In this document: positions 1-64,000 of the stretch, piece after piece
Numbering within the stretch: the stretch's first letter is position 1
Layout of the letters: every line of letters starts with the position of its first letter
Assembly (NCBI GenBank): GCA_022824725.1
Contig: JAJDZH010000018.1
Coordinates: forward strand, 321 to 64,320
Length of the DNA stretch: 64,000 nucleotides
Origin: Thermoanaerobaculia bacterium
GTDB taxonomy: Bacteria > Acidobacteriota > Thermoanaerobaculia > Multivoradales > Multivoraceae
Reading direction: 5' to 3'
The notes under the pieces: generated by a model
Told to the model about the DNA's origin: nothing
Seen by the model: only the letters and a program-made list of their open reading frames with translations
Database searches by the model: none
Position numbers and translations under genes: made by a program

Positions 1-4
1 TGGC

Positions 5-526
5 GTGCTGCTCGTCCGCCGTGCGGGGAAAGAACTGCACTTCGACGACCTGCCGCGGCCGGAGTGGCTTTCCGGTGCGGTCGGGATCCTCGACAGCGGG
101 ACGCCCGGCCAGACGACGGGCGCCGTGGTGACGGCGGTACGTCGGCGCTACGACGAGGAGCCTGAGCGGACGGCCGCCGTGTTCGACCGAATCGAGGCGG
201 CGGTGGAGTCCTTCCGCGCGGCGCTCCAGGATGGCGGCCCGCGGGATGCCGCGTCGGCCATCGCCGAGGGTCATCGCGCTCTGGTCGAACTCGGCGTCGT
301 GCCGCCGGCGGTCGCGCGCCGGATCGCGTCGGCGGAAGCCGCCGGGGCCGCGGCGAAGATCTCCGGCGCCGGGGCCCTCGCAGGCGAGTCGGCGGGCGCC
401 TTGATCTGCATGCTCGGCGGCCGGCCGGTGGAGACGGTCGATGGCATCTCCGACCTCGAGCCCGTGAACTCGGCGATCGGCGCCGGCGGTCTCAGGTTCG
501 AGGGTCGGGCGGCCGATCGACTGTAG
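5..526 (+). CDS. GHMP-family kinase, 3' part (likely mevalonate kinase); gene begins upstream of the window
   Basis: C-terminal motif KISGAGALAGESAGALICML resembles the GHMP kinase C-terminal Gly-rich motif; sits directly upstream of the MVD-family and IPK genes. Confidence 0.5.
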   Translation: MLLVRRAGKELHFDDLPRPEWLSGAVGILDSGTPGQTTGAVVTAVRRRYDEEPERTAAVFDRIEAAVESFRAALQDGGPRDAASAIAEGHRALVELGVVPPAVARRIASAEAAGAAAKISGAGALAGESAGALICMLGGRPVETVDGISDLEPVNSAIGAGGLRFEGRAADRL

Positions 527-537
527 GCTCCGGGCCG

Positions 538-1602
538 ATGAACTCCGCGCTGGAACCGGCTCATGAGCCTGGCCCCGTGACCGCCGAGGCGCCGTCGAAC
601 ATCGCCTTCATCAAGTACTGGGGCGCCCGCGATCTCGAGGGCGACTCCGAAGGCCCCGTTCCCTTCAACCGCTCGCTGTCGATGACCCTGGACGCCTGCC
701 GGTCGATCTGTTCCGCATCGCCGCTCCCGGAAGGCAGCGACGACGAGATCCACTGGGTACAGGAGCCGGCGGGCGGCCGTTCGAGCGCGGCTGAGGAAGC
801 GCCGCCGGCCTTCGTAGAGCGCACGAAGCGCCACCTGGACCGGTTGCGGGAATGGTCGCGGCAGACGGCGGCGCCCTACGCGGGCGGATTCCGGATCGCG
901 ACGGGCAACACCTTCCCGTCGGCCGCCGGGATCGCCTCGTCGGCCTCCGGTTTCACCGCGCTGACGCTGGCCGCCTCCGCCTGCATGGGCTTCGACCTGA
1001 CGCCGCGGATGCTCTCCGCCCTGTCGCGGAGCAGCGGTTCGGGCTCGGCCGCCCGCTCCGCCTGGGGCGGCTACGTCGAGTGGCCGGACGGGGACGGCAA
1101 CGCCGCGGTTCAGATCCTGGACGAGCGGGCGTGGGAACTCTGCGACCTCGTCGCGGTCGTCGAGACGGGAGCGAAGAAGGTGTCGTCGCGGGACGGCCAC
1201 CGGCGCGCCACGAGCAGCCCGTACTTCGCACCGCGCCTGGCCGCTCTCGACGGGCGGCTGGAACGGGTGCGCTCCGCTCTCTGCGGCCGCGACTTCGAGG
1301 CGCTCGGCGACGCGGTCGAGGAGGAGGGGATCGACCTGCACCTCATCGCGATGTCCTCGCGGCCGCCGGTCTACTACTGGTCGCCGGGGACGATCGAGGT
1401 GCTGGCCGCGGTCCGCGAGCTGCGCGCGGACGGCGTGGCCGCCTACGCCACGATGGACGCCGGCGCGAACGTCCATGTGATCTGCCAGCCGGCGGACGCC
1501 GGGCAGGTGGAGGAACGGCTCGTGGCTCTCGGCAGCGTCGAGCGGGTGCTGCGCGACCGCACCGGGGGTCCGCCGGTGTGGCGTGGCGGAGCCGAGCTTT
1601 GA
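538..1602 (+). CDS. mevalonate diphosphate decarboxylase family protein (possibly phosphomevalonate decarboxylase)
   Basis: NIAFIKYWGARD and AGIASSASGFTALTLAA motifs are typical of the MVD/GHMP family; ATG at 538 follows the upstream stop. Confidence 0.8.
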   Translation: MNSALEPAHEPGPVTAEAPSNIAFIKYWGARDLEGDSEGPVPFNRSLSMTLDACRSICSASPLPEGSDDEIHWVQEPAGGRSSAAEEAPPAFVERTKRHLDRLREWSRQTAAPYAGGFRIATGNTFPSAAGIASSASGFTALTLAASACMGFDLTPRMLSALSRSSGSGSAARSAWGGYVEWPDGDGNAAVQILDERAWELCDLVAVVETGAKKVSSRDGHRRATSSPYFAPRLAALDGRLERVRSALCGRDFEALGDAVEEEGIDLHLIAMSSRPPVYYWSPGTIEVLAAVRELRADGVAAYATMDAGANVHVICQPADAGQVEERLVALGSVERVLRDRTGGPPVWRGGAEL

Positions 1603-2477
1603 GTGCGGCCGCGGCCGCGAACGCCTCGAAGTCGCGGTTGAGCGTCACCCTGGTCAAGCTTGGCGGCAGCCTGATCACGGACAAGACGGAACCGCGCAAC
1701 GTCGCGAAGGAACACCTGCGGCGGCTGGCGGCCGAAATCGCGGCCGGGTGGTCGGGGGGCGGCCTCGTGATCGGTCACGGCAGCGGTTCCTTCGGACACC
1801 CGGAGGCCCGCGCCGCCGGTCTGGCGGGAGGCGCCGGCGGCCGGCGGCTGGGCTCGGCGGCGGACCGGATGGGCATCGCGCGCACGCAGGCCGCGGCCCA
1901 GGAACTCCATCGCCAGGTCGTTTCCCGCCTGATCGCGGCCGGCGTGCCGGCGTACTCGCAACTGCCGTCCGCGTTCCTGGTGGCGGACGATGGAGAGCCC
2001 GGCGGTCCGCCGCCCGAACCGCTGGCGGCAGCGCTGCGACTCGGCCTGGTGCCGGTCACGATGGGCGACGTCGTCGTGGACCGGGCGCGCGGGGCCTCGA
2101 TCGCGTCGACGGAGACGGTGTTCGAGTTCCTTGCCCGCACCCTCGTTCCGCTCGGCATCGCAGTGTCTCGGGCGGTGTGGCTCGGTGTGACGGCGGGCGT
2201 ACTGGACGACGCCGGCCGGCTCGTTCCCCGCATCGACGCGGCGAACATCGGGGCCGCGTCGGAGGCCGCCGGCGGCTCCCCGGCGGTCGATGTCACCGGC
2301 GGCATGGAGCACCGCCTGGCGACCGCCTGGAGGCTGGCCCGGCGCGGCGTCGAATCGCTCATCATCGACGGGCGCCGCCCCGGTCTTCTCGAGTCGGTGC
2401 TCCGGTGCCCGGGCGGCGAGGCGGAGAGCGCCGGTACACTCGTGAGCCCGAGCGGGGTGGAGAATGCGCGCGAGTAG
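1599..2477 (+). CDS. isopentenyl phosphate kinase (amino-acid-kinase fold)
   Basis: N-terminus VTLVKLGGSLITDK...GLVIGHGSGSFGH is typical of IPK; a TTG start at 1599 overlaps the MVD stop (TTGA). Confidence 0.7.
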   Translation: MSAAAAANASKSRLSVTLVKLGGSLITDKTEPRNVAKEHLRRLAAEIAAGWSGGGLVIGHGSGSFGHPEARAAGLAGGAGGRRLGSAADRMGIARTQAAAQELHRQVVSRLIAAGVPAYSQLPSAFLVADDGEPGGPPPEPLAAALRLGLVPVTMGDVVVDRARGASIASTETVFEFLARTLVPLGIAVSRAVWLGVTAGVLDDAGRLVPRIDAANIGAASEAAGGSPAVDVTGGMEHRLATAWRLARRGVESLIIDGRRPGLLESVLRCPGGEAESAGTLVSPSGVENARE

Positions 2478-3156
2478 CACCGTCGAGGACTACCTGAAGT
2501 GCATCTTCCTGGCGGAGCACGAGTTTCTGGCGGGACAGGAGGCCCGGCTCGAGGGCCCGCAGCTCGTGCCGATGGGCCGGATCGCGGCGCGGCTCAAGGT
2601 GGCGCCCGCCTCGGTCACGGCGATGATGAAGACGCTGGCCGACTCCGGACTGGTCTCCTACGAACCGTACAGCGGCGTCCGGCTCCTGCCGGCGGGCCGC
2701 AAGCTGGCGACTCACGTACTCAGGCGGCATCGGCTGATCGAGCTCTTCCTGGTCAACGTGATGGGCTTCGACTGGAGTGAGGTCCACTCGGAGGCCGAAC
2801 TGCTCGAGCACTCCGTTTCCGGCCGGATGATCGAACGGATGGACGAGATGCTCGGCCATCCCTCGGTGGATCCCCACGGCGATCCGATTCCGAGCGCGGA
2901 CGGTCACATCGAGCTTGTGGATCATCCGAGCCTCCTGAAGTGCACCCTGAACCAGATCGTCGAGGTGGTCCGGGTGACGGACCAGAACGCCGAGTTCCTG
3001 CGCTTCGCGGAGCGCGAAGGGCTGGCGCCGGGCAGCCAGGTCGAGGTGGCGGCGCGCGACGAGACCGCCGGCAGCGTTGCGGTGGTCTCGGGCGCGCGCG
3101 AGTTCAGCCTGGGCTTTCCGGCGGCGTCGAAGGTGCTGGTGCGGGAAGCGAACTAG
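2464..3156 (+). CDS. DtxR/MntR-family metal-dependent transcriptional repressor with C-terminal FeoA/SH3-like domain
   Basis: Helix-turn-helix N-terminus DYLKCIFLAEHEF, metal-site residues and a C-terminal FeoA-like domain; overlaps the IPK 3' end by 14 nt. Confidence 0.8.
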   Translation: MRASSTVEDYLKCIFLAEHEFLAGQEARLEGPQLVPMGRIAARLKVAPASVTAMMKTLADSGLVSYEPYSGVRLLPAGRKLATHVLRRHRLIELFLVNVMGFDWSEVHSEAELLEHSVSGRMIERMDEMLGHPSVDPHGDPIPSADGHIELVDHPSLLKCTLNQIVEVVRVTDQNAEFLRFAEREGLAPGSQVEVAARDETAGSVAVVSGAREFSLGFPAASKVLVREAN

Positions 3157-3222
3157 CGGCAGCCGCTGGTCGTGCCGGCCTGCGGCCGGCGCCCTGTCTT
3201 CCACGGGTCAGAAGACCCGTGG

Positions 3223-3723
3223 TCACACGGCGGCGACGACGAAGAGCGGCTGGCCGCCGTCGACGGTCTGGCCGACCTCGACCAGGAGCTGCTCGAGCCG
3301 CCCGTCGATCTCCGACTGGATCTCGTTCTCCATTTTCATCGCCTCGAGCACGACGACGCCCTGCCCCGACGTCACCTCGTCGCCCTCGGCCGCGAGCACG
3401 GCCACCACACGGCCGGGCATGTAGGCGGTTGCCTCGAAGGTGTCCCCTGCTCCCTGCTGCGTCGCCTCGCCGAGAGCCCGGGAGCGGGGGTCGATCACCT
3501 TCAGTTCGAGACCGTCGACGTCGTAGAGGCCGTTGCCCAGCGAGCGGACGCTCTGCGTCGCCTGGCGTCCGTTGACGATCACGCTCAGAACGTCCGGCCG
3601 TCCCAGGGTCACGGCGTCCACCCGGTACTCGCGGTCGTCGACGGCGACGGTCCAGTGGCCGTTGGCCTCGGCGCGGACCTCGACGCGGACCTCGTCCGCG
3701 GCGCGGGCGACGATCAGTTCCAC
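3223..3723 (-). CDS. biotin carboxyl carrier protein / biotinyl-domain protein
   Basis: C-terminal biotinylation motif EAMKMENEI; overlaps the biotin carboxylase 3' end. Confidence 0.7.
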   Translation of the reverse strand: MELIVARAADEVRVEVRAEANGHWTVAVDDREYRVDAVTLGRPDVLSVIVNGRQATQSVRSLGNGLYDVDGLELKVIDPRSRALGEATQQGAGDTFEATAYMPGRVVAVLAAEGDEVTSGQGVVVLEAMKMENEIQSEIDGRLEQLLVEVGQTVDGGQPLFVVAAV

Positions 3724-5258
3724 GTCGTGCCTCTCCGGGCGTCGCGGCGCGCCGCGAGGCGCCAGTTCGACCGCGGGGCGCCGCCGCCGGCCGCGGCCGC
3801 GGTTCCGTTCGTCTCGGCCCGCTTGAGGTGGGCGAGGACGGCGGCGAGGACGGGAAGGTCGGCCTCCAGGGCGTCGTCTTCCGGCGCGGCCGGTCGCAAC
3901 TCGCCGTTCTCGAGCTTGCGATCGAGCATCGAGATGTCCATGTTGCCCGTCGTGAAGTCCTCGTCCTCGAGCAGTTGCTCGAAGAGGGGCAGGTTGGTGC
4001 GGATGCCCTCGACCCGGGTTTCGGCGAGCGCCCGCCTGAGGCGGGCCAGAGCGTCGTTCCGGTCGCTCCCCCAGACGATCAGCTTGGCCAGCATCGGGTC
4101 GTAGTGGATCGTGACCTCGGCGCCCTCGTACACGCCGCAGTCATTCCGGACACCGGGACCCTCCGGCAGTTGGAGCAGTTCGATCCGGCCGGGCGAAGGA
4201 GCGAAGTTGCGGAACGGATCCTCCGCGTACAGGCGGACCTCGACCGCGTGCCCCCGGGGCTCCAGGCCGTTCTCCAGCGCTTCCGGCAGCGGTTCGCCGG
4301 CCGCGATGTCGAGCTGGGCGGCGACGATGTCGATGCCGGTGACCAGCTCGGTCACCGGATGCTCGACCTGGATTCTCGTGTTCATCTCCAGGAAGTAGAA
4401 CTCTCCCCCGGGATCGAGCAGGAACTCCACCGTGCCCGCGCCGACGTAGTTCACGGCGGCCGCGGCGCGGACCGCCGCTTCGCCCATGCGGCGGCGAAGA
4501 TCCGCGTCGACGGCGGGCGACGGCGCCTCTTCGACGACCTTCTGGTGCCTTCGTTGCAGGGAGCACTCCCGTTCGCCGAGGGAGACGATTCGGCCGTGGC
4601 GGTCGCCGAGTACCTGGATCTCGACGTGGCGGGGCCGCTCGACGAAGCGTTCGACGTAGACGGAGGCGTCGTTGAAGCTGGCGCCTGCCTCCGAGGTCGC
4701 GCCCCGGAACGCCGCTTCCAGTTCGCTCTCCTCGCGCACCAACCGCATCCCCTTGCCGCCGCCGCCGGCGGAAGCCTTGAGCATGACCGGATAGCCGACC
4801 TCGCCAGCCGCCTCGCGCGCCGCTTCGGCGGAGGCCAGGGGGTCGGTGCCCCCCGGAACGATGGGTACGCCGGCGGCGGTCATCAGGCGCCGGCTCTCGA
4901 TCTTCGAACCCATCGCGGCGATCGCCGCGGAGGGCGGCCCGATGAAGGCAATGCCGCGTTCCTCGCAGAGGCGCGCGAACCCGGCGTTCTCGGACAGGAA
5001 GCCGTAGCCGGGGTGGATCGCGTCGGCGCCGACGGCCGCGGCCAGGTCGACGATTCTCCCGGCCTGAAGGTAGCTCTCGATCGAGGGCGCGGGGCCGATG
5101 CAGTGGGCCTCGTCCGCCATCTGCACGGCCAGACCGTCGCGGTCCGCCTCCGAGTAGACGGCGACCGAGACGATGCCGCGTTCGCGGAGCGCCCGGATCA
5201 CCCGCACCGCGATCTCGCCGCGGTTCGCGACGACTACCTTCTTCAGGCCGTTCTTCAT
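3714..5258 (-). CDS. accC: biotin carboxylase (acetyl/acyl-CoA carboxylase BC subunit) with C-terminal extension
   Basis: KVVVANRGEIAVRVIRA, ATP-grasp motifs GGGGKGMR and EMNTRIQVEHPVTE; about 60 extra aa at the C-terminus. Confidence 0.9.
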   Translation of the reverse strand: MKNGLKKVVVANRGEIAVRVIRALRERGIVSVAVYSEADRDGLAVQMADEAHCIGPAPSIESYLQAGRIVDLAAAVGADAIHPGYGFLSENAGFARLCEERGIAFIGPPSAAIAAMGSKIESRRLMTAAGVPIVPGGTDPLASAEAAREAAGEVGYPVMLKASAGGGGKGMRLVREESELEAAFRGATSEAGASFNDASVYVERFVERPRHVEIQVLGDRHGRIVSLGERECSLQRRHQKVVEEAPSPAVDADLRRRMGEAAVRAAAAVNYVGAGTVEFLLDPGGEFYFLEMNTRIQVEHPVTELVTGIDIVAAQLDIAAGEPLPEALENGLEPRGHAVEVRLYAEDPFRNFAPSPGRIELLQLPEGPGVRNDCGVYEGAEVTIHYDPMLAKLIVWGSDRNDALARLRRALAETRVEGIRTNLPLFEQLLEDEDFTTGNMDISMLDRKLENGELRPAAPEDDALEADLPVLAAVLAHLKRAETNGTAAAAGGGAPRSNWRLAARRDARRGTTWN

Positions 5259-5309
5259 GCCAGGGGGCGCATCCTAGCCGGAGGGACGACGCCGCTGCGC
5301 GGGGCGATC

Positions 5310-5345
5310 TTCCTCGGAAGCCGGCGGGGGCGCCGGCGCACCCAG
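5310..5345. repeat. solo copy of the REP/MITE core (GGGGCGCCGGCGCACCCAGTG) in a divergent intergenic region
   Basis: Matches the palindromic core seen at 11 other loci in this window. Confidence 0.6.
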
Positions 5346-5476
5346 TGAGGGTGACGCCGTCGCGCGATAATGTCCGAGCAGGCCAACGGAAGAGGAGGAC
5401 CTTTATGCAATGCAGTCTCGAACCGGGAGCTTCGCCTGACGGCAAGTGGGGTCCCCTGGTCACCAGGAAGTCCCTG

Positions 5477-6766
5477 ATGCGATCCGGCCTGGCCGCGCTG
5501 CTCGTCGCACCCTTCACCGCGTCGGCGCTGGTCGCGGGCCGCGGCCAGGAATCCGGAGGCTCGGAGGCCGAGTCGTCGGACCGGGCGGAAGGTCGGGGCG
5601 CCACGGACGAAGAGATCGTTCTCGGGGTGTCCGCCGCCTTCTCGGGGCCGTCCCGGGGGCTCGGCACGGAGCTCTACCGTGGCGCCATGGCGTACTTCAA
5701 CCACGTGAACGAGAACGGCGGCATCGAAGGCCGCAGGGTCAGCCTGAGGTTGTATGACGACGGCTATCAGCCCGATCCCTGCGTCCAGAACACGATGAGG
5801 CTGATGCTGGAGGACAAGGTGTTCTCCCTCTTCGGCTACGTCGGGACGCCGACCGTCACCCGGGTGCTCCCGATCCTGAAGAAGTTCCAGGACGAGAAGA
5901 TCTTCCTGTTCTTCCCGTTCACCGGCGCCCAGCCGCAACGGGAGCCGCCCTATGGCGAGTTCGCGTTCAACCTGCGAGCCTCCTACAACCAGGAGACGGC
6001 GGGGTTGGTCGACAATCTCGTGCAGGTCGGCAGGCGGCGAATCGCCGTCTTCTACCAGATCGACGCCTACGGCCGGAGCGGCTGGGCCGGGGTCAGGGCG
6101 GCACTGGACAAGCACGGCGAGCGGCTGGCGGGCGAGGCGACCTACAGCCGCGGCGAGAAGTTCACCGGCAGCATGAGAAAGCAGGTCGAGATCCTGCAGG
6201 GGGTCGCACCGGACGCCGTCATCTGCATCGGCGCGTACGCCGCCTGCGCCGCGTTCGCGCGGGACGCCGTCGATCTCGGGCTCGACGTGCCGATCGCCAA
6301 CCTCTCCTTCGTCGGCAGCGAGAACCTCCTGAAGCTCCTGACCGAGGGGCAGGACGACGCCGAGAGGTACACCCGGCAGTTGATCAACTCCCAGGTCGTC
6401 CCCAGCTACGAGGACACGTCGATCCCGGCGGTCCAGGAGTATCGGGACCTGATGGCGCGCTACGACCCCCAGGTGCCGGCCGACCTGGTGGAGGAGGAGT
6501 ACGCGCCGTTCCCGCACAGCTTCGGCAGCCTCGAGGGATTCCTGAACGCCAAGCTGATGGGGGAGATTCTGCGGCGCCTGGGGCCGAACCCGGACCGGGC
6601 GGGGCTGGAGGAGGCGGTGTTCTCGATCGAGGACTTCGATCTCGGGATCAGCGAACGGGTGTCGTTCGGCCCCGACCGGCGCCAGGGACTCCAGAGCGTC
6701 TACCACACCGTCGTCGAGGAGGGCCGGTTCGTTCCGCTCGACGACTGGGGCGTCAGGTTCGGCTGA
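5477..6766 (+). CDS. periplasmic binding protein, type I (Leu/Ile/Val-binding LivJ-like), orphan
   Basis: Signal peptide MRSGLAALLVAPFTASALVAG; typical PBP1 body (GVSAAFSGPSRGLG...YDDGYQPD); no ABC permease or ATPase genes adjacent. Confidence 0.75.
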   Translation: MRSGLAALLVAPFTASALVAGRGQESGGSEAESSDRAEGRGATDEEIVLGVSAAFSGPSRGLGTELYRGAMAYFNHVNENGGIEGRRVSLRLYDDGYQPDPCVQNTMRLMLEDKVFSLFGYVGTPTVTRVLPILKKFQDEKIFLFFPFTGAQPQREPPYGEFAFNLRASYNQETAGLVDNLVQVGRRRIAVFYQIDAYGRSGWAGVRAALDKHGERLAGEATYSRGEKFTGSMRKQVEILQGVAPDAVICIGAYAACAAFARDAVDLGLDVPIANLSFVGSENLLKLLTEGQDDAERYTRQLINSQVVPSYEDTSIPAVQEYRDLMARYDPQVPADLVEEEYAPFPHSFGSLEGFLNAKLMGEILRRLGPNPDRAGLEEAVFSIEDFDLGISERVSFGPDRRQGLQSVYHTVVEEGRFVPLDDWGVRFG

Positions 6767-6767
6767 T

Positions 6768-7508
6768 ATGAGAATCCGCAGGCTGTTCAAGTGGACGAGG
6801 TTCGGCATCTTCGCCGTCTTCGGCCTGATCGTCCTGTCGACCTCCATTCTCTGCATCTACACCGTCGACACGGAGTTGTCGGCGGAGTACGAGGTCAACA
6901 CCCAGAACATCGCCAAGACGATCGCGGACTCGAGCGCCGGCATTCTCCTGAACCAGAATCTCGCGACGCTGCAGTCGCTGGTCGACCAGTTTCTCGAGGT
7001 CCAGGGCATCCGGTACATCTACATCACCAGCGAGACGGGCGAGTTTCTGGCGCACACCTTCGTGCCCGGCATCCCCGAGGAGATTCTGGAGAGCGAACAC
7101 AGCAACACGGCGCCGGTTGAACGGAGCCTGCCGGGGATGGGCGACTTCATCGAGGTCGGCAGCCCGATCCTGGCCGGCGTCGCCGGGACCGTCCACGTCG
7201 GCATGGACCTCGACGTCGTCGCCCTCAAGATCCAGCGGGCGATCGGCCAGCAGGTCTACCTGATCAGCGTCATGCTCCTCATCGCCGTGCTGGCCTCGAT
7301 CTGGTTCGTCAATCTGGCCGCGAAGCCGCTGGGCGAACTGCTCGCCTACGCGGTGGAACTGGCGAAGGACGGAGAGAACGACGAGCTCGGCGAGCGGGAA
7401 CTCCTGGCGCGCGACGACGAGGTGGGCCACCTGGCGCGGCTGTTCCTTCACGTGTCGCGCCAGGGCGGCGGCCGGGGTCTGCCGGCGAACACGTCCGGCA
7501 CGGAGTAG
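6768..7508 (+). CDS. membrane sensor-domain protein (TM, Cache-like periplasmic domain, TM, partial HAMP) lacking an output domain
   Basis: Two hydrophobic segments flank a ~150 aa periplasmic domain; the HAMP-like AKPLGELL...DDEVGHLARLF segment ends in a stop; GC lower than the surroundings. Confidence 0.55.
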   Translation: MRIRRLFKWTRFGIFAVFGLIVLSTSILCIYTVDTELSAEYEVNTQNIAKTIADSSAGILLNQNLATLQSLVDQFLEVQGIRYIYITSETGEFLAHTFVPGIPEEILESEHSNTAPVERSLPGMGDFIEVGSPILAGVAGTVHVGMDLDVVALKIQRAIGQQVYLISVMLLIAVLASIWFVNLAAKPLGELLAYAVELAKDGENDELGERELLARDDEVGHLARLFLHVSRQGGGRGLPANTSGTE

Positions 7509-7515
7509 CGCGGCG

Positions 7516-8829
7516 GTGCGGGTACCGAGAGTCGTCATCGCGCTGCTCTGCACGACGCTCCAGTTGTGCTTCGGCACCGTCTACGCCTGGAGCTTCTTCC
7601 AGACGATGCTGGTCCGGCAGGCGGGCTGGACCTTCTCGCAGACGGCCTGGGCGTTCAGCATCACGATCTTCACACTGGGCGTGTCGGCGGCCTGGGCCGG
7701 GCAGGTGCTGCCGCGGCTGGGACCCAGGAAGCTTGCCCTGATCGGCAGCATCCTGTTCTCGGGCGGCTACCTGGTCGCGGCAGCCGCCCTCCGGCTGGAC
7801 ATGCTGCCGCTGTTCTACATCGGCTATGGCGTGATCGGCGGCGCCGGCATCGGACTGGGCTACGTGACGCCGGTCGCGACGGTCGCCAAGTGGTTCCCGG
7901 ACCACAAGGGACTGGTCACCGGGATCGTCGTCATGGGCTTCGGCGTCGGCGCCTTCCTGCTCAGCAAGGGACTCGCGCCCTTGCTGGTGCTGCGCACGGG
8001 CGAGGACCTGTCCGAGGTGTTCCTCTGGCTCGGCATCACGTTCGCCTGCCTCCTGATCCCCTGCAGCTTGCTGCTGAGCGATCCGCCGGTTCCCTCGGAT
8101 CTGGTGAAGTCCGCCGCCGGGACCGCCGCGGAGACGGCGCCCGCGGAAGACGACACGGCGGTCAGGACCTACCTCGGTTCCCAGCAGTTCGTGTTCATGT
8201 GGATCGTCTTCTTCTTCAACATCGCGGCCGGCATCACGGTGATCAGCTTCCAGTCGGAGCTGCTCCAGGAGGTCTGGGGCCTCTCCGACCCCACGCTCGA
8301 GCCGGCGACCCTGGCGGAGTACGGGGCCACGCTGATCGCCGTCAGTTCGCTGTGCAACGGCGTGGGGAGGCTGTTCTGGGGCCTGCTGTCGGACCGCATC
8401 GGCCGGGTGAAGGTGTTCCGGATCCTGCTCGCGAGCCAGATGGTCGTGTTCGGCGTGCTGATGACCGAGACGAATCCGTGGATCTTCTCGATCCTCGTCT
8501 GCTACGTGCTGCTCTGCTTCGGCGGCGGGTTCGCCACCATGCCGCCGTTCGTCCTGGACGTGTTCGGTTCGCGAAAGATGTCCTCGATCTACGGCGCCGT
8601 GCTCACCGCGTGGGCGGCCGCCGGAATCGTCGGTCCCGTCTACCTGGGCTACCTCAAGGACGGCTACCCCGACCGCGCGGTCATGTACTGCTTCCTGGTC
8701 GGGATCCTCATGCTGGGGGGCGGTTTCGTCTTCTCCTACCTGCTGACCGACGACCGGATGCGCCTGGGGCGGCCGACGCTCGAGGGAACCCTCCGCGAGT
8801 TCGGGATCCCCGTTTCGGGCCGGGGCTGA
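7516..8829 (+). CDS. MFS transporter, oxalate/formate antiporter (OFA) family-like
   Basis: 12-TM profile; N-terminal GTVYAWSFF motif is typical of the OFA family. Confidence 0.75.
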   Translation: MRVPRVVIALLCTTLQLCFGTVYAWSFFQTMLVRQAGWTFSQTAWAFSITIFTLGVSAAWAGQVLPRLGPRKLALIGSILFSGGYLVAAAALRLDMLPLFYIGYGVIGGAGIGLGYVTPVATVAKWFPDHKGLVTGIVVMGFGVGAFLLSKGLAPLLVLRTGEDLSEVFLWLGITFACLLIPCSLLLSDPPVPSDLVKSAAGTAAETAPAEDDTAVRTYLGSQQFVFMWIVFFFNIAAGITVISFQSELLQEVWGLSDPTLEPATLAEYGATLIAVSSLCNGVGRLFWGLLSDRIGRVKVFRILLASQMVVFGVLMTETNPWIFSILVCYVLLCFGGGFATMPPFVLDVFGSRKMSSIYGAVLTAWAAAGIVGPVYLGYLKDGYPDRAVMYCFLVGILMLGGGFVFSYLLTDDRMRLGRPTLEGTLREFGIPVSGRG

Positions 8830-8836
8830 CCGCTTC

Positions 8837-9721
8837 GTGCCGCTCTTCAGGTCGCTGCGTCCGGCGCAGTGGAGCAAGAACGTGTTCGTTCTTGCGCCGG
8901 CGACGTTCGCCGGCAGCTTGCTCGACCGCGGCACGATGGAGGCTTCGGCGGTGGCCTTCGGCGCGTTCTGCGCCGCGGCCAGCGCCGTCTACCTGTTCAA
9001 CGACCTGCGCGACCGCGAGCAGGACCGCCGCCATCCCCGGAAGCGGTTGCGGCCGGTGGCGTCCGGCGCCCTGGGCACGGCGCCGGCCGCGGTGGCGTGC
9101 GCCGCGCTGGCCGCCACCGCGCTGATCGCGGCCTGGGCGCTCAACCGGGAGACCGCGCTTCTGGTTGGCCTCTACCTGCTGGCGAACCTGCTCTACAGCC
9201 TCTGGCTGAAGGAGATCGTGATCGTCGACGTGATGGTGCTCGCGAGCGGTTACGTCATCCGCGTGGTGGTGGGAGCGGCCGCGGTCGGGGTCACGGTGTC
9301 CGCCTGGCTGCTGCTCTGCACGGTCTTCCTGTCGCTGTTTCTGGGCTTCTCCAAGCGCCGCCACGAACTCGTGCTGCTTCCGGCCGACGCCGGCGAGCAG
9401 CGGGCGGTTCTCGATCACTACAGCCCGACGTTCCTGGACCAGATGATGAACGTCGTGACGGCGTCGACCCTGCTGTCCTACGCCCTCTACACGACGGCCG
9501 ACGAGACGGTCGTGCGCTTCGGCGACTACGGCCTGGTCTGGACGGTGCCGTTCGTGCTCTTCGGCATCTTCCGCTACCTGTACCTGATCCACAAGGCCGA
9601 GAATCCGAAGCAACGCAATCCGACGGAGCTACTCCTGTACGACGTTCCCTTCCTGGTGAACGTGGGGCTCTACGCCCTGGCCGTCTTCGTGATCGTCTAT
9701 CTGGCTGGGCCGGCGCAGTAG
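8837..9721 (+). CDS. UbiA-family prenyltransferase, decaprenyl-phosphate phosphoribosyltransferase (DPPR synthase)-like
   Basis: RPAQWSKN and NDLRDREQDRRHPRKRLRPVASG motifs resemble those of mycobacterial Rv3806c-type enzymes. Confidence 0.7.
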   Translation: MPLFRSLRPAQWSKNVFVLAPATFAGSLLDRGTMEASAVAFGAFCAAASAVYLFNDLRDREQDRRHPRKRLRPVASGALGTAPAAVACAALAATALIAAWALNRETALLVGLYLLANLLYSLWLKEIVIVDVMVLASGYVIRVVVGAAAVGVTVSAWLLLCTVFLSLFLGFSKRRHELVLLPADAGEQRAVLDHYSPTFLDQMMNVVTASTLLSYALYTTADETVVRFGDYGLVWTVPFVLFGIFRYLYLIHKAENPKQRNPTELLLYDVPFLVNVGLYALAVFVIVYLAGPAQ

Positions 9722-9734
9722 ACAATCGGCTGCG

Positions 9735-9800
9735 CCGGCGCTCTGGGAACTGGGTGCGCCGGCGCCCTCGCCGGCATCCGGCGCGAAGCGCCGGCTTCCG
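9735..9800. repeat. REP/MITE-like palindromic element between convergent genes
   Basis: Core ACTGGGTGCGCCGGCGCCCTCGCCGGC followed by the palindrome CCGGCGCGAAGCGCCGG. Confidence 0.7.
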
Positions 9801-9801
9801 C

Positions 9802-10773
9802 CTAGCGCCGGCGCAGTAGCGACAGCACCCAGGGCATGGCCAGCACGCCGACCGCGACCGCGAACCAGAAGGTGGCGGCGCGGACGATGATGGTCGAGGC
9901 CATCGCGGCGTCGAGAGCGACGCCCTGGCGTTCCAGCAGCAGGACGAGCGACCCCTCCGCGGCGAGCAGGCCGCCGGGGATCATCGAGGCGGCGCCCGCG
10001 ACGCTGGAGGCCGCGTAGTCGAACACCGAGGCCAGGACGGGCACCGAGGGCGCGTAGTGGCGGACGACGAGCGCACAGCCGATGCCTTCGGCCGCCCAGG
10101 CCGCGGTGGACAGGGCGAGGCCCGGGAGCAGCATCCTGGGCTCCACGAGTTTCGTGAATGCCTGATGGATGTCGATCAGCAGGGCGGCGCGACCCCTGGC
10201 GAGCCGGCTCTTCGCCAGCAGGGGCAGCAGTCGTCTCGTGAGAGGACCGTAGGCCACGGCGACCGCGGCGCCGGCCGCGACGAGGACGATGGGCGCGACG
10301 AACGAGCGCTGCCCGGCGAAGACGAAGACCGACGACAGGAGCAGCAGAAGGACGGCGAGCACGTCGAGCAGCCGCTCGGTGACGACGATGGCGACGACCG
10401 GCCGCGCCCGTCCGCCTCCGAACTCGCGCGCCAGCCAGGCCTTGGCGAGTTCGCCCGCCTTGCCCGGCGTCACCGCGAGCAGGAAGCCGGTCAGGAAGAT
10501 GGCGAGGCTGCGGCTCCACTTCAGGCGGACGTCGAGTTGCCGCAGGTACATCTGCCAGCGAACGAAGCGCAGCCAGTAGTTGACGGCGGACAGCAACAGC
10601 ACGACGGCCAGCGTCGAGGGGCTGAAGTCCCGGATCAGATCGCGGATCTGCTCGAAGTCGCCGACGAAGCCGAGTGCGGCGAAGGTGACCGTGCCCAGCA
10701 GGAGCAGGATCAGCAGGCCCCTTCCGATGCCGCGGAACGGCTGGTGGTTGGAGAGCTGCACGAGCGGCGGCAT
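9802..10773 (-). CDS. flippase-like / lysylphosphatidylglycerol-synthase TM-region family (UPF0104) membrane protein
   Basis: Multi-TM protein that starts at MPPLVQLSN (ATG at 10773); the upstream 5' ORF extension is GC-frame noise. Confidence 0.55.
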   Translation of the reverse strand: MPPLVQLSNHQPFRGIGRGLLILLLLGTVTFAALGFVGDFEQIRDLIRDFSPSTLAVVLLLSAVNYWLRFVRWQMYLRQLDVRLKWSRSLAIFLTGFLLAVTPGKAGELAKAWLAREFGGGRARPVVAIVVTERLLDVLAVLLLLLSSVFVFAGQRSFVAPIVLVAAGAAVAVAYGPLTRRLLPLLAKSRLARGRAALLIDIHQAFTKLVEPRMLLPGLALSTAAWAAEGIGCALVVRHYAPSVPVLASVFDYAASSVAGAASMIPGGLLAAEGSLVLLLERQGVALDAAMASTIIVRAATFWFAVAVGVLAMPWVLSLLRRR

Positions 10774-10833
10774 GGACGGTAGCAGCTTGGTGACCGTACA
10801 GCTCAGGTGGGAGGCGCTAAGCTGATTCCGCAC

Positions 10834-12333
10834 ATGTCGAGCGCGAAGTCGAAGGCGCGGCACCGCCTGGCTGCCCGGATCGTGCTCTATGGAGCGTTGC
10901 TCGCGGCCCTCGCGTTCGCCGTGGTGTTCTCCCGGCGGACGGCGCCGGCGCCGACCTTCGACACGAGCTGGCGGGAGGTGGACTACGAGGCGGACGAGAA
11001 CGTCCGGCGCCTTCAGGAGCTGGTGCGGATCGACACGACGCCGGACACGGGCCGCGAGATCGACGCCGCGCGCTACCTCGCCGGCATTCTGGAGGATGCG
11101 GGCATTGCCGTGGAGATCGAGCCGCACGAGGGCGCCCGGGCAAACCTCTGGGCGATCCTCGAAGGCGAGAGCCGGGAGGCGCTGGTGCTTCACAACCACC
11201 TCGACGTCGAGCCGGTGCGGCGCCCGGAGGAGTGGGTCGTGCCGCCCTTCGAGGGGCGGATCGAGCCGCCATGGATCATCGGCCGCGGCGTGTTCGACAT
11301 GAAGAGCGTGACGGTGGCCCAGCTCGCCGCGATGCTGGCGGCCGCGGAGCGGACGGCGGCGACCGGCCTGCGGCCGAGCCGGTCGCTGATCTTCCTCGCG
11401 ACGAGTAGCGAGGAGACGGGCAGCGACCCGGGGACGCGCCATATCCTCGCCCACCGCCCGGAACTCACGGAGCGGTTCTGGGCGGTGCTGGGTGAGGGCG
11501 GCGTGCTGGAGGCGACCTGGACGAACGAGGTGAAGTACTGGGGCACCTCGTTCGCCCAGAAGCAGTTCCTGGAGGTGACGGCCACGGCGCCGGCGGCGGA
11601 GCGGCTGGAGCGGCTGCGCGCGGACCTGCTCTCGGCGCTCCGTACCGCGAAGCCGGTGGCGGTGGTGCCGGAGGTGGCCGCGTTCGCGGCGGCTTACGGG
11701 CCGTCTCGCCAGCACCCGGAGTACCGGGCGGCGCTGGCGGAGCCCGACCGGGTGCTCGACGAACCGGAACTGTTCGACGGCCTGCCGAACCTGCTCAAGG
11801 CGTTGTTCCGCAACGAGGCGCACCCGTTCTTCGTCGAAGCCGCTTCCGCTGGCGGCTACCGGCTGCGAATCGTCCTCCACGTGCTGCCCGGCCTGAACGC
11901 AGACGCGGCCGCGGCCGAACTGCTGCCCGCCCGGCTGTTGGACGGCGTGGAGATTCGCATCCACGAGCGACGGGGAGCGGCGCATGGCAGTCCCCTCGAT
12001 CATCCGGCCTACCTGCGGCTGACCGAGTCGCTGCGCCGGCGCACCGGCGTCGAGCCGGACCGGATCGGTCCCTACCTGCTGGCGCGCTATGCCAACGACG
12101 CCCGCTTCTTCCGGCTCGACGGCATCGCCGCGTACGGATTCACGCCCTTCCGGTTCCTGGCGGTCGATTCGATGACCGTCGCGGGCCCGAACGAGAAGAT
12201 CGCCCTGCCCTCCTTCGTGGACGGCGTCGAGCTGTACCGCCAGGTCGTACTGGACCTTCTCGACCTGCCGCCGACTGCCGGGACACGACTGACCGCCGCC
12301 TCCTCGGGCGGAGTGACGGAGGCGGCCCGGTGA
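10834..12333 (+). CDS. M20-family metallopeptidase (ArgE/DapE/CPG2-like) with N-terminal membrane anchor
   Basis: LHNHLDVEPV, GRGVFDMKS and TSSEETGS motifs are typical of M20 peptidases. Confidence 0.7.
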   Translation: MSSAKSKARHRLAARIVLYGALLAALAFAVVFSRRTAPAPTFDTSWREVDYEADENVRRLQELVRIDTTPDTGREIDAARYLAGILEDAGIAVEIEPHEGARANLWAILEGESREALVLHNHLDVEPVRRPEEWVVPPFEGRIEPPWIIGRGVFDMKSVTVAQLAAMLAAAERTAATGLRPSRSLIFLATSSEETGSDPGTRHILAHRPELTERFWAVLGEGGVLEATWTNEVKYWGTSFAQKQFLEVTATAPAAERLERLRADLLSALRTAKPVAVVPEVAAFAAAYGPSRQHPEYRAALAEPDRVLDEPELFDGLPNLLKALFRNEAHPFFVEAASAGGYRLRIVLHVLPGLNADAAAAELLPARLLDGVEIRIHERRGAAHGSPLDHPAYLRLTESLRRRTGVEPDRIGPYLLARYANDARFFRLDGIAAYGFTPFRFLAVDSMTVAGPNEKIALPSFVDGVELYRQVVLDLLDLPPTAGTRLTAASSGGVTEAAR

Positions 12334-13757
12334 GGGCGCCCGGCGCGCGGCGGACAGGCCTGCTCCTGGCCTCCACCGCGGTTCTGCTGGCGGCCGGGCC
12401 GGCCTTCGCCGGCGCGGCGCCGGTCGCCTGGCTTCAGACCTACCTGTCCTTCGACACCAGCAATCCCCCGGGCGGCGAGCGGGCCGCCGTCGAGTACCTG
12501 GCTTCGCTGATCGAGCGCCACGATCCGGCGGGCGAGCTCGAGGTTCGGGTACTGACCAGCCCCGGCGGCCGGGCCAACCTCTACGCGCGGTTGCCGGCGA
12601 ACGTCTCCGATGCCGCCGGCGGCCCCCTGGTGCTGCTGCATCACGTCGACGTGGTCCCGGCGGGAGAGGGCTGGAGCCGGCCGCCGTTCGGCGGAACGAT
12701 GCACGACGGGAAGATCTGGGGCCGCGGCGCCCTCGACGCGAAGAGTCTCGGCATTGCCCATCTGGGCGCGATGCTGCACGTCCTCGAGAGCGGGCAGACG
12801 CGGCGCCGCGACCTGGTCTTCGTCGCCAGCGCGGACGAGGAGGCGGGCGGGGCCGACGGTGTCGGCTGGTTGCTGGAGGAGCACTGGGAACTGTTCGCCG
12901 ATGCCGAGGCCGTGCTGAACGAGGCGGGCGTGAACCGGGTGGCCGGGGACCGCCTGCTGTGGTGGGGCATCGAGACGGCGCAGAAGCAGGTGCTCTGGCT
13001 CCGCGTCACGACCACCGGCCGCGGAGGGCACGGTTCGGGATTCAACCCGGCGAGCCCCACGCACCGCCTCGTGCGGGCGCTGAACCGGGTGCTCGAACTG
13101 GAACATCCGTGGCGGGTCACGACGGCGGCGCACGAGGCCTACCGGGGCCTCGCGACGTTCCACTCGGAGGAGTTCGCCGAGGTCTTCGATCAGCCGATCG
13201 AGGGCGTGCAGGCGGAGCTCGACCGGCGGCTGCGGCTGGGCGGCCTGGACCGCGTACTGCTGCCCGGCATGTCGGCGAGTTTCCGCGACACGGTGCAGAT
13301 CACGCGGATCGACAATGGCTCCGGACCGGTCAATGTGGCGCCCGGTGAGGCCGTGGCGTTCATTGACGCCCGCCTGCTGCCGGACACGGATGCCGATGCC
13401 TTTCGCCGGCGGGTCGACACCGTCCTGGGTACCGGCATCCACGTCGAGGAGCTCCTGCGTTCGGACGCCAGCCCGGCGTCGAGCACCCAAAGCGACGTCT
13501 ACCGGACGTTGGAGCGCGTCCTCGGCGTGCGCGCGCCGGTGGCGCCGGCGATGATCGCCGGCGCGACGGACTCGCGCTTCTTCCGCCAGCGCGGCGTGGA
13601 CGCCTACGGTTTCTCGCCGTTCGTCGTCGCGGCCGAGGACGCCGCGGGGATCCACGGGCTCGACGAGCGGATACCTGTCGACGCTTTCCTTCGCGGCTGC
13701 GAGATGATGAAACGGGTCGTCGGCGCGCTCGTTCGGGGCAACGGCGGGCAGCCATGA
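12330..13757 (+). CDS. M20-family metallopeptidase, secreted paralog
   Basis: Signal peptide; LLHHVDVVP, GRGALDAKS and ASADEEAGG motifs; start overlaps the previous stop (ATGA-type). Confidence 0.7.
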   Translation: MRAPGARRTGLLLASTAVLLAAGPAFAGAAPVAWLQTYLSFDTSNPPGGERAAVEYLASLIERHDPAGELEVRVLTSPGGRANLYARLPANVSDAAGGPLVLLHHVDVVPAGEGWSRPPFGGTMHDGKIWGRGALDAKSLGIAHLGAMLHVLESGQTRRRDLVFVASADEEAGGADGVGWLLEEHWELFADAEAVLNEAGVNRVAGDRLLWWGIETAQKQVLWLRVTTTGRGGHGSGFNPASPTHRLVRALNRVLELEHPWRVTTAAHEAYRGLATFHSEEFAEVFDQPIEGVQAELDRRLRLGGLDRVLLPGMSASFRDTVQITRIDNGSGPVNVAPGEAVAFIDARLLPDTDADAFRRRVDTVLGTGIHVEELLRSDASPASSTQSDVYRTLERVLGVRAPVAPAMIAGATDSRFFRQRGVDAYGFSPFVVAAEDAAGIHGLDERIPVDAFLRGCEMMKRVVGALVRGNGGQP

Positions 13758-14542
13758 CCGGAGCGGCGCCGGCGACCGTCGCCTTCGGAGCGGTGTACGC
13801 CGCTGTGGTCGGGCTGTGCGTCGGCAGCTTCCTCAATGTGGTCGCCTGGCGCCTGCCGCGAGGTGAGTCGATCGTGCGTCCGCGCTCGCGCTGTCCCCAC
13901 TGCAGCGCCCGGATCGCCGCACGGGACAACGTGCCGTTGCTGAGTTTCGTGATTCTCCGCTGCCGTTGCAGGACCTGCGGCGAGCCGATCGCGTGGCGCT
14001 ATCCGGCGGTGGAGGCGGGCAGCGGTGTCCTCTGGCTCGCCTCCTGGCTCGTCTTCGGGCCGACGTTCGACGGCCTTCTGGCCGCCGTCTTCTGCAGCCT
14101 CATGCTGGTGCTGGCGATCATCGACGCGAGCCACCTCCTGCTCCCCGATCCGCTGACCTGGGGCGGAATCGGGCTCGGTCTGGCCGGTTCCTTCGTGGTG
14201 TCCTGGACGACCCCCCGAAACGCGGTGTTCGGCGCCGCGGTCGGGGCCGGAGCGCTGCTGCTGCTGATCGGACTCTGGTACCTCCTTCGCCGGGTACGGG
14301 GCATGGGGCTCGGCGACGTGAAGATGCTCGCCGCGGTCGGTGCGTTTCTGGGCGTCGGCGGTACGCTGCTGACGTTGTTCCTCGCGTCCCTGGTCGGCGC
14401 GCTCGCGGGCCTCCTGTTCATGGTCCGCGGCCGGCTGGGCTGGAGTTCCAGGCTTCCCTTCGGCGTCTTTCTCGCGATGGGCGCCCTCGTGTCGCTGTTC
14501 TTCGGACCGCGCTTGATCGCCGCCTACACGTCCCTGCTGTAA
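13754..14542 (+). CDS. pilD: type IV prepilin leader peptidase (A24 family)
   Basis: N-terminal Cys tetrad (CPHC...CRTC), the GLGDVKM motif and a multi-TM body. Confidence 0.8.
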   Translation: MTGAAPATVAFGAVYAAVVGLCVGSFLNVVAWRLPRGESIVRPRSRCPHCSARIAARDNVPLLSFVILRCRCRTCGEPIAWRYPAVEAGSGVLWLASWLVFGPTFDGLLAAVFCSLMLVLAIIDASHLLLPDPLTWGGIGLGLAGSFVVSWTTPRNAVFGAAVGAGALLLLIGLWYLLRRVRGMGLGDVKMLAAVGAFLGVGGTLLTLFLASLVGALAGLLFMVRGRLGWSSRLPFGVFLAMGALVSLFFGPRLIAAYTSLL

Positions 14543-14572
14543 GACGACGCGTCCGTTTCCGTCCTGTTCAGT

Positions 14573-15025
14573 ATGAACAGGATCCACCACGCTGCTGTCG
14601 CCGCGCCGCGGACCGCCGGCTTCAGCCTCGTCGAGACCCTTGTCTCCTTCGCCCTGCTCGGCCTGACCGCGTCCACCGTGCTCTCGCTGCTCGTCCGGTC
14701 CGGCCTGAACAACCTGGAGGCGCGCCGCGCCGACGCTCTCGCCGCGATGGCCCGCTCGTCCCTGGCCGATCTCGACGGCCTTCGCCTCGAGGACGGCCAG
14801 GAGCACGAGCAGGTCTGGTGCGCCTCCGCGGCCGTCTGGCGGGACGACTGCGGCGCCGAGGCGCCCCGCTTCCGGCGCGTTATCCGTTCCGTTACCGTTC
14901 TCGAACCCGGTCTTGCCGGAGAGTCGGTCGAGATCCGCGAAGTGACGATCGCGGTGACCTCCATGCGGGCCGGCCGCGCCGCCGGCGAACGGACGATCGC
15001 GCTCGTTACCCTCCGCCCGCCATGA
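14573..15025 (+). CDS. prepilin-type N-terminal methylation domain protein (minor pilin/pseudopilin)
   Basis: N-terminus GFSLVETLVSFALLGL is a class III signal plus hydrophobic helix. Confidence 0.65.
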   Translation: MNRIHHAAVAAPRTAGFSLVETLVSFALLGLTASTVLSLLVRSGLNNLEARRADALAAMARSSLADLDGLRLEDGQEHEQVWCASAAVWRDDCGAEAPRFRRVIRSVTVLEPGLAGESVEIREVTIAVTSMRAGRAAGERTIALVTLRPP

Positions 15026-16017
15026 GCCGGCGCCCCGCCATGAAGGCCGCGGACGCCGGCGCCAGCCTGATCGAGACGCTCGTCGCCTTCGGCCTGACCG
15101 TCGCCGTTTCGGCGTTCGCGCTCTCTCTGTTCACCCACTACCAGCGCCTCGCCCGCGCGCAACTCGACGACTCCTCCCTGCAGCAGGCGCAGCAGACGGT
15201 CCATCGCGAACTGCGGCGGGCGCTGCGGGCCGCGGGCCGCGGCGGCGTCGCGCGGCCGGCGCCGGAACTCGCGGCTTTCGTCGAGAAGAACGTCGCGGCC
15301 GGGCACCCGGTGGGCGGCGTCGCCGCCGCCGAGGGCACCGACGTGCTGGTCGTCCGCGGCGTCATGAACGGACCGGTCTACTGGGTGAGCGGCTTCGAGT
15401 TCAGCCCGGCGACCGCGCGCGGCTGGGTCGAGGTGCGAGCCGAGTTCGCCGGCGCCGTTTCCCAGCCGCTGGCCATGCTCGAGGAGGCGGGCGATGCCGG
15501 CGACGACGCCCTGCTGCTGGTCTCCGGCACGGCGCCGGTTCACGCGGTGGTCCCGGTGACCGAAGTCGAGGCCGGCGGCCGGGGCCGAAGCCGGGCCGTC
15601 AGGGTCCACTTCCACGCCGACGCCTCGCGGGGGCCTTTCGCGGCGGCGTATCTGGGCATGTCGAGCGGCGGCGGCTGGCCGGCGGGCCGCATGGACGTGG
15701 TTGAGCGGGTGGGTGTGCTGGAGGAGTGGCGTTTCTACGTCCGGCCGCCCGATCCGGCCAGCGGCCGCAGGGCGCAGCTTGCGATGGCCCGGCTCTATCC
15801 GGGCACCGGCGTGGCCTGGCGGCGGCGCGCCTCGAACCTGGCGCAGCCGATAGCGGACGATGTGGTCGACCTGGACGTGACGATCACGGAGACCGCGGAC
15901 GGGGGAGGCTTCGCGGCGGCGGTCGCCAGCACGGCCGGTACCGGCGAGGCGACCGCGGCCGCGCCCCGGCTGGAGCGGACGGCGACCTCCCTGGTCCGGC
16001 TGAGGAACCTGCGGTGA
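15022..16017 (+). CDS. PilW-like minor pilin (prepilin-type N-terminus)
   Basis: ASLIETLVAFGLTVAV N-terminus; ATGA overlap with the upstream gene. Confidence 0.55.
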   Translation: MSRRPAMKAADAGASLIETLVAFGLTVAVSAFALSLFTHYQRLARAQLDDSSLQQAQQTVHRELRRALRAAGRGGVARPAPELAAFVEKNVAAGHPVGGVAAAEGTDVLVVRGVMNGPVYWVSGFEFSPATARGWVEVRAEFAGAVSQPLAMLEEAGDAGDDALLLVSGTAPVHAVVPVTEVEAGGRGRSRAVRVHFHADASRGPFAAAYLGMSSGGGWPAGRMDVVERVGVLEEWRFYVRPPDPASGRRAQLAMARLYPGTGVAWRRRASNLAQPIADDVVDLDVTITETADGGGFAAAVASTAGTGEATAAAPRLERTATSLVRLRNLR

Positions 16018-17900
16018 AGCCGGCCGTGGCTCGCGGTTCGGATCGACGCACCCGCGCCCTCGCCGCGGACCGCGGCAAGACGCCCGGGCTGGAGTCCGGT
16101 CGGGGCAGGGCCGCCGACGGCAGTTCGACCCTGCTGGTGACGATGATCCTGCTGCTGCTGAGCGGCGCCTGTCTGGCGTTGCTGATGGCGACCCAGACCC
16201 GGATGCTCACGGCGGCCCAGGAGAGGGTGCGGCTCCGCCTGCTGGCGGCCGCGGAGGGGGGAGTGGAACTTGCGGTGGCGCGGGCGATGGCCGGCGCCGT
16301 CGAACCGGCCCCGCGCTCGCTTGGCGGCGCCGCGCCTGGCGCGGAGATTCTGGTCGAGCCTTCCGGCCTCGTGCCGATGGCGCGCGGTCCGTGCGCCCAC
16401 TGCATGACGAACCTGGAGGGAACGCTGGGGGCGCTCGGCGGTCTCGGGCGGGCGAGCCACGTCGTTTCGGCGACGGCGAGCGCCTCGCCGCGCGCGGACG
16501 GACTGCCGCCGCCGCGGCGCACCGTGTCGGCCATGGTCGATCTCGCGCCCTGGCCGGCCGGCGGCCGGGACGAGTGGGATCTGGCCGCGACGATGGCGGC
16601 CGCGCGGCGGGAGGTCCGGCGGGCCGCGTCGACGGCGGCGGGCGGCTACGAGGAGAACTCGCCGCTGGCGGTGGCGACCTTCGACGGCGCGGATGGAGGC
16701 GCCGCGCGGACGGTGGCGGTCGGCGCGGCGGGAGCGGCCCTCCACGCCGTGGAGCTGTCGCCGCGCCCGGGCCCGCTCTGGACGTTTGTCGACGCGAACG
16801 ACGAGGACCGTGGCGGAGCGCCGGACTTCGGGCGGGCCGTCGCGCCGCCGGCGATCGCGCGGCTGCGGCTGGGCGAGGGCGCTCGCCCCGTCGCGCTGTT
16901 CGGCGGCGGCTACGACCGCGAACGGCCGTTCGAGGTCGGAAACTGGCTCTACATGGTCGACATGGACTCCGGCGCTCTGCTCTACAAGCGCGAGCTCGAC
17001 GCTCCCTCGGTGGCGACCCCGGCCGTCGCCGACCTGACCGGCGACGGCGTGGCCGACGTCGTCTACGTGGGCACCCTGGCCGGCAGCCTGTACCGCGTCG
17101 ACGCGTCGGCGGCCGCGCCGCTTGCGAGCGGCCGGGTCGCGGCGGGCGCCTGGACTCCGCGCCCGGTGTTCGATGCGGGCGGTCTGGCCGTCCGGCAGCC
17201 GCCGGCGGTCGTGTCGGCGCCGGAACTCGGCGCGCCGGTGTTGGCCTTCGGCGCCGGCGGGGGAGACGGCCCGGCGAACCGGCCGGATACGCTGCCGCCG
17301 GGTGAAGCCGCCGCGGGTCGGGTCTTCGTCCTGGTCGACCGGGGAAGCGGGTGGATCGGCGCCGCCGACAGCGTCCCCGCCGTCGATCCCTCCGGCAACA
17401 TGCCGGGCCGCGACCGCCTCGCGCCGGAGTTGCCGCCGGCGGAGCAGGGCTGGTCGCTCGCCCTTGCGCCGGGCGAGCGGGTCGCCTCGCCGCCGCTTGT
17501 CGTCTCGGGGCTGCTCGCCTTCCTCACCTTCCGGCCGACCGTCGCCGGCGACGCCGGCGAAGTCCGCCGGTACTCGCTCCAGCTTCGCTCTGGCGACCCC
17601 ATGGCCGGCGGCGGGCCTCGCTCCGTCATCGTCGCCGCCCGTGCTCCTTCGCCTTCGTTCGGCCTCGGTTCGCCCGCGCGAATCGACCTCGACCATCCCG
17701 GCGGCTTCTCCGCGCCGCTGCTCGCCCCCGACGAGGAACGCGCCGTGGAGATCCTCCGAGCCTCCATGCCGCAACGCTGCCGTTTCGTCGGCTCCCGCCT
17801 CCGCCTGCAAGTCGAAGGCCCGGACGGCGCCCTCTTCCGGCTCGCCGTCTTGCCGGTCTGCCGCGCCGACGTCGACTGGTACGAAGGCGGAGCGTTCTGA
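16014..17900 (+). CDS. PilX_N-like N-terminus fused to PilY1-like beta-propeller (type IV pilus tip adhesin / biogenesis factor)
   Basis: GTGA overlap start; N-terminus STLLVTMILLLLSGACLALL...AAAEGG is PilX_N-like; C-terminal half carries LYMVDMDSGALLYK and ADLTGDGVADVVYVGTLAGSLYRVD, typical of the PilY1 propeller calcium site. Confidence 0.65.
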   Translation: MKPAVARGSDRRTRALAADRGKTPGLESGRGRAADGSSTLLVTMILLLLSGACLALLMATQTRMLTAAQERVRLRLLAAAEGGVELAVARAMAGAVEPAPRSLGGAAPGAEILVEPSGLVPMARGPCAHCMTNLEGTLGALGGLGRASHVVSATASASPRADGLPPPRRTVSAMVDLAPWPAGGRDEWDLAATMAAARREVRRAASTAAGGYEENSPLAVATFDGADGGAARTVAVGAAGAALHAVELSPRPGPLWTFVDANDEDRGGAPDFGRAVAPPAIARLRLGEGARPVALFGGGYDRERPFEVGNWLYMVDMDSGALLYKRELDAPSVATPAVADLTGDGVADVVYVGTLAGSLYRVDASAAAPLASGRVAAGAWTPRPVFDAGGLAVRQPPAVVSAPELGAPVLAFGAGGGDGPANRPDTLPPGEAAAGRVFVLVDRGSGWIGAADSVPAVDPSGNMPGRDRLAPELPPAEQGWSLALAPGERVASPPLVVSGLLAFLTFRPTVAGDAGEVRRYSLQLRSGDPMAGGGPRSVIVAARAPSPSFGLGSPARIDLDHPGGFSAPLLAPDEERAVEILRASMPQRCRFVGSRLRLQVEGPDGALFRLAVLPVCRADVDWYEGGAF

Positions 17901-17945
17901 CCGGCGCTACCGCGGCCGTGTAGAGGTTTGTCAAACTGACGAGTC

Positions 17946-28776: not shown

Positions 28777-30069
28777 CTACCGGCTGAACCCGGTGACGAG
28801 GTCTCGCGCCGCGGTCGGGACGCCGCAGCGGTCACGAAGGGCCGATCGAACCTCGCCCACCAGGTACAACGAGCCGGTCACGACCAGGACCTGCGCCGCA
28901 TCCGACGATTCCGCGAGGCAACGTTCGAGTGCGTCGGCGGCGTCTTCGTTGACGACGGCTCGGCCGGTGGGAAGCAGCGGAGCCAGCGCTTCCGGCGACG
29001 CTGCCCGGGGGTGGTCGAACGCCGTCAGCGCGACCCGGTCCGCCTTCTCGGCCAGCACCGGGAGGCACTGCTCCGGCTCCTTCTCGGCGAGTGATCCGTA
29101 GAGGAGATCGAACCGGAGCCCGGTCTCGTCGAGGTAGGCGCGGAGCGCGGCCGCGCCGGCCGGATTGTGGGCGGCGTCGAAGAGCACCCGGCGGTGCCCG
29201 CCGTGGGCGTCCACGCCGACCCATTCCAGCCGGCCCGGCCAGCGCAGGGCTCCGACGCCCTTCGTGACGGCTTCGCCGGGGAGCTCCCTCTCACTGAGGG
29301 CACAGAACTCTTCCGCGGCCCGAATCGCGAGCGCGAGGTTCCCGAGCTGGTGGCGGCCGGCCAACGGCGCCTGAAGACGGTCGAGTTCGGCGCCGACGCT
29401 GGCGTCGACGAGATGGGCGCCGCAGACCGCCGCGCAGCGGCGGAGCTCACGTTGCACTTCCGGCCGGCCGGGCCAGGTCAGGCAGGTGCGTCCGGGGCGC
29501 ATGACGCCGGCCTTTTCGCCGGCGATGGAAGTCAGGGTCCAGCCCAGTTGCCGCGCGTGGTCGCGAGCTACCTGGGTGATCACGGAGAGCAGGGGGTCCG
29601 AGACGTTCGTCGCGTCGAGTCGACCGCCCAGGCCGACCTCGAACACCGCGGCGTCGACGCCGTGGTGGGCGAAGTGCATCCAGGCCGCCGCGGTCAGGCT
29701 CTCGAAGTAGGTCGGCGGCGCCTCGCCGGCCGCGTCCAGCACGTGCCGGAGCCAGTGCCCGAGTTCGGCCTCCGAAATCGCCGCGCCGTCGATCCGCAGC
29801 CGCTCCTCGACGTGCTCGAGGTGCGGCGAGGTGTAGAGGCCGCAGCGAAGGCCGGCGGCGCTCAGGATCGAGGCGAGCGCGGCGCTGGTCGAGCCCTTGC
29901 CGTTGGTGCCCGCGACCAGCACCGTCGGCACCCGCTGCTGCGGCTTGCCGAGCACGTCGAGCAGGCTCCGCGTGGCGTCGAGGCCGAGCTTCTGCCCCCA
30001 GACTTCGAGGCGGTCGAGGATCTCGCTCGCCGAGGGTTTGGTCGCGCCGGTCACGTGGCGGCGCAGCAT
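28777..30069 (-). CDS. folC: bifunctional folylpolyglutamate synthase / dihydrofolate synthase
   Basis: P-loop VAGTNGKGST; Mur-ligase-family central and C-terminal domains. Confidence 0.85.
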   Translation of the reverse strand: MLRRHVTGATKPSASEILDRLEVWGQKLGLDATRSLLDVLGKPQQRVPTVLVAGTNGKGSTSAALASILSAAGLRCGLYTSPHLEHVEERLRIDGAAISEAELGHWLRHVLDAAGEAPPTYFESLTAAAWMHFAHHGVDAAVFEVGLGGRLDATNVSDPLLSVITQVARDHARQLGWTLTSIAGEKAGVMRPGRTCLTWPGRPEVQRELRRCAAVCGAHLVDASVGAELDRLQAPLAGRHQLGNLALAIRAAEEFCALSERELPGEAVTKGVGALRWPGRLEWVGVDAHGGHRRVLFDAAHNPAGAAALRAYLDETGLRFDLLYGSLAEKEPEQCLPVLAEKADRVALTAFDHPRAASPEALAPLLPTGRAVVNEDAADALERCLAESSDAAQVLVVTGSLYLVGEVRSALRDRCGVPTAARDLVTGFSR

Positions 30070-30083
30070 AAGATAAACCCGCC

Positions 30084-30848
30084 ATGTCCGGTCACAGCAA
30101 GTGGAGCACGATCAAGCACAAGAAGGCGGCGCAGGACGCCCGCCGCAGCAAGGTCTTCACTCGCATCCTGAAGGAGGTGTCGGTCGCCGCCCGTCTCGGC
30201 GGGGGCGATCCCGCGGGTAACCCGAGACTTCGTCACGCCCTGTCGGAGGCGAAGGCGCAGAACGTGCCGGGAGACAACATCGACCGGGCGATCAGGAAGG
30301 GCACCGGCGAGCTCGAAGGCGTGTCCTACGAGGAAGTCACCTACGAGGGGTACGGCCCCGGCGGCGTGGCGGTCCTGGTGGAGACCCTCACGGACAACCG
30401 GAACCGGACCGTTTCGGAGGTCCGGCACCTGTTCACCAGGCACGGCGGAAACCTGGGCGAGAACGGCTGCGTCGCCTGGATGTTCCACCGCCGCGGCTTC
30501 TTCGTCTTCGATCGCGCTGCCCTCGAGGGCTCCGGCGTGGACGAGGAGGCGCTGGTCGAGCTCGCGCTCGAACTCGAGGCCGAGGACTTTGCGGTGGAGG
30601 ACGAGAGCTACAGCGTCTACACCTCGGTCGAGGCGTTCCATGCGACGAAGGATGCGATCGAGGAGCGCGGGCTGACCGCGACCGTCGCGCAACTGACGAT
30701 GGAACCGCAGAACCTGGTCCAGCTCGACGAAGGAGGCGCGGGCCCGCTCATGCGCCTGATCGACGCACTGGAGGATCAGGACGACGTGCAGAACGTCTGG
30801 GCCAACTTCGACCTGGACGACGAGCTGCTCGAGCGGCTGGCGTCCTGA
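30084..30848 (+). CDS. YebC/PmpR-family DNA-binding regulator
   Basis: [22 protein letters not shown]-terminus is diagnostic. Confidence 0.85.
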
Positions 30849-30867
30849 CCGTCTCCGTGGCGTTGCC

Positions 30868-31383
30868 GTGATCGTCCTCGGGATCGATCCCGGGAGTCGC
30901 TACACGGGGTTCGGCGTGGTGGAGCAGGAGGGATCGAGGGTTCGCCAACTGGACGCGGGCCGGATCGCCCTCGCCGGCGAGCCGACGCCGGCGGCGCGCA
31001 TGGCCCGGTTGGCCGAGGGAGTCGAGGAGACGCTCGACCGCTGGCAGCCGGCGGCGGCGGTGCTCGAGTCCCTGTTTCACGGGCGCAACAGCCGCTCGCT
31101 GATCGCGCTGGCCCAGGCCCGGGGCGTCATCCTGTCCGTGCTCGGGCGGCATGGCCTGGACGTCCGCGAGTTCTCGCCGGCCGAGGTCAAGCAGGCGGTC
31201 TGCGGCAGTGGCCGGGCCGACAAGACCCAGGTCTCCCGCATGGTCGACGTGCTTCTGGGCCCAGCGCCGGCGCGGCGCAGCGCCGACGCATCCGACGCTC
31301 TGGCCGCCGCGCTCTGCTACCTCCACCGCCGGCCTCTGGAGCGGGTCGTGAAGGCGGCCGGGGCATCGCGGGAACGTGCTTGA
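30868..31383 (+). CDS. ruvC: crossover junction endodeoxyribonuclease
   Basis: MIVLGIDPGSRYTGFGVVE RNase-H-fold N-terminus. Confidence 0.85.
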   Translation: MIVLGIDPGSRYTGFGVVEQEGSRVRQLDAGRIALAGEPTPAARMARLAEGVEETLDRWQPAAAVLESLFHGRNSRSLIALAQARGVILSVLGRHGLDVREFSPAEVKQAVCGSGRADKTQVSRMVDVLLGPAPARRSADASDALAAALCYLHRRPLERVVKAAGASRERA

Positions 31384-31389
31384 TCGGGC

Positions 31390-31426
31390 GGTTCCAAAGC
31401 CGAACCCGTGTGCTATATTGCTCCAC
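31390..31426 (+). promoter_or_regulatory. candidate sigma70-type promoter for the exbB operon
   Basis: TTCCAA, 16 nt, TATATT, followed by a structured leader and GGAGG before the GTG start at 31554. Confidence 0.3.
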
Positions 31427-31553
31427 CGTTCCAAGGTGAGCCAGGCACCCCTCCCGGTGTAGGGGTCACCGCATGTCCAGAATCGCGTCCGCCTTTCGGC
31501 GGGCGGTTCAACCAGGCCCGTAGTGGCGGGCATAGTCCTGAGGAGGTAGCTAG

Positions 31554-32219
31554 GTGAACATTGGTGGCACGTTCTGGAAGCTGATGAACGAGGGCGGCCC
31601 CGTCATGTGGCCATTGCTCGCTTTTTCCGTCATCGCGGCCGCGGTGGTGGTGGAGCGACTGATTGCGCTGCGACGGGCCCGGATCAACGTTCACGAGTTC
31701 CTCCCCAAGGTGCGGAAGGCGCTGGTCGTGAACCGCTCGATTCGTGAAGCGGTCAAGGTATGCGAGGAGTACCGCGGGCCGGTCGCCTCGATCCTCAAGG
31801 CCGGTCTGATGAAGTACGGCCAGCCCAAGGAAGACGTCGAGAAGACGATCGAGAACGCGGCGCTGTTCGAGATGGGCCGCCTCGAGCGCGGCCTCGCGGT
31901 GCTGGCGACCACCGCCAACGTCGCCCCGCTGCTCGGGTTCTTCGGCACGGTGACCGGCATGATGGCCGGTTTCGACGCCCTGGCGGCCCAGGGCCTGTCG
32001 AACCCCGGCGCGGTCGCGACCGGTATCAAGGAGGCGCTGACCACGACCGCCGGCGGTCTGGCGGTCGCCATTCCGACGCAGCTCGCCTACAACTACTTCA
32101 TGAGCCGGATCAACAAGTTCGTCCGCGACATCGAGACGTCGGCGAACATGCTGCTCGAGACCTTCGGCGAGATGGAGCGCAGCGGCGTCCCGCCGGAGTC
32201 CGGCGGCGACGCTGGCTAG
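31554..32219 (+). CDS. exbB: MotA/TolQ/ExbB proton-channel protein
   Basis: 3-TM profile and conserved C-terminal TM region GIKEALTTTAGGLAVAIP. Confidence 0.8.
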   Translation: MNIGGTFWKLMNEGGPVMWPLLAFSVIAAAVVVERLIALRRARINVHEFLPKVRKALVVNRSIREAVKVCEEYRGPVASILKAGLMKYGQPKEDVEKTIENAALFEMGRLERGLAVLATTANVAPLLGFFGTVTGMMAGFDALAAQGLSNPGAVATGIKEALTTTAGGLAVAIPTQLAYNYFMSRINKFVRDIETSANMLLETFGEMERSGVPPESGGDAG

Positions 32220-32225
32220 GCCGAC

Positions 32226-32654
32226 ATGAAGCTCAAGGCAACCATCGAGCACAAGCCGAACATCCCGACGGCCTCGATGGCGGATATCGCCTTCCTGCTG
32301 ATCATCTTCTTCATGCTGACGATCACCTTCGAGGTCGACAAGACCCAGGTGGTGCTGCCGAAGACGACGCTCAGGTACGAGATCCCGAAACAGTCCGCCT
32401 ACGTCTCGATCGACCCGAACGGGCGCATCCGGGTGTCGGACGGCAACGAACAGAGCGCTCTGGTCAGCGCGGCCGACGAGGTGCTCTCGATGGCCGCGGG
32501 CGTCATCGCGATGGACCCGCAGAAGGTCTTCGTCGTCAAGTCGGACGGCGAAGTGTCGTGGGACAAGGTCGACGAGGTGATCGACGCGTTGAAGCGGGCC
32601 AAGGTGCGGGACGTCTACCTGCTGTCCGATCAGCGGACAGTCACCGACGGGTAG
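32226..32654 (+). CDS. exbD: ExbD/TolR biopolymer transport protein
   Basis: ASMADIAFLLIIFFMLT N-terminal TM and ExbD fold. Confidence 0.8.
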   Translation: MKLKATIEHKPNIPTASMADIAFLLIIFFMLTITFEVDKTQVVLPKTTLRYEIPKQSAYVSIDPNGRIRVSDGNEQSALVSAADEVLSMAAGVIAMDPQKVFVVKSDGEVSWDKVDEVIDALKRAKVRDVYLLSDQRTVTDG

Positions 32655-32684
32655 GCTTGACCAGACGATGGATGGAGACGCAAG

Positions 32685-33122
32685 ATGAGACTTGATCGTG
32701 ATCGCCCGGACGACGAGATCCCGACCTCCTCGATGGCGGACATCGCCTTCCTGCTGATTGTCTTCTTCATGATCACGACGACGTTCACCGCGACCCGCGG
32801 ACTGGACTTCGCGCTTCCCGAGGACGACGACGATCCGCCGGTGGTCGAGAAGGAGGAGTCGGTGCTGATCGAGATCCTGCCCACCGGCGAGTTGATCGTC
32901 GACCAGGATCCGATGCAGTTGCACGAGATCATCCCCTACCTGCAGCCGAAGCTCGAGCGGAACCCGAAGAAGCCGGTCATCATCCGGCCGGATACCGCGA
33001 CGCCGTACAAGTACATGGTCCAGGTGTACGACGAACTGCGCCAGGGCGAGGATCACGGGCTGGCGGAGCCGATCAACATCTCGGTTCCCACCCAGCGCGA
33101 GATCCAGAGCTTCTGGTACTAG
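32685..33122 (+). CDS. exbD: ExbD/TolR biopolymer transport protein (second copy)
   Basis: SSMADIAFLLIVFFMITT. Confidence 0.8.
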   Translation: MRLDRDRPDDEIPTSSMADIAFLLIVFFMITTTFTATRGLDFALPEDDDDPPVVEKEESVLIEILPTGELIVDQDPMQLHEIIPYLQPKLERNPKKPVIIRPDTATPYKYMVQVYDELRQGEDHGLAEPINISVPTQREIQSFWY

Positions 33123-33215
33123 AGGTCGGAATACGCCTGAACCGGCTGGACGTTGAACTCAGACACCACGCGACAGAAAAGCTGACCGAGAACCTGACCG
33201 AAGAGGGGTAACCGG

Positions 33216-33959
33216 ATGAGTGACGAGAACCTCGAACAGGCTGCATCCCCCGCGGAGGAGCCCGCGAAGGACGAAGCGAGCGCGCTGACGTCCGCCGAGC
33301 AGGGCCTGCTGACCTACGTGCAGGAGACCCGCGAGGACAACAAGACCTTCCGCTACTCGCTGGGGCTGGCGGTCATCCTCCACGGCATCCTGCTGATCGT
33401 GAAGCTGCCCGACCTGTACGGCGACGTGGTGGCGCCGCCGCCGAAGCCCAAGGTCTTCGTCGTGCAGCAGGTGCGCTTCAAGCCGCCACCGCCGAAGGAA
33501 GAGCAGCAGATTCCGAAGCCGAAGTCGAAGAAGGTTCCGATCCCCGATCCGACGCCCGACGAGCCGGAGCCGATCCGGATCGACGAGCCCGAGGAGATCG
33601 ACATCCCCGAGGTCGACGATCTCGATCTCTTCGACCTCCCCGAGGCGCCGCCTCCGCCGGAACCGACCGGGCCGATCTACGTCACCGGCGACGTGACGAA
33701 GCCGGAGAAGATCAACGAGATCCAGCCCCAGTACACCGAGATCGCGCGCAAGGCGCGGATCCAGGGCGTCGTGATCCTCCAGGCGACGATCGACAAGAAC
33801 GGCGACATCACCGACATCAAGGTCCTGAAGCCCCTGCCGATGGGCCTTGCCGAAGCCGCCGTGTCGGCCGTGCAGCAGTGGAAGTTCAAGCCGGCGACGC
33901 TGAACGGCAAGCCGGTCGCCGTCTACTACAACCTGACCGTCAACTTCCAGCTCCAGTAG
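33216..33959 (+). CDS. tonB: TonB-family energy transducer (Pro/Lys/Glu-rich linker plus TonB C-terminal domain)
   Basis: N-terminal TM, PPPKPK/PEPEP-rich linker and C-terminal GVVILQATIDKNGDITDIKVLK domain. Confidence 0.7.
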   Translation: MSDENLEQAASPAEEPAKDEASALTSAEQGLLTYVQETREDNKTFRYSLGLAVILHGILLIVKLPDLYGDVVAPPPKPKVFVVQQVRFKPPPPKEEQQIPKPKSKKVPIPDPTPDEPEPIRIDEPEEIDIPEVDDLDLFDLPEAPPPPEPTGPIYVTGDVTKPEKINEIQPQYTEIARKARIQGVVILQATIDKNGDITDIKVLKPLPMGLAEAAVSAVQQWKFKPATLNGKPVAVYYNLTVNFQLQ

Positions 33960-34050
33960 AGCGGAGAGGTCTGGCGACCGGCTGAGTGCCCGCCGCCAGG
34001 CCGCGTCGCATTCCCGCAAGAACTCACTCTCAACTTCCAAGTCAAGCTGA

Positions 34051-35238
34051 ATGGGAGTACAGATGACTACTCGCCGATCCATACTTACCTTGGCGGCGCT
34101 CAGCCTCCTGCTGACCGCGTCGATCGCCACCGCTGGCTGGGACGAAGGCATGGCCGCCTTCAAGTCCGGCAACTTCGCGCAGGCCATCGCCGAGTTCCAG
34201 CAATTCGTCGAGGAACGTCCCGACCAGCACGCCGGCTACCAGATGCTTGGGCTTTCGCTGATGTCGGCGAGGCGTCCGGCGGATGCCGTGGCCCCGTTCG
34301 AGAAGGCGCTGGAGCTGAAGGGCGAGAACCCTGCCGATCGCCTGTATCTGGGCCGAGCCCAGCACCTGAGCGGCAACCACAGGGAGTCCATCTCGACGCT
34401 CAGCCGTCTTCAGATAGGCAGCCTCCCGGCCAAGAACCAGGTTCAGGTGTACCAGATGCGTGGCGCCAGCTACGCGCAGTTGGGTAACACGGGCAGCGCG
34501 GCCGCCGACCTCGGCAGGGTCGCCGACCTGAAGTCCAGCGACGCCCGGGCGAGGTTCGAGTACGGGCAGATGCTTCACAACGATGCGCAGCTTGACCCGG
34601 CGATCGCTGCCTACGAGCGAGCGATCTCGATGGACGGCAGCCAGGCGGAGTGGAAGAGGGTTCTGGTGAATGCCCTGAAGGTCAAGGGTCGGCGCACCCA
34701 GGGCTCAGCCAAGACCGGCGTCTACCGCGAAGCGGAGGACGTGGCCAGAAGCCTGGTAGGGGCCAGCCCCTCGTTCGACAACCTGCTGCTGCTCGGCGAG
34801 GTTCAGCTCGGCGCCAAGAACTACGACTCGGCGGCTTCGACGTTCCAGCAGGCCATCTCGAAGAAGAGCAACGACTGGCACGCGCACTTCTACCTCGGGC
34901 AGGCCTTCGGCTCGCTCGAGCGCTTCAGCGACGCCGAAGGGCCGCTCAACACCGCACTCCCGCTGGCTTCCGACGGGGCCGACAAGAATCAGATCCTGGA
35001 CTATCTCGGCTTCGTGCTCTCGAAGCAGAACAAGTACGAACCGGCGATCTCGGCCTACGAGCGGGCGGGCAACGCGGCTGGCGTTGCCCGGGTGCGTGAG
35101 AACCAGCAGATCGCCCAGGAGAACAGGGAAGCCGACGAGTTCAACGAGAACATCGCGGAACTGGAACGCCAGCGCGAGGAACTCCGCCGGCAGCTCGAAG
35201 AGGTCCCCGGAGCGACCAACGAGCCGCCGCGCCGCTGA
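34051..35238 (+). CDS. secreted TPR-repeat protein with C-terminal coiled coil
   Basis: Signal peptide; multiple TPR-like repeats; it occupies the last-gene position of the ExbBD-TonB cluster. Confidence 0.55.
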   Translation: MGVQMTTRRSILTLAALSLLLTASIATAGWDEGMAAFKSGNFAQAIAEFQQFVEERPDQHAGYQMLGLSLMSARRPADAVAPFEKALELKGENPADRLYLGRAQHLSGNHRESISTLSRLQIGSLPAKNQVQVYQMRGASYAQLGNTGSAAADLGRVADLKSSDARARFEYGQMLHNDAQLDPAIAAYERAISMDGSQAEWKRVLVNALKVKGRRTQGSAKTGVYREAEDVARSLVGASPSFDNLLLLGEVQLGAKNYDSAASTFQQAISKKSNDWHAHFYLGQAFGSLERFSDAEGPLNTALPLASDGADKNQILDYLGFVLSKQNKYEPAISAYERAGNAAGVARVRENQQIAQENREADEFNENIAELERQREELRRQLEEVPGATNEPPRR

Positions 35239-35243
35239 GCGTC

Positions 35244-35258
35244 GCTAGCCGCTAGCCG

Positions 35259-35264
<6 letters not shown>
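35244..35264. repeat. 3x tandem heptamer GCTAGCC in a convergent intergenic region
   Basis: gctagccgctagccgctagcc lies directly between the TPR gene stop and the gatB stop. Confidence 0.5.
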
Positions 35265-36752
<1,488 letters not shown>

Positions 36753-36794
36753 GGCCGTCTCAATGGCCGCGGCATCCTACAGCAGGCCCTCCCG

Positions 36795-37493
36795 GTGAAT
36801 GGCCCGTCGGCGAGTGTCGCACTTGAGGTCTACCGCCGCGGGCCGGTGTGGGCCGCGTTTCTGGGCGTGGTGCCGCAAGGGGGAGCAGCCGGGCCGGAGG
36901 ACGCCCTCGAGGTTCTGGCGGGCCAGGTTCCCGCGGCGGCTGCGGCGGCGCCGGCCTGGCTTCGCCAGCGGCACGGCGCGGACGCGCTGAGAGCGCCGGG
37001 TCCCGGACCGACCGGCGATGGAGATGCGCTGATCGTGTCGGCGTCCGGAGTCGCGGCCACGGTCTTCGTCGCCGACTGCGTGCCCGTGCTGATTGCCGCC
37101 GGCGACTCGGTGGCCGCGGTCCACGCCGGCTGGCGCGGGCTTGCGAAGGGAGTTCTGGCCTCGGCCGTCCGCGAGTTGAACGGTGATTCGTCCGGTCACG
37201 GGGCGCCGGCGGAAGCATGGATCGGTCCGGCGATCGGACCCTGTTGCTATGAGGTCGGCGAAGACGTTGCCGTTCAGGTGGAGTCCCGGAGCGGCGCGGA
37301 GGTGGTCGCTCGACGACCCGGCCGGAAGCCCCGCCTCGACCTGCCGCTGGCCGCTTCGCGGCAGCTAGCCGGTCTGGGCGTCGGCCAGGTCTCGACCGTG
37401 GAACGCTGCGTGCGTTGCAGTCCCGACTGGTGGAGCTACCGTCGGGACGGCGCCCGGGCGGGCCGGAACTACGGGTTCATCTGGCGCGACTAG
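36795..37493 (+). CDS. YfiH/PgeF-family purine nucleoside phosphorylase / peptidoglycan editing factor (DUF152)
   Basis: VFVADCVPVL...AAVHAGWRG...GPCCYEVG motifs; GTG start. Confidence 0.7.
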   Translation: MNGPSASVALEVYRRGPVWAAFLGVVPQGGAAGPEDALEVLAGQVPAAAAAAPAWLRQRHGADALRAPGPGPTGDGDALIVSASGVAATVFVADCVPVLIAAGDSVAAVHAGWRGLAKGVLASAVRELNGDSSGHGAPAEAWIGPAIGPCCYEVGEDVAVQVESRSGAEVVARRPGRKPRLDLPLAASRQLAGLGVGQVSTVERCVRCSPDWWSYRRDGARAGRNYGFIWRD

Positions 37494-37495
37494 CG

Positions 37496-37620
37496 CTCAC
37501 CTGGCCGCCTACTGGGTGCGCCGGCGCCCCCGCAGGCTGCCCCCGCAGGCGGTCGGAAAGACGCGCCGGCCGCAAGGCCGGCTCCGCTGCGGCGGCCGGT
37601 TGAGTGCTACTGGCGGGAAG
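37496..37620. repeat. REP/MITE-like element (type 2 tail GCTGCC..CGCAGGCGG..GCCGGCCGCAAGGCCGGCTCC)
   Basis: Core CTACTGGGTGCGCCGGCGCCCCCGCAGGC followed by the GGCCGGCCGCAAGGCCGGCTCC hairpin. Confidence 0.7.
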
Positions 37621-37906
37621 TCCGGCTGCGGGCCTTGCGCGTCGGGTCGATCCCGACCGACCGGAGGAAGGCGAGGTCGCGGCCGTTGATCCTGAAGGGC
37701 GGCGCCGGCACAGGCCGACGATTCGCGTCATCCTCGGTATCGGCCTCGTCGTCGCTCTCGAACGGTTTGCAGTCGAGGAAGAGGTTCAGCGTGTAGCCTT
37801 CCTGCCGGATCGACTCGAGCCGGTCGTGGACCTCGGACGAGTCCGCGATCGCTTCGCACAGGGAGCGGGTGAGGTCTTCGAGCAGTTGCTTGAGCCGGGG
37901 TTCCAT
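37607..37906 (-). CDS. small acidic hypothetical protein
   Basis: 99 aa ORF with non-GC-biased composition in a locally lower-GC stretch; no recognisable family. Confidence 0.35.
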   Translation of the reverse strand: MEPRLKQLLEDLTRSLCEAIADSSEVHDRLESIRQEGYTLNLFLDCKPFESDDEADTEDDANRRPVPAPPFRINGRDLAFLRSVGIDPTRKARSRTSRQ

Positions 37907-38951
37907 GGCAACGAGATCATTATCCCAAAGAGACGCTCCGCGCGACAGTCGGGATCCGCTACGTGACGATCAGGATGTCTGGGAGCCGATCGTCGAAGGG
38001 CTTGGAGCCGCGGGCTTCCGGCCTGCTTCCTTCGAGCCGCTGGCCGGCGACGTTTCCGCGCGGCGCTATGCGCGGCTGCGTCTCGCGGGCGGCGAGCGGT
38101 TCGTCGTCTGTGCCTACCCGGGCGACATGGCCGACGTGGCGTCGCGCTTCCTGGCCGCGACGGAGCTGCTGAACTCGGTCGGCGTGCCGCTGCCGGAAGT
38201 CGAACGGCACTCGCTGGGCGAGCCGGTCTGGATCCTCCTGGAAGACCTGGGGCCACAGACGGTCTTCGACCGGTGGAAGGGCGGGGGTCTGAGTCCGGCC
38301 GCGCTGGACCGGCTCCTGACGGAGGCGGTGGCTCACATCGGCCGAATCCACCTCCTGTCTCCCGACAGGGTGCGCGCTCTGGGCTCGCCGCCGCTCGACC
38401 GGGAGCTGCTGATGGCGGAGCTCGACCTGACCTGGGAGCGCTTTCTCGAGCCGCGGGGATTGGTGGGAGACCGGATCCTGGCCGGGCAACTGCGGGCGTT
38501 CTGCGAAGCCGTGTGCGATCGTCTGGGCTCGGCGGCGCCCGTGCCCTGTCATCGCGACTTCATGGTCCGCAACCTGATGTTGCGGACCTCGGACCGGGAC
38601 GGCGCGGAACCGGAGGTCGTCGTGATCGATCACCAGGATCTGCGCCTGGGCCCGCCGCACTATGACCTCGCCTCGCTCCTGAACGACAGCCTGACGCTCA
38701 CTGCCGGCCAGCGGCGGGACCATCTGGCGACCCTGGAGGAAGACACCGAAGAGCTTGCCCTGTACAGCGCCGCGCTGGCGCAGCGGATGCTCAAGATCGC
38801 CGGTACGTTCGCCCACTTCGCCGCGCTCGGCAACGAGCGTCACCTGCCGTTGATTCCACGAGCCCTGCGGCGGTTCTTCGACGCGCTGGATGCGCTTCCC
38901 GAGGGCCGTGAGCTCGCACCCCGCCTGCGCCGGGAGTGGGCGGCGTTCTAG
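37905..38951 (+). CDS. APH/ChoK-like phosphotransferase-family kinase
   Basis: GDVSARRYARL N-terminal motif; catalytic HRDFMVRNLML; IDHQDL (DxD-like) motif. Confidence 0.6.
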   Translation: MATRSLSQRDAPRDSRDPLRDDQDVWEPIVEGLGAAGFRPASFEPLAGDVSARRYARLRLAGGERFVVCAYPGDMADVASRFLAATELLNSVGVPLPEVERHSLGEPVWILLEDLGPQTVFDRWKGGGLSPAALDRLLTEAVAHIGRIHLLSPDRVRALGSPPLDRELLMAELDLTWERFLEPRGLVGDRILAGQLRAFCEAVCDRLGSAAPVPCHRDFMVRNLMLRTSDRDGAEPEVVVIDHQDLRLGPPHYDLASLLNDSLTLTAGQRRDHLATLEEDTEELALYSAALAQRMLKIAGTFAHFAALGNERHLPLIPRALRRFFDALDALPEGRELAPRLRREWAAF

Positions 38952-38985
38952 CTGCTAGAATCCTCCAACTTCAACAGGAGACCCC

Positions 38986-39180
38986 ATGCCTTCCATTGGC
39001 ATCCAAGAGCTTCTCATCATCTTCGTCATCCTGATGGTCATCTTCGGCGGCAGCAAGCTGCCGCTGCTTGGCCGGGGGATGGGTGAGGGCATCCGCAACT
39101 TCAAGCGGGGGCTGCGGGGCGACGACTCCTCCGAGCTGGAGGAGGAAAACGCGTCTTCGTCAGGCGCCAAGACCAGCTAG
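38986..39180 (+). CDS. tatA: twin-arginine translocase subunit TatA/E
   Basis: MPSIGIQELLIIFVILMVIFGGSKLP is the canonical TatA N-terminus. Confidence 0.8.
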   Translation: MPSIGIQELLIIFVILMVIFGGSKLPLLGRGMGEGIRNFKRGLRGDDSSELEEENASSSGAKTS

Positions 39181-39926
39181 CCGCTCGCCAGCACCGCGAA
39201 GTCGAGTCCGTCCGGATTGACGGCGGCCCAGGCCGCGCGGTGGTGCGCGATGTAGACACGGAGCACGCTGTTCGTGAAGCCGCGCGTCTCGCGGAAGGGG
39301 GGGAACCCTCCGAAACGGTCGACCCTGCCGGGTCCCGCGTTGTAGCCGGCGAGAGCGAGGACGAGGTCGTTGTCGAAGCGGCGCAGCAGGTAGGCCAGGT
39401 AGTTCACGCCCGCGTCGAGATTCTGGCCGGGGTCGTAGACATCCGCGACTCCCAACTCCTCGGCGGTCGTCGGCATCATCTGCATCAGACCGAGGGCGCC
39501 CCGGGGCGAGACCGCCTCCGTGTCGAACGAGGATTCAGCCTGGACGATGGCCGCCACGAGGAGCGGGTCGACGCCGTGACGCTCGGCGGCGTCGAGGATC
39601 AGGTCACCGTACGGAACACGCTGCATCCGCTCGCGGACCGCGTCCTCGTCGGCGGCGCCGATGAAGAGCTCGAAGCTCTCCCGGCGCGACGGAATGCGCT
39701 CGTACAGCGGACCCCCTCCCAGGTAGACGGAGGCGGCTCCGGCCGACGGTTCAAGCCACGCCTGAATCTGCTCCAGGAGAACGATGTCTTCCAGAGGGTG
39801 CGACATGGGCAGCGGTTCCAGGTGCCGACCGGGCGCGGTTTCGCGGGGCGCGGCGGCCAGAATGGCTGCCGCCGCCACGGCCACGACGACGGCCCGGTTC
39901 CGGAGACTGAGTTTCTGTGTAGTCAT
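39177..39926 (-). CDS. lytic transglycosylase (SLT domain) with signal peptide
   Basis: ESSFDTEAVSPRGALGLMQMMPTTA catalytic motif and AGYNAGPGRV. Confidence 0.75.
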   Translation of the reverse strand: MTTQKLSLRNRAVVVAVAAAAILAAAPRETAPGRHLEPLPMSHPLEDIVLLEQIQAWLEPSAGAASVYLGGGPLYERIPSRRESFELFIGAADEDAVRERMQRVPYGDLILDAAERHGVDPLLVAAIVQAESSFDTEAVSPRGALGLMQMMPTTAEELGVADVYDPGQNLDAGVNYLAYLLRRFDNDLVLALAGYNAGPGRVDRFGGFPPFRETRGFTNSVLRVYIAHHRAAWAAVNPDGLDFAVLASG

Positions 39927-40010
39927 TGGCTGTATGCCAATCTGATGCGCGTCGGATGAAGGTCCGAAACGGCAAGCCTGCGATGCGTTTCAGCGCGCTG
40001 GCAGTCTTTC

Positions 40011-40130
40011 GGACTGGGGGCGGCACACTGGGTGCGCCGGCGCCCTCGCCGGCTCGTAGCCGCGGGTCTTCCGACCCGGGGAAAGAAGACGCGCCGCGAA
40101 GCGGCGACCATCCTGCCGCGCTAGCTCGAC
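40011..40130. repeat. REP/MITE-like element (type 1, full length)
   Basis: CACTGGGTGCGCCGGCGCCCTCGCCGGC...CCGCGGGTCTTCCGACCCGGGG...GCGCCGCGAAGCGGCGACCATCCTGCCGCGCTAG. Confidence 0.75.
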
Positions 40131-40414
40131 TGGATCCTTTTGCTGGAGCCCCGGTAGTCGGTGGCTCGTATCTGAAGCGCGGCGACCTTGTTCCGCAGCG
40201 TGTTGCGATGGAGACCCAGGTGGTTTGCCGAGTTGGTGAGGTTTCCTTGGTTGAGTCGTAGGGAAGCGAGGATGAACTGCCGTTCGAAGATCCCGCGGGC
40301 CTGTGCCAGGGTGACACCCTGGGAAGCCAGTTGGTTCACGAGGCGGTCAAGCTGGCCGTTGAGATCCTCGTTCGCGTCGTCCGGAGAGCGGTTGTCTGGG
40401 CTGAGTGGCTTCAA
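40121..40414 (-). CDS. Fis-family helix-turn-helix DNA-binding protein
   Basis: C-terminal GNLTNSANHLGLHRNTLRNK is a Fis/NtrC-type HTH. Confidence 0.6.
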   Translation of the reverse strand: MKPLSPDNRSPDDANEDLNGQLDRLVNQLASQGVTLAQARGIFERQFILASLRLNQGNLTNSANHLGLHRNTLRNKVAALQIRATDYRGSSKRIQSS

Positions 40415-40471
40415 CGCGAGTCACATGCCGAAACAGCGATTTTAGCACAGGAACGCCGGCGCGAGCCTCGT

Positions 40472-41347
40472 TCAGTTGTCGACGTTCTCCTCCGTGCGCG
40501 GACCATCCGGTCGATTCGGGTCCGGTCGGATGGGTGAGGCCGGCAGGCTGGTTCGGAGCTTGCGGAGCTGCTCCTCCGAAGGCGCCTTCTTGATCCAGGG
40601 GCTGTCTGGAAACTCGTTGCGCAGCCGGTCGCAGGCTTCGCGCAGGTACTCGTAGCGGTCGAGTCCCAACCGGCTCGGAATCTGCTGGAGCACCAGGCGG
40701 TACGTGAGGCACATGTGGGCGAGGATCTTGTCGGGCTCCGGGTAGTCCGGGTACTGCTCGAGCATCTCCCTGAAGCGATTTCCCGCAGCCGTGGGAGTAC
40801 GGAAACGGTAGTAGAAGGACCCGACGACGAACTCGTGCTCCGCCACATGGTTGCGGACCTCGACGATGCGTTGCGCCGCCTGACCGGCGAACTGACTGGT
40901 CGGATACAGCCGGCGGACGTTCTCGAACTCCGTCAGCGCCTGCCGGGCCGTCTGTTGATCGCGGTCGGGCTTCTCCATTCGTTCGGCGAGGGAGCCCGCG
41001 AGACGGAACTGGGCGTACGCCGCCTGGTCGGAGGTCGGAAAGCGGTTCAGGAAGTCCCGGTAGCGCTGCTCGGCTTCGACGTACGACTGGTAGCCGCCGC
41101 GCAGGAACAGGGCGTCCGCGGCCAGCAGCAGTCCTTCACGGCCGGTCTCCGAGTTCGGTTCGACCTCGAAGGCGTGGACGAGATGTTCGCGCGCCTGGGT
41201 GAACTTCTCGTCTTCCAGCAGTTGCTTGCCGATCTCCAGGGCCTCGGCCGACGAGAGCCGCAGGATGGGGTCGTCCTTGACGCCACCGCACGCGGCGGTC
41301 AGGGCCAGCGCGGCCGCCAGCAGGATCTCCGCGCCGCGACGGCTCAT
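40472..41347 (-). CDS. bamD: outer membrane protein assembly factor BamD-like lipoprotein
   Basis: Lipobox LTAACGG; TPR-like repeats; BamD-like length and layout. Confidence 0.65.
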   Translation of the reverse strand: MSRRGAEILLAAALALTAACGGVKDDPILRLSSAEALEIGKQLLEDEKFTQAREHLVHAFEVEPNSETGREGLLLAADALFLRGGYQSYVEAEQRYRDFLNRFPTSDQAAYAQFRLAGSLAERMEKPDRDQQTARQALTEFENVRRLYPTSQFAGQAAQRIVEVRNHVAEHEFVVGSFYYRFRTPTAAGNRFREMLEQYPDYPEPDKILAHMCLTYRLVLQQIPSRLGLDRYEYLREACDRLRNEFPDSPWIKKAPSEEQLRKLRTSLPASPIRPDPNRPDGPRTEENVDN

Positions 41348-41997
41348 TCGCCCGCCTGCCGTCGGAGGGCGACGAGGGTCTCGACGGGCCTGTCCGCGGC
41401 GAAGATGCCGGAACCGACGACGGCGACGTCGACGCCGGCGGCGGCCACTTCGTCCAGGTTGCCGGGCTTGATTCCGCCGTCCATCTCGATGCTCACGGGC
41501 AGGCCCCGCTCGTCGACGACGGCGCGGAGCCGCCGGCCCTTGTCGAGCACTTCGGGGTGGAAGGCCTGGCCGGCGAAACCGGGCACGACCGACATCAGCA
41601 GCACGAAGTCCAGTTGGTCCAGGTAGGGCAGGAGTTCGTCCAGCGGCGTCGCCGGGTTGATCGCCACGCCGGCGCCGGCGCCATGCTCGCGGATGCGCGC
41701 CGCGAGCCGTCCCGGCTCTTCAGTCGCTTCGTGATGGATCGACACCCAGGCCGGCCCGCTGTCGAGATACCGGTCGAGGAGCGCTTCGGGGGTCGAGACC
41801 ATCAGGTGGATGTCGAAGCCGACGCTCGTTCGCCTGGCCAGGTCCGTGATCACCGGCGGCCCGAAGGTCAGGTTGGGCACGAAGTGGCCGTCCATCACGT
41901 CGACGTGGATCAACTGCGCGCCGCCGTCCTCGCAGAGTCCGACCGCGGAGGCGAGGTCGGCGAGGTCCGCCGCCAGGATCGAAGGCGCAATCTTCAT
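41344..41997 (-). CDS. rpe: ribulose-phosphate 3-epimerase
   Basis: MKIAPSILAADLADL...HVDVMDGHFVPNLTFG. Confidence 0.85.
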   Translation of the reverse strand: MKIAPSILAADLADLASAVGLCEDGGAQLIHVDVMDGHFVPNLTFGPPVITDLARRTSVGFDIHLMVSTPEALLDRYLDSGPAWVSIHHEATEEPGRLAARIREHGAGAGVAINPATPLDELLPYLDQLDFVLLMSVVPGFAGQAFHPEVLDKGRRLRAVVDERGLPVSIEMDGGIKPGNLDEVAAAGVDVAVVGSGIFAADRPVETLVALRRQAGE

Positions 41998-42028
41998 CGT
42001 CGGGTTCTTGCGGGCGTGCTTGGCGGGT

Positions 42029-42811
42029 TCAGCGGCTGTCTTGCGCGGCTACGACGAGGGCGATCGAATCGCTCTGGCGCAGGGGGTGGCCCGGAAGCGG
42101 GTACTGACGCAGGATGATCCCGGCTGGGACGCCTTCGTAGGGTTCGTACTTTACCCTTCCGAGCCGGAATCCGCGCGTCTCGAAGAACTCGCGGACCGGG
42201 TCCTCGGGCAGGTCGATCAGGTCCGGCATGACGTACATCGTTCCCGGGTTGGCCAGGCTGACCATCAGGTCCACCTGGGACGAGGGGTCGATCCGGCTGC
42301 CGGCTGGAGGATCCTGGCGGACCACGGTGCCCGGCACGCCGGAGTCGGCGAACACGCTCCGGCTCCTGCCCATCTGCAGGCCCGAGGCCGTCAGGCTCAC
42401 CTGGGCCGTCTGCAGTACCTGGCCGCTCAGGTCCGGCGTCTCGACGAGCTCCCGGCCGCGCGACAGGTACACGATCACGCTGCTGCCTTCCTTGACCGCG
42501 CTGCCGGCGGGAGGGTCCTGCCGGAGCACATGGCCCGCCGGGACCGCCTCGTCGAAGCGGTCGTCCTCCACGCGCTGCAATGCCAGGCCCGCGGTGGCGA
42601 GGCCCGCTTCGGCCTCGCTTCGATCGAGGCCGACCAGGTCGGGCGCCGCGATGACGCCGCTGCGGACGAAGTTCGAGAGCGCCAGGTAGGACGAAGCGCC
42701 CAGCAGGGCGACGAGCAGGCCCCCGTAGGCAGCGAGGAGCACGCCTCGCCTGAGCCAGGGATGGCGTATCGCCTTGCCGGTCCAGTCCCGGAGCTTGCCT
42801 GCCTTCGTCAT
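42029..42811 (-). CDS. membrane-anchored protein with three PASTA domains (no kinase or PBP domain)
   Basis: N-terminal TM; three repeats of the PASTA pattern (PDLVGL.., VRQDPPAGS.. x2). Confidence 0.65.
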   Translation of the reverse strand: MTKAGKLRDWTGKAIRHPWLRRGVLLAAYGGLLVALLGASSYLALSNFVRSGVIAAPDLVGLDRSEAEAGLATAGLALQRVEDDRFDEAVPAGHVLRQDPPAGSAVKEGSSVIVYLSRGRELVETPDLSGQVLQTAQVSLTASGLQMGRSRSVFADSGVPGTVVRQDPPAGSRIDPSSQVDLMVSLANPGTMYVMPDLIDLPEDPVREFFETRGFRLGRVKYEPYEGVPAGIILRQYPLPGHPLRQSDSIALVVAAQDSR

Positions 42812-42821
42812 CGGACCGCCG

Positions 42822-44132
42822 TCAGCGCCCGAGGCCGGGCAGGTTCTTCACCAGGTCGGAGTAGATCGCGAACAGCATGATGGCGACGACCAGCGCCAAA
42901 CCGAACTGGGTGACCAGGCCCTTGATCTGGAGGGAAAGGTCGCGTCGAAGAACGCTCTCTAGCAGCAGGATGGCGAGCTGGCCGCCGTCGAGGATCGGGA
43001 TGGGCAGCAGGTTCAGGATGCAGAGATTCAGGCTGATCAGGGCCATCAGGAACACCAGGTCGCTGAAGCTCCTGCGAGCCGCCTGACCGCTGATCCGGCT
43101 GATCTCGATCGGGCCGGCCAGCGCGCTCTGCGGCGAAACGCGCCGTTCCAGCATGCCGCCCAGAAAGTCGAAGATCTCCGTCGTCGTCTCCCAGTTGATG
43201 CGGGCGCTTTCGGCGATGGCCGCGACCGGGCCGACGCGCTGATAGGAGAAGTGGCTGATCGCGATGCCGGCGCGGCCGACGCCGCCCTCTTCCTCCGGCA
43301 CGAGCCGCAAGACCAGACGATCCTCGCCACGGCCGATCTCGAGGCTCACCTCCTGGCCCGCGCGCGGCTCGACGAGCCGCCGGAAGTCGTCCGCGTTGGC
43401 GACGGGATGGCCGTCGACGGCGTAGAGCGTGTCTCCGTAGCGCAGACCCGACGCCTCGGCCGGAGTGTCTTCGAAGACCTGGCGGACCCGCGGCAGGAGG
43501 CTGGCGTAGAGCCCCGCGTCGCCCAGCTCGTAGCGCGGCATCCGGCGAGGGACGAGTACCGTGCTCAGGGCTTCGCCGTCGCGTTCGAAGTCGACCGCGA
43601 GCCGGCGTTCCGGCGACATCAGGACGGTGTTCGAAACCTCTCTCCACTCGGACACTTCCTCGCCGTCCAGACGCAGGATCACGTCGCCCGCCAGTAGCCC
43701 GGCTTCGGCCGCGGCCGAGTCGGGCGCCACGCCGCCGATCTCGCTGCTCAGGTCCCGCGGTCCCGCCAACTCCGTCCCGGCCATCAGCACCGCCGCGATC
43801 AGGACGATCGACAGCACGACGTTGGCCGCCGGACCTGCCAGGAGAACGACCATTCGCTGCCAGCGCGGCTTGGCGGTGAAGTCGCCCGCGTCGCCGGTCG
43901 GGTTCGCGGCGTCGATTCCCGAGAAGGCGACATAGCCGCCGAGCGGGATCATGGCCAGCCGGTACTCCGTGCCGCCTCGTTCGAAGCCCCAGATGCGGGA
44001 ACCGATGCCGATGGAGAAGACCCGGACCCTGATCCGGAACAGCCTCGCGGCCACGAAGTGCCCCAGTTCGTGGATGAAGATGATCACTCCGACCACGACC
44101 AGGAAGGCCAGGATGTTGCTCAGGAAGTTCAT
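42822..44132 (-). CDS. rseP: RIP metalloprotease RseP (site-2 protease) with PDZ domains
   Basis: MNFLSNILAFLVVVGVIIFIHELGHFVAARL HExxH N-terminus; C-terminal LDGG motif. Confidence 0.8.
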   Translation of the reverse strand: MNFLSNILAFLVVVGVIIFIHELGHFVAARLFRIRVRVFSIGIGSRIWGFERGGTEYRLAMIPLGGYVAFSGIDAANPTGDAGDFTAKPRWQRMVVLLAGPAANVVLSIVLIAAVLMAGTELAGPRDLSSEIGGVAPDSAAAEAGLLAGDVILRLDGEEVSEWREVSNTVLMSPERRLAVDFERDGEALSTVLVPRRMPRYELGDAGLYASLLPRVRQVFEDTPAEASGLRYGDTLYAVDGHPVANADDFRRLVEPRAGQEVSLEIGRGEDRLVLRLVPEEEGGVGRAGIAISHFSYQRVGPVAAIAESARINWETTTEIFDFLGGMLERRVSPQSALAGPIEISRISGQAARRSFSDLVFLMALISLNLCILNLLPIPILDGGQLAILLLESVLRRDLSLQIKGLVTQFGLALVVAIMLFAIYSDLVKNLPGLGR

Positions 44133-44140
44133 CGCTCGAA

Positions 44141-44198
44141 CTGGGTGCGCCGGCGCCCCCGCCGGCTTCCGGATCTGCCGCGCTAGCGACTCTAACCG
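44141..44198. repeat. REP/MITE-like element (short form) abutting the dxr stop
   Basis: AACTGGGTGCGCCGGCGCCCCCGCCGGCTTCCGGATCTGCCGCGCTAG. Confidence 0.7.
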
Positions 44199-45389
44199 CC
44201 AACCTGCACGAGGACTTCCCGGGCACGGCGGCGACCCCAGGAATCCCACTCCAGGGCCTCGTCGATCGTCGCCGGCTCCGCGCCGCCGGCCTCGCGGCCG
44301 TGACGGTCGAGTACTTCCGCCGCCGCCGGCACGATGGCGGCGAAGGACGCCGTGCCGCCCAGGAACGCCGCGACCGCCGTTTCGTTCGCCGCGTTGAGCG
44401 CCGCGGGCGCGCCGTTCCCCCGGATGAGCGCTTCGCGGGCCAGGGACGGCGCCGGGAACACCTCCGGGTCAACGCTTCGGAACCTGAGTTCGGAAGCCGC
44501 CTCGAGCAGCTCGCTCAGTCCGTTCGCGGCGCCGTCGTCGGGGAGCGGCCAGCGTTCGGGATGGGACAGGGCGTAACGGATGGGGTACTCCATGTCGTTG
44601 GCCGAGATCTGGGCGATCGAGTTGCCGTCCCGGAACTCGACGATCGAGTGGACCAGCGACTGCGGGTGGATCAGGATGTCGATCCGGGATCCCGGCACGT
44701 CGAACAGGTAGCTGGCCTCGATGAGTTCCAGTCCCTTGTTCATCAGCGTCGCGGAGTCGACGCTGATCTTGGCCCCCATGTTCCAGGTCGGATGGGCCGT
44801 CGCCTCGGCCGGAGTCACCGTGTCGAGAGTGGCCGGGTCGCGGTCCAGGAACGGGCCGCCCGAGGCGGTCAGCACGAGGCGTCTGACCTCCCGGCGCCGT
44901 CCAGCGCGCAGGGCCTGGTGGATCGCGGCGTGTTCACTGTCGACCGGCAGGATCTTCGCGCCCGAGGCTGCCGCCAGCCGGCGCAGGAGTGGGCCCGCGG
45001 CGACCATCGCCTCCTTGTTCGCGAGCGCCAGGTCGGCGCCGGCGGCCAGGGCCGCCGCGGCGGGCCTCAAGCCGGCCGAGCCGACGATCGCCGTCAGCAC
45101 CAGGTCGAGGTGGCGGTCCCCGACCGCGTCGATCAGGGCCGCTTCGCCCCAGCCGACACCCGTGCCGGGCGGCAGGTCGGCGCGCAGTCGCCCCGCCGCT
45201 GCTTCCGTTTCGACGACGATCCGCCGGGGCCGGAACTCGCGCGCCAGCTCGGCGAGCCGCGCGGGCTTCGTGCCCCTCGCCGCCAGCACGCACACCTGGA
45301 GCCTGTCCGGATGCCGGCGGGCCACGGCGAGGGCCGCCTCACCGACCGAGCCGGTGGCGCCGAGTACGGCCAGCTTTCGCGCGCTCACG
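44192..45389 (-). CDS. dxr: 1-deoxy-D-xylulose 5-phosphate reductoisomerase
   Basis: KLAVLGATGSVGE NADPH site and LANKEAMV, SEHAAIHQ motifs; GTG start. Confidence 0.85.
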
Positions 45390-46243
45390 GCAGGAGCGAC
45401 GGCGTCGCACCGGCCTGGATGGCGACGTAGAACGCCGGCGTCGCCAGCAGAACGCTGTCGAGACGGTCGAGCAGCCCGCCATGGCCGGGCAGAAGGCCCC
45501 CCGTGTCCTTGACCTGCACGGCTCGCTTGAGCATCGACTCGACCAGGTCTCCGGCCTGCCCCGCGCCGCCGCAGAGCAGCGCCACGACGGGGACGTCCGG
45601 GCCGAGCGCTTCGGGACCGCGCCAGAGCAGGACGACCGCGACCCCGGCGGCGCAACTGGCGGCCAGGCCGCTCACCGCGCCCGCGATCGTCTTCTTCGGG
45701 CTGAGCACCGGCGCCAGCGGCCGGCGTCCGAGCAGGCGGCCGCCGTAGTAGGCGCCGATGTCGCCCAGGGAGACGACGACCAGGACCCAGAGCAGGAGCA
45801 CCGGTTCGACGACGTGGAGTTTGATGGCGGCGACCAGGAACAGCCCGAGCCAGAGGGCGCCGAAGGCGAACAGAGCCGAGGCAAGAAGCCGATCGCGGAT
45901 GTCGGCGTGGCTGGCGAGTCCGACCGCGGCGGTCAGGGCGAGGATGGCGGCCGCGGCGGCGAACCAGGTGCCGGCGCCGCTCAGGCCAGCCGGCAGCGGC
46001 ACGTCGATCAGCTCGTTCGCGGTCGTGTCGGCCAGGGCCAGCACGCCGACCGCGAGCCATAGCGCCCAGCTCACGGTGCGCGATACGACGATCCTCCGCA
46101 CCAGGGTGCCGTACTCGGCCGCGGCCACGAGAATCACGAGCGTGGCCGCCACTCCGAACAGAACGGGGTCGAGGTAGAGGACCAGGGCGGCCGTCAGCGC
46201 CGCGGTCACGACGCCCGTGACAACGCGTTTCATTTGCGGGAAT
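45385..46243 (-). CDS. cdsA: phosphatidate cytidylyltransferase
   Basis: Multi-TM protein; the C-terminal PLAPVLSPKKTIAG...HGGLLDRLDS motif is diagnostic. Confidence 0.8.
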
Positions 46244-46988
46244 CGTATTCCACGCTGTCCAGGCACAGGCCGCGGGCAGGGGCGTTCGGTCCGGCGGCGC
46301 TGCGGGCGCCACCCTTGAGCAGCGCCGCCAGATCGGCCAGCGTCCGGCGGCCGCGGCCCACCTCCAGCATCGTGCCCACCAGGGCGCGGACCATGCCGCG
46401 AAGGAATCCGTCGCCGGCGACCCGGAACCGGATCTCGTCCCCCTGTTCGGCCCATCCGGCTTCGCGAATCGTCCGCAGCGGACTCCCGTGGCTGCCGCCC
46501 GCCTTGGCGAAGGCCGAGAAGTCGTGCCGGCCCGTGATCAGGGCGGCGGCGGTCTTCATCGACTCGAGATCGAGTTCTCGCGGCGCCGGGACGACGAAGG
46601 GCGCCCGGAACGGGTCGATCACCGGCGCGGTGCAGAGTCGATAGATGTAGACCTTGAGCGAGGCGCTCTTGCGGGCGTGAAACGAGTCGTCGGCGGCGTC
46701 GGCGGCGAGCACCCGGATCGCCGCCGGGAGGTGGTGGTTCACGCCCTGGACGAGCGCCCGGCGGGTTTCGCCGGACGGCACGTTCCCGGCGGGAAGGTCG
46801 AGGTGCGCCGTCTGGCCGGCGGCGTGGACGCCGGCGTCGGTGCGGCCGGCCCCATGGACGGTGGCGTTCCGGCCGGTAACCGCCGCCACTGCCTCCTCCA
46901 CCAACTGCTGGATCGCCAGGGCGTTGTCCTGGCGTTGCCAGCCGGCATGGTCCGACCCGTCGTAGGCGATCAGCAGGCGGTACCTCAT
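46230..46988 (-). CDS. truA: tRNA pseudouridine(38-40) synthase
   Basis: MRYRLLIAYDGSDHAGWQRQ...GAGRTDAGVHA catalytic-Asp region. Confidence 0.8.
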   Translation of the reverse strand: MRYRLLIAYDGSDHAGWQRQDNALAIQQLVEEAVAAVTGRNATVHGAGRTDAGVHAAGQTAHLDLPAGNVPSGETRRALVQGVNHHLPAAIRVLAADAADDSFHARKSASLKVYIYRLCTAPVIDPFRAPFVVPAPRELDLESMKTAAALITGRHDFSAFAKAGGSHGSPLRTIREAGWAEQGDEIRFRVAGDGFLRGMVRALVGTMLEVGRGRRTLADLAALLKGGARSAAGPNAPARGLCLDSVEYDSRK

Positions 46989-48590
46989 GGTGTTGGCGTC
47001 CTGGAACGTCGGCGGTCGATCAGGAACAGGCACAGCGGCGGCAGCCAGACGGCGCCGTAGACCCAGGGAAAGTACGGAACTCCGGCGAGAGCCGGAAGAT
47101 ACGCCAGGGGCAGGGTCGCCGAAAGCACGAGGATCGCGCGGGCGCCGGTCAGCGCCGCCCAGGGGAGGAGCCAGATCAGGTACCACGGGTAGAACGTGGG
47201 GCTCATCAGGAGAACGGCGCCGAAGGCGCCGAACGCGGCCCGGACCGGTCCCGGACGCCGCCGCCACAGGCGAAGCCAGAGAGCGGCGGCGGCGACCAGG
47301 AGCACGAGGCGGGCGAGGAACTGGGGATAGGCGTAGGAGTAGAGCGTGCTCCACGGAGTCGCCGCGACCTCGCCGCCGAAGATCACCCGGACCAGGTGGA
47401 CGACCCCGGAAGCGGCCAGGTCGAGCCGCAGCACTCCGATCAGGCGCCACAGCGGCTCGTAGAAGGGACCGTTGTACTCCCAGCGCAGCGCGTACTCCAC
47501 GAGACCGGGCGGCACGCCGCGGGTCCACAGCAGCACGGCGGCCGTCGCCGGCAGCAGCAGCGCGGCAGCGCCGACCGCGAAGCGCCGCCTCTGCCGGCCA
47601 TCGCCGTACCGCCACCAGAGAGGCAACGCGACCAGGGGCACCAGCTTCGCCAGCACGGCAAGAGCAGCCACCATCCCGGCCGCCCCCCACTGGGCGCCCC
47701 GGCGCCCCGGCGGAGCGAGGCCTTCGGCCTCGCGCGTGTTCTTCGGAGGGCCGACGAGGGCGTCGGCGCACCCAGTGTGCAACTCCGTCGCCGCCTCCCA
47801 CTGGGTGCGCCGGCGCCCTCGTCGGCTGCCGCCGGAGGCGGCCTGAGAATCGGGCCGGCCGTCAGGCTGGCCACCTCTCGTCCGCCCGCCAACCCCAAGC
47901 AGCCACACACAACCGACAACCAGCGACGCCCCCAGCACGTCGACATGCCCCATGCCGGCCCCCTCGACGACCAGCAGCGGATTCCAGACGTACGCGAGAG
48001 CCGCCCAGCCATTGCCGCGACGCCGCGCCAGCGCCAGCAGCAGAACACAGCCGGCCAGGTCCACGGCGGCCAGCGCCAGCTTGTAGGCAAGCAACGGCTC
48101 GGGAAGGACCGCGGCGCCGGCGAAGATTCCCAGTGCCAGCGGCGGATACACAGTGGCGATCTCGCGATGTCCGGTCTTCGTCCAGAGGTCGTCACGCAAC
48201 CCGGCGAGGCTCTCGTCGTCCGGCGTCAGGAGATACGGGTTCGATCCCGAGGCGGCGACCCGTCCGTCCCACAGGTAGCGGTAGACGTCGTCGGAGAGGC
48301 CCGGGGTCAGCGGCAGCGCGAGCAGGCGGAGCACGACGGCCACCGCCAGGACGCCCGCGACCGGAACCTCGCGCCGCGAGTCCGTCGCCGCGCCGAGGCG
48401 GCGCAGCCCCCACCACAGCGCGGCGAACGCCAGCAGCAGGACCAGCAGGAAGGAGATGCCGGCGCCCGGAGCGCCCGGCGCCGGTCCGAAGCCGGCGAAG
48501 TCGAGCGCCAGGAGCGCGGCGAAGCAGGCGAGCAGGGGCCAGGCCGCGGCCAGCGCCGCGGAGCGGTCGCCGCTTCTCGGCGCGTCTTCT
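46985..48590 (-). CDS. GT-C-fold membrane glycosyltransferase (DUF2029/GT87-like), carrying an in-frame repeat insertion
   Basis: Multi-TM; loop motif LSDDVYRYLWDGRVAASGSNPY; the ORF reads through a 200-bp composite repeat at 47680-47880; the 5' end is uncertain (no ATG downstream of the upstream repeat). Confidence 0.5.
47680..47880. repeat. composite head-to-head REP/MITE element inside a coding region
   Basis: GAGCGAGGCCTTCGGCCTCGCGCG...GGGCGTCGGCGCACCCAGTG-24nt-CACTGGGTGCGCCGGCGCCC...GCTGCCGCCGGAGGCGGCC; near identical to the element at 58320-58500. Confidence 0.7.
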
Positions 48591-48660
48591 TTCCGCGGGT
48601 CGGAAGACCCGCGGCTACGAGCCGGCGGGGGCGCCGGCGCACCCAGTCCGGCAACGCCGG
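48590..48660. repeat. REP/MITE-like element (type 1, inverted orientation) in a divergent intergenic region
   Basis: Reverse complement of the 40040-40100 unit: GGCGCGTCTTCTTTCCGCGGGTCGGAAGACCCGCGGCTACGAGCCGGCGGGGGCGCCGGCGCACCCAGT. Confidence 0.7.
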
Positions 48661-48707
48661 CTCCCGGTGCTCCTGGCATTCGTGGCCTTGCCATATCGTC
48701 AACGTCC

Positions 48708-50195
48708 GTGCTTCTGCCGGTCTACTACGCCGTTCTCGGTACGCTCGCTCTCTACGGACTGCATCGCCTGGTCCTGCTCCTGGTGCTTCGCGTGTCGCGA
48801 TCGTCGGTCGCCGGCGAGGATGGCGGCGCGGACGCCGCTGGCGTCCAAGATAGCGCGCAGGACGATGTCGAGTGGCCCCGGGTCACCGTCCAACTGCCGA
48901 TCTACAACGAGCGCTACGTCGCGCCCCGGTTGATCGCCGCCGTTCTCGACTTCGACTACCCCGCGGATCGGCTCGAGGTCCAGATCCTCGACGACTCGAC
49001 CGACGACACCGCCGCCCGGGTCGAGGCCGAGCTTGCCCGGGCGTCCGGGCGGAACCGGCCGTTACCGACCGTTCGGCACCTGCGGCGGAAGGATCGGCGG
49101 GGTTTCAAGGCGGGCGCGCTCGCCGCCGGTCTGGAGCGGGCGCGGGGGGAGCTGATCGCGATCTTCGATGCCGACTTCGTGCCGGAACCCGACTTCCTGC
49201 GGCGGACGGTGCCAGTCTTCCGCGATCCCGGCCTGGGCATGGTCCAGGCGTGCTGGGGCCACATGAACCGCAGGGACTCGCTCCTGACCCGCGCTCAGGC
49301 CGTACTCCTGGACGGCCACTTCCTGGTCGAGCAGGCGGCTCGCTACCGGGCGGGCTGCTTCTTCAACTTCAACGGCACAGCGGGGGTGTGGCGGCGGCGG
49401 GCGATCGAGGACGCGGGAGGGTGGCAGGTCGACACCCTGACCGAGGATCTCGACCTCTCCTACCGGGCGCAGCTCGCGGGCTGGCGCTTCATGCTGATGA
49501 CGGACCTCGCGGTGCCGGCGGAGTTGCCGGCCCGGGTCAACGACTTCAAGAGCCAGCAACACCGCTGGGCCCGGGGATCCGCCCAGACGATGCGCAAGCT
49601 CCTCGGGCGGATCCTGCGCAGCGGGGTGAGGCCGCGGGTCAAGCTGGCGGCTGCCGCGCACCTCACGTCGGGCATCTGCTACCCGCTGCTCGTGGCTCTC
49701 GGCCTCCTCCTGTTGCCGGCCATCCTGGAGCGGCAGGAGTCGCCGCACCTGCTGCTGTGGATCGACGCACCCCTGTTCCTGCTCGGGACGGTGGCGGTCG
49801 CCGGTTGCTACGCCGCCGGCCAGCGCCGGGCCGGGAGGCGCGGGTCCAGGTTCTGGTTCGAGGTGCCGCTCGCGATGTCCATCGGCATCGGCCTGTCGCT
49901 CAACAACTCGGCCGCGACGATCAGCGGCCTGCTGCGCCGCGGCGGCGTCTTCGCCCGTACGCCGAAGATCCCGGCCGCCGCCCGGAACCCGCCCGCGCTC
50001 TACAGGTCGGCCGCGGTATGGAGTCTCTGGGGCGAAGCGACTCTCGCGCTCTACTTCTGGGCCTGCGTTGCCGCCGCGGGACTCTACGGTCGCTGGTGGT
50101 CCCTGCCCTTTCTCTACCTGTTCGCCCAGGGGTATAGCCTGATCGCCCTCGGCGGCGCCCTGCCCCGGCTGGGGCGGCGTGCCGAAACCACGTAG
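48708..50195 (+). CDS. GT2-family processive glycosyltransferase (cellulose-synthase-like/CslA-like)
   Basis: DDSTDDT, DADF and QQHRWARG (QxxRW) motifs with flanking TM helices; proposed GTG start at 48708. Confidence 0.7.
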   Translation: MLLPVYYAVLGTLALYGLHRLVLLLVLRVSRSSVAGEDGGADAAGVQDSAQDDVEWPRVTVQLPIYNERYVAPRLIAAVLDFDYPADRLEVQILDDSTDDTAARVEAELARASGRNRPLPTVRHLRRKDRRGFKAGALAAGLERARGELIAIFDADFVPEPDFLRRTVPVFRDPGLGMVQACWGHMNRRDSLLTRAQAVLLDGHFLVEQAARYRAGCFFNFNGTAGVWRRRAIEDAGGWQVDTLTEDLDLSYRAQLAGWRFMLMTDLAVPAELPARVNDFKSQQHRWARGSAQTMRKLLGRILRSGVRPRVKLAAAAHLTSGICYPLLVALGLLLLPAILERQESPHLLLWIDAPLFLLGTVAVAGCYAAGQRRAGRRGSRFWFEVPLAMSIGIGLSLNNSAATISGLLRRGGVFARTPKIPAAARNPPALYRSAAVWSLWGEATLALYFWACVAAAGLYGRWWSLPFLYLFAQGYSLIALGGALPRLGRRAETT

Positions 50196-50205
50196 CAGCC
50201 CGGCG

Positions 50206-50769
50206 ATGACCAGCCCCCTGACACGTCATCCACCGCCTCCTCCCGCGATCGACGTCGTCGTGCGGCCGGCGCGGCCTTCGGATGCGGCGTTCCTCCGTCG
50301 CTGGCGCGCCGAACCCGCCGTGCGCCGCTACCAGCCCCTTCACAACGTGTCCGTCGCCAGGCTGCGTGCTGACCTTGCCGCGCAGCGCCCCAGGGACCTC
50401 TACCGCGGTCGCGGCGAGCGCTACACCTGGATGATCGAAACCGACAGCGAACGCTCGGGCTGGATCACTCTGGCGGTCGTGAACTGGGAGCATGGCCTGG
50501 GCGAACTTGGCTATGCCCTGGCGACGCAGCATCATGGCCGCGGCACGATGACGGCCGCGCTCGGCCAGTTGCTGCCCGAACTCCTCCTGCGAACGCCGCT
50601 GGAGCGCCTGGAGGCCCGCTGCGCGATCGACAACGACGCCTCCCGCAGGGTGCTGGAGAAGCTGGGATTCGTGCGCGAAGGCAGGCTTCGTTCCTACTTC
50701 GTGCTGCAGGGCCGGCGAACCGACCACTTCCTGTACGCGTTGCTCCGCGAGGACTACATTCCGGCGTAG
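50206..50769 (+). CDS. GNAT-family N-acetyltransferase (RimJ/RimL-like)
   Basis: Acetyl-CoA-binding region HGRGTMTAAL and C-terminal LEKLGFVREGRLR. Confidence 0.65.
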   Translation: MTSPLTRHPPPPPAIDVVVRPARPSDAAFLRRWRAEPAVRRYQPLHNVSVARLRADLAAQRPRDLYRGRGERYTWMIETDSERSGWITLAVVNWEHGLGELGYALATQHHGRGTMTAALGQLLPELLLRTPLERLEARCAIDNDASRRVLEKLGFVREGRLRSYFVLQGRRTDHFLYALLREDYIPA

Positions 50770-50770
50770 C

Positions 50771-50935
50771 CTGCGCCGCCCACTGGGTGCGCCGGCGCCC
50801 TCGCCGGCCTTCCGTGGAAAGCGCGCCGCGAGATTCCGCTGTAGCCTGCGCCGCCCACTGGGTGCGCCGGCGCCCTCGCCGGCCTTCCGTGGAAAGCGCG
50901 CCGCGAAGCGGCGACCATTCTGCGCTAGGGTTGCG
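50771..50935. repeat. two tandem REP/MITE-like units (~80 bp each)
   Basis: Direct duplication of CCTGCGCCGCCCACTGGGTGCGCCGGCGCCCTCGCCGGCCTTCCGTGGAAAGCGCGCCGCGA...; the second copy ends in GCGACCATTCTGCGCTAG. Confidence 0.8.
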
Positions 50936-50992
50936 CGTTCCAGGTTAGTCGGTAGGCCGAGTGGTCGGCAGGCGTCGAGTCGGAGGTAGTGG

Positions 50993-51493
50993 ATGGTGAG
51001 CAGTGAGGCTGGTTCGGAGGCGGCGGACGCCGCGTTGAAGAAGCTCGAGGCCGGGATCGAGCTGTTCCACGGGGATCGGGTCGCTGAAGCCCGGACCGAG
51101 TTCGAGGCGGTGATCGCCGCGGGAGCCGAGAGCCGGCTCACGAGCCGCGCCAGGGACTACCTCACGGCATGCGGCCGGGCCGAGGCGGCGAAGGGCGGGA
51201 AGGGCAACGACGCGTTCATCGAGGCGGTCATGGCCCGGAACGACGGCGACCTGGAGGGCGCCCTGAAGATCTGCACGGCGGGGTCGCGCACCAGGGACGG
51301 TCGCTTCGTCTACCTCGCGTCCTGCATCCGCGCGCTGCGGGGCGAATCGGAGTCCGCGCTCGATTCGCTGGCGAAGGCGGTCGAACTGGATCCGACGAAC
51401 CGGGTGCGGGCGTTTCACGACACGGACTTCGATTCCCTCAACGAAGACGAGCGCTTCCTGAGCCTCGTCCATGACCACAGCGACGGAGGATGA
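50993..51493 (+). CDS. hypothetical TPR-like helical protein
   Basis: ORF with Ala/Glu-rich helical-repeat composition; its stop overlaps the glmU start (ATGA). Confidence 0.4.
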   Translation: MVSSEAGSEAADAALKKLEAGIELFHGDRVAEARTEFEAVIAAGAESRLTSRARDYLTACGRAEAAKGGKGNDAFIEAVMARNDGDLEGALKICTAGSRTRDGRFVYLASCIRALRGESESALDSLAKAVELDPTNRVRAFHDTDFDSLNEDERFLSLVHDHSDGG

Positions 51494-52788
51494 CCTCCAG
51501 CACCGTCGCGGCCGTCATTCTCGCCGCCGGTCACAGCAAGCGGCTTCGTTCGGAACAGCCGAAGGTCCTTCACCGGGTGGGCGGCAGGCCGCTCGTGTCC
51601 TGGGTTGTTCAGGCTGTGCGCGACGTGGGCTGCGCTCCGATCGTTGTCGTCACGGGTAGCGGGGCGGACGAGGTCCGTTCGGTGCTCGAGAGCGAGGACG
51701 GGGGCGCGGACGACATCGTCCGGGTGGAGCAGGCGGAGCCGCGGGGCACGGGGCACGCGCTGTCGATGGCTCGCGAATCCCTGCGCTCCGAGGGACTGGC
51801 CCTGGTCCTCCCGGGCGACGCGCCCCTGGTCCGCCCGGGGACCCTGCGAGCCCTGCTCGAAGCCGCCGGCGCCGGCTGGGGCAGCGTTGCGGTGGTCGGC
51901 GACGGCACGCTCGCGCCTGGCGCGGACGACGCCGGCCACGACGCCGGTCCTTGGGCGCTCCCCGTTCCGGAGATCTTCGACTGGCTCGACAAGGCCGACG
52001 CCGCCAACGCCGGAGGCGAGTCCCATCTGACCGATGCCGTTTCGGCCGCCGCTCGCGAGCAGCCGGTGGCGGCAGTCCGGGTCGAGGACGCCTCGGAGGT
52101 GCTGAGAGTCAAGTCGCGGGCCGACCTCGCCGCCGTTCAGCGCGTCTTCTACCGGCGCAGCGTCGATGCCCTGCTTGCCGCCGGCGTCACGGTTCTCGAC
52201 CCGGAGAGCGCCTGGATCGATGCCGGCGTGACGGTCGGCGCCGACTCGATACTGCACCCCGGCGTCACCCTCCTCGGCGCCTCCAGCGTGGGGAGCGGCT
52301 GCACCGTCCACGCCGGCGCCTGGATTCGCGACAGCGTTCTCGCCGACGGCGTCGAGGTGCTGCCCTACTCGGTGCTCGACGGCGCGCGCGTCGCCGCCGA
52401 CTGCACGATCGGTCCCTTCGCCCGTCTGCGGCCGGAGGCCGTGCTCGAGGACGGCGCCAAGGTGGGCAACTTCGTGGAGGTCAAGAAGGCGACGCTGGGT
52501 CCCGGCGTCAAGGCGTCGCATCTCGCCTATCTTGGCGACGCTTCGGTGGGCGCCGGCGCCAACATCGGCGCCGGGGTCATCACCTGCAACTACGACGGCA
52601 AGAAGAAGAGCCGCACGGTGATCGGCGAAGGCGCCTTCGTCGGCAGCGACTGCATCCTGGTGGCGCCGGTCGAGGTCGGCGCCGGCGCCTACACCGGCGC
52701 CGGATCGGTGATCACGAAGGACGTGCCCGAAGAGTCGCTCGCGGTGGGCCGCGCGCGCCAGAAGAACATCAAGCGCCGGCCCCGGTGA
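51490..52788 (+). CDS. glmU: bifunctional UDP-N-acetylglucosamine pyrophosphorylase / glucosamine-1-phosphate N-acetyltransferase
   Basis: AVILAAGHSKRL nucleotidyltransferase N-terminus plus C-terminal left-handed beta-helix hexapeptide repeats. Confidence 0.85.
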   Translation: MTSSTVAAVILAAGHSKRLRSEQPKVLHRVGGRPLVSWVVQAVRDVGCAPIVVVTGSGADEVRSVLESEDGGADDIVRVEQAEPRGTGHALSMARESLRSEGLALVLPGDAPLVRPGTLRALLEAAGAGWGSVAVVGDGTLAPGADDAGHDAGPWALPVPEIFDWLDKADAANAGGESHLTDAVSAAAREQPVAAVRVEDASEVLRVKSRADLAAVQRVFYRRSVDALLAAGVTVLDPESAWIDAGVTVGADSILHPGVTLLGASSVGSGCTVHAGAWIRDSVLADGVEVLPYSVLDGARVAADCTIGPFARLRPEAVLEDGAKVGNFVEVKKATLGPGVKASHLAYLGDASVGAGANIGAGVITCNYDGKKKSRTVIGEGAFVGSDCILVAPVEVGAGAYTGAGSVITKDVPEESLAVGRARQKNIKRRPR

Positions 52789-52792
52789 CGGC

Positions 52793-55195
52793 GTGGACTT
52801 CCGTTCCCGGCTGAACCCGGAACAACTCGCGGCGGTCACCCACGACGGCGGCCCGTTGCTCGTCGTCGCCGGCGCCGGATCGGGCAAGACCCGGGTCATC
52901 ACGTACCGGATCGCCTGGCTGATCGCCGAGCGGAACGTCGAGCCGTGGCGGATCGCGGCCGTCACCTTCACCAACAAGGCCGCGGACGAGATGCGCGGGC
53001 GGGTGCTCGACCTGGTCGGCGGCAATGCCCACCCGGTTGGCGCGTCCCCGCGCCAACCGCGAACGGGTGCCCGCGCTCGTCAGCGGGCGCGGGGACGGCA
53101 TGTCTTCGTCGGCACCTTCCACCGCTTCTGCGTCCGCCTGCTGCGGCGCTACGGCGACCGGGTGGGTCTGCGGCCGGACTTCGCGATCGTCGACGCGCCG
53201 GACCAGTTGCGGCTGATCAAGGGGTCGCTCAAGGCCGAGAACCTCGACGAACAGGTCTTCCAGCCGCGCGCGGTCCAGGGGCGGATCAGCGGGGCGAAGA
53301 ACCGTCTGCTCACGCCGCCCGCCTTCGAGAAGGAGGCCGAGGACTTCTTCGACCGTCATGTCGCCCTCGTGTTCCGCCGGTACCAGGCCGAGCTGCGGCG
53401 CACCGGCGGCGTCGACTTCGACGACCTGATCGCGCTCGCCGTGCGCCTGCTGCGCGACGACGAGGAGGTCGGCGCGCAGGTCAGGGGGCGCTTCCGCCAC
53501 CTGCTCGTCGACGAGTTCCAGGACACGAACACGGCCCAACTGGAGCTCGTGAAGAACCTGGTGATCGACCCGGACGGTTCCGTCTCGGGCCTGACCGCGG
53601 TCGGCGACGAGGACCAGAGCATCTACGGCTGGCGCGGGGCCGAACTCGACAACCTGCTGCGGTTCGAGAAGCACTTCCCGGGCGGCGGGGTCCGCAAGCT
53701 GGAGCGGAACTACCGCTCGACGCAGAACATCCTCGACGCCTCGGGCGCCGTCATCTCGCGCAACGAACAGCGCCGGGGCAAGACCCTGTGGACGGACAAG
53801 GGCGCCGGCGACCCCCTGGAGGTCTTCTACGCCGGCGACCACGAGGACGAGGCGCGCTGGGTCGTCGGGCGGTTGGCGGAACTCCGCACGGAGGGGTTCG
53901 AGTTCGGCGACATGGCGGTGCTGGTGCGGACGAACGCGCAGACCCGGGCGATCGAGGACCGGTTGCTGCGCGACGAGATCCCCTACTGCCTGGTCGCCGG
54001 CATCCGGTTCTACGAGCGCGCCGAGGTCAAGGACCTGATCGCCTACCTGCGGGTCATCGCCAACCCGCGGGACAACCTCTCCCTGCGCCGGATCCTGAAC
54101 CAGCCGCGGCGGGGCATCGGCGGCAGGACCGAGCAGGTGCTGCTCGAGCGCGCCGCCGAAATGGGCAACTCGCTGTGGGATGCGATCCGCCTCGACCCCC
54201 TGCAGGAGCTGCCGGCCCGCAGCCTGCGCGCGGTCCGGAACTTCAAGGGCCTGATCGAGGCGCTGCGCGGAGAGGCCGAGCGCCAGCCCCTGGCCGAACT
54301 CGTCCGCGGCACGATCGTCGCCGCCGGCTTCGAGGCGCTCTACGGCAAGGGCGACGAGGAGGCCCAGGAACGGCTCGAGAACCTGAACGAGCTCGTGTCG
54401 TCGGCCCACGACTTCGAGTCCCTGCACGGCCTGAGCGGCGTTCCGGCGAGGATGGCCGCCGCTCCCGGCGATGCAGAGAGCCCGGAAGCCGGCGAGGCGT
54501 CGCTCTTCGACGAGGGGCCGGAAGCGGTCGAGCCGGCCGTCAGTCCCCTGGTGAACTTCCTGGACTACGTCTCCCTGGTCAGCGACGCGGACGGCCTGAA
54601 CGCCGAACTGGGCGTCGCCCTGATGACGCTGCACAGCGCCAAGGGTCTCGAGTATCCGGCCGTCTTCGTCACCGGTCTCGAGGACGGCCTGCTCCCGCAC
54701 TTCCACGCCGGCCTCGCGGCGCGGGACATCGAGGAGGAGAGGCGGCTGTTCTACGTCGGCATGACCCGGGCCGAGCAGCGGCTGTTCCTCAGCGGCTGCC
54801 GGCGCCGGATGGTCGCCGGACAGTTCCAGGACCAGCAGCCGTCGCCCTTCCTCGCCGACCTGCCGGAGGAACTCGTCGAAACCACGCGGAGCACGGAACT
54901 CTGGGGCGGCCCGCGGACCGCCGGCGTGCGCAGCTACTTCGGCGCCGACCGCACCGGCGGGGGGGCGTCCTTTCGGGCCGCGCGCGACAGCGGCGCCAGG
55001 CCGGCAAGGAAACCGCCGAGCGACCGGATCGCCGGCGTGCTGCGGCCCGGCGCCGTCGTCCGCCACGCGACCCTGGGCAAGGGCGTCGTTCTGCAGCTCG
55101 ACGGAGACGGCGAGAACGCGAAGCTGACGGTGTTCTTCGACAAGGCCGGCAAGCGGAAGCTGGTCCGCCGCTACGCCCCGCTCGAAGTGCTCTAG
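52793..55195 (+). CDS. uvrD: UvrD/PcrA/Rep-family ATP-dependent DNA helicase
   Basis: Helicase motifs GAGSGKT, TFTNKAA, VGTFH, VDEFQDT, GDEDQSIY; ~20-aa palindrome-encoded insertion before VGTFH. Confidence 0.85.
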   Translation: MDFRSRLNPEQLAAVTHDGGPLLVVAGAGSGKTRVITYRIAWLIAERNVEPWRIAAVTFTNKAADEMRGRVLDLVGGNAHPVGASPRQPRTGARARQRARGRHVFVGTFHRFCVRLLRRYGDRVGLRPDFAIVDAPDQLRLIKGSLKAENLDEQVFQPRAVQGRISGAKNRLLTPPAFEKEAEDFFDRHVALVFRRYQAELRRTGGVDFDDLIALAVRLLRDDEEVGAQVRGRFRHLLVDEFQDTNTAQLELVKNLVIDPDGSVSGLTAVGDEDQSIYGWRGAELDNLLRFEKHFPGGGVRKLERNYRSTQNILDASGAVISRNEQRRGKTLWTDKGAGDPLEVFYAGDHEDEARWVVGRLAELRTEGFEFGDMAVLVRTNAQTRAIEDRLLRDEIPYCLVAGIRFYERAEVKDLIAYLRVIANPRDNLSLRRILNQPRRGIGGRTEQVLLERAAEMGNSLWDAIRLDPLQELPARSLRAVRNFKGLIEALRGEAERQPLAELVRGTIVAAGFEALYGKGDEEAQERLENLNELVSSAHDFESLHGLSGVPARMAAAPGDAESPEAGEASLFDEGPEAVEPAVSPLVNFLDYVSLVSDADGLNAELGVALMTLHSAKGLEYPAVFVTGLEDGLLPHFHAGLAARDIEEERRLFYVGMTRAEQRLFLSGCRRRMVAGQFQDQQPSPFLADLPEELVETTRSTELWGGPRTAGVRSYFGADRTGGGASFRAARDSGARPARKPPSDRIAGVLRPGAVVRHATLGKGVVLQLDGDGENAKLTVFFDKAGKRKLVRRYAPLEVL

Positions 55196-55205
55196 CGGGG
55201 TGCCG

Positions 55206-55282
55206 TGGTGCGCCCGAAGGGATTCGAACCCCTGACCTACGGCTCCGGAGGCCGTCGCTCTATCCAGCTGAGCTACGGGCGC
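55206..55282 (-). tRNA. tRNA-Arg (anticodon CCG)
   Basis: Reverse complement folds as GCGCCCGUAGCUCAGCUGGAUAGAGCGACGGCCUCCGGAGCCGU...GGUUCGAAUCC...CGGGCGCACCA; CCA is encoded. Confidence 0.85.
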
Positions 55283-55309
55283 GCGAACGGGACGATTTCG
55301 GAATCGGGA

Positions 55310-55386
55310 TGGGGTGGATGAGGGGACTTGAACCCCCAACCACTTGAACCACAATCAAGCGCTCTACCGGTTGAGCTACATCCACC
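55310..55386 (-). tRNA. tRNA-His (anticodon GTG), with encoded G-1
   Basis: Reverse complement G-GUGGAUGUAGCUCAACCGGUAGAGCGCUUGAUUGUGGUUCAAG...GGUUCAAGUCCCCUCAUCCACCCA. Confidence 0.8.
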
Positions 55387-55416
55387 AGACATCTTCAAAC
55401 CGAACTCTCAACGATC

Positions 55417-55493
55417 TGGCCTGCCTGGAGGGACTCGAACCCCCGACCCGCGGCTTAGAAGGCCGCCGCTCTATCCAGCTGAGCTACAGGCAG
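55417..55493 (-). tRNA. tRNA-Arg (anticodon TCT)
   Basis: Reverse complement CUGCCUGUAGCUCAGCUGGAUAGAGCGGCGGCCUUCUAAGCCGCGGGUC...GGUUCGAGUCCCUCCAGGCAGGCCA. Confidence 0.85.
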
Positions 55494-55542
55494 GCGAAAG
55501 CGACAGCGACAGGTTAGCCGAGGTCCGGGCTAGCGAGCGATA

Positions 55543-55615
55543 TCGGGGCGCCCAGATTTGAACTGAGGACCCCCTGCGCCCAAGGCAGGTGCGCTACCAG
55601 ACTGCGCCACGCCCC
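55543..55615 (-). tRNA. tRNA-Pro (anticodon TGG)
   Basis: Reverse complement CGGGGCGUGGCGCAGUCUGGUAGCGCACCUGCCUUGGGCGCAGGGGGUCCUCAGUUCAAAUCUGGGCGCCCCGA; CCA is not encoded. Confidence 0.8.
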
Positions 55616-55666
55616 GACAGGCAAGGCGGCGAATGATAGCAGCCTTGCCCTTTATGCTCTGACGGA

Positions 55667-56752
55667 ATGGCGACCCGCGAGCAGAAACCGCACCGGCCGC
55701 TCCGCGTCCTGCTCGTTCGCCTCTCCGCGATCGGCGACTGCCTCCATGCGGCTCCGGTGGCGTCGGCGCTCCGCCGCGCTCATCCGGACGCGTTCATCGG
55801 CTGGGCCATCCAGGAACCGGCCGCGACCCTGCTGCGTGGCTACAGCGGCGTCGACCGCTTCCACCTGTATCCGCGACGGACCCGCGGCATCGGCGCCCAT
55901 CTCGACGCGCTCAGGCGCTTTCGCCGCGAACTCAGGAGCTGCCGGTACGACGTCGCGGTCGACGTCCAGGGCCTCACGAAGAGCGGCCTGGTCGCCTGGT
56001 GGAGCGGCGCCGGGGAGCGGGTCGGCTTCCGCGGCGGGCCGGCGATGGGCAGCCGCGAACTGAACGCCCTGTTCCTCAACCGGCGCTTCGCCGTCGGCCT
56101 GGGGGTGAGGCACGTCGTCGACCGCAATCTGGCCCTGCTGAGCGCTTCGGGGCTGGTTGTCGACGAGCACCCGGTCGCTGAGTGGCGGCTGCCCGACTAC
56201 GCCGAGGCCGGGCCCCTCTCTTTCCTCGAGCGCCATGATCTGAGCGTTGGCCGCTACGCGGCGGTGTCGCCCGGAACGATCTGGCGCACGAAGCACTGGC
56301 CTCCGCGGCACTTCGCGGCGGCCGTCCGGCGCCTCGGGAGCGAGCGCGGCCTGCCGGTCGTCGTCGCCTGGGCGGGCGAAGAGGAGCGGCGGGCGGCCGA
56401 GGAGATCGTCGCGGTCGCCGGGGACGGCTGCCGCGTCCTGCTGGCGCCGCCGACCGACCTCCGCGAACTGGCGACGCTGCTGCGGCGCGCCGCGCTGTTC
56501 CTGGGCTGCGACTCCGGTCCCGCCCACCTGGCGGCCGCCCTGGGCGTTCCCTGCGTTTCGGTCTTCGGCCCGACCGACCCTGCCCGCAACGGTCCCTATG
56601 GGCCGCGGTCGGCCGCGGTGCGGCTCGATCAGCCGCTGGACTGCCAGCCGTGCTGGCGCCGTACCTGCAGCCGCGGCGACTTCGCCTGCATGGAGCGGCT
56701 CGATGCCGACCGCGTCGTGGCGGCCAGCCTGGCCAGGCTCGACACGGCATAA
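55667..56752 (+). CDS. glycosyltransferase family 9 (LPS heptosyltransferase-like)
   Basis: RVLLVRLSAIGDCLHAAP N-terminus and the C-terminal GCDSGPAHLAAALGVP motif. Confidence 0.75.
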   Translation: MATREQKPHRPLRVLLVRLSAIGDCLHAAPVASALRRAHPDAFIGWAIQEPAATLLRGYSGVDRFHLYPRRTRGIGAHLDALRRFRRELRSCRYDVAVDVQGLTKSGLVAWWSGAGERVGFRGGPAMGSRELNALFLNRRFAVGLGVRHVVDRNLALLSASGLVVDEHPVAEWRLPDYAEAGPLSFLERHDLSVGRYAAVSPGTIWRTKHWPPRHFAAAVRRLGSERGLPVVVAWAGEEERRAAEEIVAVAGDGCRVLLAPPTDLRELATLLRRAALFLGCDSGPAHLAAALGVPCVSVFGPTDPARNGPYGPRSAAVRLDQPLDCQPCWRRTCSRGDFACMERLDADRVVAASLARLDTA

Positions 56753-56764
56753 GCTCCCCGGGAG

Positions 56765-57019
56765 ATGCCGGAAACCCCCGACGACGCCTCGCCGATCATC
56801 CGGCCGCCGACGTTCGACCGGACCGCCGTCCGCCTGCTGGCGGCGGCCATCGTCGTGGGTGGACTCACGATCGGGGTCGTCATGCTCTGGCGCGACTTCA
56901 GTTGGCTGATGGCGCTGTCGAGCGGCGCCGGCATCGCCGTCCTCATCTTCTTCAGCGGGCGGGCCATCCGCGTCCTGCGCTTCGAGTACCTCCGTCCACC
57001 CTTCGAGCGGGAGGACTAG
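56765..57019 (+). CDS. small membrane protein, hypothetical
   Basis: 84 aa with two hydrophobic segments, tightly spaced between the GT9 and NUDIX genes. Confidence 0.3.
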   Translation: MPETPDDASPIIRPPTFDRTAVRLLAAAIVVGGLTIGVVMLWRDFSWLMALSSGAGIAVLIFFSGRAIRVLRFEYLRPPFERED

Positions 57020-57586
57020 ATGAAGGTCCGTCCCTGGCGGGTCGAGGCCGCGCGGACCGAGTTCGACCACCCGCTTCTCCAGCTCGAGGCGCAGGAGCTG
57101 CGCGCCGGCGCCGACCGGCGTCAAGCGGTCGTCCTGCGGTCGGCGGACTGGGTCAACGTGATTCCGCTGATCGAGGCGGACCCCGGGGCGCACGGCACGG
57201 GCGCGACGGTCGTGTTCATCCGCCAGTGGCGCTTCGGCCGCGCCGCCGAGTCGCTGGAGATTCCCGGCGGCATCGTCGAGCCGGGCGAGGATGGGGAAGT
57301 CGCCGCCGCGCGGGAGCTCCACGAGGAGACCGGCTACCGGGCGGGAACGATCGAACGGCTCGGCGAGGTCGAGCCCAACCCCGCGATCCTGGACAACCTC
57401 TGTTCGCTCTGGCTGGCCCGCGACCTGATCCACACCGGCGACCCGATCGGGGACGGCAGCGAAGAACTCGAAGTGGTCCTCGTGCCGCTGCGGGAAGTTC
57501 CGGAACGCATCGCCAGCGGCGAGATCAGCCATTCGCTCGTCGTCGCGGCCTTCTACTTCTTCGCCCGGCGGTACGGTTTCTCTTGA
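57020..57586 (+). CDS. NUDIX hydrolase (ADP-ribose pyrophosphatase-like)
   Basis: Nudix box GGIVEPGEDGEVAAARELHEETG. Confidence 0.75.
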   Translation: MKVRPWRVEAARTEFDHPLLQLEAQELRAGADRRQAVVLRSADWVNVIPLIEADPGAHGTGATVVFIRQWRFGRAAESLEIPGGIVEPGEDGEVAAARELHEETGYRAGTIERLGEVEPNPAILDNLCSLWLARDLIHTGDPIGDGSEELEVVLVPLREVPERIASGEISHSLVVAAFYFFARRYGFS

Positions 57587-58314
57587 ACGGGCGCGGGGGA
57601 GAGAGTCCGGTCGCCGCGCGTCGCGACGGCCGGCCGCGGCTCCGGGGCGTCTCGCTGGACGCGACCGGAACGCTGATCGGCTGCCCTCGCCGCGGTGAGA
57701 TCTACGCCGAAGTCCTCGCCCGCCATGGTCTCGAACTCTCAGCCGCCGACATCGAGCGGGGCTTCCTGACCGCCTGGAAGGAGTTCGAGTGCCGCCTCGC
57801 CCGCGGCGAGGACCGCTACAACAGCCATCCGAACGGAGCTCGCGGTTTCTGGGGCGACCTGCTGGAGCGCATGTGTCTCCTGCTCGAGCGGGAAGCGCCG
57901 GGACCCTTCGCCGGCGCCGAACTGTTCGCCCGCTTCGAACGCGCCGACGCCTGGGAACTCCGGCCCGGATGCCGGAAGGTCCTCACGGAGCTGCGTCGTC
58001 GGGGCCTGCGCGTCGCGGTCACCAGCAACTGGGACCGGCGCCTGCCGCGGGTGCTGGCCAACCTCGGACTCGGGCGTTACCTCGACGCGGTCGTCTGCTC
58101 GGAGGACGTGGGTTCGGCGAAACCGGCCGAGCCGATCTTCCTGGCCGCCTGCCGGGAACTGGAGCTGGAACCGGCCTGCGTGCTCCACGTCGGCGACGCG
58201 AAGATCGAGGATCGCGAAGGAGCGTTGGCGGCCGGCCTCGAGGCGCTGTGGCTGAACCCGGCGGGTGGCGACATCGGCTCGTTGGACGAGGTTCTCGACT
58301 ACCTGCCCCAGTAG
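57583..58314 (+). CDS. HAD-superfamily hydrolase
   Basis: TTGA overlap start; motif I SLDATGTL, then VTSNWD and the VGDAKIEDREGA motifs. Confidence 0.65.
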   Translation: MNGRGGESPVAARRDGRPRLRGVSLDATGTLIGCPRRGEIYAEVLARHGLELSAADIERGFLTAWKEFECRLARGEDRYNSHPNGARGFWGDLLERMCLLLEREAPGPFAGAELFARFERADAWELRPGCRKVLTELRRRGLRVAVTSNWDRRLPRVLANLGLGRYLDAVVCSEDVGSAKPAEPIFLAACRELELEPACVLHVGDAKIEDREGALAAGLEALWLNPAGGDIGSLDEVLDYLPQ

Positions 58315-58319
58315 GAGCC

Positions 58320-58500
58320 GGCCGCCGCCAGCGGAGCGAGGCCTTCGGCCTCGCGCGTTTTCTTCAGAAGGCCGACGAGGGCGTCGGCGCACCCAGTGTG
58401 CAACCCCGTCGCCATCCGACACTGGGTGCGCCGGCGCCCCCGCCGGCTGCCGCCGCAGGCGGCCAGGAAACCGCGCCGGCCGCAAGGCCGGCTCCTTACT
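58320..58500. repeat. composite head-to-head REP/MITE element (near-twin of 47680-47880)
   Basis: GAGCGAGGCCTTCGGCCTCGCGCGTTTTCTTCAGAAGGCCGACGAGGGCGTCGGCGCACCCAGTG-25nt-CACTGGGTGCGCCGGCGCCCCCGCCGGCTGCCGCCGCAGGCGGCCAGGAAACCGCGCCGGCCGCAAGGCCGGCTCC. Confidence 0.8.
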
Positions 58501-58540
58501 TCCGGGCGCTGCTACACTGCTTGATGCCGGGACCCGCGCA

Positions 58541-59047
58541 ATGAAGATCTCCACCAAGGGTGAGTACGGCATCCGCGCCATGCTGTACGTGGCGATGCAT
58601 GCGGACGGCGGTCCGGTGCCCAGCCACGAGATCGCCGTGAACCAGGGGATCCCGGAGCCCTACCTGCGCCAGATCCTGGCGGCCCTCGCCCGGGACCACC
58701 TGATCCGCTCGAACCGCGGTCCCCAGGGCGGCCACCTGCTGGGCCGGCCGGCCGAGAACATCTCGATGCACGACATCCTGGTCGCGCTGGAAGGACACAC
58801 GACCTCGATCGACCACATCCTCGCCCAGCCCTGCACGATCGGCGTGGGGCCGAAGCACTGCGCTATCCGCGAAGTGTTCCTCAGCGTCAAGGAGGCGGTC
58901 GAGACCATCTTGTGCAACTACAGCCTCGCCGATCTGGCCGCGCGCCAGGAGGAAGTCTGCGAGTGCAAGATCGAGATCCCGCACGACCTGCCGCCGGAAC
59001 GCGTTGCCGCTTCGTCCGCCCGGCCGCTGCACGTCATCGCCGACTGA
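58541..59047 (+). CDS. Rrf2-family transcriptional regulator (IscR/NsrR-like)
   Basis: MKISTKGEYGIRAMLYVA winged-helix N-terminus; clustered Cys residues (CxxxxxxxxC, CxC). Confidence 0.75.
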   Translation: MKISTKGEYGIRAMLYVAMHADGGPVPSHEIAVNQGIPEPYLRQILAALARDHLIRSNRGPQGGHLLGRPAENISMHDILVALEGHTTSIDHILAQPCTIGVGPKHCAIREVFLSVKEAVETILCNYSLADLAARQEEVCECKIEIPHDLPPERVAASSARPLHVIAD

Positions 59048-59063
59048 AACCGGGAACCCGCCG

Positions 59064-64000: not shown

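Follow-up and report, generated by a model that had tools for sequence, protein, structure and literature searches.

Analysis of a window of 64,000 nucleotides from an uncultivated Thermoanaerobaculia bacterium (Acidobacteriota), near Candidatus Multivorans, revealed an operon that probably provides the lower part of the mevalonate pathway as known from haloarchaea and Chloroflexi, with an MVD-family decarboxylase for which we predict phosphomevalonate decarboxylase (PMD; EC 4.1.1.99) activity. In the proposed route a class-I HMG-CoA reductase (HMGR) would supply mevalonate, which mevalonate kinase (MVK) would convert to mevalonate 5-phosphate; the MVD-family enzyme would phosphorylate the 3-OH of this monophosphate and then carry out the decarboxylation that gives isopentenyl phosphate, from which an isopentenyl phosphate kinase (IPK) would generate IPP and a type-2 isomerase DMAPP. 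The initial annotation had proposed that the MVD homologue is a PMD working with the IPK, and this proposal gains support from an alanine at position 30 and a histidine at position 221 of the enzyme, a PMD as its closest structure, the lack of a nearby phosphomevalonate kinase (PMK) gene, and the presence of HMGR and type-2 IPP isomerase (IDI2) genes upstream.

Positions 1-3156 of the window constitute the distal half of a six-gene operon with the order idi2-hmgr-mvk-pmd-ipk-dtxR. The upstream genes and the complete mvk are supplied by a metagenome contig (L001) that is 99.92% identical to the window: here idi2 and hmgr, the latter coding for a class-I HMG-CoA reductase, an enzyme that the initial annotation had advised looking for, lie directly 5' of mvk, overlapping each other by 8 nt and separated from mvk by 9 nt. 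HMG-CoA synthase was found neither in the window nor in any of 44 related loci; a regular expression for its active-site motif also had no match in the window or in any locus, a result that is uninformative. The 3' end of a GHMP kinase gene, the MVD homologue, the IPK and the DtxR gene described earlier are all where they had been placed, with profile matches far beyond chance. The first of these is the 3' part of mvk (1..526, + strand, read in frame 2-526; last 174 codons plus stop), whose start lies upstream of the window, the GTG at position 5 being an effect of the window edge. Its stop codon runs to 526 and pmd begins with an ATG at 538, leaving a gap of 11 nt and not the 12 nt first given. 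The pmd (538..1602, + strand; 354 aa) and ipk (1599..2477, + strand; 292 aa) genes do share the reported TTGA overlap of 4 nt, with the TTG start at 1599 and the TGA at 1600-1602; an independent gene call on L001 gave the same IPK start. Further downstream, ipk and dtxR (2464..3156, + strand; 230 aa) overlap by 14 nt, the ATG of the regulator being at 2464 and the kinase stop at 2475-2477. A compositional anomaly indicative of horizontal transfer was considered and rejected: GC3 is 0.87-0.90 in all four window genes, equal to that of neighboring genes and thus native. The genome is mesophile-like and has a G+C content of 71%, at which it is to be expected that a consensus scan of positions 1-5600 recovers no promoters or terminators; a comparison of the operon, and of the region preceding idi2 on L001, with Rfam gave no regulatory RNA.

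The two kinases are readily assigned. The mvk fragment recovers the TIGR00549 profile with an e-value of 1.4e-10, and the full 369-residue protein encoded on L001 scores 142.4 bits with it, versus at most 26.7 bits with phosphomevalonate kinase models. The IPK matches AA_kinase (e-value 3e-20) and NF040647 (131.3 bits; cut-off 120) and reaches only 40 bits with FomA, and IPKs take the first six places among its PDB matches. It further displays every signature residue of the list in PMC3857490 Table 2 (K20, G22, G23, K29, G61, H67, P152, G156, D231, T233 and G234), a signature that includes the catalytic histidine (M. jannaschii H60; PMC3857490 Table 2).

The decarboxylase contains the MVD-like_N (PF22700; e-value 1.4e-33) and MDD_C (PF18376; 9e-14) domains, along with a match to PF00288 (1e-5) over the GHMP motif, and recovers 18 PDB sequences at e-values of 4.5e-23 or better. 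The best of these is the Anaerolinea thermophila PMD (6N0X; 7.8e-56, 193 bits), the best diphosphomevalonate decarboxylase (DMD) scoring 155 bits. Neither the overall identity, 40% to the PMD and 36-41% to some DMDs, nor a rough neighbor-joining tree, in which the Acidobacteriota form a clade apart from the Chloroflexota PMDs, settles the choice between DMD and PMD.

Inspection of the active-site residues that discriminate the two substrates, as the initial annotation had suggested, revealed that the lysine of DMDs is replaced by Ala30 and that the PMD-type histidine is present as His221. The residue aligned with Ala30 is Lys in the E. faecalis DMD and Asn in the A. thermophila PMD; His221, in the motif SRDGHRR, corresponds to A. 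thermophila H194 and to Met in DMDs. The combination of a residue other than Lys at position 30 with His at 221 is seen in 120/120 of the nearest homologues. Thomas et al. 2019 is said to be the paper that defined this specificity switch. An engineered version of the A. thermophila PMD (PDB: 6N0Z) differs from the wild type by exactly an Asn-to-Lys and a His-to-Met change at those two positions. We deduced the two switch positions from comparison of the 6N0X and 6N0Z sequences together with PMC11052028, which also names the Lys/His motif. The equivalent Lys21 of S. epidermidis touches the terminal phosphate of MVAPP, and characterised or predicted PMDs have Leu, Met or Tyr in its place (PMC3857490 Table 4). 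From such features we infer a preference of the decarboxylase for mevalonate 5-phosphate.

His221 is supportive only and not diagnostic alone, as it also occurs in Lys-type, PMK-linked enzymes of the CPR, and no column beyond position 30 was found to separate PMK-linked from IPK-linked decarboxylases. The PMD pattern of PMC3857490 Table 4 additionally has Arg at the position of S. epidermidis I27, Ala at S139 and a polar residue such as Thr at S192; the window enzyme has Pro40, Ser168 and Ser217, which do not follow the Chloroflexi pattern and are non-discriminating. Of the six positions in that table, no more than one or two discriminate here: the Ile27/Arg83 position lacks an Arg, and the residues Ser168 and Ser217 are either neutral or DMD-like; the A. 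thermophila PMD itself has Ser at the S139 position.

Ala30 is absent from every characterised PMD, and this small side chain might leave space for a diphosphate. An enzyme of dual or intermediate specificity, taking both mevalonate 5-phosphate and the 5-diphosphate while the IPK handles any isopentenyl phosphate formed, is an alternative that we regard as unlikely. According to PMC11052028, Thomas et al. 2019 showed that Chloroflexota enzymes whose motif lacks Lys and retains His are active on both substrates, and the small, uncharged Ala30 together with the retained phosphate-contacting serines would be compatible with it. However, without a PMK there would be no diphosphate substrate in the cell, so the flux would still follow the monophosphate route, and PMK is nearby in none of 52 loci with a non-Lys enzyme.

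This last count comes from a survey of gene contexts at 62 loci whose sequence extends 2.5 kb or more to either side of the decarboxylase. Loci with a non-basic residue at position 30 have an adjacent PMK in 0/52 cases and an adjacent IPK in 38/52; those with Lys or Arg have an adjacent PMK in nine of ten and an adjacent IPK in none of the ten (Fisher p = 5e-10, a value that counts kin genomes and not independent events). Queries with validated PMKs recovered none in the operon or the 64-kb window (E > 1). Other parts of the genome could encode a PMK, above all one of a non-GHMP type, and such an enzyme would be needed if the enzyme were a classical DMD and the IPK only salvaged isopentenyl phosphate, as proposed for plants. 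The decarboxylase does pass the TIGR01240 cut-off (192.5 bits; cut-off 171), and public records label its homologues 'diphosphomevalonate decarboxylase'. The occurrence of IPK alongside PMK and DMD in CPR bacteria and plants (PMC6107057, PMC3857490), including two CPR loci (L050 and L057) where a Lys/Arg-type decarboxylase adjoins an IPK, also favors it and makes the premise of the initial annotation, that a cell requires IPK only if mevalonate 5-phosphate is the substrate of its decarboxylase, too strong. Nevertheless, we consider a classical DMD quite improbable. The characterised A. thermophila PMD likewise passes TIGR01240 (283 bits) and fails NF040704 (197 bits), the haloarchaeal MvaD equivalog on which the window enzyme scores 122 bits against a cut-off of 475; the TIGR01240 name is therefore uninformative for distinguishing DMD from PMD, as a characterised PMD receives the same label. 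Moreover, the beta-phosphate lysine is missing across the entire clade, and IPK here occupies the place that PMK takes beside the decarboxylase in 9/10 Lys/Arg loci.

In the alignment of homologues D307, R173, S134-S137, K213 and S217 are invariant; the catalytic Asp (A. thermophila D280), the Arg of GSGSAxRS, the Ser-rich ATP loop and the Lys of the beta9-alpha8 loop have the roles set out in PMC9254496. Because the catalytic Asp, Arg and Ser and the ATP-loop Lys are kept, the protein is predicted to act as an ATP-dependent decarboxylase, neither as a mevalonate 3-kinase nor as a bisphosphate decarboxylase. A Thermoplasma-type enzyme (mevalonate 3-kinase or bisphosphomevalonate decarboxylase), for which a weak match to NF040848 (mevalonate-3-kinase; 31.5 bits) might speak, or an inactive relic left because the MEP pathway supplies IPP, as the dxr in the window might suggest, is extremely unlikely, given the invariance of Asp307 (lost in 3-kinases) and Lys213 (lost in bisphosphate decarboxylases; roles as in PMC9254496), the 5-kinase (MVK) in the operon, and intact genes with native codon usage whose overlapping stop and start codons are kept across 40 species.

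The dxr gene (1-deoxy-D-xylulose-5-phosphate reductoisomerase; 44195..45355, - strand) matches TIGR00243 over the full length of the model (359.4 bits; cut-off 315.7) and sits in a cdsA-dxr-rseP arrangement, 43 kb from the operon in the same window. Its product catalyses the committed step of the MEP pathway, and its presence together with a mevalonate operon is uncommon in bacteria. A chimeric assembly can be rejected as the source of this combination: the closed 4.63-Mb chromosome of a relative has both, with dxr about 65 kb from the mevalonate operon. Given that the cell has dxr, the mevalonate route probably operates in parallel with the MEP pathway, not as a replacement for it, and is probably not the only source of IPP.

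The last gene of the operon codes for a DtxR/MntR-family metal-dependent regulator with the Fe_dep_repress (PF01325) and Fe_dep_repr_C (PF02742) domains and a C-terminal FeoA/SH3-like domain (FeoA, PF04023); among the NCBIfam models MntR gives it the highest score (183 bits, under the cut-off of 350), and it reaches no equivalog cut-off. The overlap with ipk bears out its earlier assignment to the operon in this strain, where it is probably co-transcribed; as a component of the module in general that assignment does not stand, for dtxR lies immediately 3' of ipk only in a genus-level clade (L001-L009), other relatives having a squalene-synthase-like gene between ipk and dtxR or no dtxR at all. 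It thus appears to be a lineage-specific neighbor brought next to ipk by loss of the squalene-synthase-like gene, and not ancestral to the module. Between dtxR and a convergent BCCP gene lies an intergenic region (3157..3222) predicted to fold into three G+C-rich hairpins (-54.3 kcal/mol for 3150-3235; z = -5.25, with 0/200 shuffles as good), which is likely the end of both transcripts; a consensus scan found no U-tract terminator in it.

To our knowledge, haloarchaea and Chloroflexi are the only groups for which the route through PMD and IPK has been demonstrated. We found idi2-hmgr-mvk-pmd-ipk, with overlapping stop and start codons, to be conserved across 40 Acidobacteriota genomes counted at species level, where its usual flanking genes code for a prenyl-diphosphate synthase and a squalene-synthase-like protein, and pairs of decarboxylase and IPK genes also in gammaproteobacterial, planctomycete and CPR genomes. 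In the searchable literature the bacterial version of the route is reported from Chloroflexi alone (PMC6107057, 2018; likewise PMC9254496, 2022, and PMC11052028, 2024). The at least 40 acidobacterial species and these other pairs would therefore widen its distribution, alanine would be a third residue type at the specificity position, and automatic annotation would once again have mislabelled such enzymes as diphosphomevalonate decarboxylases. The coexistence with dxr makes one ask which products the two pathways each supply, and the compact five-gene operon could serve as a part for pathway engineering. As a tentative scenario, Thermoanaerobaculia may represent a second bacterial phylum in which an operon-borne route of haloarchaeal type is ancient and vertically inherited, parallel to the MEP pathway and originally serving a squalene-type product, the Multivorans-like lineage having lost the end genes and gained the DtxR/MntR fusion. 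If so, the latter would place IPP supply under metal control in that lineage.

Thomas et al. 2019 is also reportedly the source for the A. thermophila PMD (PDB: 6N0X and 6N0Y), and the phosphomevalonate decarboxylase MvaD and IPK of Haloferax volcanii are said to have been described by Vannice et al. in 2014. The window enzyme shares with the Chloroflexota pathway (Roseiflexus castenholzii MPD and IPK, Dellas et al. 2013, PMC3857490; A. thermophila PMD, 6N0X/6N0Y) the missing beta-phosphate lysine and the PMD histidine, and both systems have an IPK, no PMK near the genes, a type-2 IDI and the 'diphosphomevalonate decarboxylase' label. It differs in being 40% identical to the Chloroflexota PMD, in falling in a clade of its own in the rough tree, and in having Ala at position 30 where those enzymes have Asn, Leu or Val. 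The genes here form one tight operon, whereas 16/19 sampled loci of the Chloroflexota clade lack an IPK within 8 kb, in line with the description of the Chloroflexi genes as unclustered (PMC6107057); the HMGR is of class I here and of class II in Chloroflexi (PMC6107057), and dxr coexists with the operon. The Haloferax volcanii pathway (MvaD and IPK) matches the operon in its predicted chemistry and in its set of class-I HMGR, MVK, PMD, IPK and IDI2, but here the host is bacterial and the decarboxylase lies outside the MvaD equivalog NF040704. The classical mvk-mvd-pmk(-idi2) operon of the Firmicutes type (e.g. Clostridium rhizosphaerae, L081) has GHMP-fold MVK and MVD in the same order, an adjacent IDI2 and ATP-dependent decarboxylation; in contrast to it, the operon presented here has no PMK (TIGR01220), IPK follows the decarboxylase, and the specificity positions show Lys-to-Ala and Met-to-His replacements. 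Finally, the CPR (Microgenomates) clusters with PMVK, DPMD and sometimes IPK (Hoshino & Gaucher 2018, PMC6107057) illustrate that IPK can adjoin a decarboxylase with His at the 221 position; the CPR enzymes, however, have retained a Lys or Arg where the window enzyme has Ala30, and a PMK lies next to them.

Four genes, nearly without spacers, lie on one strand within the window's first 3.2 kb. Of a GHMP kinase gene, the frame at 2-526 (+) includes the final 174 codons, and the GTG start placed at position 5 in the initial annotation is merely the edge of the window. An 11-nt gap, previously given as 12 nt, separates it from the gene for a decarboxylase of the MVD family (538-1602, +; 354 codons), which unites diphosphomevalonate (DMD) and phosphomevalonate (PMD) decarboxylases. 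The TTGA overlap reported earlier is present: the TGA stop of this gene (1600-1602) overlaps the TTG start, at 1599, of an isopentenyl phosphate kinase (IPK) gene (1599-2477, +; 292 codons), and the ATG (2464) of a DtxR/MntR regulator gene (2464-3156, +; 230 codons) lies within the final 14 nt of the latter. Third-position G+C is 0.87-0.90 in the four genes, and the rest of the window is alike. Between the regulator gene and a convergent BCCP gene lie 66 nt (3157-3222) whose fold (-54.3 kcal/mol, z = -5.25) consists of three strong, consecutive hairpins, G+C-rich and without a U tract.

Profile searches agree with the annotated row of kinase end, MVD homolog, IPK and DtxR. The 354-aa protein contains both MVD domains and scores 192.5 bits on TIGR01240 (cut-off 171), while the 230-aa protein contains all three DtxR/MntR regulator domains. 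The 292-aa protein has the amino-acid-kinase fold and matches the IPK equivalog NF040647 with 131.3 bits (cut-off 120), as against 40 bits at most on fosfomycin kinase models; its six closest solved relatives are all isopentenyl phosphate kinases, and it shows all signature residues of PMC3857490 Table 2, with H67 as the catalytic histidine.

The decarboxylase sequence recurs unchanged on L001, a 33-kb metagenome contig that is 99.92% identical to the window across 11.6 kb, gap-free. Directly 5' on this contig lie genes for a type-2 IPP isomerase (idi2; TIGR02151, 388 bits, cut-off 281), an HMG-CoA reductase (hmgr) of the NADPH-type class I (TIGR00533, 426 bits, slightly below the cut-off of 442; only 33 bits on the class-II model), and a complete, 369-aa mevalonate-kinase-like protein (mvk; TIGR00549, 142 bits; at most 27 bits on phosphomevalonate kinase (PMK) models). 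The unit is therefore idi2-hmgr-mvk-decarboxylase-ipk-dtxR, every neighboring pair being joined by an overlap or a gap of at most 14 nt. By proxy from L001, the idi2-hmgr part would belong to the window genome's own operon, and the HMG-CoA reductase that had been proposed as a search target appears directly upstream on the proxy contig. HMG-CoA synthase was not found in the window or in any related locus. Four relatives (L002, L005, L007, L009) carry an extra 0.6-2.4 kb between hmgr and mvk, which in L002 is a 187-aa ORF without a Pfam match (L002:8241-8804); the window's lineage is without this DNA, the gap there being 9 nt.

To discriminate between DMD and PMD, the names of the profile models proved to be no arbiter. 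The PMD of Anaerolinea thermophila, characterised biochemically and structurally, reaches 283 bits on the model named 'diphosphomevalonate decarboxylase' and fails the haloarchaeal PMD model (197 bits, cut-off 475); therefore, the public DMD label on the acidobacterial clade is uninformative. This same enzyme (6N0X) is the top solved relative of the window decarboxylase (7.8e-56, 193 bits), the highest-scoring DMD reaching 155 bits. In the S. epidermidis DMD, Lys21 contacts the diphosphate substrate at its terminal phosphate; PMD-type enzymes have Leu, Met or Tyr instead (PMC3857490 Table 4). Mutagenesis of the A. thermophila PMD turns its specificity into that of a DMD (PMC9254496), and the engineered version in PDB 6N0Z carries two substitutions, Asn-to-Lys at the Lys21 position and His-to-Met at a second site. 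The same two sites have been described as the conserved lysine of DMD and the conserved histidine of PMD (PMC11052028). Inspection of these residues, as the initial annotation had advised, revealed a PMD-type pair, Ala30 and His221; in none of the 120 nearest database homologues is position 30 a lysine (it is Ala in 111), and every one has His at 221. The alignment shows no variation at the catalytic Asp307, at Arg173, in the Ser-rich loop or at Lys213 of the ATP loop, which indicates an ATP-dependent decarboxylase and rules out a Thermoplasma-type 3-kinase or bisphosphate decarboxylase.

One main rival of the PMD reading is dual specificity for the monophosphate and the diphosphate. Several observations limit the PMD reading itself: no characterised enzyme has Ala at position 30, a His221 counterpart also occurs in Lys-type CPR enzymes linked to PMK, and the remaining four positions of the PMC3857490 table do not discriminate. 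Overall identity to the A. thermophila PMD is 40%, not above that to some DMDs, and a rough neighbor-joining tree places the acidobacterial clade apart from Chloroflexota PMDs and Lys-type enzymes alike.

The other main rival is a classical DMD served by a PMK that may be encoded elsewhere in the genome. For gene context, we mapped PMK, mevalonate kinase and IPK around decarboxylase homologues in 84 loci, using two PMK queries validated on TIGR01220 (331 and 216 bits); a locus entered the counts if both of its flanks were 2.5 kb or longer. Where position 30 is non-basic, PMK is adjacent in 0/52 loci and IPK in 38/52; where it is Lys or Arg, PMK is adjacent in nine of ten and IPK in none (Fisher p = 5e-10, although the loci are related, so that a few evolutionary events rather than 62 stand behind this statistic). 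Neither PMK query matched in the 64-kb window (E > 1). As an exception that limits the inference, IPK adjoins a decarboxylase with Lys or Arg at position 30 in two short CPR loci, which fits the description by Hoshino and Gaucher (PMC6107057). Together, Ala30/His221, the closest solved relative and the 52 loci devoid of an adjacent PMK favor the PMD predicted initially, and we consider the window decarboxylase to be probably such an enzyme.

Named decarboxylase homologues come from Acidobacteriota MAGs. In a one-genome-per-species scan the best match was a Thermoanaerobaculia MAG (96%), followed by Candidatus Multivorans genomes (85-86%; class Thermoanaerobaculia, order Multivoradales). The acidobacterial-type decarboxylase occurs in 40 of the 80 species-level genomes returned, mostly labelled Thermoanaerobaculia or Acidobacteriota (two Gemmatimonadota, one Holophagales), and IPK follows the decarboxylase in 38 of these 40. 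One exception is a contig that stops 22 nt past the decarboxylase; the other, the Acidobacteriota MAG locus L056, has a squalene-synthase-like gene there. The order in L056 (7968-10877) is mvd, sqs-like, dtxR, with no IPK at this locus, an apparent intermediate arrangement, and its decarboxylase is 62% identical and of the Ala/His type. Clustering of neighboring ORFs recovered two further conserved members, namely a short-chain prenyl-diphosphate synthase 5' of idi2 (24 loci) and a squalene-synthase-like SQS_PSY gene 3' of ipk (26 loci; top model TIGR01559, ~90 bits, under cut-off), so the common arrangement is a seven-gene isoprenoid module. Such flanked modules belong to more distant Thermoanaerobaculia (L011-L038, L040, L041, L055, L061; e.g. 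L061:3151-4452 and L061:9891-10871), and both flanks are absent from the window and its close relatives.

The annotated union of DtxR and IPK in one operon holds for the window and the Multivorans-like clade (L001-L009), where alone dtxR is immediately 3' of ipk; sqs intervenes in L035, with the order ipk-sqs-dtxR, and in L031, where dtxR lies ~0.9 kb beyond sqs. The two genes overlap in the window and its 96% relative. Measured from the ends of tblastn matches, the gap in other Multivorans-like loci ranges from tens of nt to ~190 nt, and the gene calls of L002 and L003 put it at 104-125 nt. On the simplest reading, dtxR would originally have been the next gene outside the module and become joined to ipk by loss of the sqs-like gene, the prenyl synthase being lost from the opposite end. 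In the window's strain dtxR is likely co-transcribed with the operon.

Outside this group, an isolate genome labelled Pseudomonas (L039, Pseudomonas baetica SMK4, NZ_JBPKAM010000044.1, 4513-7760) contains hmgr-mvk-mvd with a decarboxylase that is 45% identical, of Met/His type and grouped with the acidobacterial clade; IPK and PMK are both absent within 8 kb, and this could reflect horizontal transfer or contamination. Decarboxylase-IPK pairs with a non-basic position 30 also occur in L047, L048, L069, L074 and L079, MAGs labelled Gammaproteobacteria, Planctomycetota, Promineifilaceae and Anaerolineales, and the alternative route may be spread more widely among uncultivated bacteria.

The window also encodes a full-length MEP-pathway reductoisomerase, dxr (44195-45355, -; TIGR00243, 359 bits, cut-off 316), in the usual cdsA-dxr-rseP arrangement (cdsA ~45388-46200, -; rseP 42825-44468, -). 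[quoted passage not shown] Both IPP pathways together are uncommon in bacteria; of the MEP genes, dxr alone was seen, not the full set. An assembly artefact is ruled out by six contigs that, judged by identical length, are common to the decarboxylase and Dxr match lists and by a relative's closed chromosome (4,634,923 bp), where the two loci lie ~65 kb apart with local synteny kept.

The remainder is ordinary chromosome, with gatB, ruvC, purD, purE, tonB-exbBD, uvrD, selA (20567-21922, -; SelA, 347 bits) and four tRNAs (55206-55617, -; Arg-CCG, His-GTG, Arg-TCT, Pro-TGG). Convergent to the operon are genes for biotin carboxylase and the small BCCP (3223-5258, -), kept in relatives; an mmdA-like acyl-CoA carboxyltransferase (25634-27754, +; 802 bits, under cut-off) lies 20 kb from them. 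A UbiA-family gene (8837-9721, +; decaprenyl-phosphate phosphoribosyltransferase model NF008977, 276.6 bits, cut-off 234), coding for a polyprenyl-phosphate-using enzyme, lies 5.7 kb 3' of the operon and at the matching position in L002 and L003.

Papers of 2022 and 2024 name haloarchaea, some other archaea and Chloroflexota as the only carriers of the route (PMC9254496, PMC11052028). Our full-text search for mevalonate synthesis in Acidobacteria, Acidobacteriota or Thermoanaerobaculia yielded no account of it; coverage was incomplete, so an earlier mention is possible. The locus comparison provides a useful comparative data set. In predicted chemistry and gene set the operon matches the haloarchaeal/Chloroflexi route; it differs from the Chloroflexi version in its single tight operon, class I HMGR, Ala at the specificity position, separate decarboxylase clade and coexistence with dxr. 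It is thus predicted to be a new case of a known route in a new phylum, the Acidobacteriota, rather than a new mechanism.

Follow-up and report, generated by a model that had tools for sequence, protein, structure and literature searches.

Hairpin-forming repeats that lie in frame inside protein-coding genes are known from Rickettsia and from few other bacteria, and had not been described in the lineage considered here. The RPEs of Rickettsia are palindromes of ~100–150 bp that occur in intergenic DNA and in frame in unrelated genes (Ogata et al., 2000, Science 290:347; Ogata et al., 2002, Genome Res 12:808; PMC10969869); the added peptide is compatible with the fold, the host genes stay under selection, and some copies lie at N-termini (PMC10969869). 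REP/BIME/REPIN sequences are short, GC-rich palindromes of high copy number, mostly extragenic and near the 3′ ends of ORFs (Bertels and Rainey, 2011, PMC3116915; Di Nocera et al., 2013, PMC3733652). Two copies are frequently paired in inverted orientation, and such a doublet folds into one long hairpin (REPIN); the elements also persist at orthologous sites (PMC3116915, PMC3733652). One end of the REP stem-loop is tagged with the tetranucleotide GTAG or CGTC, and in-frame REPs are reported from within genes, notably repair genes and those of UvrD/Rep helicases (Di Nocera et al., 2013, PMC3733652). ORF-carrying MITEs, among them ERIC and other small mobile sequences of enterobacteria (Delihas, 2007) and the Correia and Nezha-type elements, can form in-frame fusions with host ORFs (review: PMC10969869). 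Relevant to the gene described below are PimE, a member of GT87, and GPI mannosyltransferase I, both of which are GT-C enzymes that depend on polyprenyl-phosphate sugars; the TM4–TM5 loop of PimE is cytoplasmic (PMC12041525).

The window, that is, the whole 64-kb stretch of DNA analysed here (70.6% GC), comes from a 'Candidatus Multivorans'-type Thermoanaerobaculia genome, that of an uncultured, sponge-associated Acidobacterium. Positions 46985–48694 (minus strand) form a single ORF of 569 aa, both repeat-derived inserts counted, that encodes a GT-C glycosyltransferase (GT87/MptA_B-like). According to the first-pass annotation, a gene for a GT-C membrane glycosyltransferase contains a composite repeat in frame, and this holds: one ORF runs through the repeat, the product is predicted to be polytopic, and the sequences on either side of the main insert are GT-C/GT87-like. 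Pfam GT87 (PF09594) has no match on the full-length protein; a match of 23.9 bits, short of the cutoff of 25, emerges once both inserts are taken out. The inserts thus weaken Pfam detection of the protein. An empty ortholog (P0012) scores 25.3 bits, and orthologs carry a precomputed annotation as PF26314 (MptA_B_family). Besides a predicted GT-C fold, the protein has the acidic motif LSDDVYRY in its first extracytoplasmic loop; S134 and D136 of this motif are invariant among orthologs and D135 is nearly so. A profile search of the PDB by sequence found no relative of the protein, matches being obtained by fold search alone, and a metagenome scan returned distant GT-C relatives only, with no further alleles. 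The TGA of the gene overlaps the ATG of truA (tRNA pseudouridine synthase, 46230–46988, minus strand) as ATGA at 46985–46988, and this stop/start overlap is kept in relatives. On the other side lies a divergent family-2 glycosyltransferase gene (48696–50195, plus strand), whose true start is slightly downstream of 48696.

The main insert, with boundaries set by alignment with orthologs, spans 47687–47881 on the minus strand (195 nt, 65 codons, residues 272–336, TRGGQPDG...GRRGAQW). It had been described as an Arg/Gly-rich segment of about 70 aa; the composition stands (11 K+R, 7 D+E and 11 Gly), and the length is corrected to 65 codons. Its GC contents at codon positions 1/2/3 are 0.77/0.72/0.83 versus 0.76/0.54/0.88 in the remaining gene, whose GC3 outside the inserts is typical of coding sequence here, and the insert does not carry the coding GC signature of that gene. 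It is built from repeat units. A type A unit occupies 47800–47874 (plus strand; core 47800–47818, then tail) and has paralogs at 37511, 58421 and 59636 (the last on the minus strand); its tail contains the hairpins GCCGCC-GGA-GGCGGC and GGCCGGCC-GTCA-GGCTGGCC. A type D unit occupies 47708–47776 (minus strand; core 47758–47776, then tail; paralog 58332–58397). Its tail hairpin, GCGAGGCC-TTCG-GGCCTCGC at 47715–47733, is followed by a T-rich tract and is terminator-like on the plus strand only, which is antisense to the host gene. The head-to-head cores of the two units form a hairpin of ~30 bp (dG near −141 kcal/mol and z near −6, whichever strand is folded), the loop of which is a spacer (47777–47799) resembling that of an intergenic composite. 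A third core, degenerate with two mismatches (47689–47707, plus strand), brings the cores of the insert to three (47689+, 47758− and 47800+). With core 47800–47818, 111 nt away, it makes up a pair of direct repeats, the likely substrate of a 111-nt deletion in one ortholog (L005) and of a duplication in another (L002). The degenerate core had been missed in the first reading, as had the in-frame N-terminal unit described below.

The core, ACTGGGTGCGCCGGCGCCC, occurs in 15 copies in the 64-kb window, against 0.19 expected from shuffles. The family consists of a constant core, CACTGGGTGCGCCGGCGCCCyCGCCGGC, which includes the hairpin GCCGGCG-CCCy-CGCCGGC, and of interchangeable hairpin tails, types A to D; two units placed head to head give a perfect hairpin of ~30 bp. 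Eleven of the 15 cores lie outside the host gene, none of these in a coding region. Intergenic DNA holds 9 of the 11 repeat loci, mostly just 3′ of some gene, where the copies may act as 3′-end hairpins. The idea that the intergenic copies are all sense-oriented terminators was dropped, because the B units at 50758–50936 do not fit. A paralog of the entire composite, with a reversed D unit, the spacer and an A unit, lies at 58306–58499 (plus strand), directly after a HAD-hydrolase gene and before an Rrf2 gene. The two composites had been called near-identical; they are homologous, and the identity between 47685–47871 and 58306–58492 is 83% (85% column identity). The second one is intergenic as proposed, although at its degenerate end it runs over the final codons and the stop (58313–58315) of the upstream HAD-hydrolase gene. 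Both composites (47689–47874 and 58306–58499) are inverted doublets that fold as one long hairpin, with stems of ~30 bp and z of −6 to −8. Rfam at gathering thresholds yielded four tRNAs only, and in E-value mode sub-threshold, microRNA-precursor-like matches to the long hairpin, which therefore belongs to no known RNA family.

As a many-copy, predominantly extragenic short palindrome the family resembles REP/REPIN sequences, and the likeness extends to the copy number, the extragenic 3′ placement, the inverted doublets, the persistence at orthologous sites and the presence in the window of a hairpin insert in a UvrD/PcrA gene. Unlike REPs, the core hairpin bears no consistent GTAG/CGTC end tag among the window cores: GTAG adjoins the stem in the two type C units only, CGTC is found only within the stem of three variant cores, and the invariant 5′ flank of the core is ACTGGGTGC. 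The arms of the doublets carry different tails, Thermoanaerobaculia are not among the lineages described, and no transposase, RAYT or other, was found within the 64-kb window. The only gene-flanking inverted repeat pair (58419–58499/59576–59656) has the gene of an Rrf2 regulator and a lipoprotein-like ORF between its arms, and no transposase. With ORF-carrying MITEs the element shares its nature as a small non-autonomous repeat, the in-frame fusion and a type D unit that is bracketed by inverted cores (47689–47707 and 47758–47776), like terminal inverted repeats. It departs from them in that most units (A, B and C) have a core at one end only, and neither a parent IS nor a convincing target-site duplication was found, the latter on comparison of 87-nt and 282-nt alleles.

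The length of the site was compared in about 42 species-level genomes, all of them MAG data, with loci located by tblastn independently of gene calls. The DNA from GMGHVD to VLAKL measures 84–93 nt in most outgroups, 87 nt in seven clade members, and 108, 111, 150, 171, 240, 282 or 354 nt in element-carrying alleles. The eight length states at the main site (87 to 354 nt) are all multiples of three, with no stop at the site, and require at least eight independent indel events; by chance all would be in frame with a probability of (1/3)^8, ~1.5e-4. A search for an empty site in relatives had been suggested, and such sites exist: outgroups and several orthologs of about 90% identity contain neither this segment nor the N-terminal one, and both are therefore insertions. 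It had also been proposed that a segment shared by homologs at the protein level would not be an insertion. The main segment is indeed common to P0002–P0010 and L001–L003, from other species, but its absence from outgroups and from ~90%-identical orthologs and its construction from a repeat family contradict that conclusion. The main insertion is old and has been handed down vertically and by recombination. At least five assemblies, from different species, contain the composite in full (the allele of this window, called WIN; L001; L003; L159; and L002, with an extra copy), and a mini-core peptide, GGSRRGRRRTQW, persists in several species. In L158 half of the element is replaced by an unrelated hairpin module. 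Compensated frameshifts considered for P0025 were rejected, as the DNA shows a D unit swapped for another hairpin module. The 87-nt alleles are either virgin sites or complete deletions; in the local tree one of them, L015, is nested within the group of insert-bearing alleles. A TAG nonsense codon interrupts ortholog L159/P0040 downstream of its insert, so that either the gene is not indispensable everywhere or the assembly is in error there. The 65-aa insert peptide had no match in a 50%-identity representative library, nor had the 111 aa of both insert peptides joined together in a set of 5.8 billion proteins, where even P0001 was passed over, probably because such a query escapes the word index or the bias filter. 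These results are uninformative on the presence of the peptide in other protein families.

The second in-frame insert is a type C unit right after the conserved start MAR... (48557–48670, minus strand; 114 nt, 38 codons, residues 9–46; core 48629–48647, minus strand). Positions 48549–48647 are 91% reverse-complementary to 40027–40125, within an intergenic type C paralog at 40003–40125 (plus strand). This insert also sits in the upstream region of the divergent family-2 glycosyltransferase gene. It is missing in most orthologs and eroded in frame in L026, L002 and L006. From the ATG to WPLLAC the empty alleles have 39 or 42 nt, and the others 153 (WIN), 153 (L001), 63 (L026), 48 (L002) and 69 nt (L006), all in frame with the conserved ATG and reached by at least four independent indels. 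Since keeping the frame would otherwise be pointless, this implies translation from that ATG with read-through, and the full-length protein is probably made.

The dN/dS of the flanks is 0.19–0.32, including the comparison of WIN with L001, both insert-bearing (dS 0.37). In the main insert it is 0.60–0.74, and the variable columns fall on the three codon positions as 11/16/17, without bias. These ratios indicate that the flanking codons are under purifying selection and that the insert is nearly neutral. The per-site divergence of the insert, 0.12–0.18, is lower than the flank dS of 0.30–0.37. Along the gene the fixed differences give WIN the pattern EEEEEEEE-II.I.II-EEEEEEEE, where E marks agreement with short-loop alleles and I agreement with insert-bearing ones (Fisher p=0.003), and identity to short-loop alleles falls to 74–80% beside the insert; the incongruence of local trees has a bootstrap of 65% only. 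Around the insert, WIN is therefore a mosaic produced by recombination. A homologous-recombination tract, not recent transposition, explains why the insert is present in some close relatives of this genome and absent from others, and the statement of the first-pass annotation that the element is clearly mobile relative to the gene holds in the historical sense only. The allelic series, which comprises the empty site, full composite, half element, mini-core, internal deletions, duplication and module replacement, shows how frame filtering, erosion and recombination turn selfish DNA into loop sequence of a membrane enzyme.

An AlphaFold2 (AF2) model of the protein (pLDDT 86.3, pTM 0.85) has a confident GT-C fold. 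Its low-confidence stretches (pLDDT < ~60) are residues 1–40 and about 271–330, and the inserts (pLDDT 40–55 for the main one, 40–58 for the N-terminal one) are its only parts predicted to be disordered. The best Foldseek matches were GPI mannosyltransferase I (9wno), ArnT (5f15) and PimE (9dm5); ALG3 and PIG-U were also returned. The model resembles PimE and GPI mannosyltransferase I (9dm5, 9wno; PMC12041525) in fold (Foldseek prob 1.0), in a short sixth helix, in the DD motif of the first periplasmic loop and in a borderline Pfam GT87 match. It differs from them in sequence (13–16% identity), in two extra N-terminal helices, and in the 65-aa and 38-aa disordered inserts, which are missing from the solved enzymes. 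In the model the main insert is a disordered loop that joins the counterparts of PimE TM4 and TM5; helix order places it in the PimE-type TM4–TM5 loop, and positive-inside parity agrees. Both inserts would accordingly lie in cytoplasmic segments, a prediction drawn from helix order, the positive-inside rule and the analogy with PimE, not from coordinates.

We consider it quite probable that a REP/RPE-like hairpin repeat sits in a cytoplasmic loop of a functional GT-C gene and is carried there as a translated passenger. A REP/MITE-like hairpin repeat would have inserted, presumably by transposition, into the predicted cytoplasmic loop. It would be tolerated since its 195 nt are a multiple of three with no stop in the frame read, since the terminator-like hairpin and T tract lie on the antisense strand, and since the disordered, net-positive, Arg/Gly-rich peptide would be on the cytoplasmic side, away from the periplasmic catalytic loops. 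The same rules would have let another unit into the cytoplasmic N-terminal tail. Selection on the enzyme would then filter later changes, with the element eroded or expanded by in-frame deletions and duplications only, some of them running between its own direct repeats, and homologous recombination would shuffle insert-bearing and short-loop alleles among related genomes. An insertion into a tolerated loop had been one of two options in the first-pass annotation, and it agrees with the empty and always in-frame eroded orthologs, with purifying selection on the flanks and with the disordered loop of the AF2 model. The same selection suggests that the enzyme is functional.

The other option, a disrupted gene in which the frame was preserved by chance, is very improbable. 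A single genome says little: the main insert is stop-free in four of six frames, 55% of random 195-nt segments are stop-free at the GC content of the window, and an in-frame, stop-free insert has a chance of ~0.2, so that the frame seen there is unremarkable on its own. A pseudogene would also suit the loss of Pfam recognition and the nonsense codon in one ortholog. Chance is excluded by the comparative data, since indels at two sites, at least eight plus at least four of them independent, are all in frame and the flanks are constrained even between insert-bearing lineages; the coding-like GC3 outside the inserts, the conserved overlap with truA and the intact AF2 fold likewise contradict decay. 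Still less credible is a native, fast-evolving loop from which the intergenic look-alikes were derived. Such a loop could be shared with orthologs of other species, as the segment is, but the 11 non-coding cores outside the gene with their four tails, the short loops of outgroups and close relatives, the missing codon-position signature and the origin of the N-terminal insert from the same repeat family all speak against it. The chance that the element is excised like an intron or bypassed by the ribosome, with no peptide made, is next to nil: although the element is very stable and hairpin-rich, its Rfam matches are sub-threshold generic hairpins, and multiples of three, which all lengths and indels obey, would be needless if it were skipped.

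Greater weight, while still distinctly unlikely, attaches to the view that the insert is selected and not just tolerated, either as a functional Arg/Gly-rich peptide (interaction, regulation or topology anchor) or as a 30-bp hairpin in mRNA or DNA that regulates the host gene and the translationally coupled truA. The near-neutral dN/dS and the lack of codon-position bias argue otherwise, and the insert is partly or wholly deleted in many lineages and half replaced in L158, while close relatives manage without it. The hairpin of the composite is retained in all five copies compared, with one compensatory pair; however, its stems are not significantly more conserved than the rest (25 of 126 paired and 19 of 69 unpaired columns variable, p=0.28). 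Selection would fit the full-length composites in different species, the divergence below flank dS, the persistent mini-core peptide and the recombination of an insert-bearing tract into a new backbone.

Another gene of the window, that of a UvrD/PcrA helicase (52793–55195), has an in-frame hairpin insert at 53033–53101 (plus strand; net +66 nt, about 22 aa, HPVGASPRQPRTGARARQRARGR). It contains a perfect 11-bp hairpin (53034–53059) of a type that differs from the core family, and the hairpin TGGCGCG-TCyC-CGCGCCA occurs in the window in one exact copy, not above chance. Further in-frame inserts in GT87 orthologs are clearly hairpin-rich in L003 and L158; those in L011 and L035 have no repeat type assigned. 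As with RPEs, palindromic repeats lie in frame in genes that, judging from selection, remain functional, UvrD/PcrA being the second such gene. The likeness is one of behaviour and not of membership, sequence homology being very unlikely from base composition and host phylum. The host here is a GC-rich, free-standing, sponge-associated Acidobacterium, whereas Rickettsia is an obligate intracellular alpha-proteobacterium with AT-rich DNA. The element is built of modules, a constant core that is joined to tails of four types, its peptide is nearly neutral, and the cases comprise two genes (three inserts) within 64 kb only. The locus adds a further clear case outside Rickettsia of hairpin repeats absorbed into proteins, in a GC-rich uncultured symbiont lineage. 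More speculatively, several families of GC-rich palindromes might colonise coding sequences genome-wide in the 'Candidatus Multivorans' clade, in RPE-like fashion outside Rickettsia, seeding disordered, Arg/Gly-rich cytoplasmic loops that would later be shortened in frame and pass from species to species through homologous recombination. This is rather unlikely; its basis is the three in-frame inserts in 2 of about 55 window genes and the inserts in GT87 orthologs. If true, proteins of this lineage would regularly owe variation in their loops and lengths to repeats, and function might have been gained by some of the inserts or by their mRNA hairpins.

Such inserts affect annotation (Pfam detection), assembly (contig ends) and gene calling (start codons). 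In one MAG the insert site lies at a contig end, which leaves the gene in two pieces, L042 and L013. Called starts are shifted by the insert in NCBI P0001, which begins at the second Met, and in P0004, which begins after the insert.

The 64-kb window holds 15 copies of the 19-nt core ACTGGGTGCGCCGGCGCCC, where dinucleotide shuffles predict 0.19. Read in core orientation, all copies share CACTGGGTGC and GCCGGCG-CCCy-CGCCGGC, which forms a 7-bp hairpin, and then continue into a hairpin-rich tail of one of four types: A (cores at 37511, 47800, 58421, and 59636), B (5328, 23249, 50782, and 50857), C (40027 and 48629), or D (47758 and 58379). Nine of the 11 repeat loci are intergenic, mostly ~30 nt or less from the 3′ end of a gene, and the remaining two both lie inside the GT87-like ORF 46985..48694. 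An Rfam search gave no family match for the repeat. Among related genomes, the exact core was found only at loci L005 and L014 and looser matches only inside the clade; the family is restricted to close relatives. Cores recur in relatives at syntenic intergenic positions, implying that the copies are long-lived.

The minus-strand ORF 46985..48694, described in the first-pass annotation as a single open frame, is indeed open through 569 codons, and the ~200 bp flagged there as a repeat with an intergenic copy belongs to this family (47685-47871 and 58306-58492 are 83% identical). The main insert (47687-47881, residues 272-336) carries three cores, at 47689 (+, two mismatches), 47758 (-, full core), and 47800 (+, full core). 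The two full cores stand head to head and form a near-perfect stem of ~30 bp (dG -141.8/-140.8 kcal/mol, z -6.6/-6.1 for the two strands). A second unit of the family, overlooked in that annotation, lies near the 5′ end of the ORF, where 48549-48647 is 91% reverse-complementary to intergenic 40027-40125 (N-terminal insert, 48557-48670, residues 9-46). In a consensus scan, terminator-like motifs of a hairpin plus T-tract were present in both inserts (47715-47733 and 48568-48582) on the + strand only, antisense to the gene. In the intergenic composite, the D-unit hairpin GCGAGGCC-UUCG-GGCCUCGC, followed by GCGUUUUCUUC, is in sense relative to the upstream HAD gene. This orientation is compatible with a filter against sense-strand terminators inside genes, which, with two cases only, is suggestive at best.

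Related loci were collected by tblastn, one genome per species and independently of gene calls, and the main site was measured as the stretch of DNA that separates the conserved GMGHVD and VLAKL motifs. Most outgroups have a short native loop of 84-93 nt; in clade B, the native loop of most species is 111 nt long and unrelated. The empty site that had been sought in relatives exists, as these short outgroup loops and as 87-nt alleles in L014, L015, L016, L019, L020, L022, L023, and L037; for six of the latter (L014-L023, excluding L015), the best tblastn segment shows 86-91% identity to the window. The composite in the host gene is accordingly an insertion. It is complete in the window, L001, L003, and L159 (282 nt) and in L002, where a 111-nt duplication and a 39-nt deletion give 354 nt. 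In L005 (171 nt), which lacks the 111 nt separating direct cores 1 and 3, only the A unit remains, and an internal deletion in L006 (150 nt) joins the A tail to the D tail. A mini-core encoding GGSRRGRRRTQW is left in L004, L017, L018, and L026 (111 nt), and one with other breakpoints in L021 and L024 (108 nt). In L158 (240 nt), the D unit is swapped for another two-hairpin module.

All length states at the main site are multiples of three and no stop codon occurs there, and the states require at least eight independent indel events, for which (1/3)^8 is ~1.5e-4. The N-terminal site, for which the measured stretch starts at the conserved ATG (MAR...) and runs up to the WPLLAC motif, likewise varies in frame. 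The window and L001 have 153 nt there, and empty alleles 39 or 42 nt; L026 has 63 nt, L002 has 48 nt, and L006 has 69 nt, and these three keep different pieces of the C unit. By this length evidence the reading frame is protected at both insert sites. The only sensible account of the frame kept at the N-terminal site is that translation begins at the conserved ATG and continues across the insert; both inserts are probably translated. For calibration, a single in-frame, stop-free insert would arise by chance with a probability of ~0.2 in the window's genome, the element being stop-free in four of six frames and random 195-nt segments in 55% of cases. In public annotation, called starts are moved by the inserts: ortholog P0001 begins at the second Met, and P0004 after the N-terminal insert.

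All sequences are from MAGs; nonetheless, five independent assemblies contain the full composite, and derived states are present in long assemblies at chromosome level (L006 and L026). The sole disrupted allele is the insert-bearing L159/P0040, in which a TAG (L159 ~2725-2727) replaces the conserved Tyr of SYA[Y]PQF at a point far downstream of the insert, and the gene call is split in two; either the gene has recently become a pseudogene or the sequence contains an error. Two contigs, L042 (ends 4651) and L013 (starts 3), each carry part of the GT87 gene of the MAG 'Ca. Multivorans azotirespirans'. L042 ends at ...CVWLLSD, ~40 nt into the variable loop region occupied by the composite in relatives, and the element is absent from the contig; an assembly break at the repeat would fit.

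The full-length host protein has no Pfam match. With both inserts taken out, Pfam GT87 scores 23.9 bits (cutoff 25), and the insert-free ortholog P0012 scores 25.3 bits; the two inserts drop the host protein below Pfam detection. PF26314 (MptA_B_family) is annotated on orthologs. The AlphaFold2 model (84-sequence alignment; pLDDT 86.3, pTM 0.85) has low confidence (pLDDT < ~60) at residues 1-40 and ~271-330, which are the two inserts, and Foldseek matches are GT-C enzymes (GPI mannosyltransferase I 9wno, ArnT 5f15, PimE 9dm5, ALG3, and PIG-U). In the LSDDVYRY motif, S134 and D136 are invariant and D135 nearly so. The host gene and a family-2 glycosyltransferase gene are divergently transcribed, and the TGA of the host gene overlaps the truA ATG (ATGA); this arrangement is kept in relatives. 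Organism labels of the related loci put the window among 'Candidatus Multivorans' / Thermoanaerobaculia MAGs, whose isolate labels presumably derive from marine sponge metagenomes.

PimE has 12 TM helices with both termini cytoplasmic, the catalytic loop PL1 after TM1, cytoplasmic loops TM2-3, TM4-5, and TM8-9, and a TM6 of only 11 residues (PMC12041525). When the host protein is mapped on PimE by the order of its AlphaFold2 helices, H112-126 corresponds to TM1, H200-225 (followed by RRRGNG) to TM2, H229-247 (followed by GMGHVD) to TM3, H252-270 (followed by the main insert) to TM4, H331-349 to TM5, and H352-363, of 12 residues, to the short TM6. Because of this mapping, the main insert is predicted to lie in the TM4-TM5 cytoplasmic loop. 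Whole-protein positive-inside parity agrees with this placement, and the net charge of the insert, +4 (11 K+R, 7 D+E), is consistent with it. The N-terminal insert would lie in the cytoplasmic tail, and both inserts are predicted to be distant from the periplasmic catalytic loops.

Flank dN/dS (Nei-Gojobori) is 0.19-0.32 for all pairs, a range that includes the window compared with L001 and L003, all insert-bearing (dS 0.31-0.37); the enzyme has therefore stayed under purifying selection with the insert present. The insert peptide itself is close to neutral passenger sequence, given its dN/dS of 0.60-0.74, an even spread of variable columns over codon positions (11/16/17, vs 44/39/110 in the flanks), and deviant GC1/2/3 (main insert 0.77/0.72/0.83, N-terminal insert 0.82/0.82/0.71, rest of gene 0.76/0.54/0.88). 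Each of the five composites retains the hairpin, and one compensatory pair is seen; variability in stems is not significantly below that of non-stems (p=0.28), and selection on structure is therefore not claimed.

For most of the gene's length, the window shows 92-97% identity to short-loop alleles (L014, L016, and L019) and 80-90% to L001; in the ~150 nt either side of the insert, it is 74-80% identical to short-loop alleles, 86% to L001, and 88-93% to L005. At 24 sites fixed-different between the groups, the window reads EEEEEEEE-II.I.II-EEEEEEEE (E, short-loop state; I, insert-bearing state; Fisher p=0.003). The NJ tree of the local segment conflicts with that of the remaining gene (bootstrap 65% for the local grouping, 100% for the rest). 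The simplest reading is that the composite would have been inserted once, long ago, and eroded in frame in many lineages, with homologous recombination shifting insert-bearing or short-loop tracts among co-occurring relatives. L021 and L024 carry the mini-core patch although they belong to the other subclade, which looks like tract transfer by homologous recombination. The 87-nt alleles may be either virgin sites or complete deletions.

Palindromic repeats in frame within genes are known as the RPEs of Rickettsia (Ogata, 2000, 2002; reviewed in PMC10969869), GTAG/CGTC REPs are found within genes of Opitutus, Thauera, Xanthomonas, and other bacteria, with UvrD/Rep and repair genes prominent among them (PMC3733652), and enterobacterial MITEs carrying ORFs are another in-frame case (Delihas, 2007). 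The element in the host gene works like these. It resembles REP/REPIN in copy number, extragenic bias, and hairpin doublets, but lacks the GTAG/CGTC tag, and the 64 kb of the window contain no RAYT gene; for this reason we file it as a further case of a known phenomenon, assigned to no named family.

Other GT87 orthologs have different in-frame inserts in predicted cytoplasmic segments: 117 nt in L003 (3803-3919; hairpin CTGGTGGCGCG-TCTC-CGCGCCACCAG), 78 nt in L035 (5207-5284), 84 and ~190 nt in L011 (3965-4048 and 4217-4408), and in L158 the hairpin module in place of the D unit (~2290-2360). The L003 and L158 inserts share the hairpin type TGGCGCG-TCyC-CGCGCCA. Screening the window for hairpins turned up a perfect 11-bp hairpin of the L003 type, CGGTTGGCGCG-TCCC-CGCGCCAACCG, at 53034-53059 in a UvrD/PcrA helicase gene (52793-55195, +). 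The insert there (53033-53101; net +66 nt, in frame) encodes ~22 aa, HPVGASPRQPRTGARARQRARGR, between motif Ia and the VGTFH motif; this 22-residue segment is missing from PcrA structures and from 12 homologs, one of them 91% identical. The window thus has three in-frame hairpin inserts in two of its ~55 genes.

Two type A units (58419-58499 and 59576-59656), inverted and 1076 nt apart, are 99% identical and enclose the gene of an Rrf2 regulator together with a lipoprotein-like ORF; since other A copies are only 79-91% alike, the pair points to a recent duplication or gene conversion, or possibly to an invertible segment. ORF 59004-59579 has its TAA stop within the shared CCTTAC end of the A unit, and the degenerate end of the intergenic composite (58306-58315) extends over the final codons of the HAD-hydrolase gene and its TAG stop. 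The interval from a GNAT acetyltransferase gene to the gene that follows it contains two tandem type B units at 50758-50906 (period 75 nt, 97% match). A high-GC2 stretch (301-372) in the 5′ part of ORF 166-1602, with the translation ...VGGSRRGRGEDLRRR, resembles the core-encoded GGSRRGRRR and may represent a decayed core, located within that ORF or upstream of it. Four clustered tRNA genes, Arg-CCG, His-GTG, Arg-TCT, and Pro-TGG, lie at 55206-55617 (-).
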